A stretch of DNA of 35,862 bases from a virus (Duplodnaviria; Caudoviricetes): positions 1 through 35,862 of the IMG/VR virus record IMGVR_UViG_3300021437_000271; one strand, given 5' to 3'. Shown here in pieces: positions 1-35,862 of the stretch (position 1 is the first letter of the stretch; each line of letters starts with the position of its first letter). A model generated the notes under the pieces. That model did no database searches. It had not been told where the DNA came from and saw only the letters and a program-made list of their open reading frames with translations. The translations under genes and the position numbers were made by a program.

Positions 1-48
1 GCCACGTACGCCGCCACGGACACCGCCACGTACGCCGCCACGGATGCA
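1..48 (+). repeat. 12-bp coding tandem repeat GCCACGnnn(A/G)CC, 4 units (A-T-x-A/T)
   Basis: Directly visible; same unit as 35662-35862. Confidence 0.95.
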
Positions 49-849
49 GAAATGTTTTCCCGTCTTGCTTTGGAAATCAGCCGCGAGTTCGGCGTCAGAG
101 ATCGCCTGATGCTGCGGTGCGCCGCGAACTGGTGGCCGATGTACCAGGGCGGCAACATGTGGAGCGCATGGGATTGCTACCTGTCGGCGTTCCGCGATGT
201 GCTCGGCTTGGTGCTGCCAGAGCACGAAAAGTACCGGGCATGGGAGGCATGCGCCGTTGAGGGCGGTTTTCGCATCGTGCATGAAGAGTTCTGCATCGTC
301 AGCGATCGCCCAGAAGTGCTGACTGTTGACGATCAGCACCGCCCGCACAACGCCACCGGACCCTCGCACCGTTGGCGCGACGGATGGGAGCTGTATCACT
401 GGCACGGTTTGCGTGTTCCTAATAAGCTGGCCTACATCGTCCACTCCCCTGAGCTGATCACCGTGCAAGCGATCGAGGCGCAGACCAACAGCGAGCTGCG
501 CCGCGTAATGATCGACCGCTACGGCCCGGCACGCTACGTGGTTGACAGCGGCGCCATCGTCGTGCACGAGCTGCCGGCCGACCACGTTATGCAAGGACTG
601 CGCACCGCGCGCTTGCTGCGCAAGGATGTGCCGGGTGACGAACCAATTGTCTACGTCGATCTGCTCAACAGCACACCCGAACCGGATGGAACGACGAAGC
701 GCTACATGCTACGCGTGGACCCGGCAGCCTACGGCGGCGAGGCCGCACGCAACGCCCACGCCGCAGCGGCGAGCACTTGGCGCGACAGCCTGACCGGCGC
801 GCTCACATATCGCAACTGGCGCGATTACGCACCGGTCGCCGAGAGCTGA
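1..849 (+). CDS. C-terminal part of DUF6745-like protein (continues from 35374-35862 across the window ends)
   Basis: Frame 1 is open from base 1 (ATYAATDTATYAATDAEMFSR...). Motifs SDRP...HNATGP...W.DGW.LY.WHG, N.E.RRVMI.RYG and NSTPEPDGT.K.Y.LRV are typical of DUF6745-containing phage proteins. Confidence 0.7.
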   Translation, partial: ATYAATDTATYAATDAEMFSRLALEISREFGVRDRLMLRCAANWWPMYQGGNMWSAWDCYLSAFRDVLGLVLPEHEKYRAWEACAVEGGFRIVHEEFCIVSDRPEVLTVDDQHRPHNATGPSHRWRDGWELYHWHGLRVPNKLAYIVHSPELITVQAIEAQTNSELRRVMIDRYGPARYVVDSGAIVVHELPADHVMQGLRTARLLRKDVPGDEPIVYVDLLNSTPEPDGTTKRYMLRVDPAAYGGEAARNAHAAAASTWRDSLTGALTYRNWRDYAPVAES

Positions 850-855
850 GCAGCC

Positions 856-1167
856 ATGGCCGCCATCGAATTCAAGCTGCCACGCCTTCCTGGCCTAGTG
901 GTGCGCGCCGACTACGAGCCAGACGATGAGCAAGAGTCAGTTCGCCTAGCCGCTGATGTCCGCTGGACGCTGGGCGAATGGTCTGTGCACTGCGGGGCAG
1001 AGGATGTCAGCGACCTCTTCGACTCCGACGGCAACGGAGAGCCAACGGCATCGCTCATGGATCTGATCGACGCCGAGGTCACGCGTGACATCGAGCTGAG
1101 CATGCGGCTTTCCGTCGATGACGAGCAAGAGGCTGATTCCTGGATGTACTCACTGAGGGCCGCGTGA
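856..1167 (+). CDS. hypothetical acidic phage protein
   Basis: 103-aa ORF packed between neighbours; stop overlaps the next start (GTGA). Confidence 0.6.
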   Translation: MAAIEFKLPRLPGLVVRADYEPDDEQESVRLAADVRWTLGEWSVHCGAEDVSDLFDSDGNGEPTASLMDLIDAEVTRDIELSMRLSVDDEQEADSWMYSLRAA

Positions 1168-1403
1168 TGGAAAGCATTTCAAAATTCCTAGTTGATGCCA
1201 TCCGCGCATCTGCACGGATCGATGAGATCGGCGGCGAGCTGATCGAGCTGGCTGCTGCGCACATGTCGCCAGTCGAGTCCGTCAAGGTCCGCCTGGCTGT
1301 CTTCGAGATCCGCGCCGTCCTGGCGCATGCGCACACCGACTGCCCGCTGGGTCGCTTGAACGTAATCGAAGAGCGGCTCATTGCCGCACAGGAGCAATCA
1401 TGA
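1164..1403 (+). CDS. hypothetical phage protein
   Basis: 79-aa ORF with 4-bp overlaps at both ends (translational coupling). Confidence 0.6.
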   Translation: MMESISKFLVDAIRASARIDEIGGELIELAAAHMSPVESVKVRLAVFEIRAVLAHAHTDCPLGRLNVIEERLIAAQEQS

Positions 1404-1912
1404 GCATCGAACGAATCAGCCTGTCAGCTGCCGCTGCAGCCATTGTCGCCGCGCGCCGCAGCGCCGCAGATAACGCTCGCGCCCGCCGTGTCGGGCTACC
1501 CCAGTACAGCGGCGAGCTCGACAGCAAGATCCGCGACGCTGAGAGCAGTGCCCGCGCTGCTCGCATCACCGAGCGCCTGTCTGAGCTGCAAGAGAGCCGC
1601 CGCATGGGCGGCCACCAGTGCGCCGGCAGCTGCGACCAAGGCCGCCAGCCGTGCGAACACCGACCGCGTGCCGTGCAGCTGCACCGCGTGACGGTGATTG
1701 ATTTCGCGCCCACCGAGCCCATGGGCTATGAGGCAGGCGACCGCATCGAACTGGCCAACGGCCAGACACGCAGTGCGGCCGATGTCTACCGGCAGCCCAG
1801 CGTGCAGCGCGCCGAACACATCCAGCGCATCTGCGCTGCACTGATGCGCGCAGCCTACTGGATCGGCGCACCGCTGGCGCTGGCGTGTTTTTACGCGCTG
1901 GCGCGCAACTGA
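1400..1912 (+). CDS. hypothetical protein with Cys motif (C.G.C.QGR.PC) and C-terminal transmembrane helix
   Basis: RBS CAGGAG, ATGA overlap, hydrophobic C-terminus AAYWIGAPLALACFYAL. Confidence 0.65.
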   Translation: MSIERISLSAAAAAIVAARRSAADNARARRVGLPQYSGELDSKIRDAESSARAARITERLSELQESRRMGGHQCAGSCDQGRQPCEHRPRAVQLHRVTVIDFAPTEPMGYEAGDRIELANGQTRSAADVYRQPSVQRAEHIQRICAALMRAAYWIGAPLALACFYALARN

Positions 1913-1918
1913 CATCAG

Positions 1919-2095
1919 CCCGATGCCGCCGCCACCGGCCAGCGCATCGGGGCGGCATCGGGGCCGGCCACCTACCGGCACAAAACGCGGCACCGAACCG
2001 CAACGAATGCGCCAGCGGCGTGGCACACGAGACGTGCAGACGATCAGCCCCGTGCGGAAGCTGTAGGGGATCGGCACCAGGTGGGAGCCCTGGTC
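1919..2095 (+). ncRNA. candidate structured leader or small RNA (several hairpins)
   Basis: Perfect 12-bp stem CCCGATGCCGCC (1919-1930) / GGCGGCATCGGG (1951-1962), plus shorter stems (GCAC..GTGC, ACCAGG..CCTGGT) in a ~200-bp intergenic gap. Confidence 0.35.
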
Positions 2096-2120
2096 CATCA
2101 ACCACAAACCCGAGGTCAAC

Positions 2121-2924
2121 ATGCACATCACTACCGTGCGGGCCAGCAGCTGGGGCTCGCTATTCGACTGCGCCCACAAATGGGAGGCAGAGCATCTGCT
2201 GGGCATGCGCAAACCGTCCGGCCTGCGCGCCCAGCTCGGCACGGCGATTCACGCCAGCACAGCGCTGTTCGACAGCAGCCGCCTGCCTGGAGCCGACCAT
2301 GTCAGCGTCGATGATGCGGCCGGCGTGTTCGTTGACACGCTGCGCAATCCTGATCGAGATGTCGATTACTCGGTGGACAGCCTGACGCTGGGTGACGCTG
2401 AAAAGATCGGCCTCGTGCTGCACTCGAAGTACTGCTTTGAGCTATCGCCGCAATTTGAGTTCAGTTCGGTCGAGATGACGCTCAAGCCGCTGGACATCGA
2501 CTGCGGCGGCGGCCAGGTGATCCGGCTCACCGGCACGATGGACCGGGCACGCGTCGCTGAGACCGAGTACGGCGCCGTTATCCCAGACGTGAAGACCGGA
2601 TCGCGTGTGATCGAGAACGGCGTCGCCAAGACCCGGGGCCGCAGCGCCCAGATCGGCGCCTACCAGCTGATGTACGAGCACAGCGAGGGCGTGCAGACAG
2701 TCGGCGGTCAGGTGCTGGCCCTGCAGACCACCAGCAAGCCTCAGGCGCTGGCCAGCGTTGTGTTCGACGCCAAGCGCGTGATGGTCGGCACCGGCGAGCA
2801 GCGCGGCTTGATCGAGTTCGCAGCCGAGATGTTCCGCACCGGCCTGTTCCCACCGAACCCCCAGTCGATGCTGTGCAGCGAGAAGTACTGCAGCCGCTGG
2901 GCCACCTGCAATTTCCATGAGTGA
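2121..2924 (+). CDS. PD-(D/E)XK RecB/Cas4-like exonuclease with 4-Cys Fe-S staple
   Basis: N-terminal Cys (LFDC), GTAIH, GTMD, DVKT, QIGAY and C-terminal CSEKYCSRWATC; lies next to a recombinase. Confidence 0.85.
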   Translation: MHITTVRASSWGSLFDCAHKWEAEHLLGMRKPSGLRAQLGTAIHASTALFDSSRLPGADHVSVDDAAGVFVDTLRNPDRDVDYSVDSLTLGDAEKIGLVLHSKYCFELSPQFEFSSVEMTLKPLDIDCGGGQVIRLTGTMDRARVAETEYGAVIPDVKTGSRVIENGVAKTRGRSAQIGAYQLMYEHSEGVQTVGGQVLALQTTSKPQALASVVFDAKRVMVGTGEQRGLIEFAAEMFRTGLFPPNPQSMLCSEKYCSRWATCNFHE

Positions 2925-4095
2925 AATCATGAATGCACCACTTTCTGTATCTGATCTGAAATCCAACGGCGGCGCTGTGGCAACGATGCCCGACCAGGCC
3001 GTCGATATGTTCACCGAGCGCGGGTTTGCGCTGGCCAACCGCATCGCCAAGGCCTACGCCAACAGCGACGCCGTACCGGCACAGTTCCGCATGCAGAACC
3101 TGAAAAAAGCTGGCGGGAACGAGACGTGGGTCGAGAACCCCGCAGCAATGGGCAACTGCATCGTGGCCATCGAAGTGGCGCGCGCTGTCGGCATGTCGAT
3201 CGCCTCGGTGATGCAAAACGCCGACATGATCGAGGGCAAGCTGCGCTGGTCCGGAAAGTTCGTGATTGCCGCAATCAATGCCTCAGGCCGCTTCACGCCG
3301 CTGCGATTCAACATGCGCCCGCTGGGCCGCATCAAGGCCAGCTACAAGGAAAAAACTGGCTGGGACAACCAGGCGCGCCGGCCAACATTCACCGAGCGCA
3401 CCGTTGAGGTTGACGACGTCGAGTGCATTGCGTGGGCGCTGCCACGCGGCTTCCAAATCCCGCCCGGAATCTACAGCCTGGACCAGGCGCGCAAGGCCGG
3501 CCTGCCGGTCATCGAATCCGCACCAGTGACGATGAAGCTGGCGGTCGAGGAAGGCTGGTATGGAAAGCCGGGGTCGAAGTGGCAGACCGGCTTGGCGCCG
3601 TTGATGTTCCAGTATCGCGCTGGCACGTTCTTCGGAAACATCCATGCTCCCGATGTCGTGATGGGCATGGGCCGCACTGCCGAGGAAGAGCGCGACATCG
3701 GCGGCACCGGCACGTTCGAGGTATTCCCGGACGGCAGCGTGCACCAGGTGCCGGTGTCGGAGCTGCGTCCGCAGGAGCAGCCCGCGCCAGTGACGGAAAT
3801 CGTTCAGCGCACAGACGCCGCCACTGGAGAAATCACCACCACCGCTGCCGTCGCCACCGCTGCCGACCCAGCGGACACCATAGCCGACCAGATCAGCCGT
3901 GCCGACAGCGCTGAGGCCGTCACGGCGCTGGACAACGACATCAGCCGAGCGTTCGAGTCAGGCGCTCTCACTGCCGATGCAGCTGACGTGCTGACCGGGA
4001 TGCTGGAGCGCCGCCACGCCGAGCTGATCGCCGCCAAGGCACAGCAGCCAGCCGCCACCGGCCGCCGCCCGCGCCCCGCCGCTAACATCGAGTAA
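2917..4095 (+). CDS. recT: RecT/Red-beta-like single-strand annealing recombinase
   Basis: S..VP.QF, GNC.VA.E.A, VMQN...I.GK..WS..F.IA.IN.SGRF, A..EGW..K.GSKW.T...LM..YRA; low-complexity acidic C-terminus; paired with the exonuclease. Confidence 0.8.
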   Translation: MSEIMNAPLSVSDLKSNGGAVATMPDQAVDMFTERGFALANRIAKAYANSDAVPAQFRMQNLKKAGGNETWVENPAAMGNCIVAIEVARAVGMSIASVMQNADMIEGKLRWSGKFVIAAINASGRFTPLRFNMRPLGRIKASYKEKTGWDNQARRPTFTERTVEVDDVECIAWALPRGFQIPPGIYSLDQARKAGLPVIESAPVTMKLAVEEGWYGKPGSKWQTGLAPLMFQYRAGTFFGNIHAPDVVMGMGRTAEEERDIGGTGTFEVFPDGSVHQVPVSELRPQEQPAPVTEIVQRTDAATGEITTTAAVATAADPADTIADQISRADSAEAVTALDNDISRAFESGALTADAADVLTGMLERRHAELIAAKAQQPAATGRRPRPAANIE

Positions 4096-4138
4096 CCCAG
4101 CGGCGTCGCCTGCGCGCCGCCATCACCAAGGAGCGAGC

Positions 4139-4840
4139 ATGAAGCTCACCCACATACGCGTCGAGAACTTCCTTGGCGCGCGCGCAGTCGATGCGCACCT
4201 CACGCGCCCCGTGAACCTGTTCGCTGGCGAGCAGGTCGAGCAGCTCAAGACCGAGCGCGAAGCCATCCGCGCCCGCCTGGACGCCGCCGCCAGCGCCAAG
4301 CGCGCTGCCGAAGCTGCACGCCAGCGCACCCAGGACGCCGCGCGGCATCACGCCGACGTGCAGGCGTGGGATGCGATCGGCGATGCGCTGTCGCCCGGCG
4401 GCATCCCGGCCGAACTACTGGCTGCCGCGCTCGGGCCGGTAAACGATGCGCTGAGAGCGCATGCCGAGGCCGCCGAGTGGGCGCAGGTCTTGATCGACCA
4501 CGACATGAACATCCTAGCGGCCCAAAACAAGAGCGGCACCGTGTGGCGCGCCTACAACCTGTTGAGCGAGTCGGAGAAGTGGCGCTGCGACGCCATGCTG
4601 GCCGCTGCCGTGGCGCAGCTGTCCGGCGTGCGCATGCTGGTGCTGGACAGATTCGACGTGCTCGACCTGCCTGGCCGGGCTGATCTGATCGCGTGGCTCG
4701 ACATCCTGGCGGCAGATGGTGATATCGACACCGCGCTGGTGTTCGGGACGCTCAAGGCGCTGCCGGCACAGCTGCCGGACACCATCGCCGCGCACTGGAT
4801 CGCTGACGGCGTGCTGGGCCAGCTGCGGGAGGCTGCCTGA
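4139..4840 (+). pseudogene. SbcC/Rad50-like ATPase with large in-frame internal deletion (Walker A and most of the coiled coil missing)
   Basis: Typical N-terminus MKLTHIRVENFLG...VNLFAG runs straight into coiled coil with no GxNGxGKS. C-terminal LSESEKWR signature and LVLDRFDVLD Walker B/D-loop are retained. Confidence 0.75.
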
Positions 4841-5067
4841 TGGGCCGCCGAGTGGAACCGGATCCCCAGTCACAGCGGGTCTGGATGATCAATCCAAATC
4901 TGAGAATGCAGACCTGGGAGACGGTTGAGCCGGTCGGCGGCGAGCTGCTCGGATTGACCGAGGCCCCCGATGACTGCTGGCTCGGACTGGCGCTGCGCCG
5001 GACCGGCATCACGGATGGACGCGACCGGTTGGTGCTGGTGGCACCGCAGATGGAGCTGTTCGCATGA
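4840..5067 (+). CDS. hypothetical protein
   Basis: 75-aa ORF coupled to the upstream stop (TGATG), RBS GGAGG; overlaps the endolysin 3' end convergently. Confidence 0.5.
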   Translation: MGRRVEPDPQSQRVWMINPNLRMQTWETVEPVGGELLGLTEAPDDCWLGLALRRTGITDGRDRLVLVAPQMELFA

Positions 5068-5494
5068 CCACATCGATCAGCGCAGCTTCGGCAGCACGGC
5101 GCGTGGCCAGCCCAGGCAGCACCCGGCCACCGCCGCGTACCCACCTCGACAACTCGACACGCACGCCAGGCCAGTCACTGCGCAGCGCTTTGCGCCTCAG
5201 CGTCGAGCCGCGCAGGCGCGTCAAACCCAGGTTGTAGGCAAAATCGGCCAGCGCAGCTTGCCGACCAGGAGTGTCGGCCATCGGTACAGCTTGCCGGGCA
5301 CCGTGCAAGAACGCGGCGGCGTCGAGCGCCATGCGCCGGTCAGCCTGCGCCTGCGTCCACGTTTCGCCGAGCCGGACATCTGGGCCAGTGCTGCCCCAGC
5401 CGATCGTCGGCACGCCGGCTGGGCAGAGGTAGGCGCGCAGGCGACATCCCTCAAAACGCCGGATCAGCTGCTCAAGGAGGGATGCCGCGCTCAT
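5009..5494 (-). CDS. endolysin, GH24 (T4-like) lysozyme
   Basis: FEGCRLRAYLCPAGVPTIGWGST (E-x8-C/D-x5-T triad), FAYNLG, W...GG..LPGL..RR.AE. Start reassigned to the ATG at 5494. Confidence 0.93.
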   Translation of the reverse strand: MSAASLLEQLIRRFEGCRLRAYLCPAGVPTIGWGSTGPDVRLGETWTQAQADRRMALDAAAFLHGARQAVPMADTPGRQAALADFAYNLGLTRLRGSTLRRKALRSDWPGVRVELSRWVRGGGRVLPGLATRRAAEAALIDVVMRTAPSAVPPAPTGRVHP

Positions 5495-5970
5495 CGGCCG
5501 TCGGTTTTGCGGATCGCGCGATCTGCGAACCAGAAGCCTAGGATGCTGCCGATCACCTGCCGGTCGAATGGCGTCATCAGCAGCGAACTGAACTCGGCCA
5601 GCGAAGCGCCGGCTTGGAACGCCACGACGATGTGCACGATCTTGGCAGCGCTGTACAGGACGATGCACCACCAGAACGCTGCGATCGGCCGAAAGCTCGC
5701 GCTGAGCGCATCAGCCCATTTCACGCCGCTCGGCTGCATCTGCCGCTTGAGGGCATCAATCAGCCCCTGCTGGTCAGCTGCATCGGCTGCGATCTGTCCT
5801 TTCACATGCGCCAGGTCAAGCTGCTGACTGGCGCGGGCCTTGTCGATCTCCAGCTGCAGCTGTGTCATGCGGTATTCGTGATCCGCGTCCTGGCGCTGCT
5901 TAAAGAAGTCCACGAGGAATGGCAGCAGTCGCATCATGCCGCCTCCGAGCAGGGTGATTATTTCGAGCAT
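5491..5970 (-). CDS. holin-like membrane protein (resembles GTA 3TM holin family)
   Basis: N-terminal hydrophobic segment, coiled coil, DALSASFRP motif, two C-terminal hydrophobic helices ending GFWFADR; next to the lysozyme. Start at 5970. Confidence 0.65.
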   Translation of the reverse strand: MLEIITLLGGGMMRLLPFLVDFFKQRQDADHEYRMTQLQLEIDKARASQQLDLAHVKGQIAADAADQQGLIDALKRQMQPSGVKWADALSASFRPIAAFWWCIVLYSAAKIVHIVVAFQAGASLAEFSSLLMTPFDRQVIGSILGFWFADRAIRKTDGR

Positions 5971-6185
5971 GGTTCTGTGTCCTTTTTTGCCCAGAGCGCA
6001 GCGCCATGTGCGGCCGCCACCACCCCGAGCGAGGTTGCAAGCTCCTGCAGGCTGATCGGCTGTCCGAACCAGAGTTGCCAGCCGGCAGCGCCAACGACAG
6101 CCAGGAAACTTCCTGCCCACGACCACCGGCCGAGATCATGAGTTTGGTTATCTGCCCCGGTGAGTATTTGACCAAATAGATTCAT
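5958..6185 (-). CDS. small 2-TM holin-like protein
   Basis: 75 aa, LTG.DN.T.DLGR, two hydrophobic helices, charged tail KKDTEP; in the lysis cluster. Confidence 0.65.
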   Translation of the reverse strand: MNLFGQILTGADNQTHDLGRWSWAGSFLAVVGAAGWQLWFGQPISLQELATSLGVVAAAHGAALWAKKDTEPCSK

Positions 6186-6439
6186 GGCTTATCCGCCTTT
6201 TCGTCAATCTTGTCTTCAATCCGGCGCAGCATCGTGAATAAGCTGTCGCTGAATTCTTTGAAATCTTCACGACGCACATAATGCGTCGGAAGTGCAACGC
6301 GAATATCTGCGACCTGGGCGGCGAACAGGAGATCTGAACGCTCCAAATCTTTTAGGCGGTCGAATATGCCTTTGATCAGCCAACCTCCCAAAAATGCAAT
6401 TACTGACATGGCGATGTTAAATAATAGCATCAGATCCAT
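6182..6439 (-). CDS. membrane-anchored coiled-coil lysis-cluster protein
   Basis: MDLMLLFNIAMSVIAFLGGWLI TM helix followed by YVRREDF...L.RIEDKID. Start reassigned to 6439. Confidence 0.7.
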   Translation of the reverse strand: MDLMLLFNIAMSVIAFLGGWLIKGIFDRLKDLERSDLLFAAQVADIRVALPTHYVRREDFKEFSDSLFTMLRRIEDKIDEKADKP

Positions 6440-6440
6440 A

Positions 6441-9251
6441 TCACACCAAATTGGATTGCGTTGCAAATGTGGCCACGGCCGATACCAAGATCCACTGGCA
6501 GGTATTGTCCGCGATCCCCTGGCCAGTAGGGCCGCCGCTGGCTGCAGAGGTTCCGGTTGCCACCAGCTTGTAGATGCTGCCGCCGTTGCTGACCAGCGTG
6601 CCGAGTGTCCCGTAGCCAGTGCTGGCAGCCCAGGCCGTTGCCGGCTGCAGGCCGATCTGGCACCACACACAGCCACCCGTCGCACCATCCACGATGCCCG
6701 TACCCACGCCAGTAGGGCCGCCGCTGGCCGCTGATGTGCCGCTGGTGAGCATCATCCGGTAGGTGTTGCCGCCGTTACTGACGATCGAGCCAAACTTGTA
6801 CACAGTGCTGGCGGTCCAAGCCGCTGGCGTGATGAGGCCCGCCCACGTCCACTGGCAGGTGTTGTCCACGATGCCGGAGCCGGACGGGCCGCCAGCGGCT
6901 GCAGAGGTGCCGGCAGCCGTGCAGGCGTAGACGTTCGAGCCGTTCTTGCGCCGCTGGCCGACCGTGTAGGCGGTGCTGGCTGCCCACGACTTCGCCAGCT
7001 CACCGCCGAGCGAGCATGTCCAGCCATTGGCGGCGGAGGCCGCCGAAGCCGAGTTGCCGACCGGATTACCCTGAGCGTACCGGCCGTGCTCGCCGGCAAT
7101 GTCAGGCTTCGCGCTCGACAGCCTGATGGCAGGATCGTCCTTAATGCCTGGGCCGGCCCAGACTGCGATGGGGGCCCCATCAGGGACGCAGCCAAGCGCC
7201 GTGACGCTGAAACTGAACAACTTCAGTGCGTTCGTTCCATTCACGAGCATCACACGGAAGAAGGCCACGGATTGAGAGAAAGTAAATGTCCCCTGTCTAA
7301 ACCCGTCACCAGTAGTTCCATACGCATTGCCATACACGGCGGCGTAAGAAAGGGTAGCCGTTGAACGAACGTCAGGATATGTCGGTGACGTGTTGGTTAG
7401 TGGATTCCCATTGTAGTCAAAACACTGGATGTAAATGCGTCCCGTAAAACCCGGGATGGTGTTTGACGAAATATGGAAATTTCTGGTTGTTGGGCACGAT
7501 ACAAATGCCCCAACACCCATATTCCCGCCATTTGCTAAGAAATACTCTACGCCATTTTCGTAGCCTACATCCAAACTGCCATTCGTAAGCGTCTTCGATA
7601 TGGTTGCATTATTCTGGACAAAGTGGAAAGGACCGCTAATGTAGGCCGTATTTGCTGCCTGCCCAGAAATAAACGACGAAATATCCCCGCTTAACCAAGT
7701 TTGATTATTACGATTGGCTCGCCACGTAGGAAGGTACTGATTTCCATAGGCGCCGTTGATCTGAGAAATATCAGCAACAGTAGGTACAAGCTCCGAAGAG
7801 TAACCCATGTCATAGATATTATCTACAACTGCGTTGGCATTATTATTGCCATCGCAAATTGCAAAAACTCCAGAGTTTGACTCGTGGCGCGGATCACCCC
7901 AGTAACAATAACTACCTGCGCCAGCATGCCAAATTGGGACACGGACTAGATTTGTTGAGTTTCCGCCCATTTCATAGGCGCGACCCCACCAACGGTTATT
8001 ATTTATGGAAGACGGGTGGACGGAATCGTAGGTACAGAAAACCGTTCCGTACGCCGAGCCAAGGCCGTTTGTGGAGCTGGAACACGCAACACTACCGGAG
8101 TAGATGTTATTGTCATTGATGTTCCCAGAACTGTTATACGTGCGGAATACCTCGCCGTACTTGCAATCCTGAATCTTCTTGATCTTGATATCGTTGTAAT
8201 TTGCCCCGGCACCAGCGCTTGAGGCCACCACATAGCCACACGTTGCGTTTTCGACGCGGAGGATATCGATTGAGCACTCGATTGGGTCGTTCAGCAGCAG
8301 CGTCACATCATCGGGCGCAGTGCCGAGCATGGGGGTCCATGCATCCCACGACAGCGTGGTGTTGCGGCAGTCGAGCACCATCCGCTGCTTGATGTTCGGC
8401 GTGCCCGCTGTGCCGATGGTCACTGCGATCGCTGGACGTGCGCCAGTGTAGATCGTGTATGTGCCCGTCATGTCGATCGGGATGTTTGGCGGCAGAACAA
8501 TCGCGCCAGTATGGGGATACCCACCAGACTGTGGCAGCAAGCGCAGGCCAAGTCCGTTCGCTGCAGCGTAAGCGCCGGCAGCATTGCTGGCGGTGTGCCA
8601 GGAACCTGACACCATGCCACCGAAGCGCGGATCAGTGACTGTCACCCATTTTCTCAGGTTGCTCCCGATTTCTGAGGCGAGCGCCTCCAGATTGGTGGAA
8701 ATCCAATAATCAGGAGAATCTTGTAATGCAACTTGACCAGCAAATTGAGATCCGCCGATTACCTGAAAATTTGTACCATCATATAATACCTGAACACCAA
8801 TTCCAGAAAATAGCACCGCTGGGGATGTTCCAGATAATATTGGTTTTGCCCCAAGCCCATTGATATTTAAAGTTGGCGCTGATGAACTTGTGCCTGCTGC
8901 GACAAACTGAAACACCTGACCTGCAATGTAGTTAGTTGGCGCCGGCATCAAAACGGCTGTTATTGTATCTGAACCAGAAATGCCAGTTAGATATTGCAAT
9001 GACCCATCAGCAAGCTGGCCAAGATTTACCGCATCAGTTCGAGCTGAGCCAGAACCAAGGTTGATCAGCTTGAACCCACCCATCGGAAGATTGTTTGTTG
9101 GCGGCGCCTGACCATCGCGCGGCATCGAGTTGGTGAGCTCGGCGGCAATGTCGGCCATGGTCGGATTGGCCCACCCGGTCGTGATCTGCGTTCCGGTGAC
9201 AACCGGATTGGTCGAGTGCAGGCTGAAAGTGCCGTTTCCTAAGCGTGGCAT
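6441..9251 (-). CDS. tailspike / receptor-binding protein (virion anchor, probable beta-helix, three C-terminal CBM-like repeats)
   Basis: N-terminal RDGQ.P.T.NLPMGGFKL.NLG...DAVNLGQL anchor; Asn/Gly-rich centre; W(A/T)AST.Y repeats; last gene of the tail module. Confidence 0.85.
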   Translation of the reverse strand: MPRLGNGTFSLHSTNPVVTGTQITTGWANPTMADIAAELTNSMPRDGQAPPTNNLPMGGFKLINLGSGSARTDAVNLGQLADGSLQYLTGISGSDTITAVLMPAPTNYIAGQVFQFVAAGTSSSAPTLNINGLGAKPILSGTSPAVLFSGIGVQVLYDGTNFQVIGGSQFAGQVALQDSPDYWISTNLEALASEIGSNLRKWVTVTDPRFGGMVSGSWHTASNAAGAYAAANGLGLRLLPQSGGYPHTGAIVLPPNIPIDMTGTYTIYTGARPAIAVTIGTAGTPNIKQRMVLDCRNTTLSWDAWTPMLGTAPDDVTLLLNDPIECSIDILRVENATCGYVVASSAGAGANYNDIKIKKIQDCKYGEVFRTYNSSGNINDNNIYSGSVACSSSTNGLGSAYGTVFCTYDSVHPSSINNNRWWGRAYEMGGNSTNLVRVPIWHAGAGSYCYWGDPRHESNSGVFAICDGNNNANAVVDNIYDMGYSSELVPTVADISQINGAYGNQYLPTWRANRNNQTWLSGDISSFISGQAANTAYISGPFHFVQNNATISKTLTNGSLDVGYENGVEYFLANGGNMGVGAFVSCPTTRNFHISSNTIPGFTGRIYIQCFDYNGNPLTNTSPTYPDVRSTATLSYAAVYGNAYGTTGDGFRQGTFTFSQSVAFFRVMLVNGTNALKLFSFSVTALGCVPDGAPIAVWAGPGIKDDPAIRLSSAKPDIAGEHGRYAQGNPVGNSASAASAANGWTCSLGGELAKSWAASTAYTVGQRRKNGSNVYACTAAGTSAAAGGPSGSGIVDNTCQWTWAGLITPAAWTASTVYKFGSIVSNGGNTYRMMLTSGTSAASGGPTGVGTGIVDGATGGCVWCQIGLQPATAWAASTGYGTLGTLVSNGGSIYKLVATGTSAASGGPTGQGIADNTCQWILVSAVATFATQSNLV

Positions 9252-9267
9252 ATTGGAGTTCTCCGAG

Positions 9268-9293
9268 CAAAGAAAAACCGCCTCATGGGCGGT
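9268..9293 (-). terminator. intrinsic terminator-like hairpin upstream of the tailspike gene
   Basis: Minus strand ACCGCC-CATGA-GGCGGT followed by TTTTCTTT. Confidence 0.6.
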
Positions 9294-9301
9294 CTGAAGT
9301 C

Positions 9302-9592
9302 ATGGCGATGAACGAGCAATTCTTGGTGGCCTTGCTGCGGCCATTCGTTCACCTGGCAATCTGGGTGGTATTCATCTGGCCGGCCACCTGGGCCGTGAGG
9401 CGCTACATGCGCGATGGGCCACTGAAGCGGTTATTGCTCAAGCGCTGGGGCGACGGTGGGGGCGAGCGCATTGACGGTCGTGGCGCTCCCTGCGGTGCTG
9501 GTGTAGCGGCGCAGCAGCTCGGCCATCGCCTGGGATTTCAGTGCGGCCGGTGCATTCGAGGCCTGAAGCGCCTTGATCGTCAGCTCAGGTGA
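9302..9592 (+). CDS. small counter-oriented membrane protein (possible superinfection exclusion moron)
   Basis: MAMNEQFLVALLRPFVHLAIWVVFIWPATWAVRRYMRDGPLKRLLLKRW fills the gap between the ejection gene and the tailspike; 3' part overlaps 9431-11215. Confidence 0.5.
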   Translation: MAMNEQFLVALLRPFVHLAIWVVFIWPATWAVRRYMRDGPLKRLLLKRWGDGGGERIDGRGAPCGAGVAAQQLGHRLGFQCGRCIRGLKRLDRQLR

Positions 9593-11215
9593 CAGCAAGG
9601 TGTCGCCGATCTTCTGCAGTACCTGCGGCTCAGCGAGCTGGCCTGCGTACTGCGCAGGCGCCAGCAGGGTGCGCAGCAGCGTGTTTTTGGCGACGGCATC
9701 CGGCGCGCCGAACGGCCCAAGCACGCTGCGGATGATGTTCTGACTCACGAGGTTCTGAGCAGTGTCGCTTCCTGGTGCTGCCGCCAGCTTGGTGGCATTG
9801 CTGCTGCGCGCCAGATCCTGTGCCACCGAGTTGAGTGTCGCCACATGCTCGGCCGGCAGCACGCTGTCGAGCGTCGCCGAAGGAATGCCGGTGATGCGCC
9901 GGGCTGCAGCGTCGCCGCCGCGCAGCGCCTGCGCGTAGGCGGCCGTGTTGAGGCCGCCAGATCCACCAAAGTCGTTGATGGAAGGAACCAGCTTGTCGAG
10001 CATGTGCTGGCCGACGTCCATCTCATTGATCGGCTTGGACATGGCTGCATAGGTGTCCATGGCGTCGCCGTAGAGCGGGCTCAGATTGCGGATGCCCGTG
10101 ACCAGATCGTTTTTCAGACCGGTGTAACCGGCGGCCAGCGCCGGGTTCTTCTCGATCGAAATCATCCCGTCCAGCGCCATCTTGGTCCAATGCAGTCCAT
10201 CGATCACGGATGAGTCATTCATCGGTGTGCCGTTGACCTGGGCAATCTCGCGCGCCGTGTTCAGCACCGGCTGTGGGACGCGAGATTGGAACTTCACGAT
10301 GTTGGCCTGAGCCTCCGGCGTCAGCGCCTCCGGATCGAAGCCGGCCTTGCGTGCAGCGCCATACATCTCGTTGGCAACTGCATCCCGATCGGCGGCGAAG
10401 TAGTCACGCTGTCCAACATCGCCCGCAACCGTGCGCACAGCCGCAACCCGTGCAGCATTCTGGCCTTGGGTGCGCGTCTGAAAGGCATCGCGCACTGGTG
10501 GGCTGAGCTGCTGCACTTGCTTCTGCAGCTGCGCCAGGCCAGCGGTGCCGGCCGCCTCCGCCGCCGTCGGCTTCGATCCCGGCACCAACTCTGCACCGCC
10601 TGCTTTGAGCTTGGCAATGGTTCCCGCCGTGTCCGGCACGAACTGGCGCAAGGCATCGACCAGCATCTTCTGCCGGCCGCTTTCAAAGAAAGGCTGCAGC
10701 GTGGATTTGACGAGCCCGTATCCTGACTGCAGCGCGCGGCCAGCGATGTTCCCGGCTGCGCCGCCAACGTAACCGCCCAGTGTGTCGGCCACCGCTTCGC
10801 CAGACGTCAGGTGCGGCTGAGCCCACCCGAGCAGCGCGCCGACGCCAGCCGCACCCGCCAAGCCGTTGACACCAGGAATGGCAGCAGTCGGCAGCGCTGC
10901 AACAACACTGCCAGCCAGATGACCGGCACGGCCGCCGCCCGTTTTCATCAGGGCATCATCCAGCCGGCGAGATTCGGCAATGTCATCGGTGGACACCAGA
11001 CCGAGCTTCTGGCCAACGCCGCGCCCCAGATCTGTCATGGCCTTGCCGGCCCCCGCCAGGCCAAGCTGAAGCGGCGACATGCCTTCGGTCGGATCAGCCG
11101 TCAGTGGCGGCAGCACGCTGGCGGCATGGATTCGATCTTCCCAGTTCGTCGGTGCCGGCATCGTCGCAACAGCTGGCGCGAGCCGGTCTTCCCAGTTGTT
11201 CGAGGTCGAGGCCAT
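9431..11215 (-). CDS. internal virion / DNA ejection protein (large)
   Basis: 594 aa, Ala/Gly-rich helical, GxxxG-rich hydrophobic stretch near the N-terminus; podovirus ejection position. Confidence 0.7.
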   Translation of the reverse strand: MASTSNNWEDRLAPAVATMPAPTNWEDRIHAASVLPPLTADPTEGMSPLQLGLAGAGKAMTDLGRGVGQKLGLVSTDDIAESRRLDDALMKTGGGRAGHLAGSVVAALPTAAIPGVNGLAGAAGVGALLGWAQPHLTSGEAVADTLGGYVGGAAGNIAGRALQSGYGLVKSTLQPFFESGRQKMLVDALRQFVPDTAGTIAKLKAGGAELVPGSKPTAAEAAGTAGLAQLQKQVQQLSPPVRDAFQTRTQGQNAARVAAVRTVAGDVGQRDYFAADRDAVANEMYGAARKAGFDPEALTPEAQANIVKFQSRVPQPVLNTAREIAQVNGTPMNDSSVIDGLHWTKMALDGMISIEKNPALAAGYTGLKNDLVTGIRNLSPLYGDAMDTYAAMSKPINEMDVGQHMLDKLVPSINDFGGSGGLNTAAYAQALRGGDAAARRITGIPSATLDSVLPAEHVATLNSVAQDLARSSNATKLAAAPGSDTAQNLVSQNIIRSVLGPFGAPDAVAKNTLLRTLLAPAQYAGQLAEPQVLQKIGDTLLSPELTIKALQASNAPAALKSQAMAELLRRYTSTAGSATTVNALAPTVAPALEQ

Positions 11216-11216
11216 G

Positions 11217-13208
11217 TCAGTTCAGGATTCCGAGTTGTCGAGCCTGCCGGGCTTTCTGCAGGAATCCGGCGCGCTCAGTGGCAGGCATCAGGCTGAGGAT
11301 GCGAGCCCGTTCCTGGTCGCTGGCGGCATGCTCGATCTGCCACAGGCGCGGGTCAGCCATTGGCGAGAACTTGGTCTCGAAGTCAGCGTAGGCCTGCGGG
11401 CTCGTGGTGTTCGGATTCGGAGCAACTTTGTCCTTTGCGATCAGCATGCGCTGATAGGCAATCAGCTCCTGAGCGGCCTCCTTGATCGCCGGGCCGTTCA
11501 TGGTCTTTGCGTTCGGGTTGGATGCCTCCGCTAGCGCCTGTAGCGCGTCGGTTCCTCCGCTGCCGGCGGCTTGCCGCTGAGCGCCGACCAGCATGTTGAG
11601 GTTCTTGACCATGATCTGGTAGTTCTGCGCCAAGTCCTTGCCGACGGGAATGCCAAGCGTCTGCAACACGCCGTTCACAAACTGCAGCTTGTCAGCGCCG
11701 GGTCCGGCCAGCGTCTTGTCGGCCAGCTGTTCGATCGACTGCAGCAGGGCGATGGCGCGCGGCGCGGCGGTGGTGGCCTGGGTGTGCAGGTCGTTGTATG
11801 ACTGCACGGCGTTCTTGGCTGTGCCTTCTCCCAGGGCGTTGGCGGTGGCAGCCTGGCCGAGCGCCGGGCCCGTCTGGATACCTGGCGCACGGCTTGGAGC
11901 AGCGACACGCGGCGCCACTCGTGCAATCTCGCGGTCGATCGCAGCCAGATCGGCTGGAGGCGCTCCACTGGTCACCATGCGTTGCCGCTCCTGCTGCAGA
12001 ATGGCCAGCGAGTCGGCGCCGTAGCTGTTCACCGACCCGCCGGCAGCGGCCGTTCGATCCGGTGCGCTGCGCGCACTGATGGGCGGCGCACCGGTGGCCT
12101 GCACGGGCGGAACACCGGAAAGTCCGGGCACCTGCGGTGGGGTCAGCACGTTGCCGACGTAGTTTCGGTACGGCGCACCGGTTGCCGGGTCGAAGCCCTC
12201 GACCAGCTGGAACGGAGCCTTGCCGCTTTCCTTGGCGGCCGTCGCGGCAGTCATGGCGCCGACACCGCCCGGCACCGGCACGATCTGCCATCCGGTCGGC
12301 GTCTGCACCGCCTGGAAACCCTCAGGCACCTGCGGCAGCTGATCGCGGGTGCCGTTCGGGTTCTGCACGTAGCCGCCGGGGCGCAGGCTGGTCGGAGCGA
12401 TATAGTTCTGCTTCGTGATGTTGTTGCGCAGCACCTGCTGGCCTTGAGGCGATGCCGGGTCGATGCCGGCGCTCAGCAGCGTCTTTGTCAGGTCAGTGCG
12501 GTTGTCCGTGCGCGAAAGGAACTCTTTCGTGTAGGCCTCAGGCCCGCCAAGCAGCATGGCCGCCATTGCGCGCTGTGGCGTCATGCCGGGCATGGCGAGC
12601 GGGCCGCCCCCTGATGATGGCGGCAAGCTTGGCGCCGGCACTCCGGTGGGCGCCGGCTGAGGCTGCATCGGCGCAGCTGCCGCCGGCTGCTGTCGAAGCA
12701 TGTCGGCCATCAGAGCCGCATTCTGGTTTGTCGGCCCAACGCTGCCGGATGCTGCGCCCGCGCCGAGCGCGGCCTCTGCCGGGCTCGGGGTAGCAGCTGC
12801 TGATGAGGTTGGCGTCGGATCACCAGACCCGTCTGGCGGTGTCGCTGCTGCCGCCGGCTGATCGCCGAAGATCATCGACCGCATCGCGGCGCCTTGGCCT
12901 TGTGCGATGCTGAGATTTGTCTTGGCGAGCTCGACGGCTTTCTGGTTGGCCTCGTCTTGCGTATCTCGCGCCATCTTCCCCATCAAAATCTTCGAGATCG
13001 CCTCAAGTGGCCCGATGCGAGCTACCCGACCGCCCGGAACTGTCCGGTTTTGGTCGATGGGCGAAAAGGCCTGCTGTCGAAGCATTTGTGCATAGATCTG
13101 GGCCTGTTGGGCTTGCTGTTGCTGCAACGCCTGGTCTGCATAGAGCTGCCCCTGCTCTGGGCTCTGCTGCACGAGCAGCGCGGCCATTGGGCTGATGGCT
13201 TGCGGCAT
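11217..13208 (-). CDS. internal virion / DNA ejection protein
   Basis: 663 aa, Gln/Ala/Pro-rich; position in the ejection cluster. Confidence 0.7.
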   Translation of the reverse strand: MPQAISPMAALLVQQSPEQGQLYADQALQQQQAQQAQIYAQMLRQQAFSPIDQNRTVPGGRVARIGPLEAISKILMGKMARDTQDEANQKAVELAKTNLSIAQGQGAAMRSMIFGDQPAAAATPPDGSGDPTPTSSAAATPSPAEAALGAGAASGSVGPTNQNAALMADMLRQQPAAAAPMQPQPAPTGVPAPSLPPSSGGGPLAMPGMTPQRAMAAMLLGGPEAYTKEFLSRTDNRTDLTKTLLSAGIDPASPQGQQVLRNNITKQNYIAPTSLRPGGYVQNPNGTRDQLPQVPEGFQAVQTPTGWQIVPVPGGVGAMTAATAAKESGKAPFQLVEGFDPATGAPYRNYVGNVLTPPQVPGLSGVPPVQATGAPPISARSAPDRTAAAGGSVNSYGADSLAILQQERQRMVTSGAPPADLAAIDREIARVAPRVAAPSRAPGIQTGPALGQAATANALGEGTAKNAVQSYNDLHTQATTAAPRAIALLQSIEQLADKTLAGPGADKLQFVNGVLQTLGIPVGKDLAQNYQIMVKNLNMLVGAQRQAAGSGGTDALQALAEASNPNAKTMNGPAIKEAAQELIAYQRMLIAKDKVAPNPNTTSPQAYADFETKFSPMADPRLWQIEHAASDQERARILSLMPATERAGFLQKARQARQLGILN

Positions 13209-13209
13209 G

Positions 13210-13818
13210 TCAGTCCTTTCCGAATCGTGCGGCCGCCGAGCTGAGCTTGCTGGCAGTCATCATGGCGTTTTGCAGCACGAGGTTTTGCAACTCATCCGGG
13301 ATGCGGTCGAGCATGCGCTGCACGTCAGCGCCGTGATCCACATCATGGGTTGCGTGGTACCGAAGCGTCTTGAGCAATGCCGTGCCGTGCAGCGCTTCCA
13401 GCTCTTCCACCACATCCAGAGGCATCGGGGAGCACTCCAGCACCGCCATGTAGCCGAGCAGCGCTGCCGGGTGCGCATGGTGCGCCAGGTAGTACTGCAC
13501 TCCTGCCAGCTCGGCTGCAGCCAGGTTCAGTTTTTGGCTGATCGGATCCACATCAACGGCCTTCAGATCGGTCGCCAGCCATTCAGCGTGGTCCCGCTCC
13601 TCTTCAAGATGGGCACGGTAGTAGCGCAACAGATCCAGATCAAAACCATGTGGCGAGGAAGCATGCAGCCTCAGGATGGCGGCCTTGATCAACTGCTCGC
13701 TGGCCACGATCAACTGGTGAACGAACACGAGGTTGTCGATCAGCACACGAGGATTGCGCAAATCAGCGCAGATGCTGATCGATCGGACGGATGACAAGAG
13801 TTTTTCAGAAAAGCTCAT
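13210..13818 (-). CDS. heme-oxygenase-like diiron oxidase (iron-containing redox enzyme, CADD/PqqC-like fold)
   Basis: H70-x3-E74-x2-H77..W..DL, GY...LE128 and H155-x3-D159-x2-H162 match the HDO diiron ligand pattern; all-helical, 202 aa. Confidence 0.85.
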   Translation of the reverse strand: MSFSEKLLSSVRSISICADLRNPRVLIDNLVFVHQLIVASEQLIKAAILRLHASSPHGFDLDLLRYYRAHLEEERDHAEWLATDLKAVDVDPISQKLNLAAAELAGVQYYLAHHAHPAALLGYMAVLECSPMPLDVVEELEALHGTALLKTLRYHATHDVDHGADVQRMLDRIPDELQNLVLQNAMMTASKLSSAAARFGKD

Positions 13819-14072
13819 CCGATATCTCCGAGCATGCCGGCGTCTGGCCCTGCCAGGTTTGGCGCAACTCCAGGCTGCTTTGGCGGCATGCCGGCAAGCC
13901 CTGGCCGCATCAGATTTTTCATCGCCAAGCCCTGCATCAGGCCATTAATGGCTGATGCCGCCGGAGATGCCCCGGGTGATTGCTGCCTAAGTAGCATGGC
14001 CATCATTTGGCGCTGCTGCTGATCTTTCATTGCCTGATCGGTTGGCGATGGCGCATTCGGGTCGAATTCCAT
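13815..14072 (-). CDS. small Gln/Met/Pro-rich probable internal virion protein
   Basis: 85 aa, QQQRQMMAMLLRQQSP; ATGA overlap with the HDO gene. Confidence 0.6.
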   Translation of the reverse strand: MEFDPNAPSPTDQAMKDQQQRQMMAMLLRQQSPGASPAASAINGLMQGLAMKNLMRPGLAGMPPKQPGVAPNLAGPDAGMLGDIG

Positions 14073-14079
14073 GCGGTAC

Positions 14080-14871
14080 TCAGTAGAAGTACATGGCCGC
14101 CATTGCGGCGGCGGTCACTTCAGAATTTGTGGTTGCCTGATTGGCATTGTTCACGCCTTGCTGCCAGTTTCCAGCCGCTTGCGTTGCCCCAAGAAGATCG
14201 GCGCCGGTTGTCTGCTGCTGCTGCGGTGCGCCAGTAAATGTCGGGCTGGTGACCTGATTTCCGGTGCGCAGCGCATTGATCTGATTGATTGGAGCATCGC
14301 GCAACGCCGTCTGCACTTGGAGTCCTTGCTGTTGCGCCTGCTGCCCCATTCCGAAACCGCTGGTGATGGCATGATCCTGAGCGTTGTTTTCATTCACGCC
14401 GAGCTGCCGCTCCATGTTGTTCCATGCCTCGGATCCTTGCGTGATGCCCTGATTCGCAGCCTGGCTCTCGGCGGTTTCCCTGTTCATCTTCAGATCGGGT
14501 GCTGCCATGCGCATGTACGCCTGCTGGCCGTTCTCGCCAGCATGCACCATGCTGGACGGGATATCGGATGCCGTGATCGGGTTTTCCATGCTGCTGCTGA
14601 TCTGGCTCAGCGTGTGGCCGCCAAGGCCGAGCAGGCCAGTTTGCAGCCCGTAGTTCTGGTCCAGCAGCCGTTGCTGTTGAGGGCTCAGCGTTTGGGTGGA
14701 TGACCACTGCCCGTCAGGCGTTGTTGGTGGCGTGTAGGTCAGGTTTCCATAAGGCGTTTGCTGGTTGACTCGGTTGGCGTTGGTCGTGTACTTGGCGGCA
14801 TCAAGGTTTCCTGATGCAGTGGCCTGCGCTGCGCCGACATAGTCTGGCGCCGGCGATGATTTACTTCCCAT
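14080..14871 (-). CDS. DNA pilot / small ejection protein
   Basis: MGSKSSPAPDY.GAA.ATA..N...NRVNQ.TPYG.L.Y N-terminus typical of podovirus pilot proteins downstream of a GNAT; Gln/Asn-rich. Confidence 0.7.
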   Translation of the reverse strand: MGSKSSPAPDYVGAAQATASGNLDAAKYTTNANRVNQQTPYGNLTYTPPTTPDGQWSSTQTLSPQQQRLLDQNYGLQTGLLGLGGHTLSQISSSMENPITASDIPSSMVHAGENGQQAYMRMAAPDLKMNRETAESQAANQGITQGSEAWNNMERQLGVNENNAQDHAITSGFGMGQQAQQQGLQVQTALRDAPINQINALRTGNQVTSPTFTGAPQQQQTTGADLLGATQAAGNWQQGVNNANQATTNSEVTAAAMAAMYFY

Positions 14872-15283
14872 GGCGGTCCTTGAGGTCGAGGAAGCGGCAC
14901 TGCTCCCGGGTCATGGTGTAGATGAGCAGATCGCCGCCTGGCGCGGCGCCGTGGATGGTTGCCTCCAGCTGGAAACCAAGGTGCTCGTCGAAGGCGCGGG
15001 CGCGGGCGTTGGCGGCATCCACCAAGCCGATGATCTTGCGCACGTGCAGCTGATTGAATGGGTAGTCAAAGGCTGCGAAGAGGAAGCCGCAATCCAGCCA
15101 ATGGGCACTACTGGCTGCGACATGGCCGCAGATTGAGGCGCCATTCCAGGCGTCGTATTTCACGCCCGCAATCAGCCTGCCGTCGCGCTCCAGGCCGATG
15201 CCGATGGCGCACGGGTCTGGCGTGCCGCCGTTGATGGCATCCACCCAGGCCACCACAGGAGCACCCGTCACGATGCGCCTCAC
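14861..15283 (-). CDS. GNAT-family acyltransferase (DUF2824/T7 gp13-like position)
   Basis: IGLERDGRLIAGV.Y, F.YPF.QL.V.K..G.V...N..A..F.EHLGF..E, GDL..Y.M.RE.CRFL. Confidence 0.85.
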   Translation of the reverse strand: MRRIVTGAPVVAWVDAINGGTPDPCAIGIGLERDGRLIAGVKYDAWNGASICGHVAASSAHWLDCGFLFAAFDYPFNQLHVRKIIGLVDAANARARAFDEHLGFQLEATIHGAAPGGDLLIYTMTREQCRFLDLKDRHGK

Positions 15284-17070
15284 AGCACACCGCCCAGTTC
15301 GTAGGTGTAGTCAGTCGAGGCCCAGCGCAGTTGCTGCGTGTTGGTGGCTGACACCATGTGCAGCGCTGCGCAGTAGCCCAGGCCGAACGCGGTCTGCCAC
15401 CCCTTCTGGTATGCGGGCGGACCCATCCAGACGGTGTTCAGTGCATCCCAGCGCGCCAGCGCACCATCCCACACCGTGGTGGGCAATGGACCGCTCGTGA
15501 TGACACCGGTCGGCGTGGACTGGTCGAAGTCAGTGTTGATGCCGATGTTCAGCGTTGGCCGGTTGTCCCATGACAGCATGGGACGCACCAGGTTGAACTT
15601 CTTGTTGGCGGTGGGCGATCCGAAGTAACAGAACGACTGCAAGGCCTCGGCCTGGATGTTGTTTCCGTCGTCGGAAACACCAACCCAGGCTTCAAGCACC
15701 TTGCCGCCGGAGCTGCCAAAAAACAGTCGGTCCTGGAACAACTCGAAGTTGTAGGACGTCCAGCCAATGAATCGGCACCACGCCTTGCTGACGGTGTTCA
15801 TGACGTACTGGTGCGACACGGTTCCGCTGATTGGCACATTCACCAGCACCATGTTTTCGCTGGGGAGAACGGCAATCTCCCAGCCATAGTTCTGTGCGTA
15901 GTTGGTGGTTGCGGCCGACATGGCCCACTGGATCTTGTTCGACAGCGCTTCGGCCACTTGGATGCGAGACGACTGCAGCGCGGCCGACAGCGGCACCAAC
16001 CCATCGCGGCCGATGATCAGGCAGTCGCCGGCAAACTTGATGGTGCTGCGCGGGCCCATGGGTGAGCCGATCGAGAACATGCCGACCAGTGCCCAGGTAG
16101 CCACCGTGCTCGGGTCGGTTCCTTTGTAGACCGCCACCTCGCCACGGCTGGTGATGATGACCAACATGTCATCGATGCCGTAGCCGGCGTCCAGCGTCCA
16201 AACGTCCATCGTGACGATGTGGCCGCCGGCCCTGAACAGCGAACTGAAATCGAACGGCTGCGCAACCCCGCCAACACTGCTGGTTGGCAGATACCAGGCA
16301 CGCAAGGTGTTCTTCTCGACGAACCAGAGCCGTTGCTTGTGAGAGCAGACGTTGCTCCACAGTCTGGTGGCGATGCCGGTGACTGCCGGCGCGTAGGTGT
16401 AGCTGCCAAGCACCGTCATCACGCCGCCGGGCGCGCCAGCAGCCGTGAAGGTGAAGGTGTTCGGGCCAGTCACCGTGATGGCCACGTTCGTGTTGTTGTA
16501 GGCCGCCGGCGTGCAGCCCGTCAACGTGACCGACATGCCAGTGGACAGCTTGTGCGGCGTCGTGGTGGTGATAGTGCAGGTGGTTCCCACCGCCGTGCCG
16601 GATGCGATGCCGGCGCCCGTGCCATCGCCAATGCTGGCCCAGCCGCTGCCGTTGTAGACCTGCATCAGGTCGATGCCGTTGACCATCACCAGAAACTGGC
16701 CGCCGGCTGAGCCCATGTGGGCCTTTTGGAACTGGCTGCTTCCAAGGCCTGACACGAGCGGAGCCCCCACAGGCCCGCTGTTCGTGATGTCGTAGATGCT
16801 GCCGCCCGACACGCCGAACAGTTTGGAGCTGCCGCCGCTGTTGTAGCTCGCGACCGTCTCGACATTGCCAGGCATGCCGGTGGCCCATGACGAGCTACCC
16901 TTTCTCACACCAACGTCATAGGGCGTCGGGAACCAGTTGTCCAGGATGACGGCGTCTTCCTTGGGCATCCGCGACAGGCTGTCACGCTGATTCCAGCCGC
17001 CCACCGGGGCCGGAACGCTGGCCACTCGCGAGCGCTGCTGGCGATTGACGCCCGAGCGATCTGGCCTCAT
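15280..17070 (-). CDS. tail nozzle / packaged-DNA stabilisation protein (P22 gp10 / tail tubular B-like) with inserted beta domain
   Basis: PAPVGGWN.RD, LDNWFP, beta-propeller-like composition, Y.GTDP...W.L.G; position after the adaptor gene. Confidence 0.8.
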   Translation of the reverse strand: MRPDRSGVNRQQRSRVASVPAPVGGWNQRDSLSRMPKEDAVILDNWFPTPYDVGVRKGSSSWATGMPGNVETVASYNSGGSSKLFGVSGGSIYDITNSGPVGAPLVSGLGSSQFQKAHMGSAGGQFLVMVNGIDLMQVYNGSGWASIGDGTGAGIASGTAVGTTCTITTTTPHKLSTGMSVTLTGCTPAAYNNTNVAITVTGPNTFTFTAAGAPGGVMTVLGSYTYAPAVTGIATRLWSNVCSHKQRLWFVEKNTLRAWYLPTSSVGGVAQPFDFSSLFRAGGHIVTMDVWTLDAGYGIDDMLVIITSRGEVAVYKGTDPSTVATWALVGMFSIGSPMGPRSTIKFAGDCLIIGRDGLVPLSAALQSSRIQVAEALSNKIQWAMSAATTNYAQNYGWEIAVLPSENMVLVNVPISGTVSHQYVMNTVSKAWCRFIGWTSYNFELFQDRLFFGSSGGKVLEAWVGVSDDGNNIQAEALQSFCYFGSPTANKKFNLVRPMLSWDNRPTLNIGINTDFDQSTPTGVITSGPLPTTVWDGALARWDALNTVWMGPPAYQKGWQTAFGLGYCAALHMVSATNTQQLRWASTDYTYELGGVL

Positions 17071-18023
17071 GACGACGGAACCCCGAATCCAGCATCAGGG
17101 ATCTGTGCCGACGTGATCAGGGGTGAGCTGATGAACTGTCGGTTCAGCACCAGCGACCGGGCACCCCCACCATCGCGCGATGCGGCCCGCTCGCGCGCCT
17201 CGGAGTAGGTCTTGAACTCCTCGTCATAGGCGAAGCCTTTCGCGCGCAGCCAGCGCCACTTGATGCCCAGCGTCATCAGATCCTCGCTCAGCACGCCGAC
17301 GTCGCCGTCAAGCCTCCATGCCGTCTGGAACGCCGCTGCCTGCGGTGACACCAGGGTACCGGCCGGCACGCAAAACCCGTTGCTGATGTACTCGTAAACC
17401 AGCACGTTGTTCGAGGTGGGTGGCGGATCGAGCAGGAACTGATTGCCCTGGATGCGGAAGCGGCGGCGCGGCCCGGTGGGGACGATGCCGGACTTCAGCA
17501 CCTGCCATTCCTGCGGGGTCAATGGCCCGAGCATCTGCCACCGGTACTGGCGATCCCATGCGGTCTGATTGATGCTGTGGTCATAGTCGGCCGGGAACGG
17601 GTAGGCGATCTGGCTGAACGTCAGCGACAGCGCAGCCCCGCTGGCGGTGGCCGCCTGATCAATGGTCACCTGGGTGGGGCTGTCGATGCTCAGAACCGTT
17701 GCCGACGGCGCCAGGCCGGATCCGAGCGGGCCAGTGCAAGCCATGCCGACACTGAGGCCTGTCGTGCTCGGCACCAGCACCACGCCACTGTTGAGCGTGA
17801 GCGTGCAGCCAGCCAGCGTGATGAACTGCGTGGTGAACAGGTATTGCTTCTGCAGCACGCTCCAGCACGCGTCCTTGACGGCGAACGACGCCAGTTCGCG
17901 GCCTTCGCGCTGCGCCAGCGCCACCATCTGGACGATCTGAGGATCGCCTGAGGTCATGGCGGCGTTGGGGATGGGGATGCCCACCTCTGCGCACACCGTC
18001 TGTATCATGCTGAGAATTGACAT
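17067..18023 (-). CDS. head-tail adaptor (tail tubular A / gp4-like) with inserted beta domain
   Basis: MSIL..IQ.VC.EVG, W..LQ, YP.PADYD, GP.TPQEWQ.LK, LG.KWRW..AKG..Y.EE. Confidence 0.8.
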   Translation of the reverse strand: MSILSMIQTVCAEVGIPIPNAAMTSGDPQIVQMVALAQREGRELASFAVKDACWSVLQKQYLFTTQFITLAGCTLTLNSGVVLVPSTTGLSVGMACTGPLGSGLAPSATVLSIDSPTQVTIDQAATASGAALSLTFSQIAYPFPADYDHSINQTAWDRQYRWQMLGPLTPQEWQVLKSGIVPTGPRRRFRIQGNQFLLDPPPTSNNVLVYEYISNGFCVPAGTLVSPQAAAFQTAWRLDGDVGVLSEDLMTLGIKWRWLRAKGFAYDEEFKTYSEARERAASRDGGGARSLVLNRQFISSPLITSAQIPDAGFGVPSS

Positions 18024-18094
18024 TGTTAGCCCTTGAATACTTCAATTGCCGGCGCCTAGTGGGATACGCTGCTGTGGTTTGTCGAGACTAGCCA

Positions 18095-19255
18095 TCACTT
18101 CACCGGCTTGCCGTTGCGGGAAAGGATGGACAAGATGTTTTCTTCCCCAGGAAACACTACGTAATTGCTTGTTCCTGCGCCAGCGCTGCGAGAGTCGTCG
18201 TCTAAATATCGGATTCCTGGTATTCCTTGCGATCTAAGCGCTTGCGCTGCCTTCTTTGCACTCCCATGCTTGGCTACCGCATCCCGCCAAACATCTTCAC
18301 CTCCTGCATCCCAATCGAGCATTTTACTGATTTGGCTATCTGGCAAATCAACTTTGTAAAGCGACCCAGCATCTGAGATGCGCGGACGCCCCAAGCTTTC
18401 TGCGGCAGCCTGCATGGCAAGCGCCCTGTCTAGCTGCTCCTTGGGCATGGGCTTTAACCCCGCGTATGCATTACCGTAAAGCCGATCACGGATCGGGTTT
18501 GCTATCGCATTGAACTGATCGTTTGCAAATTTTGTGCGGGAATCATATTGGGCGCGCTGAATCGCAGAATTTATGGCGTCACTTACCGCTTGCTCATACT
18601 CGTTGCTTGGCTGCTTATCAAACTCCGCAAACGGTTTTGATAATTTTCGAGCGTATTCTTCTGCGACCTGCGGCTCTTCCGCAAAGTAAATGCCGTGCCC
18701 ATATATTTGCGCGCCTTCGCCTTTACCTATCTTGCTGGCATCGAATGCATCAAACTTGTGTGGAGATCCATGCCAGACGGTCGCAGCGAGAGACATGCCC
18801 CCGGTATCTGCCGCCCCTGCAAGCCCCATTGCAGCGCCAGCGGCTGCGCGCGGGAACTTTGCCGCCAGCGGAGCGACCGCCATCGCCGCATCAGCCGTGT
18901 CCTGCGGGATCAGCGGCACATTCGCCTTGCCGGCGTTGGTCAGCGGCTGGCCGTAGCTGTAGCGGTCGAGCGTGCGCTGCACTGCAGGCAAGCCGATCAG
19001 GTTCGATGCAGCCGACAGCGCCGGGTTGGCCAAGCCGCCCGGCATCGTCGGGTCCGGCCGGCTTGCATAGCCCGTCAGCGCCCCCAGCGCGTCTGCTGCG
19101 TAGCCTGCCAGCGGGTTGGTGCGCGGTGTCGCGCTCAAGTAGCCCTGCATGGGGTTCGGTTGTGCGACCAGATAGTCGGGGCCGACAGAGTTGGCCGGCT
19201 GCTGATCAGGCTGAGGATCACCCCTCAGAAGTCTGGCAAGCATCTGCAGGTCCAT
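18095..19255 (-). CDS. putative virion-delivered protein with C-terminal ADP-ribosyltransferase-like (ART-PolyVal-type) domain
   Basis: VWHGSPHKFDAFD..KIG.GEGAQ.YG.GIYFAE....A..Y, GSLYKVDLPD, GIPGIRYLD..SR...GTSNYVVF; Ala/Pro-rich N-terminal ~155 aa. Confidence 0.7.
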   Translation of the reverse strand: MDLQMLARLLRGDPQPDQQPANSVGPDYLVAQPNPMQGYLSATPRTNPLAGYAADALGALTGYASRPDPTMPGGLANPALSAASNLIGLPAVQRTLDRYSYGQPLTNAGKANVPLIPQDTADAAMAVAPLAAKFPRAAAGAAMGLAGAADTGGMSLAATVWHGSPHKFDAFDASKIGKGEGAQIYGHGIYFAEEPQVAEEYARKLSKPFAEFDKQPSNEYEQAVSDAINSAIQRAQYDSRTKFANDQFNAIANPIRDRLYGNAYAGLKPMPKEQLDRALAMQAAAESLGRPRISDAGSLYKVDLPDSQISKMLDWDAGGEDVWRDAVAKHGSAKKAAQALRSQGIPGIRYLDDDSRSAGAGTSNYVVFPGEENILSILSRNGKPVK

Positions 19256-19263
19256 TCGTTACC

Positions 19264-19632
19264 TCACGCGCTCAGCGTTTGCGTCCACTGGGTAGCGGAA
19301 ACCTGCCGGAAGATGGCCGACTTCGACACCGGGACCGAGAAGGCCGCGTTGGCCGCACCCGTACCGATGTTGCCGCCGGTCGGCGGGTAGACGCTCAACG
19401 CATTGGCGCCGAGGTTGGTCACCTCCACCGTGTCGCCTGCGCTGCGGTTGTTCGGCAGCAGCACACCCGTGCTGGCCGCCGCCGTCGAGATCACGTTCAC
19501 GTCCGAGTAAATCGGCGTGGCCGTGGCCTGCGTGCTGCCGGCGGCGGTAATGCCGGCGGTGATGTCGCCAGCGATCTGGGCGGCCAGGGCAGCGGCCGTG
19601 CCGAGCCCCATCAGTTTTTGCTGCGTGGTCAT
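19264..19632 (-). CDS. small virion structural / decoration protein
   Basis: 122 aa, Ala/Thr/Gly-rich beta protein (A.G.TQA.A, GV.LP, V.N.GANAL.VYP..GG.I) in the head operon. Confidence 0.6.
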   Translation of the reverse strand: MTTQQKLMGLGTAAALAAQIAGDITAGITAAGSTQATATPIYSDVNVISTAAASTGVLLPNNRSAGDTVEVTNLGANALSVYPPTGGNIGTGAANAAFSVPVSKSAIFRQVSATQWTQTLSA

Positions 19633-19635
19633 GGG

Positions 19636-20262
19636 TCAGCCTTCCGCGCGGGCGCCGCGCTGCTTGGGGGTAGCCTTCTGCAGCTCGCGCAGAGCCTCGC
19701 CCAACTCGGCGATCTGGTCCTTCTGGCGCTGCAACTCCAGGCGCATGGTTTCGTTTTCCTGCACCATCTTCGAGACGGCGGCGCCGCCTTGCGCCTGGTC
19801 GAGGTACAGGCGAGCCTTGTCGCGGTACATGCGGGCGCCGAGCCACGTCAGGTTGTTGTCGCCCATGGCGGCCAAGCCTTCGACGGTCTTGATGCCCAGA
19901 TCCTTGAGCATGCGCACGTCAGCCTTGGTGACCATCGGCCACTCCTCCAGCGGCTGGCCGTCCTGCGCCTGCTCTTCACCGGCCTGGAACGCTGCCCACT
20001 GGCGCGGGAAGCGCTCGGGGTCGCCCGGCGAGCTGCTGTCTGCTTTCAGCTTGGCCGGCCGGTGCACGGTCTTCGTGCGGTCACCTGGGAACATGATCGT
20101 GATGAACGCGACGTTTTTGTAAACCGGGTGTCCCTGCTGATCGCTCTCGAACGGCTGATGAACGGCCTCGTTCGAGAACTCGACGTAGAGGTCTTTGTCT
20201 TCGCCGTGCGCGACATGCAGCTGATTGCCGACCTTGACGACACGGGCTTCTGCCAATTCCAT
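19636..20262 (-). CDS. conserved head-operon protein with HhH-like motif and coiled-coil tail
   Basis: I.I.FPGD.T, RFP.QW..F, G.PL.EWP, LGI.TVE.LA. Confidence 0.7.
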   Translation of the reverse strand: MELAEARVVKVGNQLHVAHGEDKDLYVEFSNEAVHQPFESDQQGHPVYKNVAFITIMFPGDRTKTVHRPAKLKADSSSPGDPERFPRQWAAFQAGEEQAQDGQPLEEWPMVTKADVRMLKDLGIKTVEGLAAMGDNNLTWLGARMYRDKARLYLDQAQGGAAVSKMVQENETMRLELQRQKDQIAELGEALRELQKATPKQRGARAEG

Positions 20263-20286
20263 GGTGATCCTTGGTGAGTTGCGCGA

Positions 20287-20427
20287 TTACAGCAGGGGTT
20301 CCGGCGGTGCAGGCGGTGCAGGCGGAATGTAGTTTGCCGCCACTTCTTCGGCGAACGCCTGCGGGTCGGGGTGGCGGCTGGCTGCGGCGATTGCGGCAGC
20401 CATCGCTTTGACTTCATCGAGTGTCAT
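20287..20427 (-). CDS. small hypothetical protein (46 aa, not in the supplied ORF track)
   Basis: RBS TGGAG, then MTLDEVKAMAAAIAAASRHPDPQAFAEEVAANYIPPAPPAPPEPLL*; fills the intergenic gap. Confidence 0.6.
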   Translation of the reverse strand: MTLDEVKAMAAAIAAASRHPDPQAFAEEVAANYIPPAPPAPPEPLL

Positions 20428-20446
20428 GTGAGCTCCAGAATGATTT

Positions 20447-20464
20447 CAGGCCCCGAAGGGCCTG
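20447..20464 (-). promoter_or_regulatory. C(UUCG)G tetraloop hairpin after the capsid/decoration genes
   Basis: Minus strand CAGGCCC-TTCG-GGGCCTG with no U-tract; mRNA-stabilising or pause element. Confidence 0.55.
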
Positions 20465-20473
20465 CGTGGTTGA

Positions 20474-21412
20474 TCAGGTGATGGCGCCCTGAGCCAACGG
20501 GTAGGTACCCCATACCAGCGCCATGTTGGCCGGAAGCGTCCAGGTACCGGATGCACCCGAGCCAAACGAGGCCGCCAGCGCGCTGCAAAACTGGGCGCCC
20601 TGCATCTGCTTCGAGGCCAAGGCCACCGTAGTCAGGAAGCCGCCCAGACTGGATCCGCCACCGCCATTCCAGTAGGTCTGCGCGCCGACAGCTGGCGCGC
20701 CAGCTGCATAGGACACCGCCGCCCCGCCCACCTGGAACCACGCGAACTGTCCGCCGAACGGATTTGCCGGGCTGCTGCTCGCCGTGGTGGCTAGCGGGTT
20801 ACCCAGCGACCAACCCAGCGTAAGTCCGCTGTTGGCGGCGCCGGTCCAGGCCTGGGCCTGCAGGATGAGCTGCCCGAACGAATCCTTCGCGTGGGTGAAC
20901 TGCACCACCTGACCAGCACCGATGCCGGGCACGTAGGTCCCCAGCGTGGTGGCATTGCCAGTAGGCAGCGCCGCATTGGCCTTGTTCGACACGTTCAGGT
21001 TCGACGGATTCCAGGCCGGGTCCGTGATCGAGTTCGCGTTGAAGGTCAGCGTGGTGGTACTGGGCACCGTGGCGACAGTGAACAGTCCGTTGTAGCCGGC
21101 AGGCACAAATCCGGCAAGCTGGATCACCGCGCCCACGCTCAGGCCGTGAGCCGATCCAGTGGTCAGCGTCGCTGTGTTGCCGCTGATCGTCAGCGACGAA
21201 ACGCTTTGGGCCGCCAGAGGCGCGACCTGCGCGAACATGAAAAACCCGCCACCCAGCACCGGATCGACACCGTCAACGCCGCCGCTCGGGTACGCAAATC
21301 GGCCGAATTTGCCGGCGCTGGCGCCCGTGAGGGAGTACGGCCCGGGGCCGCTGTTGTCGGGCAGGTAGAGGTCTACCAAGCCCATCAGGGAGTCTTGTGC
21401 AACGAAAGCCAT
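20474..21412 (-). CDS. capsid decoration / cement protein with inserted beta domain
   Basis: Immediately after the major capsid gene; RBS AAGGAG before the ATG at 21412; DP.LGGG.F.F and GQF.WFQV.G.A motifs. Confidence 0.65.
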   Translation of the reverse strand: MAFVAQDSLMGLVDLYLPDNSGPGPYSLTGASAGKFGRFAYPSGGVDGVDPVLGGGFFMFAQVAPLAAQSVSSLTISGNTATLTTGSAHGLSVGAVIQLAGFVPAGYNGLFTVATVPSTTTLTFNANSITDPAWNPSNLNVSNKANAALPTGNATTLGTYVPGIGAGQVVQFTHAKDSFGQLILQAQAWTGAANSGLTLGWSLGNPLATTASSSPANPFGGQFAWFQVGGAAVSYAAGAPAVGAQTYWNGGGGSSLGGFLTTVALASKQMQGAQFCSALAASFGSGASGTWTLPANMALVWGTYPLAQGAIT

Positions 21413-21443
21413 TTCGGGCTCCTTTCGTGAGTTGGTTTCGGTC

Positions 21444-22433
21444 TCAGGCGCTGAGGACGCCCTGCAGGAAGGCATTCGACAGCGTGAGGTTGCCAGCGAA
21501 CCCGAGTAATTTGACCATGGCATCCTGGTTGACTGCGAACCGGTCATCACCGATCGGGGCGAAGAAACGATCGACATGCGGCCGGAAGTAGACGTATTCG
21601 GTGTTCAGCATGTACATGCTGTTGACCGGCGCACCGCCGCCGTAGCCGCCGTCCAGCACCACGTCGGCGCCCATGTACTTGAGGCTCTGAAAGCCAGCCT
21701 GCGCCATCTCTTCAGACTGGACGCGCTGGATGGCCTGCAGGCTCTCCAGGTAAAGGCGGTAGTAGTTGTTGTCGGCAACGATCAGGTCAACCGCGTCCGC
21801 GCCGCGCACCAGCTGCAGGTACAGCCGGTTCATGTAGCTCTGGATATTGGCCGAGGTGGTCGGCGCGCCGCCGTTGGTGACGCCGCTGAATGCCGCATTG
21901 CGGAAAAAGCTACCGACCGTGGTGCTGCGATCGATGCCGCCGACCACGCCGCTGGTGGGTGATGTGCTGACCAGCAGCTGGACACCGCCGATCTGCCGAC
22001 CGCCATCGGCGGTGCCGTCCGAGTACATGTCGAGCGCGATGTTGTTGGTCATCGTCTTCTCGGCGTTGCTGATCCGGCTTTCGAGCAGGTCGATGATCTG
22101 TTCGGGGCCATTGTTCTGCAGCATCTCCAGGCCGCTGATCGACACCGCCACAGCCGCCTGAGCGTAGTTGTACTCGGCCGCTGTGAACACGTCGCTTGGG
22201 CTGATGTTCAGCGCCTCGTAGCCGCTGTAGCGCTTGAACGTGCCGTTCTGGGCGTATTCGATCTCCTGGACGATCGTGCGGCCGCCGGGCACCTTCTTGA
22301 TCTTGCCCTTCTTCTTCAGGCGGTTCAGCAGCGCGTTGTTCTTGGTGACGTTGTCCTGCAGCTTGCCGGTTCGGTTGCGCAGGGTCGTGGTGACGATTTC
22401 CGTCATCGTGGACGATGGGTTGACGAGTGCCAT
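21444..22433 (-). CDS. major capsid protein (HK97 fold)
   Basis: TTTLRNR...L.DNV..NNALL..L, GG..I, YSGYE.L, ISGLE..QN.G...IIDLL..R, AGF.SLKY.GADVV.D; follows the scaffold gene. Confidence 0.92.
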   Translation of the reverse strand: MALVNPSSTMTEIVTTTLRNRTGKLQDNVTKNNALLNRLKKKGKIKKVPGGRTIVQEIEYAQNGTFKRYSGYEALNISPSDVFTAAEYNYAQAAVAVSISGLEMLQNNGPEQIIDLLESRISNAEKTMTNNIALDMYSDGTADGGRQIGGVQLLVSTSPTSGVVGGIDRSTTVGSFFRNAAFSGVTNGGAPTTSANIQSYMNRLYLQLVRGADAVDLIVADNNYYRLYLESLQAIQRVQSEEMAQAGFQSLKYMGADVVLDGGYGGGAPVNSMYMLNTEYVYFRPHVDRFFAPIGDDRFAVNQDAMVKLLGFAGNLTLSNAFLQGVLSA

Positions 22434-22459
22434 GATGGCCTTTCAGATCTGGATTGGGG

Positions 22460-23506
22460 TCAGACTCGCAAGCCGGCCGCCTGGAACTGGGCGGCCAACT
22501 CGCTGCGGAGGTCGGGTTGCACAGTGCGTGCGCTTGCACCATTGCTGCCGGGGCTGCCGGTCACGCTGACTGCAGCGCTCCTCGCTCGTGCGACACGAGC
22601 CTTGGCCGGGTCAACCGCCGTTCGCTTCGCCACCTCGCCATCCAGCCAAAGCTGTGACGTTGTGGGGTGGGCGCGAAAGGCTTGGTCGTAGGCGTCCTGA
22701 AGGCTGTTGGCCTGGCCGCTCTCCATGAGCGTGGCCATGACGGATCGCAGGGTGTCGAAGTGCGGCTTGTCGGCTTTGAATGCGTCGATCTCGCTGACCA
22801 GCGATTGCTGAACGCTCTGTTGAGCGTTGCGTTGCTGGCCGCTGATGAACGCCGTCAGCTCGTGCACCTGCTGCTGCAGGGCGTGGATCGTTGCGTCGGG
22901 TGGCGGCGCATTGGCAGCGAGCGGCGACAGATCGACGCCGAACTGGTGCGCAAGTTGCGCGAGCAGTTGCGTCTTCTGCGCTGGCGCGCCGTTGCGCAGC
23001 ACGTGGTCGGCGTTGAGCAGCGACTGCACCGCCTGAACCGGTGTTGCGCCCAGCGCATTGATGGTGGCCATGTATGGCGACAGGGTGTCGCGCATGGATT
23101 TCCCGAGTTGGCGGTCCTCGTCGAGGCGGGTGAAGCCCTTGTGGACTTCCGCCTCGCGGGCCGCAATGATGGACTGGGCCTTGGGGGTCAGATTCGACCA
23201 TTCAGCCTTGGCTTCAGTGCTCCAGGACGCAGGCGGCTGGATGGCTTGCGCCGTCTCCGTCTTGGTCTCGGTACTGGCTTCAGCAGCAGGAACAGCGCCC
23301 TGAGTGGACTCGGCACCCCCAGTTTGATCGGCGACTGCCGCCTTCTGTGATGCGAACCGGCCACCCTCGTCACGCTCACGCGCGCTCTGGTTTTCGGTCT
23401 CCTGGCCAGCGTCTTCAAACGCGGCGGCCAGCGTTTCGCGCAAACTCAGTTCTTCATCATCGGTGGACTGGTCAGCACCAGTTCCGATAGTGTTTTCGAT
23501 GGTCAT
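22460..23506 (-). CDS. capsid scaffolding protein
   Basis: Acidic N-terminus, RDE.GRFA, PPASW..EAK..W, helical, AY..A; directly upstream of the capsid gene. Confidence 0.8.
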   Translation of the reverse strand: MTIENTIGTGADQSTDDEELSLRETLAAAFEDAGQETENQSARERDEGGRFASQKAAVADQTGGAESTQGAVPAAEASTETKTETAQAIQPPASWSTEAKAEWSNLTPKAQSIIAAREAEVHKGFTRLDEDRQLGKSMRDTLSPYMATINALGATPVQAVQSLLNADHVLRNGAPAQKTQLLAQLAHQFGVDLSPLAANAPPPDATIHALQQQVHELTAFISGQQRNAQQSVQQSLVSEIDAFKADKPHFDTLRSVMATLMESGQANSLQDAYDQAFRAHPTTSQLWLDGEVAKRTAVDPAKARVARARSAAVSVTGSPGSNGASARTVQPDLRSELAAQFQAAGLRV

Positions 23507-23524
23507 TTCTGTTCCTTGGGACGT

Positions 23525-23546
23525 AAAAAATCCCGCTCAAGGCGGG
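23525..23546 (-). terminator. intrinsic terminator-like hairpin
   Basis: Minus strand CCCGC-CTTGA-GCGGG followed by ATTTTTT. Confidence 0.5.
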
Positions 23547-23569
23547 CTGCGTGCGGCGCCTGAATCAGC

Positions 23570-23905
23570 TCAGGCGAACTTGGCCTTGGCGTGCACGATC
23601 GGCGCCAAATCGGCGCGCAGGTCACGCGACACGTCAGGCGCCTTGAACTCCGGCTGCTTCTCGCTGCCGATCTCGACCAGGTGGTGCTTGCGCAGGTGCT
23701 CTCGGTGTTGGCTGCGGCCGTCGATCTGTTCACCGGTCACCACGCTGCGGTAGGGCCGGATGTCGGCAGCGATCATCGGGGCGCAGAGCTTGCGCGTCAT
23801 GCGCTGGCCATGGCACTCAGGCAGATCACGATCGATATCGGCCACGGTGCGGTAAACGTCTTCGGTTCGGTCACAGGCGTGGCACTTCAGGGTGTAGATG
23901 GGCAT
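23570..23905 (-). CDS. FmdB-like zinc-ribbon protein
   Basis: MPIY..KC..C...P.CHG..M.R, Y.S.VTG..I.GR..HREHL..H...EIG.E. Confidence 0.75.
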   Translation of the reverse strand: MPIYTLKCHACDRTEDVYRTVADIDRDLPECHGQRMTRKLCAPMIAADIRPYRSVVTGEQIDGRSQHREHLRKHHLVEIGSEKQPEFKAPDVSRDLRADLAPIVHAKAKFA

Positions 23906-23908
23906 GGT

Positions 23909-26248
23909 TTACTCGCTGGCTACCTGGGCCGCGCTGACCTGCGCGGCTTGCAGCGTGGTGGCGGCGGCAATCTCGGCAACTTCGATCTTGGCCGCGTTGT
24001 CGAGTCGCTTCATGAGTAAGTCGAACTGCTGTTGCTGGGTCATGGCCTGCTGCGCCAAGTGCGCCTTGAACAGCTCGGTCTGCTGCTGCATGTGCGATTC
24101 CATCGCGGCGCGCTGGGCTTCGAGCTGGTTTTGCTGGTGCGCTTGCTCAGCCTGCGCCGCCTGTTCGGCTTGAGAAGCCTGGGCGTCAGCCTGGGCTCGC
24201 TGTTGCTCTCCCCATGCCTTTGCTTGTGCCTTGCCCATCTCGGCCTGAGCCGATGCCTGCGCCTTGCCAGCGGCCTGCTGCGCCTCGATCTGCCCTTGCA
24301 ACTGGATGTTCTGAGCGTCCACCTTGCCCTGCGCCATGATCTTCTGGATCTCGATCGGCGGCTGCGGTGGCGGTGGGTTTGCGGCGGCCTTCTTCATCTC
24401 ATCGATGGCATGTTCGAGCTCGCCTTCGAGCTGGCGGCCGATCTTGAAACGCCGACTGACAAACAGCAACACCTCACCGATCAGCGGGCCGAGCTGCGGC
24501 GCCTTCGCCACCATTTCGCCAGATTGGCTGATCAGGCCGCCGATGGTCTTGGCGTACTCCAAGGCACCAGTCTTCTCAGACTCTTCATCCACCCTGATCG
24601 TGCTGTCGGTTTCGATGTCGATGCGGAAGCTGCGCAGGGCATCGTCATGCAGCAACCCGATCACCTCCTCCCACGTCGGCGAGGTCAGGCGCATTTCCAT
24701 GGCCTCATCGGGGAGCGGTACGGGTTGAGACGGCTGCGGCGGCATCCCTGGCGCGGCCTGCGGCATCGGCTGGGGGGAAGCGCCAGAGAAGTGCGCCACA
24801 GCAGCTTGCTTTTCAGCCGCCGTGTCGAACATCTGCATCCCGCTCATGCGCTTCAGCGTCTCGGGCTGGAAGTGCTCGCTGATGATCTCGACAGCGATCT
24901 GGATCGTGTCGCGCAAGAAGTACTGCACGTCCTTGCGACGCTTGCTGAACCGAGTGCTGGCGAACTGGCTCTTGAGGCTCTGGGCAGTGGCTGTCTCATC
25001 CGCATCGGTGTCGCCACGCATGATGTCCGACAGGCCGGTGATCTCGTACATGTCACGCTTCGTGTGCTCGCGTGCCTCATACATGCGCAGCAGAGCGTCG
25101 GCGATTTCCTTCAGGGGCAGCATCTCGATCGCCCCCTTCAGGCCGCCCTTTTCGGCGAAGACCGACCAGGAATCGACCGGAATCAAGGTGTTCTCGACGC
25201 CTTCGTTCAGAATGCGTTGCAGCGCTGGCGCGCTGGCATCAAAGCAGCCGGCCACCTTCAGGGACTTGGTGACCATCGAGATGCGTGCGGTCAGCTCGTC
25301 CAGGTCATTGAGCTGATCCTGGTACATCGCGAAGTCAGGGATGGGCTCCAGGCTGTCATTCGTGAGGGTAGCGAACAGCGGGCGCGGGCACGGGAAGAAC
25401 TTTCGCAGGTGCAGCGGGTCTGGCCGCCGGTCGAGCTCATCCGGGTAGTCCTTGCAGATCCACACCGCCTCGCGCTTGGTGCGGTCCCAGATCTCATAAA
25501 CCACCGCCTTGCGCTCGCGCTCGGCGTCGTCCTTGGTATGCTCTTCCGGCGTGTGGTTCAGTGGCACCTTCTCACCGATCTCAGCGCCAAATCGGCTCAC
25601 AAGCTCGTCTCGGTCCAAGAAAACACGGCGCCACACGGCCCGGACCTCTTCCCACGTGCGCGCCTGGGTGTGGCCGAAATCCTTGCGGTGCACGTAGTCG
25701 ATCGGCACCTCCTCGAATTCAATATCCTGCGGCCGGTCGGCCTGCTCGGCGTCATCCGTCAGCTCTCCGACTGGCTCACCTGGTCCGGCCTCATCATCTG
25801 GCGCCAGCTCAGCGCTTTCAATGTCCCTGAACGTCGGCTGATACCGCACCCACAGCGTGGCGCGCGCGAACAGCAGGTAGTCCAGAACCGCTTGCTCAAT
25901 GATCGGATGCGCATCCTGGCTGCTCAGCGCGAAGCTGGCACAGCGCTGCAGAAGCTCGGCACAAGCACGGCCAACCGGATCAGCGTCCTTGAAGCGGCGA
26001 TCGATCTCCGGCTTTGGCGTCTGGGCATAGATGGCCGGAAGTTGGGTCTGGATGTTCGACCAGAACGCATTCAGGCGCTTGCTGTTCGTCTCGGTGACTC
26101 CGCCACGCTTGTCAGCGTAGCGCTTCGTGATCTTGTCGCAGCGCTCATTCCATGCATCCATGCGGTGGTTGTACTGGTCGATTTCATAAGACCATTTCGC
26201 CACCAGCTTGGACTTCTGGCTGCCGGTATCGATCACCGGATCAGACAT
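23909..26248 (-). CDS. portal protein
   Basis: 779 aa after the terminase; N.FWSN...LPA.Y..TP, FFPCP.PL, YEITG.SDI.RG, ETATAQ..K, FRIDIETDST; Gln/Ala-rich barrel-like tail. Confidence 0.9.
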   Translation of the reverse strand: MSDPVIDTGSQKSKLVAKWSYEIDQYNHRMDAWNERCDKITKRYADKRGGVTETNSKRLNAFWSNIQTQLPAIYAQTPKPEIDRRFKDADPVGRACAELLQRCASFALSSQDAHPIIEQAVLDYLLFARATLWVRYQPTFRDIESAELAPDDEAGPGEPVGELTDDAEQADRPQDIEFEEVPIDYVHRKDFGHTQARTWEEVRAVWRRVFLDRDELVSRFGAEIGEKVPLNHTPEEHTKDDAERERKAVVYEIWDRTKREAVWICKDYPDELDRRPDPLHLRKFFPCPRPLFATLTNDSLEPIPDFAMYQDQLNDLDELTARISMVTKSLKVAGCFDASAPALQRILNEGVENTLIPVDSWSVFAEKGGLKGAIEMLPLKEIADALLRMYEAREHTKRDMYEITGLSDIMRGDTDADETATAQSLKSQFASTRFSKRRKDVQYFLRDTIQIAVEIISEHFQPETLKRMSGMQMFDTAAEKQAAVAHFSGASPQPMPQAAPGMPPQPSQPVPLPDEAMEMRLTSPTWEEVIGLLHDDALRSFRIDIETDSTIRVDEESEKTGALEYAKTIGGLISQSGEMVAKAPQLGPLIGEVLLFVSRRFKIGRQLEGELEHAIDEMKKAAANPPPPQPPIEIQKIMAQGKVDAQNIQLQGQIEAQQAAGKAQASAQAEMGKAQAKAWGEQQRAQADAQASQAEQAAQAEQAHQQNQLEAQRAAMESHMQQQTELFKAHLAQQAMTQQQQFDLLMKRLDNAAKIEVAEIAAATTLQAAQVSAAQVASE

Positions 26249-26510
26249 AGATCAGCGTCCCGGCTGCAGTAGTGAGCACCAGATTCAAGCCAGCGGAAAA
26301 CGCCACTGGAAACGGGTTCCACCCAGCATTGATCACCAGCGCGGTACCGATTGGTGCGCTGGTGCCGGTGGCCGCGTCGTCATAAAGCGAAGCGGTACCG
26401 GCCACACTCGCATAAAAGCCCAGCACTGCCCCTTGGCCGACCTTCACGTTTCCGCTGAAGCTGGCTGAGCAGACCTTTGGCTGACCAACAGGAAGGTTTC
26501 CGAGGCTCAT
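26241..26510 (-). CDS. small beta-rich hypothetical (virion-associated?) protein
   Basis: 89 aa between TerL and portal; G.VLGFY, LYD.A, GW..FP..F..GL. Confidence 0.65.
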   Translation of the reverse strand: MSLGNLPVGQPKVCSASFSGNVKVGQGAVLGFYASVAGTASLYDDAATGTSAPIGTALVINAGWNPFPVAFSAGLNLVLTTAAGTLIYV

Positions 26511-26511
26511 C

Positions 26512-27903
26512 TCAAATCCTTGGTGCGGGTGTGTGGCCAGGCTTTTCCGGCCACATCACCTCATCAAACTGCATCTCATCCAAGAAACGCGGCCGGTCCT
26601 TTTCAGGCGCTGGCGGCGGATCCTGCTCCATCATCTGGCAGCCGTAGCTAAAAGCATCGCCCGGGTGGCTGGCCCAGTCATGGGCTGGCTCCTTGCTCAT
26701 CGTGCGTGTCTCGGCGTCGTACTCGAAGTGCCAAGATTCCAGGCCGCTCACGCCGTCAGTGCAGGCAGCCTCGTCGAACACGCACTTCTCGACTACCCGC
26801 CGCGCCGCGTTGATTCGGTCGCTGATTTTGGTCTGAGGAACCACCTTGACCTTCTTCGGACCGAACTTGGCCAGGAAGCGCTCCATCGGGCTGTGCTTCG
26901 TAGCGAACGTCTTGTTGCGGGCGTCGTGAGGCAGCCAGATCTGGCCCAGCCTCATGCCGCGCGCCTGCATGTACTCGCACAGCTCATCGATCCAGTCGTC
27001 TGCATCCTTGCCGCTGGCGCCCAGGTACCCCACCAGACCGAATCCGTCGCGGCGTGGCTGCCAGAACCACCACGATGCGGTGTCCCTGAACCCCAGGTCG
27101 CTGCTGATGCACACCGGCGCGCCGTCGGGGTCAAACACGCCGCCGTCTGTCATGCGCCCGGCCAGGCGCGCCCGCGTCATCCAACGGCCCAGCACGGCCC
27201 CAAGGATCGCGGCGTCGAAGCTGACCATGTACTCCTGGTCGAACATCGCCTGCCCCATGTCGGGACCGAACTCATCGATGTAGGCCTGCAGCTCGATGGC
27301 CAGCTGCTCAACCGAGAAAACGCCTGTGTCATGCGCAGTCAGCCGCTGCGTGAACGCTCCAGCCTGTTTCTGCGCAGCCTCGAATGTCTGTTTTGCATGG
27401 TTCCGGCCGCGCGGCGTCGTGATGAACAGCTGCCAGCCGCCGTTTTCGGCCAAGATGGGCCGAAGGTAAGCGCGAGCCGCCGGGTTGCTCAGCGCCCATT
27501 CCGAATACACGATGCCGGCCGGCGTTGAGCCGACCAGGCTGTTGAAGTTGTCCGATCCGACTACCTGCCACGTCGAGCCGTTCAGAAACTCGATCGACAT
27601 CTCCTGCTCACGCGTCGTCTTGCGCAGCGCCAGCGGGAATGCCTCGTCGATCCGCTTTTTCCCGGTGTGCGGGTTGACTGCCGACCAGATCGCCTTGCGG
27701 GCCTGCGCCGCCTGAGGGAGCATGTGCCAGTAGCCGGCCACCCGTTTCATGGCCGCACAGGCGGCGTGGTGCAGGCAGATATCGTCCTTGCCAGCCCGTC
27801 GGTGCCACAGCAGTTCGGCGTGCTGTCCGCCTGACTGCAAATAACGCCAGGCCGGCAGCTGGTAATCCCGGGGCCGCCAGCCGTTCGGCAGATCAATTTC
27901 CAC
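26512..27903 (-). CDS. terL: terminase large subunit
   Basis: PR.YQ, HRRAGKD (Walker A), GIVYSE (Walker B variant), ITTPRG.NH, QEY..SF, DLG..D nuclease, HDWASH..DAF.Y; GTG start. Confidence 0.95.
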   Translation of the reverse strand: MEIDLPNGWRPRDYQLPAWRYLQSGGQHAELLWHRRAGKDDICLHHAACAAMKRVAGYWHMLPQAAQARKAIWSAVNPHTGKKRIDEAFPLALRKTTREQEMSIEFLNGSTWQVVGSDNFNSLVGSTPAGIVYSEWALSNPAARAYLRPILAENGGWQLFITTPRGRNHAKQTFEAAQKQAGAFTQRLTAHDTGVFSVEQLAIELQAYIDEFGPDMGQAMFDQEYMVSFDAAILGAVLGRWMTRARLAGRMTDGGVFDPDGAPVCISSDLGFRDTASWWFWQPRRDGFGLVGYLGASGKDADDWIDELCEYMQARGMRLGQIWLPHDARNKTFATKHSPMERFLAKFGPKKVKVVPQTKISDRINAARRVVEKCVFDEAACTDGVSGLESWHFEYDAETRTMSKEPAHDWASHPGDAFSYGCQMMEQDPPPAPEKDRPRFLDEMQFDEVMWPEKPGHTPAPRI

Positions 27904-27906
27904 CGG

Positions 27907-28350
27907 TCAAAACTGCTTGATGGTGACCGTGATGTTTCCGGTCTGCTCAACTTCCTGTTTATCACGCCACTTTTCAGGGCGTCGATTTTTCAGCCAAAAA
28001 ATTGCTGCTGTCGTGTCAGGTGGGTAAAACTTTCGGATTGGCGTCTTCACAATCACTCCATCAATTACCCGGATATCAACTTCATCATGCTCATATCCAA
28101 GAGCACGCGAATATAGGCTGCGCTCCACTCGCTCGTCAGATGCGACCTTGCCACTTTTTAGGGCATCGCAAAACTCTTCGTGCTCGTTCTTCCATCTATA
28201 GAGGGTAGCGATGTTGACTTCAAAGAAATCAGCGACCTCCCAATCTGTTGCGCCAAGCCTGCAAAGCTTTTCGGCTTGCTCGACAAACTCAGGGCGGTAT
28301 TTGGATGGTCTACCCACCCCCCGCGATTCCGATGACGATTCGTTGTTCAT
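27907..28350 (-). CDS. terS: terminase small subunit
   Basis: GRPSKY, LGAT..E.A.FF.V...T.Y.W HTH, PPDT.AAIFWLKNR.P..WRDK. Start reassigned to 28350. Confidence 0.9.
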   Translation of the reverse strand: MNNESSSESRGVGRPSKYRPEFVEQAEKLCRLGATDWEVADFFEVNIATLYRWKNEHEEFCDALKSGKVASDERVERSLYSRALGYEHDEVDIRVIDGVIVKTPIRKFYPPDTTAAIFWLKNRRPEKWRDKQEVEQTGNITVTIKQF

Positions 28351-28525
28351 GCTCTCGTGTTCCCATTGGGGTGGACACTGGGTCTGTTGCGCCAAAACGC
28401 GCCGTGTTCCAGCCACGCAGCCAGGCGCCCTGCTCTTCGCTCATTGCCGGGAATGGGCAGGCCGCTTGATCCTCGCCGCGCTGGAAAGCCTTCACCCCTT
28501 CGTGACGGGCTCGGAACAGATTCAT
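28310..28525 (-). CDS. Rmf/CrpP-fold small protein
   Basis: A..EG..AF..G.....CPF.......AW..GW pattern. Confidence 0.65.
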   Translation of the reverse strand: MNLFRARHEGVKAFQRGEDQAACPFPAMSEEQGAWLRGWNTARFGATDPVSTPMGTREHEQRIVIGIAGGG

Positions 28526-28529
28526 GGCT

Positions 28530-28564
28530 CAAAACAGAAAACCCGCCGGGCTTGCGCTGGGCAG
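28530..28564 (-). terminator. terminator preceding the late operon (tR'-like)
   Basis: Minus strand CTGCC-CA-GC-GCAA-GC-CC-GGCGG followed by GTTTTCTGTTTT. Confidence 0.55.
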
Positions 28565-28655
28565 ATCGAAATGTAGGGGCGAGCTTGTCCACCATGTGTG
28601 CCTCCATCATGTGGCGGATCACCCGGCACGGCCGGGACTCGCGGTGAATGGCGCG

Positions 28656-28684
28656 ATTCTATGCCTCGCGCAGGCTCCTCGCCA
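28656..28684 (-). promoter_or_regulatory. putative late promoter (pR'-like)
   Basis: TGGCGA-N17-TAGAAT overlapping the stop codon of the Q-like gene, ~120 nt upstream of a terminator. Confidence 0.45.
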
Positions 28685-29240
28685 TCTTGTCAACCAGATT
28701 CGATGCCTTGCGGTCCATTTCGACCAGCAATTCATCCGCCAGGCGCTGCTGGTCGGCGGCCTTGAGCCGTAGCGGCTTGGCCCTCCCACTGCCGTGGCAT
28801 GTCGTGCATACGTGCTGCGGCAGTCCGTATCCGCCGGTGACACCGCGACCAGTGCACGCGTCGCACCCCTGCCACAGCCAGTGCACAAGCGCTGCCGAGA
28901 CTGCGCTGGCGCGCTGCTCGACTGTCAGATCGGTGTGCAGCCGCACCGCCAGCCTGGCGGCGTGCAGCCCCAGCGCATCGCGTGCGGGCCGCAGCGTCTG
29001 CAGCCGCATCAGCACCAACACCTGAGCCGTGATGTCGTCAGCGGCCTGCTCGATCTCCTGCCGAGCCACCGAATCGGCTTCGGCTCGCAGCCTCACCAGC
29101 AGGTGGCCGAGCGACATCTGATCGCCCTGCGCCGCCCAGCCAGCCGATGCCAGCACATCAGACGCCCCTTGGTGCTCCAGCACCATGCCAAGGCTGGTTG
29201 CAGTCGTGGCGCGCGCGTGGCGCTCTTGGATTGTCGTCAT
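28659..29240 (-). CDS. late antiterminator Q-like protein
   Basis: WL...C..C.GRG...C..C.GSG zinc finger; last early gene before the late promoter and terminator. Confidence 0.7.
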   Translation of the reverse strand: MTTIQERHARATTATSLGMVLEHQGASDVLASAGWAAQGDQMSLGHLLVRLRAEADSVARQEIEQAADDITAQVLVLMRLQTLRPARDALGLHAARLAVRLHTDLTVEQRASAVSAALVHWLWQGCDACTGRGVTGGYGLPQHVCTTCHGSGRAKPLRLKAADQQRLADELLVEMDRKASNLVDKMARSLREA

Positions 29241-29542
29241 GCCAACTCCTCAATCTCGACCGTCACCCCAGGCTCTGCCGCATACCGCTTGCGCTGCACT
29301 CCCTCGCACACCTGAGCGTCATCGACCCAGCACACGCCATTCAGTCCGTCATAAATCGCCTTGATCACGTTGTCCTTGTCCGGCTTGCCTGCCATCGCCA
29401 ATGCACCATGCAGCCCGATCAGGCCCTCGTAATCGCACGTCTTGCCGGCGTGTAGAGGCGCAGATCCGCCAATCTTCGTGGCGCGCGGGCGGCCCTTGCC
29501 GATCGGCTGGCCGGGGACCACGAATCGAATGGGTGCACTCAT
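29237..29542 (-). pseudogene. rusA: RusA-like Holliday junction resolvase, internally deleted and locally frameshifted
   Basis: F.VPG.P.GKGRPR and KPD.DN..K...DGLNG..W.DD.QV are present, but the central strand/helix is absent (AMAG|KPD). LRLYTP is readable only in a shifted frame. Confidence 0.75.
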
Positions 29543-30036
29543 GCCGCAGACCTCCCCAGCTTCGCCATCTCGACGATGACTGCAGCCCCGATTGCCTCGC
29601 GAGCAGCGCCGCGTGTGTGAGCCCCGAACGAATCAGCAAACCGCTTCGCCAGGAACGGCAGCTCGCCCTCCTGTGCTCGGCAGATCGCACCCCACCCGCC
29701 GACATCGTCGAGCGCCTTGCGTGACTCCGCGTCGATCTCCGGCCGGCCGTAGGATCCCACGCGCCGCACCTCGTCGAGCAGCCTCGACCATGCCGAGACA
29801 GCGGCCTCGGTGCTGGTGCCGCGCAGGTGGCGGATCACGTCGGCTGGCATCGGCGCGAAGTGCCCTCGATCCGGATCGGTGGCATGCGCCGTCATGGCGG
29901 CGCGCACTGCGGCGAGCTCGAACGGGAGGCAGGCTTGCCACCAGACACCAACGCCGAACGGCGTGACGGGCCGACCGTAGAAGCCGAGCACGTCGGCGAG
30001 CAGTGCAGAAAACGCTTTGCGGTCCTGGTCGATCAT
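29539..30036 (-). CDS. DUF6475-like replication accessory protein (lambda P position)
   Basis: F..LL.....YG, W.....F....V..A...H..DP..G.F.P.PAD.I, AW......V..VG.Y, GGW..IC. Confidence 0.7.
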   Translation of the reverse strand: MIDQDRKAFSALLADVLGFYGRPVTPFGVGVWWQACLPFELAAVRAAMTAHATDPDRGHFAPMPADVIRHLRGTSTEAAVSAWSRLLDEVRRVGSYGRPEIDAESRKALDDVGGWGAICRAQEGELPFLAKRFADSFGAHTRGAAREAIGAAVIVEMAKLGRSAA

Positions 30037-30872
30037 GCGTGGCTCCCATTCGCCCATTCACGAGCAACCCGATGGTTCTCGTCTTCGATAGCGGCCTGTC
30101 GGTTGGCGGACTTCACTTTGGCCTTGAGGGCGGCCTGCAGCCATGGCACGGGCTGCAGTGGCCGCTCTTCGGCGCAGCGCTGCAGTGCATCGATCACGGC
30201 CAGGTCACCGTGGGTTTTCCGCTGCAGGCCGAGCATCGATCGGGCGTTTCGGTCGGTGACCCCGGCAGACGTGAGCAGGGGGACTCCGAGGCCGAAAACC
30301 ATGTCAACAGGCTCGACTTTGGCGGCTTCCGGCGGCGAAGCTGCCGCGACCGAAGGGAGCGTTGTATTTAATGTCTCGTCTCGTCTCGTCTCGTCAGCGG
30401 GGACGTCCGCGTCCTGTCCCTGTGGCGTCACCGTCTTGTCCCGTGGTACGTCCGCGTCCTGTCCCTGTGATTTTGACGTCTTTTGCATGCGCCATTTCGC
30501 CTTTCTGTCACGCTCTTTTCCGCGCTTGTCCCATGCAATCAGCGCCTGTTCGCATAGGACAGCGTGGTACAAACGGCCATCTGAGCACGGGGCAAACCCG
30601 CTCAACGCACGCTCCTTGACCTTCTTCCAGGTCTTCATGTCCCGCCCAAGATCTGCAAGTCGGCACAGGACAACATCGTCAGCTGGCAGACTGCCGGCCG
30701 GGACTTGGCACCAAGCCGCCCACCACAGGGTGACAGCGGCGCGCCATTCACCATCGCTCGCACCGGCGTTGAAGTCGCTGCTGAACAGCCTGGCGCCGAG
30801 CAGCGGCATGTATTCGAGGCCGCGCAGGTCGCACCCAGGTGGCGTGAGCGGATCGGGTAGCGTGTTGGTCAT
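30033..30872 (-). CDS. replication initiator (DUF1376/YdaU-like, lambda O position)
   Basis: LP.PL.P..CDLR...YMPL...RL..S, LW..AW.QVPA.SLP.DD..L..LA, CSDGRLYH; internal iterons. Confidence 0.8.
   Translation of the reverse strand: MTNTLPDPLTPPGCDLRGLEYMPLLGARLFSSDFNAGASDGEWRAAVTLWWAAWCQVPAGSLPADDVVLCRLADLGRDMKTWKKVKERALSGFAPCSDGRLYHAVLCEQALIAWDKRGKERDRKAKWRMQKTSKSQGQDADVPRDKTVTPQGQDADVPADETRRDETLNTTLPSVAAASPPEAAKVEPVDMVFGLGVPLLTSAGVTDRNARSMLGLQRKTHGDLAVIDALQRCAEERPLQPVPWLQAALKAKVKSANRQAAIEDENHRVAREWANGSHA
30373..30469. repeat. probable replication origin: iterons within the initiator gene
   Basis: Exact 22-bp direct repeat ACGTCCGCGTCCTGTCCCTGTG at 30403-30424 and 30448-30469, a degenerate copy at 30432-30445, and (GTCTC)4 at 30373-30395. 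Confidence 0.7.
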
Positions 30873-31309
30873 GGCGTCACCCCGCGCCAGATGAAATCGC
30901 CCTTATCCTCTCGGATGGTTGGCTCATGCCCAACGCAATGGCACTCGAATCCGCTCAGTTGATCAGCGACGGGACGCCAGAAGTTGCGCAAACGACCGCT
31001 TGGGACATGGTTGTCTTCGAGTGCGTCAGACAGGTCAAACTGCCCGAGCACCCACAGCGCATCAGCACTGCTGCAGCGCTGCCAATTGGCGCTCACGCTC
31101 AGGTGGTACTCGGGACCTAGATCAGGCTTGCCGGGCTCACGCGCCACTTCAACGGCGGACAGCACAAACAGTCCGTTCTCCCGGTGCCCCCATGCCTCGA
31201 TGGGGAAGCCCATCGCCGCGAGCTGTGGCGGGCACTGCCACTCACTGTTCCTGCGCCATCCACTGCCAGATGGCCTCTTGGGCTTGATGATGGACTGCAG
31301 ATCAGTCAT
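30869..31309 (-). CDS. hypothetical phage protein (EYHLSVS...EDNHVP motif)
   Basis: RBS-like GGGTGG and ATGA overlap; V.SAVE, YHLS.S, EDNH, RNFW motifs. Confidence 0.7.
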   Translation of the reverse strand: MTDLQSIIKPKRPSGSGWRRNSEWQCPPQLAAMGFPIEAWGHRENGLFVLSAVEVAREPGKPDLGPEYHLSVSANWQRCSSADALWVLGQFDLSDALEDNHVPSGRLRNFWRPVADQLSGFECHCVGHEPTIREDKGDFIWRGVTP

Positions 31310-31535
31310 GGCTGCCACCCTGCGTGTCACACGATTCATCCAGCAGCGCCACCTGTCTGCAGCGCTGGCCATTTGCCAGCACGCCGCCGACCACGTCGCC
31401 GCCACGACACAGGCCGGGGAAGCAAGGGCATGACCTGGATGCAGCGGGGCTGCGTGCCTCCGCCAGAGCCGCGCGAATCGCTGCGGTGTGGATGCTGATC
31501 TCGCGCTGTTCGAGCGCGGTGGATTGGTCGCTCAT
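31302..31535 (-). CDS. hypothetical Cys-containing protein
   Basis: RBS AAGGAGG before the ATG at 31535; CPC...CRGG....G....G.RCR. Confidence 0.55.
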   Translation of the reverse strand: MSDQSTALEQREISIHTAAIRAALAEARSPAASRSCPCFPGLCRGGDVVGGVLANGQRCRQVALLDESCDTQGGSHD

Positions 31536-31729
31536 GTGGCGGCCTCCTTTGATTTGATGTCGAGCGCGCGCAGCCGACGCGTGCATGCCGGGCACGTCGC
31601 CCAGCGGCCGGAGACGTGTGGCTCGGTGGTTGCATCGCCGCACAGGTCGCAGACCACCTCGGCGGCCGGATTGAGCTGCTGAGCCAGCGTGCGCGGCTCG
31701 CGGCGCGGTTTGTCCTGGCGGCGGCTCAT
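31532..31729 (-). CDS. small zinc-finger protein
   Basis: CDLC...CPAC; ATGA overlaps. Confidence 0.55.
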   Translation of the reverse strand: MSRRQDKPRREPRTLAQQLNPAAEVVCDLCGDATTEPHVSGRWATCPACTRRLRALDIKSKEAAT

Positions 31730-31929
31730 TTGTCACGCCTCTTGCCAATGCCGGCCACGCCAGCGGCACAGGCCCGCACATAGGGGTTTTCGGATTTCTG
31801 CAGCCGCTCGCGCGCTGCTGTGCTTGCGGCGCTCAGGCGAAAACCCTTGCGCTCGGCCACCAGCAGATCGGCTACCACGGGCTCGTACTGGGCGCCGAAC
31901 GGGCTCTCGGGATGGATGGGGTTGCTCAT
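31726..31929 (-). CDS. hypothetical protein
   Basis: 67 aa, RBS GAGGTG, ATGA overlaps. Confidence 0.55.
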   Translation of the reverse strand: MSNPIHPESPFGAQYEPVVADLLVAERKGFRLSAASTAARERLQKSENPYVRACAAGVAGIGKRRDK

Positions 31930-32426
31930 GCCGGCACCTCGATCCGCACCTGCGGGTTTTTGACCGCGTAGGCATAGGCCTCGGAGTGCAACCGGCGCGG
32001 CAATGCGCTGAGCGTCTGATCGCTGATCTCGGCCAGCATCAACAGCGCCTGACGTTCAATGCCGCTGCAGCCCACGCGCCTGGTCTCGCGGTATCGACTG
32101 ATCACGCCGTAGACAGCTGGGGCCACATCGCGTTCCAGCGTCTGCAGCACCGTGGCCAGCCCATCGGGCTCGGCCTGATGCCGGGCCGGCCGAGCAATTG
32201 CATCGCGTAGCATGTAGATCTGGACGACGGCGATGCACTCGACGGCGAGGATGTCCTCCAGCGTTCCGGTGGCGGTGATGACTGCATCGATGGACTGCCG
32301 GTCTCGCATCGCCAGGCGGCGCGACGTCTCCGGCGTGAGGCCGAACATTGGCGGGATCGGCAGTTGTTCGGGTCGGCTGCGGCTCGGTTTGTAGCGCGCA
32401 GCGGCGCGGCGCATTTCGCGGTTCAT
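31926..32426 (-). CDS. hypothetical helical phage protein
   Basis: MNREMRRAA... start at 32426 (RBS TGGAG); RY.ET.RVG.SG.E motif common in betaproteobacterial phage early genes. Confidence 0.65.
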   Translation of the reverse strand: MNREMRRAAARYKPSRSRPEQLPIPPMFGLTPETSRRLAMRDRQSIDAVITATGTLEDILAVECIAVVQIYMLRDAIARPARHQAEPDGLATVLQTLERDVAPAVYGVISRYRETRRVGCSGIERQALLMLAEISDQTLSALPRRLHSEAYAYAVKNPQVRIEVPA

Positions 32427-32695
32427 GCTGGAGCTCCATCTTCGGCACGCACCGGACAGGCGCCGTTGATCCACTGTTCGCGCGGCGGCGGCGTCATCCG
32501 GGCGCCAGGCAATGCCGGGTCGCCGCCGAGGATGCGTGGCCGGCAGTCGCTGACCCACTGCGCCAGATCGGCCTTGTGCTGGATGTGGCGCGGGCAGTCG
32601 GAGCAGTACAGATCGGTGTACGGCCGGCGTGTCAGCAGGTCGGTGAGGCCACGGCCTGGGCAGCGGGCGACATTGAGGGGGAGTGGGGTCATCAT
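32423..32695 (-). CDS. small Cys-rich protein (VARC.G...C..C.R...CP)
   Basis: RBS CAGGAG before ATGATG at 32695; frame stays open further upstream (alternative starts 32842, 33050). Confidence 0.55.
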   Translation of the reverse strand: MMTPLPLNVARCPGRGLTDLLTRRPYTDLYCSDCPRHIQHKADLAQWVSDCRPRILGGDPALPGARMTPPPREQWINGACPVRAEDGAPA

Positions 32696-32892
32696 TTCGA
32701 CTCCTGCGCAGCCAGTCGCGCCAGTCGCGCCGCTGTTGCACCACAGCTGGATGCTGCGCACGGATGCGTCGAGCAGCGCGGCGTCCTGGACGCTTGTCAG
32801 CGCCGGATCAGCAGGGTCTTGAGGTGTGATTGGCTTGGTCATGAGATACTCGCTTTGCGATGCAGTAACGCAGATGGGCAGATGCCCGACAG

Positions 32893-32925
32893 AAGCCCGC
32901 CGACTGGTACCCGGTGGGCTTTTTT
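32893..32925 (+). terminator. intrinsic terminator oriented antisense to the early operon
   Basis: AAGCCCGCCG...CGGTGGGCTT followed by a T-run. Confidence 0.6.
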
Positions 32926-33041
32926 CTTGGGTGAAAGAAAAGCCGGCAGCCATCCGTGATGGAGCGCCGCCGGCAAAACCTGCGGCCGGGGTCAGCATCG
33001 CAGGGGAGACAACGGGGTGGCGGCCCAGCGGCGTGCAGATG

Positions 33042-33342
33042 TCACGCATGGGTGGCCTCGGAGGTAACAGGGGTGGAGTTGGCGCGGTCGGTGGCCGATG
33101 AGGCACCTGACGGGTTGGTGCGCAAGACGTGCCAGGAAACGGATGGCTGCAGAAGCTCACACGTCACAGCCTCCCCAAGTTTTCTGGTGTGCATCTCGAC
33201 GTCGGCGCCGACGCGCCCGACGATCCCGTACATGGACCACCGCACCATCACCCACAGCATTTCCGACGCCGGCCGGTTGTCGGCGTCGGCCAGCATTGCC
33301 AGGTCGGCCATCTCGCTGTCGCTAAACGATGCGGTCAGCCAT
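33042..33342 (-). pseudogene. cII-position regulator (ribbon-helix-helix-like), frameshifted near the start
   Basis: RBS CAGGAG + ATG at 33342 gives only MADRIV*. The RHH-like body (SFSDSEMADLAMLADADNRPASEMLWVMVRWSMYG) lies in another frame. Confidence 0.55.
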
Positions 33343-33610
33343 GGGTGGGCTCCTGGGTGGGGGTTGGGGTTGCGGCTGGTGCATCGGGGCGATCCGCCAA
33401 CTCGGGCCAGATATCGCGCCAATCGTCCGGCCTCAGGTGCCAGCGCATGACGTGCCCGCCGGTTGCGCGCTCGATCTGCACGCTGCGCACTGGCGGAATG
33501 GGACGCCCGCCACGCAGCCACTCACTGATGGTTGGCTGCTTGACGCCCAGCGACGACGCCAGCGCAGCTTGGCTGCCAGTGACTTCGATTGCTTGTTCGA
33601 TCGGGTTCAT
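33335..33610 (-). CDS. cro: Cro-like HTH regulator (YdaS-like)
   Basis: AI...GSQAALA..LGVKQPTISEW..G.R..P......IE.ATGG.V....LRPDDW..IWPEL; first gene after the operator-flanked promoter. Confidence 0.9.
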   Translation of the reverse strand: MNPIEQAIEVTGSQAALASSLGVKQPTISEWLRGGRPIPPVRSVQIERATGGHVMRWHLRPDDWRDIWPELADRPDAPAATPTPTQEPTHG

Positions 33611-33616
33611 GCCTGC

Positions 33617-33674
33617 ATCATAGGCATTACCTGTATTTTTATCAAGCGCATTGCCTGTTATAGGCTCCGCCTGT
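33617..33674 (-). promoter_or_regulatory. pR promoter with three 15-bp operators (OR)
   Basis: TTGATA-N17-TATGAT (33645-33617) places +1 at about the cro ATG. Operators: ATAGGCATTACCTGT (33620), AAGCGCATTGCCTGT (33644), ATAGGCTCCGCCTGT (33660). Confidence 0.85.
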
Positions 33675-33686
33675 TGAAATCAGCAC

Positions 33687-33740
33687 ATGCTTTCAGGTCA
33701 AGAACTCGGCGCCGCCATCCCGTTGGCTGGATTGTTATGA
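33687..33740 (+). pseudogene. 5' remnant of CI repressor (MLSGQELGAAI, then stop after 17 codons)
   Basis: Divergent from cro right after OR. The peptide resembles the MLxGxELGAAI start of proteobacterial phage repressors; no HTH or S24 peptidase follows. Confidence 0.6.
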
Positions 33741-33947
33741 GGAGGTTTTGATGCGGAACAGTTCCCAGAGGCCAGGATGCATACGCCGGTTGCCAGCCTC
33801 CCACTCCTGCCACCCGCGAAGTGTGCAGTGGATTAGCGCAGCGGCTGCTGTTTGCGACAGCCCGGCCGCCTCGCGGGCGGTCCGGATTTCTGCTGGCGCC
33901 GGATTGGCAGAAGGGCCTTTCGGCCCCCGGTTCGGATGGTTACTCAT
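33735..33947 (-). CDS. XRE-family HTH regulator
   Basis: MSNHPNR...P.P.EIR.ARE.AGLSQT.AA.LI....R.WQ.WE.G.R.M....WELF. Start reassigned to 33947. Confidence 0.85.
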   Translation of the reverse strand: MSNHPNRGPKGPSANPAPAEIRTAREAAGLSQTAAAALIHCTLRGWQEWEAGNRRMHPGLWELFRIKTSS

Positions 33948-34188
33948 CGGCTTCTTCGGTAATGAACACGTCGTCGGCATCCAGATGGAGGACTTCAGGA
34001 CGGCCGGATACAGTGAATTGATGATGCAGTTCGTAACTGAAGGACTCGCTCATGCAAGCCCGGTTTTCCAGGACGCCAAGCATTTCGAACATAACTGCCT
34101 GCATGTCCACTCCATCCTTGGCAGTCAGAGCGAAAAAGCTGTTGAACTTGTTGATGCCGCTTTCGGTGAGTTCGACGTTGGTGATCAT
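33940..34188 (-). CDS. hypothetical acidic protein
   Basis: 82 aa, RBS AAGGA, coupled to the HTH gene. Confidence 0.65.
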   Translation of the reverse strand: MITNVELTESGINKFNSFFALTAKDGVDMQAVMFEMLGVLENRACMSESFSYELHHQFTVSGRPEVLHLDADDVFITEEADE

Positions 34189-34200
34189 TTTGAGCAGTCC

Positions 34201-34437
34201 TTAAAGGGTGTTGAGGAAAGCAGTCATTTGGTCGTAGCCGGCAACGAACCAGACCTTGTTGGTGCCGCAGAAGCGGAAGCCGGCAGCTTTCAGTTGATCC
34301 TTGATCGGGAACGTATTTCCAGACAGGGCAACGCGGAAGCGCGGGAACTCGCGGGTGCCTTCGATTTCGCCGACCTTGCATCCGATCTTGGAGGCGAGGG
34401 ATTGAAGTTCTTCGGTGCCGTGCGGGGTGATGAACAT
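34201..34437 (-). CDS. hypothetical protein (GNTFPIKDQLK..GF.F...K.W motif)
   Basis: RBS CAGGAG before the ATG at 34437; motif common in small phage proteins. Confidence 0.7.
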   Translation of the reverse strand: MFITPHGTEELQSLASKIGCKVGEIEGTREFPRFRVALSGNTFPIKDQLKAAGFRFCGTNKVWFVAGYDQMTAFLNTL

Positions 34438-34495
34438 TTTGATCTCCTGGCCCCAGTTCCCGAGGCGCGGCGGATGTGGCGCATCCATGGACTTA

Positions 34496-34523
34496 ATAAT
34501 ACACGCATTGCGTGCAATTGCAA
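34496..34523 (-). promoter_or_regulatory. sigma70-like promoter with internal palindromic operator for the three-gene cassette
   Basis: TTGCAA-N16-TATTAT with CACGCA-n-TGCGTG (34502-34514) in the spacer. Confidence 0.65.
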
Positions 34524-34576
34524 GAACTATTTGCGGAAAAATTTCGAGGCGGTAGCCCCTCCTTATAACGCAAAAG

Positions 34577-34840
34577 TCAGCGGCGCCGGCACGGCGTCCG
34601 CTGGACTGACGGCATCCACTGCGCGTAGCGGTCGTGCGGCGGGATCGGGTCGCCATCCTGCAGCAGCGTCACCGAGTACGCCGCAAACAGCATGCCGTTC
34701 TGGTTGAATACGACCAAGTTGACCATGCGGTCACCCCACACATACACGATCAGGGCCGCGTGCGGCTGGTCCCGCTCCGGTGCGCCGTGAGCGTGCTCCG
34801 GCTGGAACCACACCACGCGTCCGATTGATGGCTTGATCAT
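34577..34840 (-). CDS. conserved small phage protein (IKPSIGRVVW...P.AA.I..V....VNL.VF...G...WMP)
   Basis: Recognisable SH3-like small phage family motif; start at 34840. Confidence 0.7.
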   Translation of the reverse strand: MIKPSIGRVVWFQPEHAHGAPERDQPHAALIVYVWGDRMVNLVVFNQNGMLFAAYSVTLLQDGDPIPPHDRYAQWMPSVQRTPCRRR

Positions 34841-34910
34841 CTTCAGTTCTTTGGCCCTCAGGCCCGTTGAGACCGCACCGTGCGGTCTTGGCGTGAGTGC
34901 AGCACAAAAT

Positions 34911-34953
34911 ACAGGCATTGCCTGTTGACAGGCTGATCGGCATTGCCTATATT
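34911..34953 (+). promoter_or_regulatory. pL promoter with two 15-bp operators (OL)
   Basis: TTGACA(34925)-N17-TATATT(34948); perfect palindrome ACAGGCA-T-TGCCTGT (34911-34925) and ATCGGCATTGCCTAT (34936-34950). Confidence 0.9.
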
Positions 34954-35007
34954 CCATCCCATGCCACCCCGACAGCCTCACCGAGGCGGGGCTGGCGGGG
35001 GATTGAG

Positions 35008-35370
35008 ATGTTGAGCATTCGACAAGGCGACGTGCTGCTGGTGGCGGTGGCTGCACTGCCGGCGGGCTGCACCGAGGTGCCGAACGACAAGGGCCGCATC
35101 GTGCTGGCCTACGGTGAGGTGACGGGCCATGCCCACGCCATCGCCGACCACCGCCCGGCGCAGCGCGCCGCCGAGATGGCTGACGCAGCCATTGCCCGCG
35201 CCAAGGCCCGCCTGCTGCAGGCGCCGAGCGGCGAGCGCTTTCTGGAAGTCACCGAGACCGTGACCCTGCGTCACGAAGAGCACACCGCGCACACCCTGCT
35301 GCCGGGCATCTACCGCCTGCCGGTGCAGGTCGAGTACAGCCCGGCAGCCATCCGTCGCGTGAAGGACTGA
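35008..35370 (+). CDS. His-motif beta protein (RQGDV...LAYGEVTGHAH...HEEH...LPG.Y), usual partner of DUF6745
   Basis: First gene after pL; motifs directly visible. Start reassigned to the ATG at 35008. Confidence 0.8.
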   Translation: MLSIRQGDVLLVAVAALPAGCTEVPNDKGRIVLAYGEVTGHAHAIADHRPAQRAAEMADAAIARAKARLLQAPSGERFLEVTETVTLRHEEHTAHTLLPGIYRLPVQVEYSPAAIRRVKD

Positions 35371-35373
35371 GCC

Positions 35374-35862
35374 ATGACCATCGTTCGCACTCCAACCAAG
35401 GCGCTCGGCGGCATCACGCCGGCCGAGAAGATCGCCCTGGACGCCCATGCCAAGAAGTGGATCGCCAACGCCATGAGCACCGAGCCTGTGTGCCCTGAGC
35501 GCCTGGTGCTGGCCGTCGAGGCCCTCTACGCCGCCGCTGGGCTGAAGAAGCCTCGTGTGGTCATCGTCTCTAGCCCGCTGGTGATGGCTTTCGCTGGCGG
35601 CTTCGCTGCCGCCATCTGGTGGGAGCGCAAGAACAACGCGCAGGCATTTCGGGAAGCCCTGGCCACGGACACCGCCACGGTCACCGCCACGGACACCGCC
35701 ACGGTCACCGCCACGCGCGCCGCCACGGCCACCGCCACGGTCACCGCCACGGCCACCGCCATGCGCACCGCCACGCGCGCCGCCACGGACGCCGCCACGC
35801 GCGCCGCCACGGACGCCGCCACGCGCGCCGCCACGGATGCCGCCACGTACACCGCCACGCAC
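35374..35862 (+). CDS. N-terminal part of DUF6745-like protein (runs off the window end)
   Basis: ATG at 35374, open for exactly 163 codons to the end; W...A.STEP, Y.AAGL..P....V.SP, followed by the ATxA repeat. Confidence 0.8.
   Translation, partial: MTIVRTPTKALGGITPAEKIALDAHAKKWIANAMSTEPVCPERLVLAVEALYAAAGLKKPRVVIVSSPLVMAFAGGFAAAIWWERKNNAQAFREALATDTATVTATDTATVTATRAATATATVTATATAMRTATRAATDAATRAATDAATRAATDAATYTATH
35662..35862 (+). repeat. 12-bp coding tandem repeat, ~16.75 units
   Basis: ATDT ATVT ATDT ATVT ATRA ATAT ATVT ATAT AMRT ATRA ATDA ATRA ATDA ATRA ATDA ATYT ATH. Confidence 0.95.

What the first reader, a model, noticed from the sequence alone, without database searches (positions are those of the whole stretch)
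13210..15283. Heme-oxygenase-like diiron enzyme embedded in the ejection-protein operon with a GNAT: candidate virion-protein modification system
Seen: gene order nozzle - GNAT - pilot - 85-aa protein - HDO - two large ejection proteins, all co-oriented. The HDO overlaps its upstream gene (ATGA) and sits 1 nt from the downstream start. All six expected diiron ligands are intact (E74, H77, E128, H155, D159, H162). It has no promoter gap and no obviously foreign composition, so it does not look like a casual moron. Known: HDO enzymes (CADD, UndA, SznF, BesC) perform oxidative C-C cleavage, decarboxylation and N-oxygenation, and CADD attacks a protein tyrosine; I know of no role for them in phage morphogenesis. 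Inference: the pilot protein begins MGSKSS (free N-terminal Gly, an acylation-type terminus) and ends abruptly in a hydrophobic AAAMAAMYFY. The GNAT could modify one end and the HDO the Tyr-rich other end, a RiPP-like maturation of an ejected protein for membrane entry or defence evasion. Alternatively the HDO is itself packaged and injected.
Basis: partly seen in the sequence, partly recalled or inferred. Interest (0 to 1): 0.85.

Follow-up and report, generated by a model that had tools for sequence, protein, structure and literature searches.

The report
Phage iron enzyme finishing injection-protein tip
This phage carries a gene for a predicted two-iron oxidase beside its DNA-injection genes, and because related phages with this gene almost always have a neighbouring predicted injection protein ending in a bare greasy Phe/Tyr tip, the enzyme likely oxidises that tip, which would be a previously undescribed way of maturing a virus particle protein.

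Summary
Observation confirmed. The 202-aa ORF (13210-13818, minus strand) has a heme-oxygenase-like fold, and its six iron ligands are invariant in 115 of 115 homologs. Of 57 viral homolog loci, 55 place it in the nozzle-GNAT-pilot block. After dereplication, pilots end in Phe/Tyr in 46 of 49 HDO-carrying lineages, against 4 of 35 enzyme-free ones; 9 tree-independent pairs agree (p about 0.008). The same position is alternatively filled by a PAPS-reductase-like ATPase or by an S74 chaperone fused to the pilot, and no two of these co-occur in 181 loci. The link survives where the HDO gene lies far from the pilot. A bacterial sister clade sits beside RiPP-like precursors that also end in Phe/Tyr (11 of 14). 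One natural HDO-GNAT fusion exists. A co-fold with the pilot tip gives weak support (0.45 against 0.02). Best reading: the HDO oxidises the pilot's C-terminal aromatic residue, most likely by decarboxylation; the chemistry and purpose are inferred. The GNAT is general to the family, not HDO-specific. Against: adjacent genes can co-transfer, aromatic tips work without an HDO in tectiviruses, and there is one counterexample. Ten literature searches found no phage HDO role.

The parts
13210..13818 (-). HDO: heme-oxygenase-like diiron enzyme, 202 aa, predicted 3His/3carboxylate site (E74, H77, E128, H155, D159, H162)
   Evidence: PF14518 31.9 bits; ligands invariant in 115 of 115; AlphaFold2 pLDDT 97.4; Z 20.7 to 3dde (rmsd 2.5, 197 aligned) and Z 19.0 to CADD 8va9 (rmsd 2.4, 191 aligned)
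13815..14072 (-). 85-aa Q/P/M-rich small protein; no family hit; likely a small ejection-type protein and not needed for the HDO link
   Evidence: no Pfam or PHROG hit; similarly placed small Q-rich ORFs occur in HDO-less loci; HDO abuts the pilot without it in 46 of 49 lineages
14080..14871 (-). Pilot / DNA-transfer protein (P22 gp7-like), 263 aa; its blunt hydrophobic C-terminus AAAMAAMYFY (about 14083-14112) is the proposed substrate
   Evidence: phrog_6121 virion structural protein E 1.8e-25; ESM Atlas feature hit 0.95, 184 shared features, to a cluster with PF25688 P22_gp7 on 46% of members; covariation
14861..15283 (-). GNAT acyltransferase, present throughout this phage family
   Evidence: phrog_4470 E 8.6e-38; family profile hits 39 PDB sequences, all named acetyltransferases, best E 1.6e-7; no Pfam hit at 0.05
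15280..17070 (-). Nozzle / tail stabilisation protein (P22 gp10-like by lead only; PHROG label 'amidase')
   Evidence: phrog_5107; relatives annotated stabilisation, neck or tubular tail B protein; Atlas hit to PF11134 Phage_stabilise at rank 15; no PDB sequence hit
11217..13208 (-). 663-aa large ejection-type protein (assigned by position and low-complexity sequence)
   Evidence: no family hit; homologs follow the HDO in many loci
9431..11215 (-). 594-aa large ejection-type protein (assigned by position)
   Evidence: only a weak phrog_790 hit, E 0.009; homologs in the same position

Best explanation
The phage gene at 13210-13818 encodes a predicted O2-using diiron enzyme that likely binds the bare hydrophobic C-terminus of the neighbouring pilot, a likely DNA-ejection protein, and likely oxidises its last Phe/Tyr residue, most probably by removing the terminal carboxylate. 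Shown by calls: the fold, the ligand set, the gene slot, the covariation with a terminal Phe/Tyr, and mutual exclusion with two other tip-handling modules. Inferred: that it acts in the infected cell before packaging; that the reaction is benzylic C-H oxidation with loss of CO2, giving a styryl-enamide end that might hydrolyse further to a C-terminal amide (about 0.4 for decarboxylation, about 0.2 for desaturation, hydroxylation or cross-linking); and the purpose, a charge-free membrane-inserting tip or masking of a nonpolar C-terminal degron or stress signal (recalled biology, not tested). The enzyme is an optional finishing step, not a universal requirement.
For: (1) Slot: 48 of 57 viral loci classify as nozzle-pilot-HDO, and 7 of the other 9 also have the HDO in an ejection or tail block. 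(2) Covariation at 95% nozzle clusters: terminal F/Y in 46 of 49 HDO, 4 of 35 enzyme-free and 9 of 14 ATPase lineages; Fisher p 2.6e-15 for HDO against none, and 30 of 32 against 2 of 29 at 70% clustering. On a FastTree nozzle tree of 130 rows the HDO state changes at least 23 times; independent pairs HDO against none go 7.9 the same way and 0.0 the other way of 9 (median p 0.008), and 15.7 against 0.0 of 18 for HDO against all others. (3) The residue before the S74 'SD' motif (taken as the cleavage site from recall) is F/Y in only 14 of 35, against 46 of 49 with HDO (p 7e-8), so the HDO tightens the terminal requirement. (4) HDO, ATPase and fused S74 never co-occur within 181 loci. (5) The link holds without adjacency: in L018/G001 the HDO lies before the terminase, about 10 kb from a pilot ending LGFAMF; in L012 it precedes the GNAT and the pilot ends AAKFF. 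(6) In podophage-like loci outside the nozzle family, the gene upstream of the HDO ends in F/Y in 8 of 9. (7) The bacterial sister clade shares the pocket motifs and lies beside small precursors ending in F/Y in 11 of 14 loci examined, four of them close kin; 2 of 6 precursors scanned pass the aroma-sacti cut-off, and both larger neighbours with hits match radical-SAM families below cut-off. (8) P0158 is an HDO-GNAT fusion, its GNAT half 39% identical to the window's GNAT. (9) Co-fold of HDO + 2 Fe + last 34 pilot residues: score 0.45, best of 3 controls 0.02, runs share at least 71% of contacts, partner pLDDT 46-51; the tool rates this weak (at 0.60 or under, 18 of 157 solved complexes and both passing mismatches of 215 reach the mark). 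(10) Precedent for the chemistry: the HDO UndA decarboxylates fatty acids (PMC13108848); the HO-like VarO desaturates a RiPP (PMC6511847); ZjuDC and MftC decarboxylate a C-terminal Tyr (PMC12871766).
Against: No enzyme assay or mass spectrum exists. The pilot tip and the HDO are usually adjacent, so they can move together by one recombination: the nearest relative L151 is 63% identical over the pilot, diverges in the last helix and lacks the HDO. Only two loci break adjacency with the pilot visible. Aromatic blunt tips exist without an HDO: 4 of 35 enzyme-free lineages, one of them a complete genome with neither enzyme (L156/G002; positive control for the HDO profile). In tectivirus-like genomes the P11-position protein ends in F or F-x with or without an HDO, so that case does not discriminate. 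L128 has an HDO after a pilot ending LLFSNYEDN, and 3 of 49 HDO pilots end in Leu (2 xFL, 1 AAL). L081 and L083, short contigs, show the HDO beside unrelated small genes. S74-type pilots would be expected to keep a free carboxylate after cleavage (recalled), so losing it cannot be essential. The HDO loci were collected through the HDO and the controls through nozzle and capsid; the classes are not one random sample.
Confidence: 0.6

Rival explanations
1. The HDO binds and shields the greasy pilot tip until packaging (a holdase role in place of the S74 chaperone) without changing it covalently.
For: It is mutually exclusive with the fused S74 chaperone (0 co-occurrences in 181 loci); binding alone would explain the F/Y preference and the weak co-fold pass.
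Against: All six metal ligands are kept in 115 of 115 homologs and shared with the bacterial RiPP-like clade; the other alternative gene is also enzyme-like, with invariant SGGKDS and Cys motifs.
Confidence: 0.13
2. The HDO is a metabolic or self-sacrificing moron (CADD-like, or acting on a small molecule) that hitchhikes with one family of pilot 3' ends; the F/Y tips reflect shared ancestry of the cassette.
For: Lower GC3 of the cassette; the swap point lies inside the pilot's last helix; HDO occurs in only 2 of 84 clusters collected without reference to it; characterised HDOs act mostly on fatty or amino acids (PMC13108848 section 4); CADD is a near structural neighbour.
Against: The terminal F/Y is kept among pilots and HDOs that are only about 25-55% identical to the window's; the link persists at a distance (L018, L012) and in unrelated podophages; bacterial sisters also sit beside F/Y-ended peptides; no promoter of its own; exclusion with S74 and the ATPase has no reason under this view.
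Confidence: 0.1
3. The HDO modifies another morphogenesis substrate: the 85-aa protein, a large ejection protein, or the GNAT's acyl product at the pilot N-terminus.
For: Translational coupling to both neighbours; the HDO-GNAT fusion P0158; HDO placed directly before the GNAT in L012, L019, L020 and L082.
Against: The 85-aa gene is absent between pilot and HDO in 46 of 49 lineages; the GNAT and the N-terminal motif do not track the HDO; the pilot C-terminus does. The downstream proteins' termini were not tested for covariation.
Confidence: 0.1
4. The HDO is packaged and injected as an effector against host defence or metabolism.
For: It lies among ejection genes.
Against: It is a compact, well-folded globular protein and relocates next to terminase or capsid genes. 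In phage JC1, which has the analogous GNAT-virion protein-'PAPS reductase' order, the virion proteome text lists the middle protein gp64 but neither enzyme (PMC9144972 passages; the table was cut at its end); this is an analogy only.
Confidence: 0.05

Closest known systems
HDO superfamily (UndA, CADD, AetD, HrmI; structural-genomics Sden_3740 / 3dde)
   Same: Heme-oxygenase-like helical fold (Z 20.7 to 3dde, 19.0 to CADD, 18.6 to HrmI, 16.8 to UndA) and the 3His/3carboxylate ligand set described in PMC13108848 section 4.
   Different: Only 12-18% identity to these; phage-encoded; proposed substrate is the end of a 260-560 aa virion protein. The review has 0 occurrences of 'phage'.
VarO of thiovarsolin biosynthesis (HO-like RiPP dehydrogenase)
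   Same: HO-like enzyme credited with modifying a ribosomal peptide (PMC6511847 passages).
   Different: VarO desaturates an Arg side chain in a small natural product; here the target is a terminal aromatic residue on a structural protein. VarO's sequence was not compared.
RiPP C-terminal oxidative decarboxylases (MftC, ZjuDC, EpiD, ApyH, BotCYP)
   Same: The proposed reaction: loss of the C-terminal carboxylate, for MftC and ZjuDC from a terminal Tyr (PMC12871766 passages).
   Different: Different folds and cofactors (radical SAM, 2OG/Fe, flavin, MNIO, P450); none of the five listed is an HDO or a phage protein.
Actinobacterial aroma-sacti clusters (NF045560 precursor + radical SAM + HDO)
   Same: Sister clade with the same motifs, next to small precursors ending in F/Y.
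   Different: Short leader-core precursors instead of a virion protein; no paper held uses the term, so these are uncharacterised as far as the library shows.
Podophage ejection module with GNAT: Brucella phage Pr, Myxococcus Mx8 (S74-fused pilots); JC1/Bcep22 (GNAT-gp64-'PAPS reductase')
   Same: Same nozzle-GNAT-pilot order; S74 on the Pr and Mx8 pilots; an enzyme gene after the virion protein in JC1.
   Different: An HDO instead of S74 or the ATPase; the JC1 paper treats both enzymes as metabolic or regulatory morons. No isolated phage among 50,697 records has the HDO.

Membership tests
HDO superfamily | Heme-oxygenase-like helical bundle fold | tested here: met
   AF2 pLDDT 97.4, all-helical; Foldseek and VIA top hits are TenA/HO-like, CADD and UndA
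HDO superfamily | 3His/3carboxylate ligand motif in sequence | tested here: met
   E74 H77 E128 H155 D159 H162 invariant in 115 of 115; kept in 92-93 of 93 phage rows and 27 of 27 bacterial rows
HDO superfamily | Ligands cluster into a dimetal site in three dimensions | not tested
HDO superfamily | PF14518 above the gathering threshold | tested here: met
   31.9 against 28.9 bits
HDO superfamily | Fe- and O2-dependent oxidation of a substrate | not testable with these tools
   Needs an assay
CADD-type self-sacrificing pABA synthase | Folate or pABA gene context | tested here: not met
   55 of 57 viral loci are in virion ejection blocks; 15% identity to CADD
CADD-type self-sacrificing pABA synthase | Sacrificial Tyr and Lys at CADD-equivalent positions | not tested
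   No residue-level structural alignment was returned; Y110 and Y123 are near-invariant
RiPP biosynthetic system | Short precursor with a leader peptide or RRE | tested here: not met
   The partner is a 263-aa virion-type protein with no NCBIfam precursor hit; lowers 'is a RiPP', not 'works like one'
RiPP biosynthetic system | Maturase gene co-varies with a conserved core-end motif on a ribosomal product | tested here: met
   46 of 49 against 4 of 35; independent pairs
RiPP biosynthetic system | Demonstrated post-translational modification | not testable with these tools
   Needs mass spectrometry
P22-like ejection module | gp7-like pilot followed by two large ejection proteins after the nozzle | tested here: inconclusive
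   Order fits (three-protein scheme in PMC8954989); the pilot matches P22_gp7 only by Atlas features; the two large proteins have no family hit
Moron / auxiliary metabolic gene | Own promoter and terminator, independent of the operon | tested here: not met
   No promoter-like site and no minus-strand terminator (sigma-70 consensus only); overlapping starts and stops

The most novel reading that the evidence does not exclude
Tailed phages, and some tectiviruses, have taken over a RiPP-type diiron maturase to decarboxylate the C-terminal aromatic residue of the first-ejected pilot protein. Together with an interchangeable ATP-dependent capping enzyme, a self-cleaving S74 domain and an N-terminal GNAT, this defines an unrecognised layer of enzymatic end-finishing of ejection proteins, and a new HDO reaction on whole proteins.
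Probability: 0.45. Interest if true: 0.92.

Novelty: new variant of a known kind. Interest (0 to 1): 0.8.

Why it matters
Only about a dozen HDOs are functionally validated, mostly on fatty or amino acids (PMC13108848 section 4). This subfamily (237 clusters at 50% identity with E up to 1e-30) comes with a predicted substrate that can be read from the genome, in both phages and orphan bacterial RiPP-like clusters, so one peptide assay could assign both. For phage biology it would mean that ejection proteins, usually studied as unmodified recombinant proteins, are chemically finished at their ends and that this step can depend on oxygen and iron. It would also reinterpret genes now labelled morons or auxiliary metabolic genes. 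A C-terminal Phe/Tyr decarboxylase that accepts whole proteins would be a useful protein-labelling tool.

Tried and rejected
Single-sequence PDB search: nothing below E 0.14; the profile found only 3dde at E 3e-4. Single-sequence locus search: 2 weak, uninformative hits. No HDO among 50,697 isolated phage records. The tectivirus case was first read as independent support (capsid matches PRD1 P3 at E 2e-85) and then dropped: HDO-less relatives and PRD1 P11 end similarly, and P11 homology was not significant. ATPase class against enzyme-free class by independent pairs was not significant (5.4 against 0.0 of 8, p 0.06). The prediction that enzyme-free pilots with F/Y ends have a distant HDO or ATPase failed in 5 of 5 records, only 1 of them complete (the ATPase profile had no positive control). 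Longer fused forms of 376-2000 aa: none (weak evidence). The fusion P0158 could not be traced to DNA and is a one-member cluster on 2 contigs. The pilot-tip alignment A7 was out of register, so the co-fold used the single sequence. No RNA holder listed. Rows dropped before counts: 3 of 181 loci with under 900 bases after the pilot were left out; 4 of 134 representatives with short nozzles were left out of the trees; 13 mis-called rows were excluded from the pilot seed; loci without both a nozzle and a complete pilot were not classed. 'None' means no hit within the fetched flank. Literature searches that found no phage role for an HDO and no HDO C-terminal decarboxylase: (the one prophage hit is an integration-site mention). 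The library lacks most subscription papers. The degron search gave one eukaryote-centred paper, seen as a listing only, so degron and stress-signal ideas are recalled. In bioRxiv 10.64898/2026.05.18.726046, 'acetyl', 'GNAT' and 'modif' occur 0 times. No supplements were read.
Full report
Observation. The window is a podophage-like virus record (portal, terminase and adaptor hits; G000 is a virus record). The 202-aa protein passes PF14518 (31.9 against 28.9 bits) and folds confidently (pLDDT 97.4). It matches heme-oxygenase-like proteins: Z 20.7 to 3dde (rmsd 2.5, 197 aligned), 19.0 to CADD (2.4, 191) and 16.8 to UndA (2.8, 198) (Foldseek agrees). E74, H77, E128, H155, D159 and H162 are invariant in 115 of 115 aligned homologs (115 of the 120 listed), which fits the 3His/3carboxylate set of HDOs (PMC13108848 section 4). 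The GNAT is real. The pilot resembles P22 gp7. A contig from another study spans the HDO, the 85-aa gene and the pilot's 3' part without gaps.

The slot is conserved. The HDO profile fetched 57 viral, 66 metagenome (one is the window itself) and 22 genome loci. Of the 57 viral loci, 48 class as nozzle-pilot-HDO. Three more are partial or have the HDO before the GNAT, four are other podophage-like ejection blocks, one has it before the terminase and one is tectivirus-like. The profile finds 237 clusters at 50% identity with E up to 1e-30, but no isolated phage carries it.

The decisive comparison. Relatives were collected without reference to the HDO, through nozzle and capsid (best 80 each of truncated scans). 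In 181 loci with a nozzle and a complete pilot, the pilot is followed by an HDO (74), followed by a roughly 230-aa SGGKDS PAPS-reductase-like protein (20), carries a fused Peptidase_S74 domain (42), or has none of these (42, plus 3 truncated). No locus has two. After clustering at 95% nozzle identity, the pilot ends in Phe or Tyr in 46 of 49 HDO, 9 of 14 ATPase and 4 of 35 enzyme-free lineages (Fisher 2.6e-15 for HDO against none). All 14 ATPase pilots end in a blunt hydrophobic stretch, against 12 of 35 enzyme-free ones. The HDO state changes at least 23 times on a FastTree nozzle tree, and independent pairs give 7.9 against 0.0 of 9 (p 0.008) versus enzyme-free phages. In S74 pilots the same hydrophobic helix precedes the SD motif, but with F/Y in only 14 of 35. 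The HDO is the rare option: 2 of 84 clusters in the unbiased sample. The GNAT and an MG[S/G/K]K-type start occur in all classes.

Is it only linkage? The nearest relative L151 shares 63% of the pilot, diverges in the last helix and lacks the HDO, so tip and enzyme travel as a cassette, and co-transfer is a real confound. Three things argue for function. First, L018/G001 has the HDO about 10 kb from a pilot that still ends LGFAMF, and L012 has it before the GNAT with a pilot ending AAKFF. Second, in podophage-like loci outside this nozzle family the upstream gene ends in F/Y in 8 of 9. Third, the bacterial sister clade, which keeps the same pocket motifs, lies beside small precursors ending in F/Y in 11 of 14 loci examined (four are close kin), two of which pass the aroma-sacti NCBIfam cut-off, with radical-SAM-like neighbours. 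One 328-aa protein fuses the HDO to this family's GNAT (single cluster, 2 contigs). A co-fold of the HDO, two irons and the last 34 pilot residues scored 0.45 against 0.02 for the best control, rated weak by the tool.

Results against. Aromatic blunt tips do not need an HDO: 4 of 35 enzyme-free lineages have them, including one complete genome (control 125). Tectivirus-like genomes carry the HDO just before a PRD1 P3-like capsid gene, but their P11-position proteins end in F or F-x whether or not the HDO is present. L128 is a counterexample, and L081 and L083 show other neighbours on short contigs. The ATPase association is not significant on the tree.

Mechanism. Shown: fold, ligands, slot, covariation and exclusion. 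Inferred: the enzyme recognises the last aromatic residue and oxidises it in the cytoplasm before packaging. A peptide's last residue has no free alpha-amine, which makes reactions on free amino acids unlikely (inference). A terminal Phe/Tyr offers benzylic C-H bonds next to a carboxylate, matching UndA-type decarboxylation and the terminal-Tyr decarboxylations of MftC and ZjuDC (PMC12871766 passages). The alternative ATPase would fit activation of the same carboxylate (inference from its PP-loop-type motif). VarO shows that an HO-like enzyme can modify a ribosomal peptide (PMC6511847 passages). The gp14/gp7 class is thought to insert in the outer membrane first (PMC8954989 passages), so a charge-free tip or a masked nonpolar degron is a plausible purpose; this part is recalled and untested. 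In JC1 the analogous GNAT and 'PAPS reductase' are called morons and are not named among virion proteins, while the protein between them is (PMC9144972 passages).

Novelty. It is a member of the HDO superfamily by fold and motif. It is not a CADD by context and not a RiPP by definition, but it likely works like a RiPP maturase on a virion protein. Searches found no such role in print within the held library. Two earlier AI notes of this scan reached a similar reading for the ATPase in this slot; they were seen after my own result and are not counted as evidence. Verdict: real, conserved and testable; 0.6 that the HDO covalently oxidises the pilot tip; interest 0.8.

Noticed in passing
L170:10441-11136, L186:6399-7082, L270:14745-15455 and 17 more loci: A roughly 230-aa PAPS-reductase-like protein (SGGKDS, CC and CxxC motifs) fills the same slot after pilots with blunt hydrophobic ends and never co-occurs with the HDO or S74.
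   Followed up: partly
L006:7995-8621, L066:8001-8624, L079:2230-2841, L107:6032-6469: The same HDO clade occurs in tectivirus-like genomes between the packaging ATPase region and a PRD1 P3-like capsid gene (capsid not reached in the truncated L107), a jump between unrelated virus groups.
   Followed up: partly
L132:8618-8827, L136:7884-8736, L137:3879-4870, L138:7031-8495, L145:7553-8579: Actinobacterial clusters of an aroma-sacti-like precursor ending in F/Y and an HDO, in some cases with a radical-SAM-like enzyme and a large cyclase/ATPase-like protein; apparently uncharacterised RiPP-like pathways.
   Followed up: partly
P0158 (328 aa, longest contig 41,512 bases): Natural fusion of the HDO with the virion-module GNAT; DNA not recovered.
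   Followed up: partly
window 18095-19255 (-): ART-PolyVal ADP-ribosyltransferase-like gene (35 bits against cut-off 31.2) between the head-region genes and the adaptor, with low GC3 (0.61); possible counter-defence moron.
   Followed up: no
window 15280-17070 and 20474-21577 (-): The nozzle (residues about 155-229) and the 367-aa ORF share a small inserted domain (phrog_9998, phrog_5838; weak E1_FCCH on the nozzle).
   Followed up: no
window 6441-9251 (-): 936-aa tailspike-like gene with a CBM_5_12 module and low GC (0.55), likely a swapped receptor-binding module.
   Followed up: no
L128:939-1838: Pilot upstream of an HDO ends LLFSNYEDN, resembling a remnant of the S74 junction; possibly a recent cassette swap or a sequence error.
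   Followed up: no
L249:16326-18176: A pectate-lyase-like, tailspike-type protein follows the pilot-position gene.
   Followed up: no
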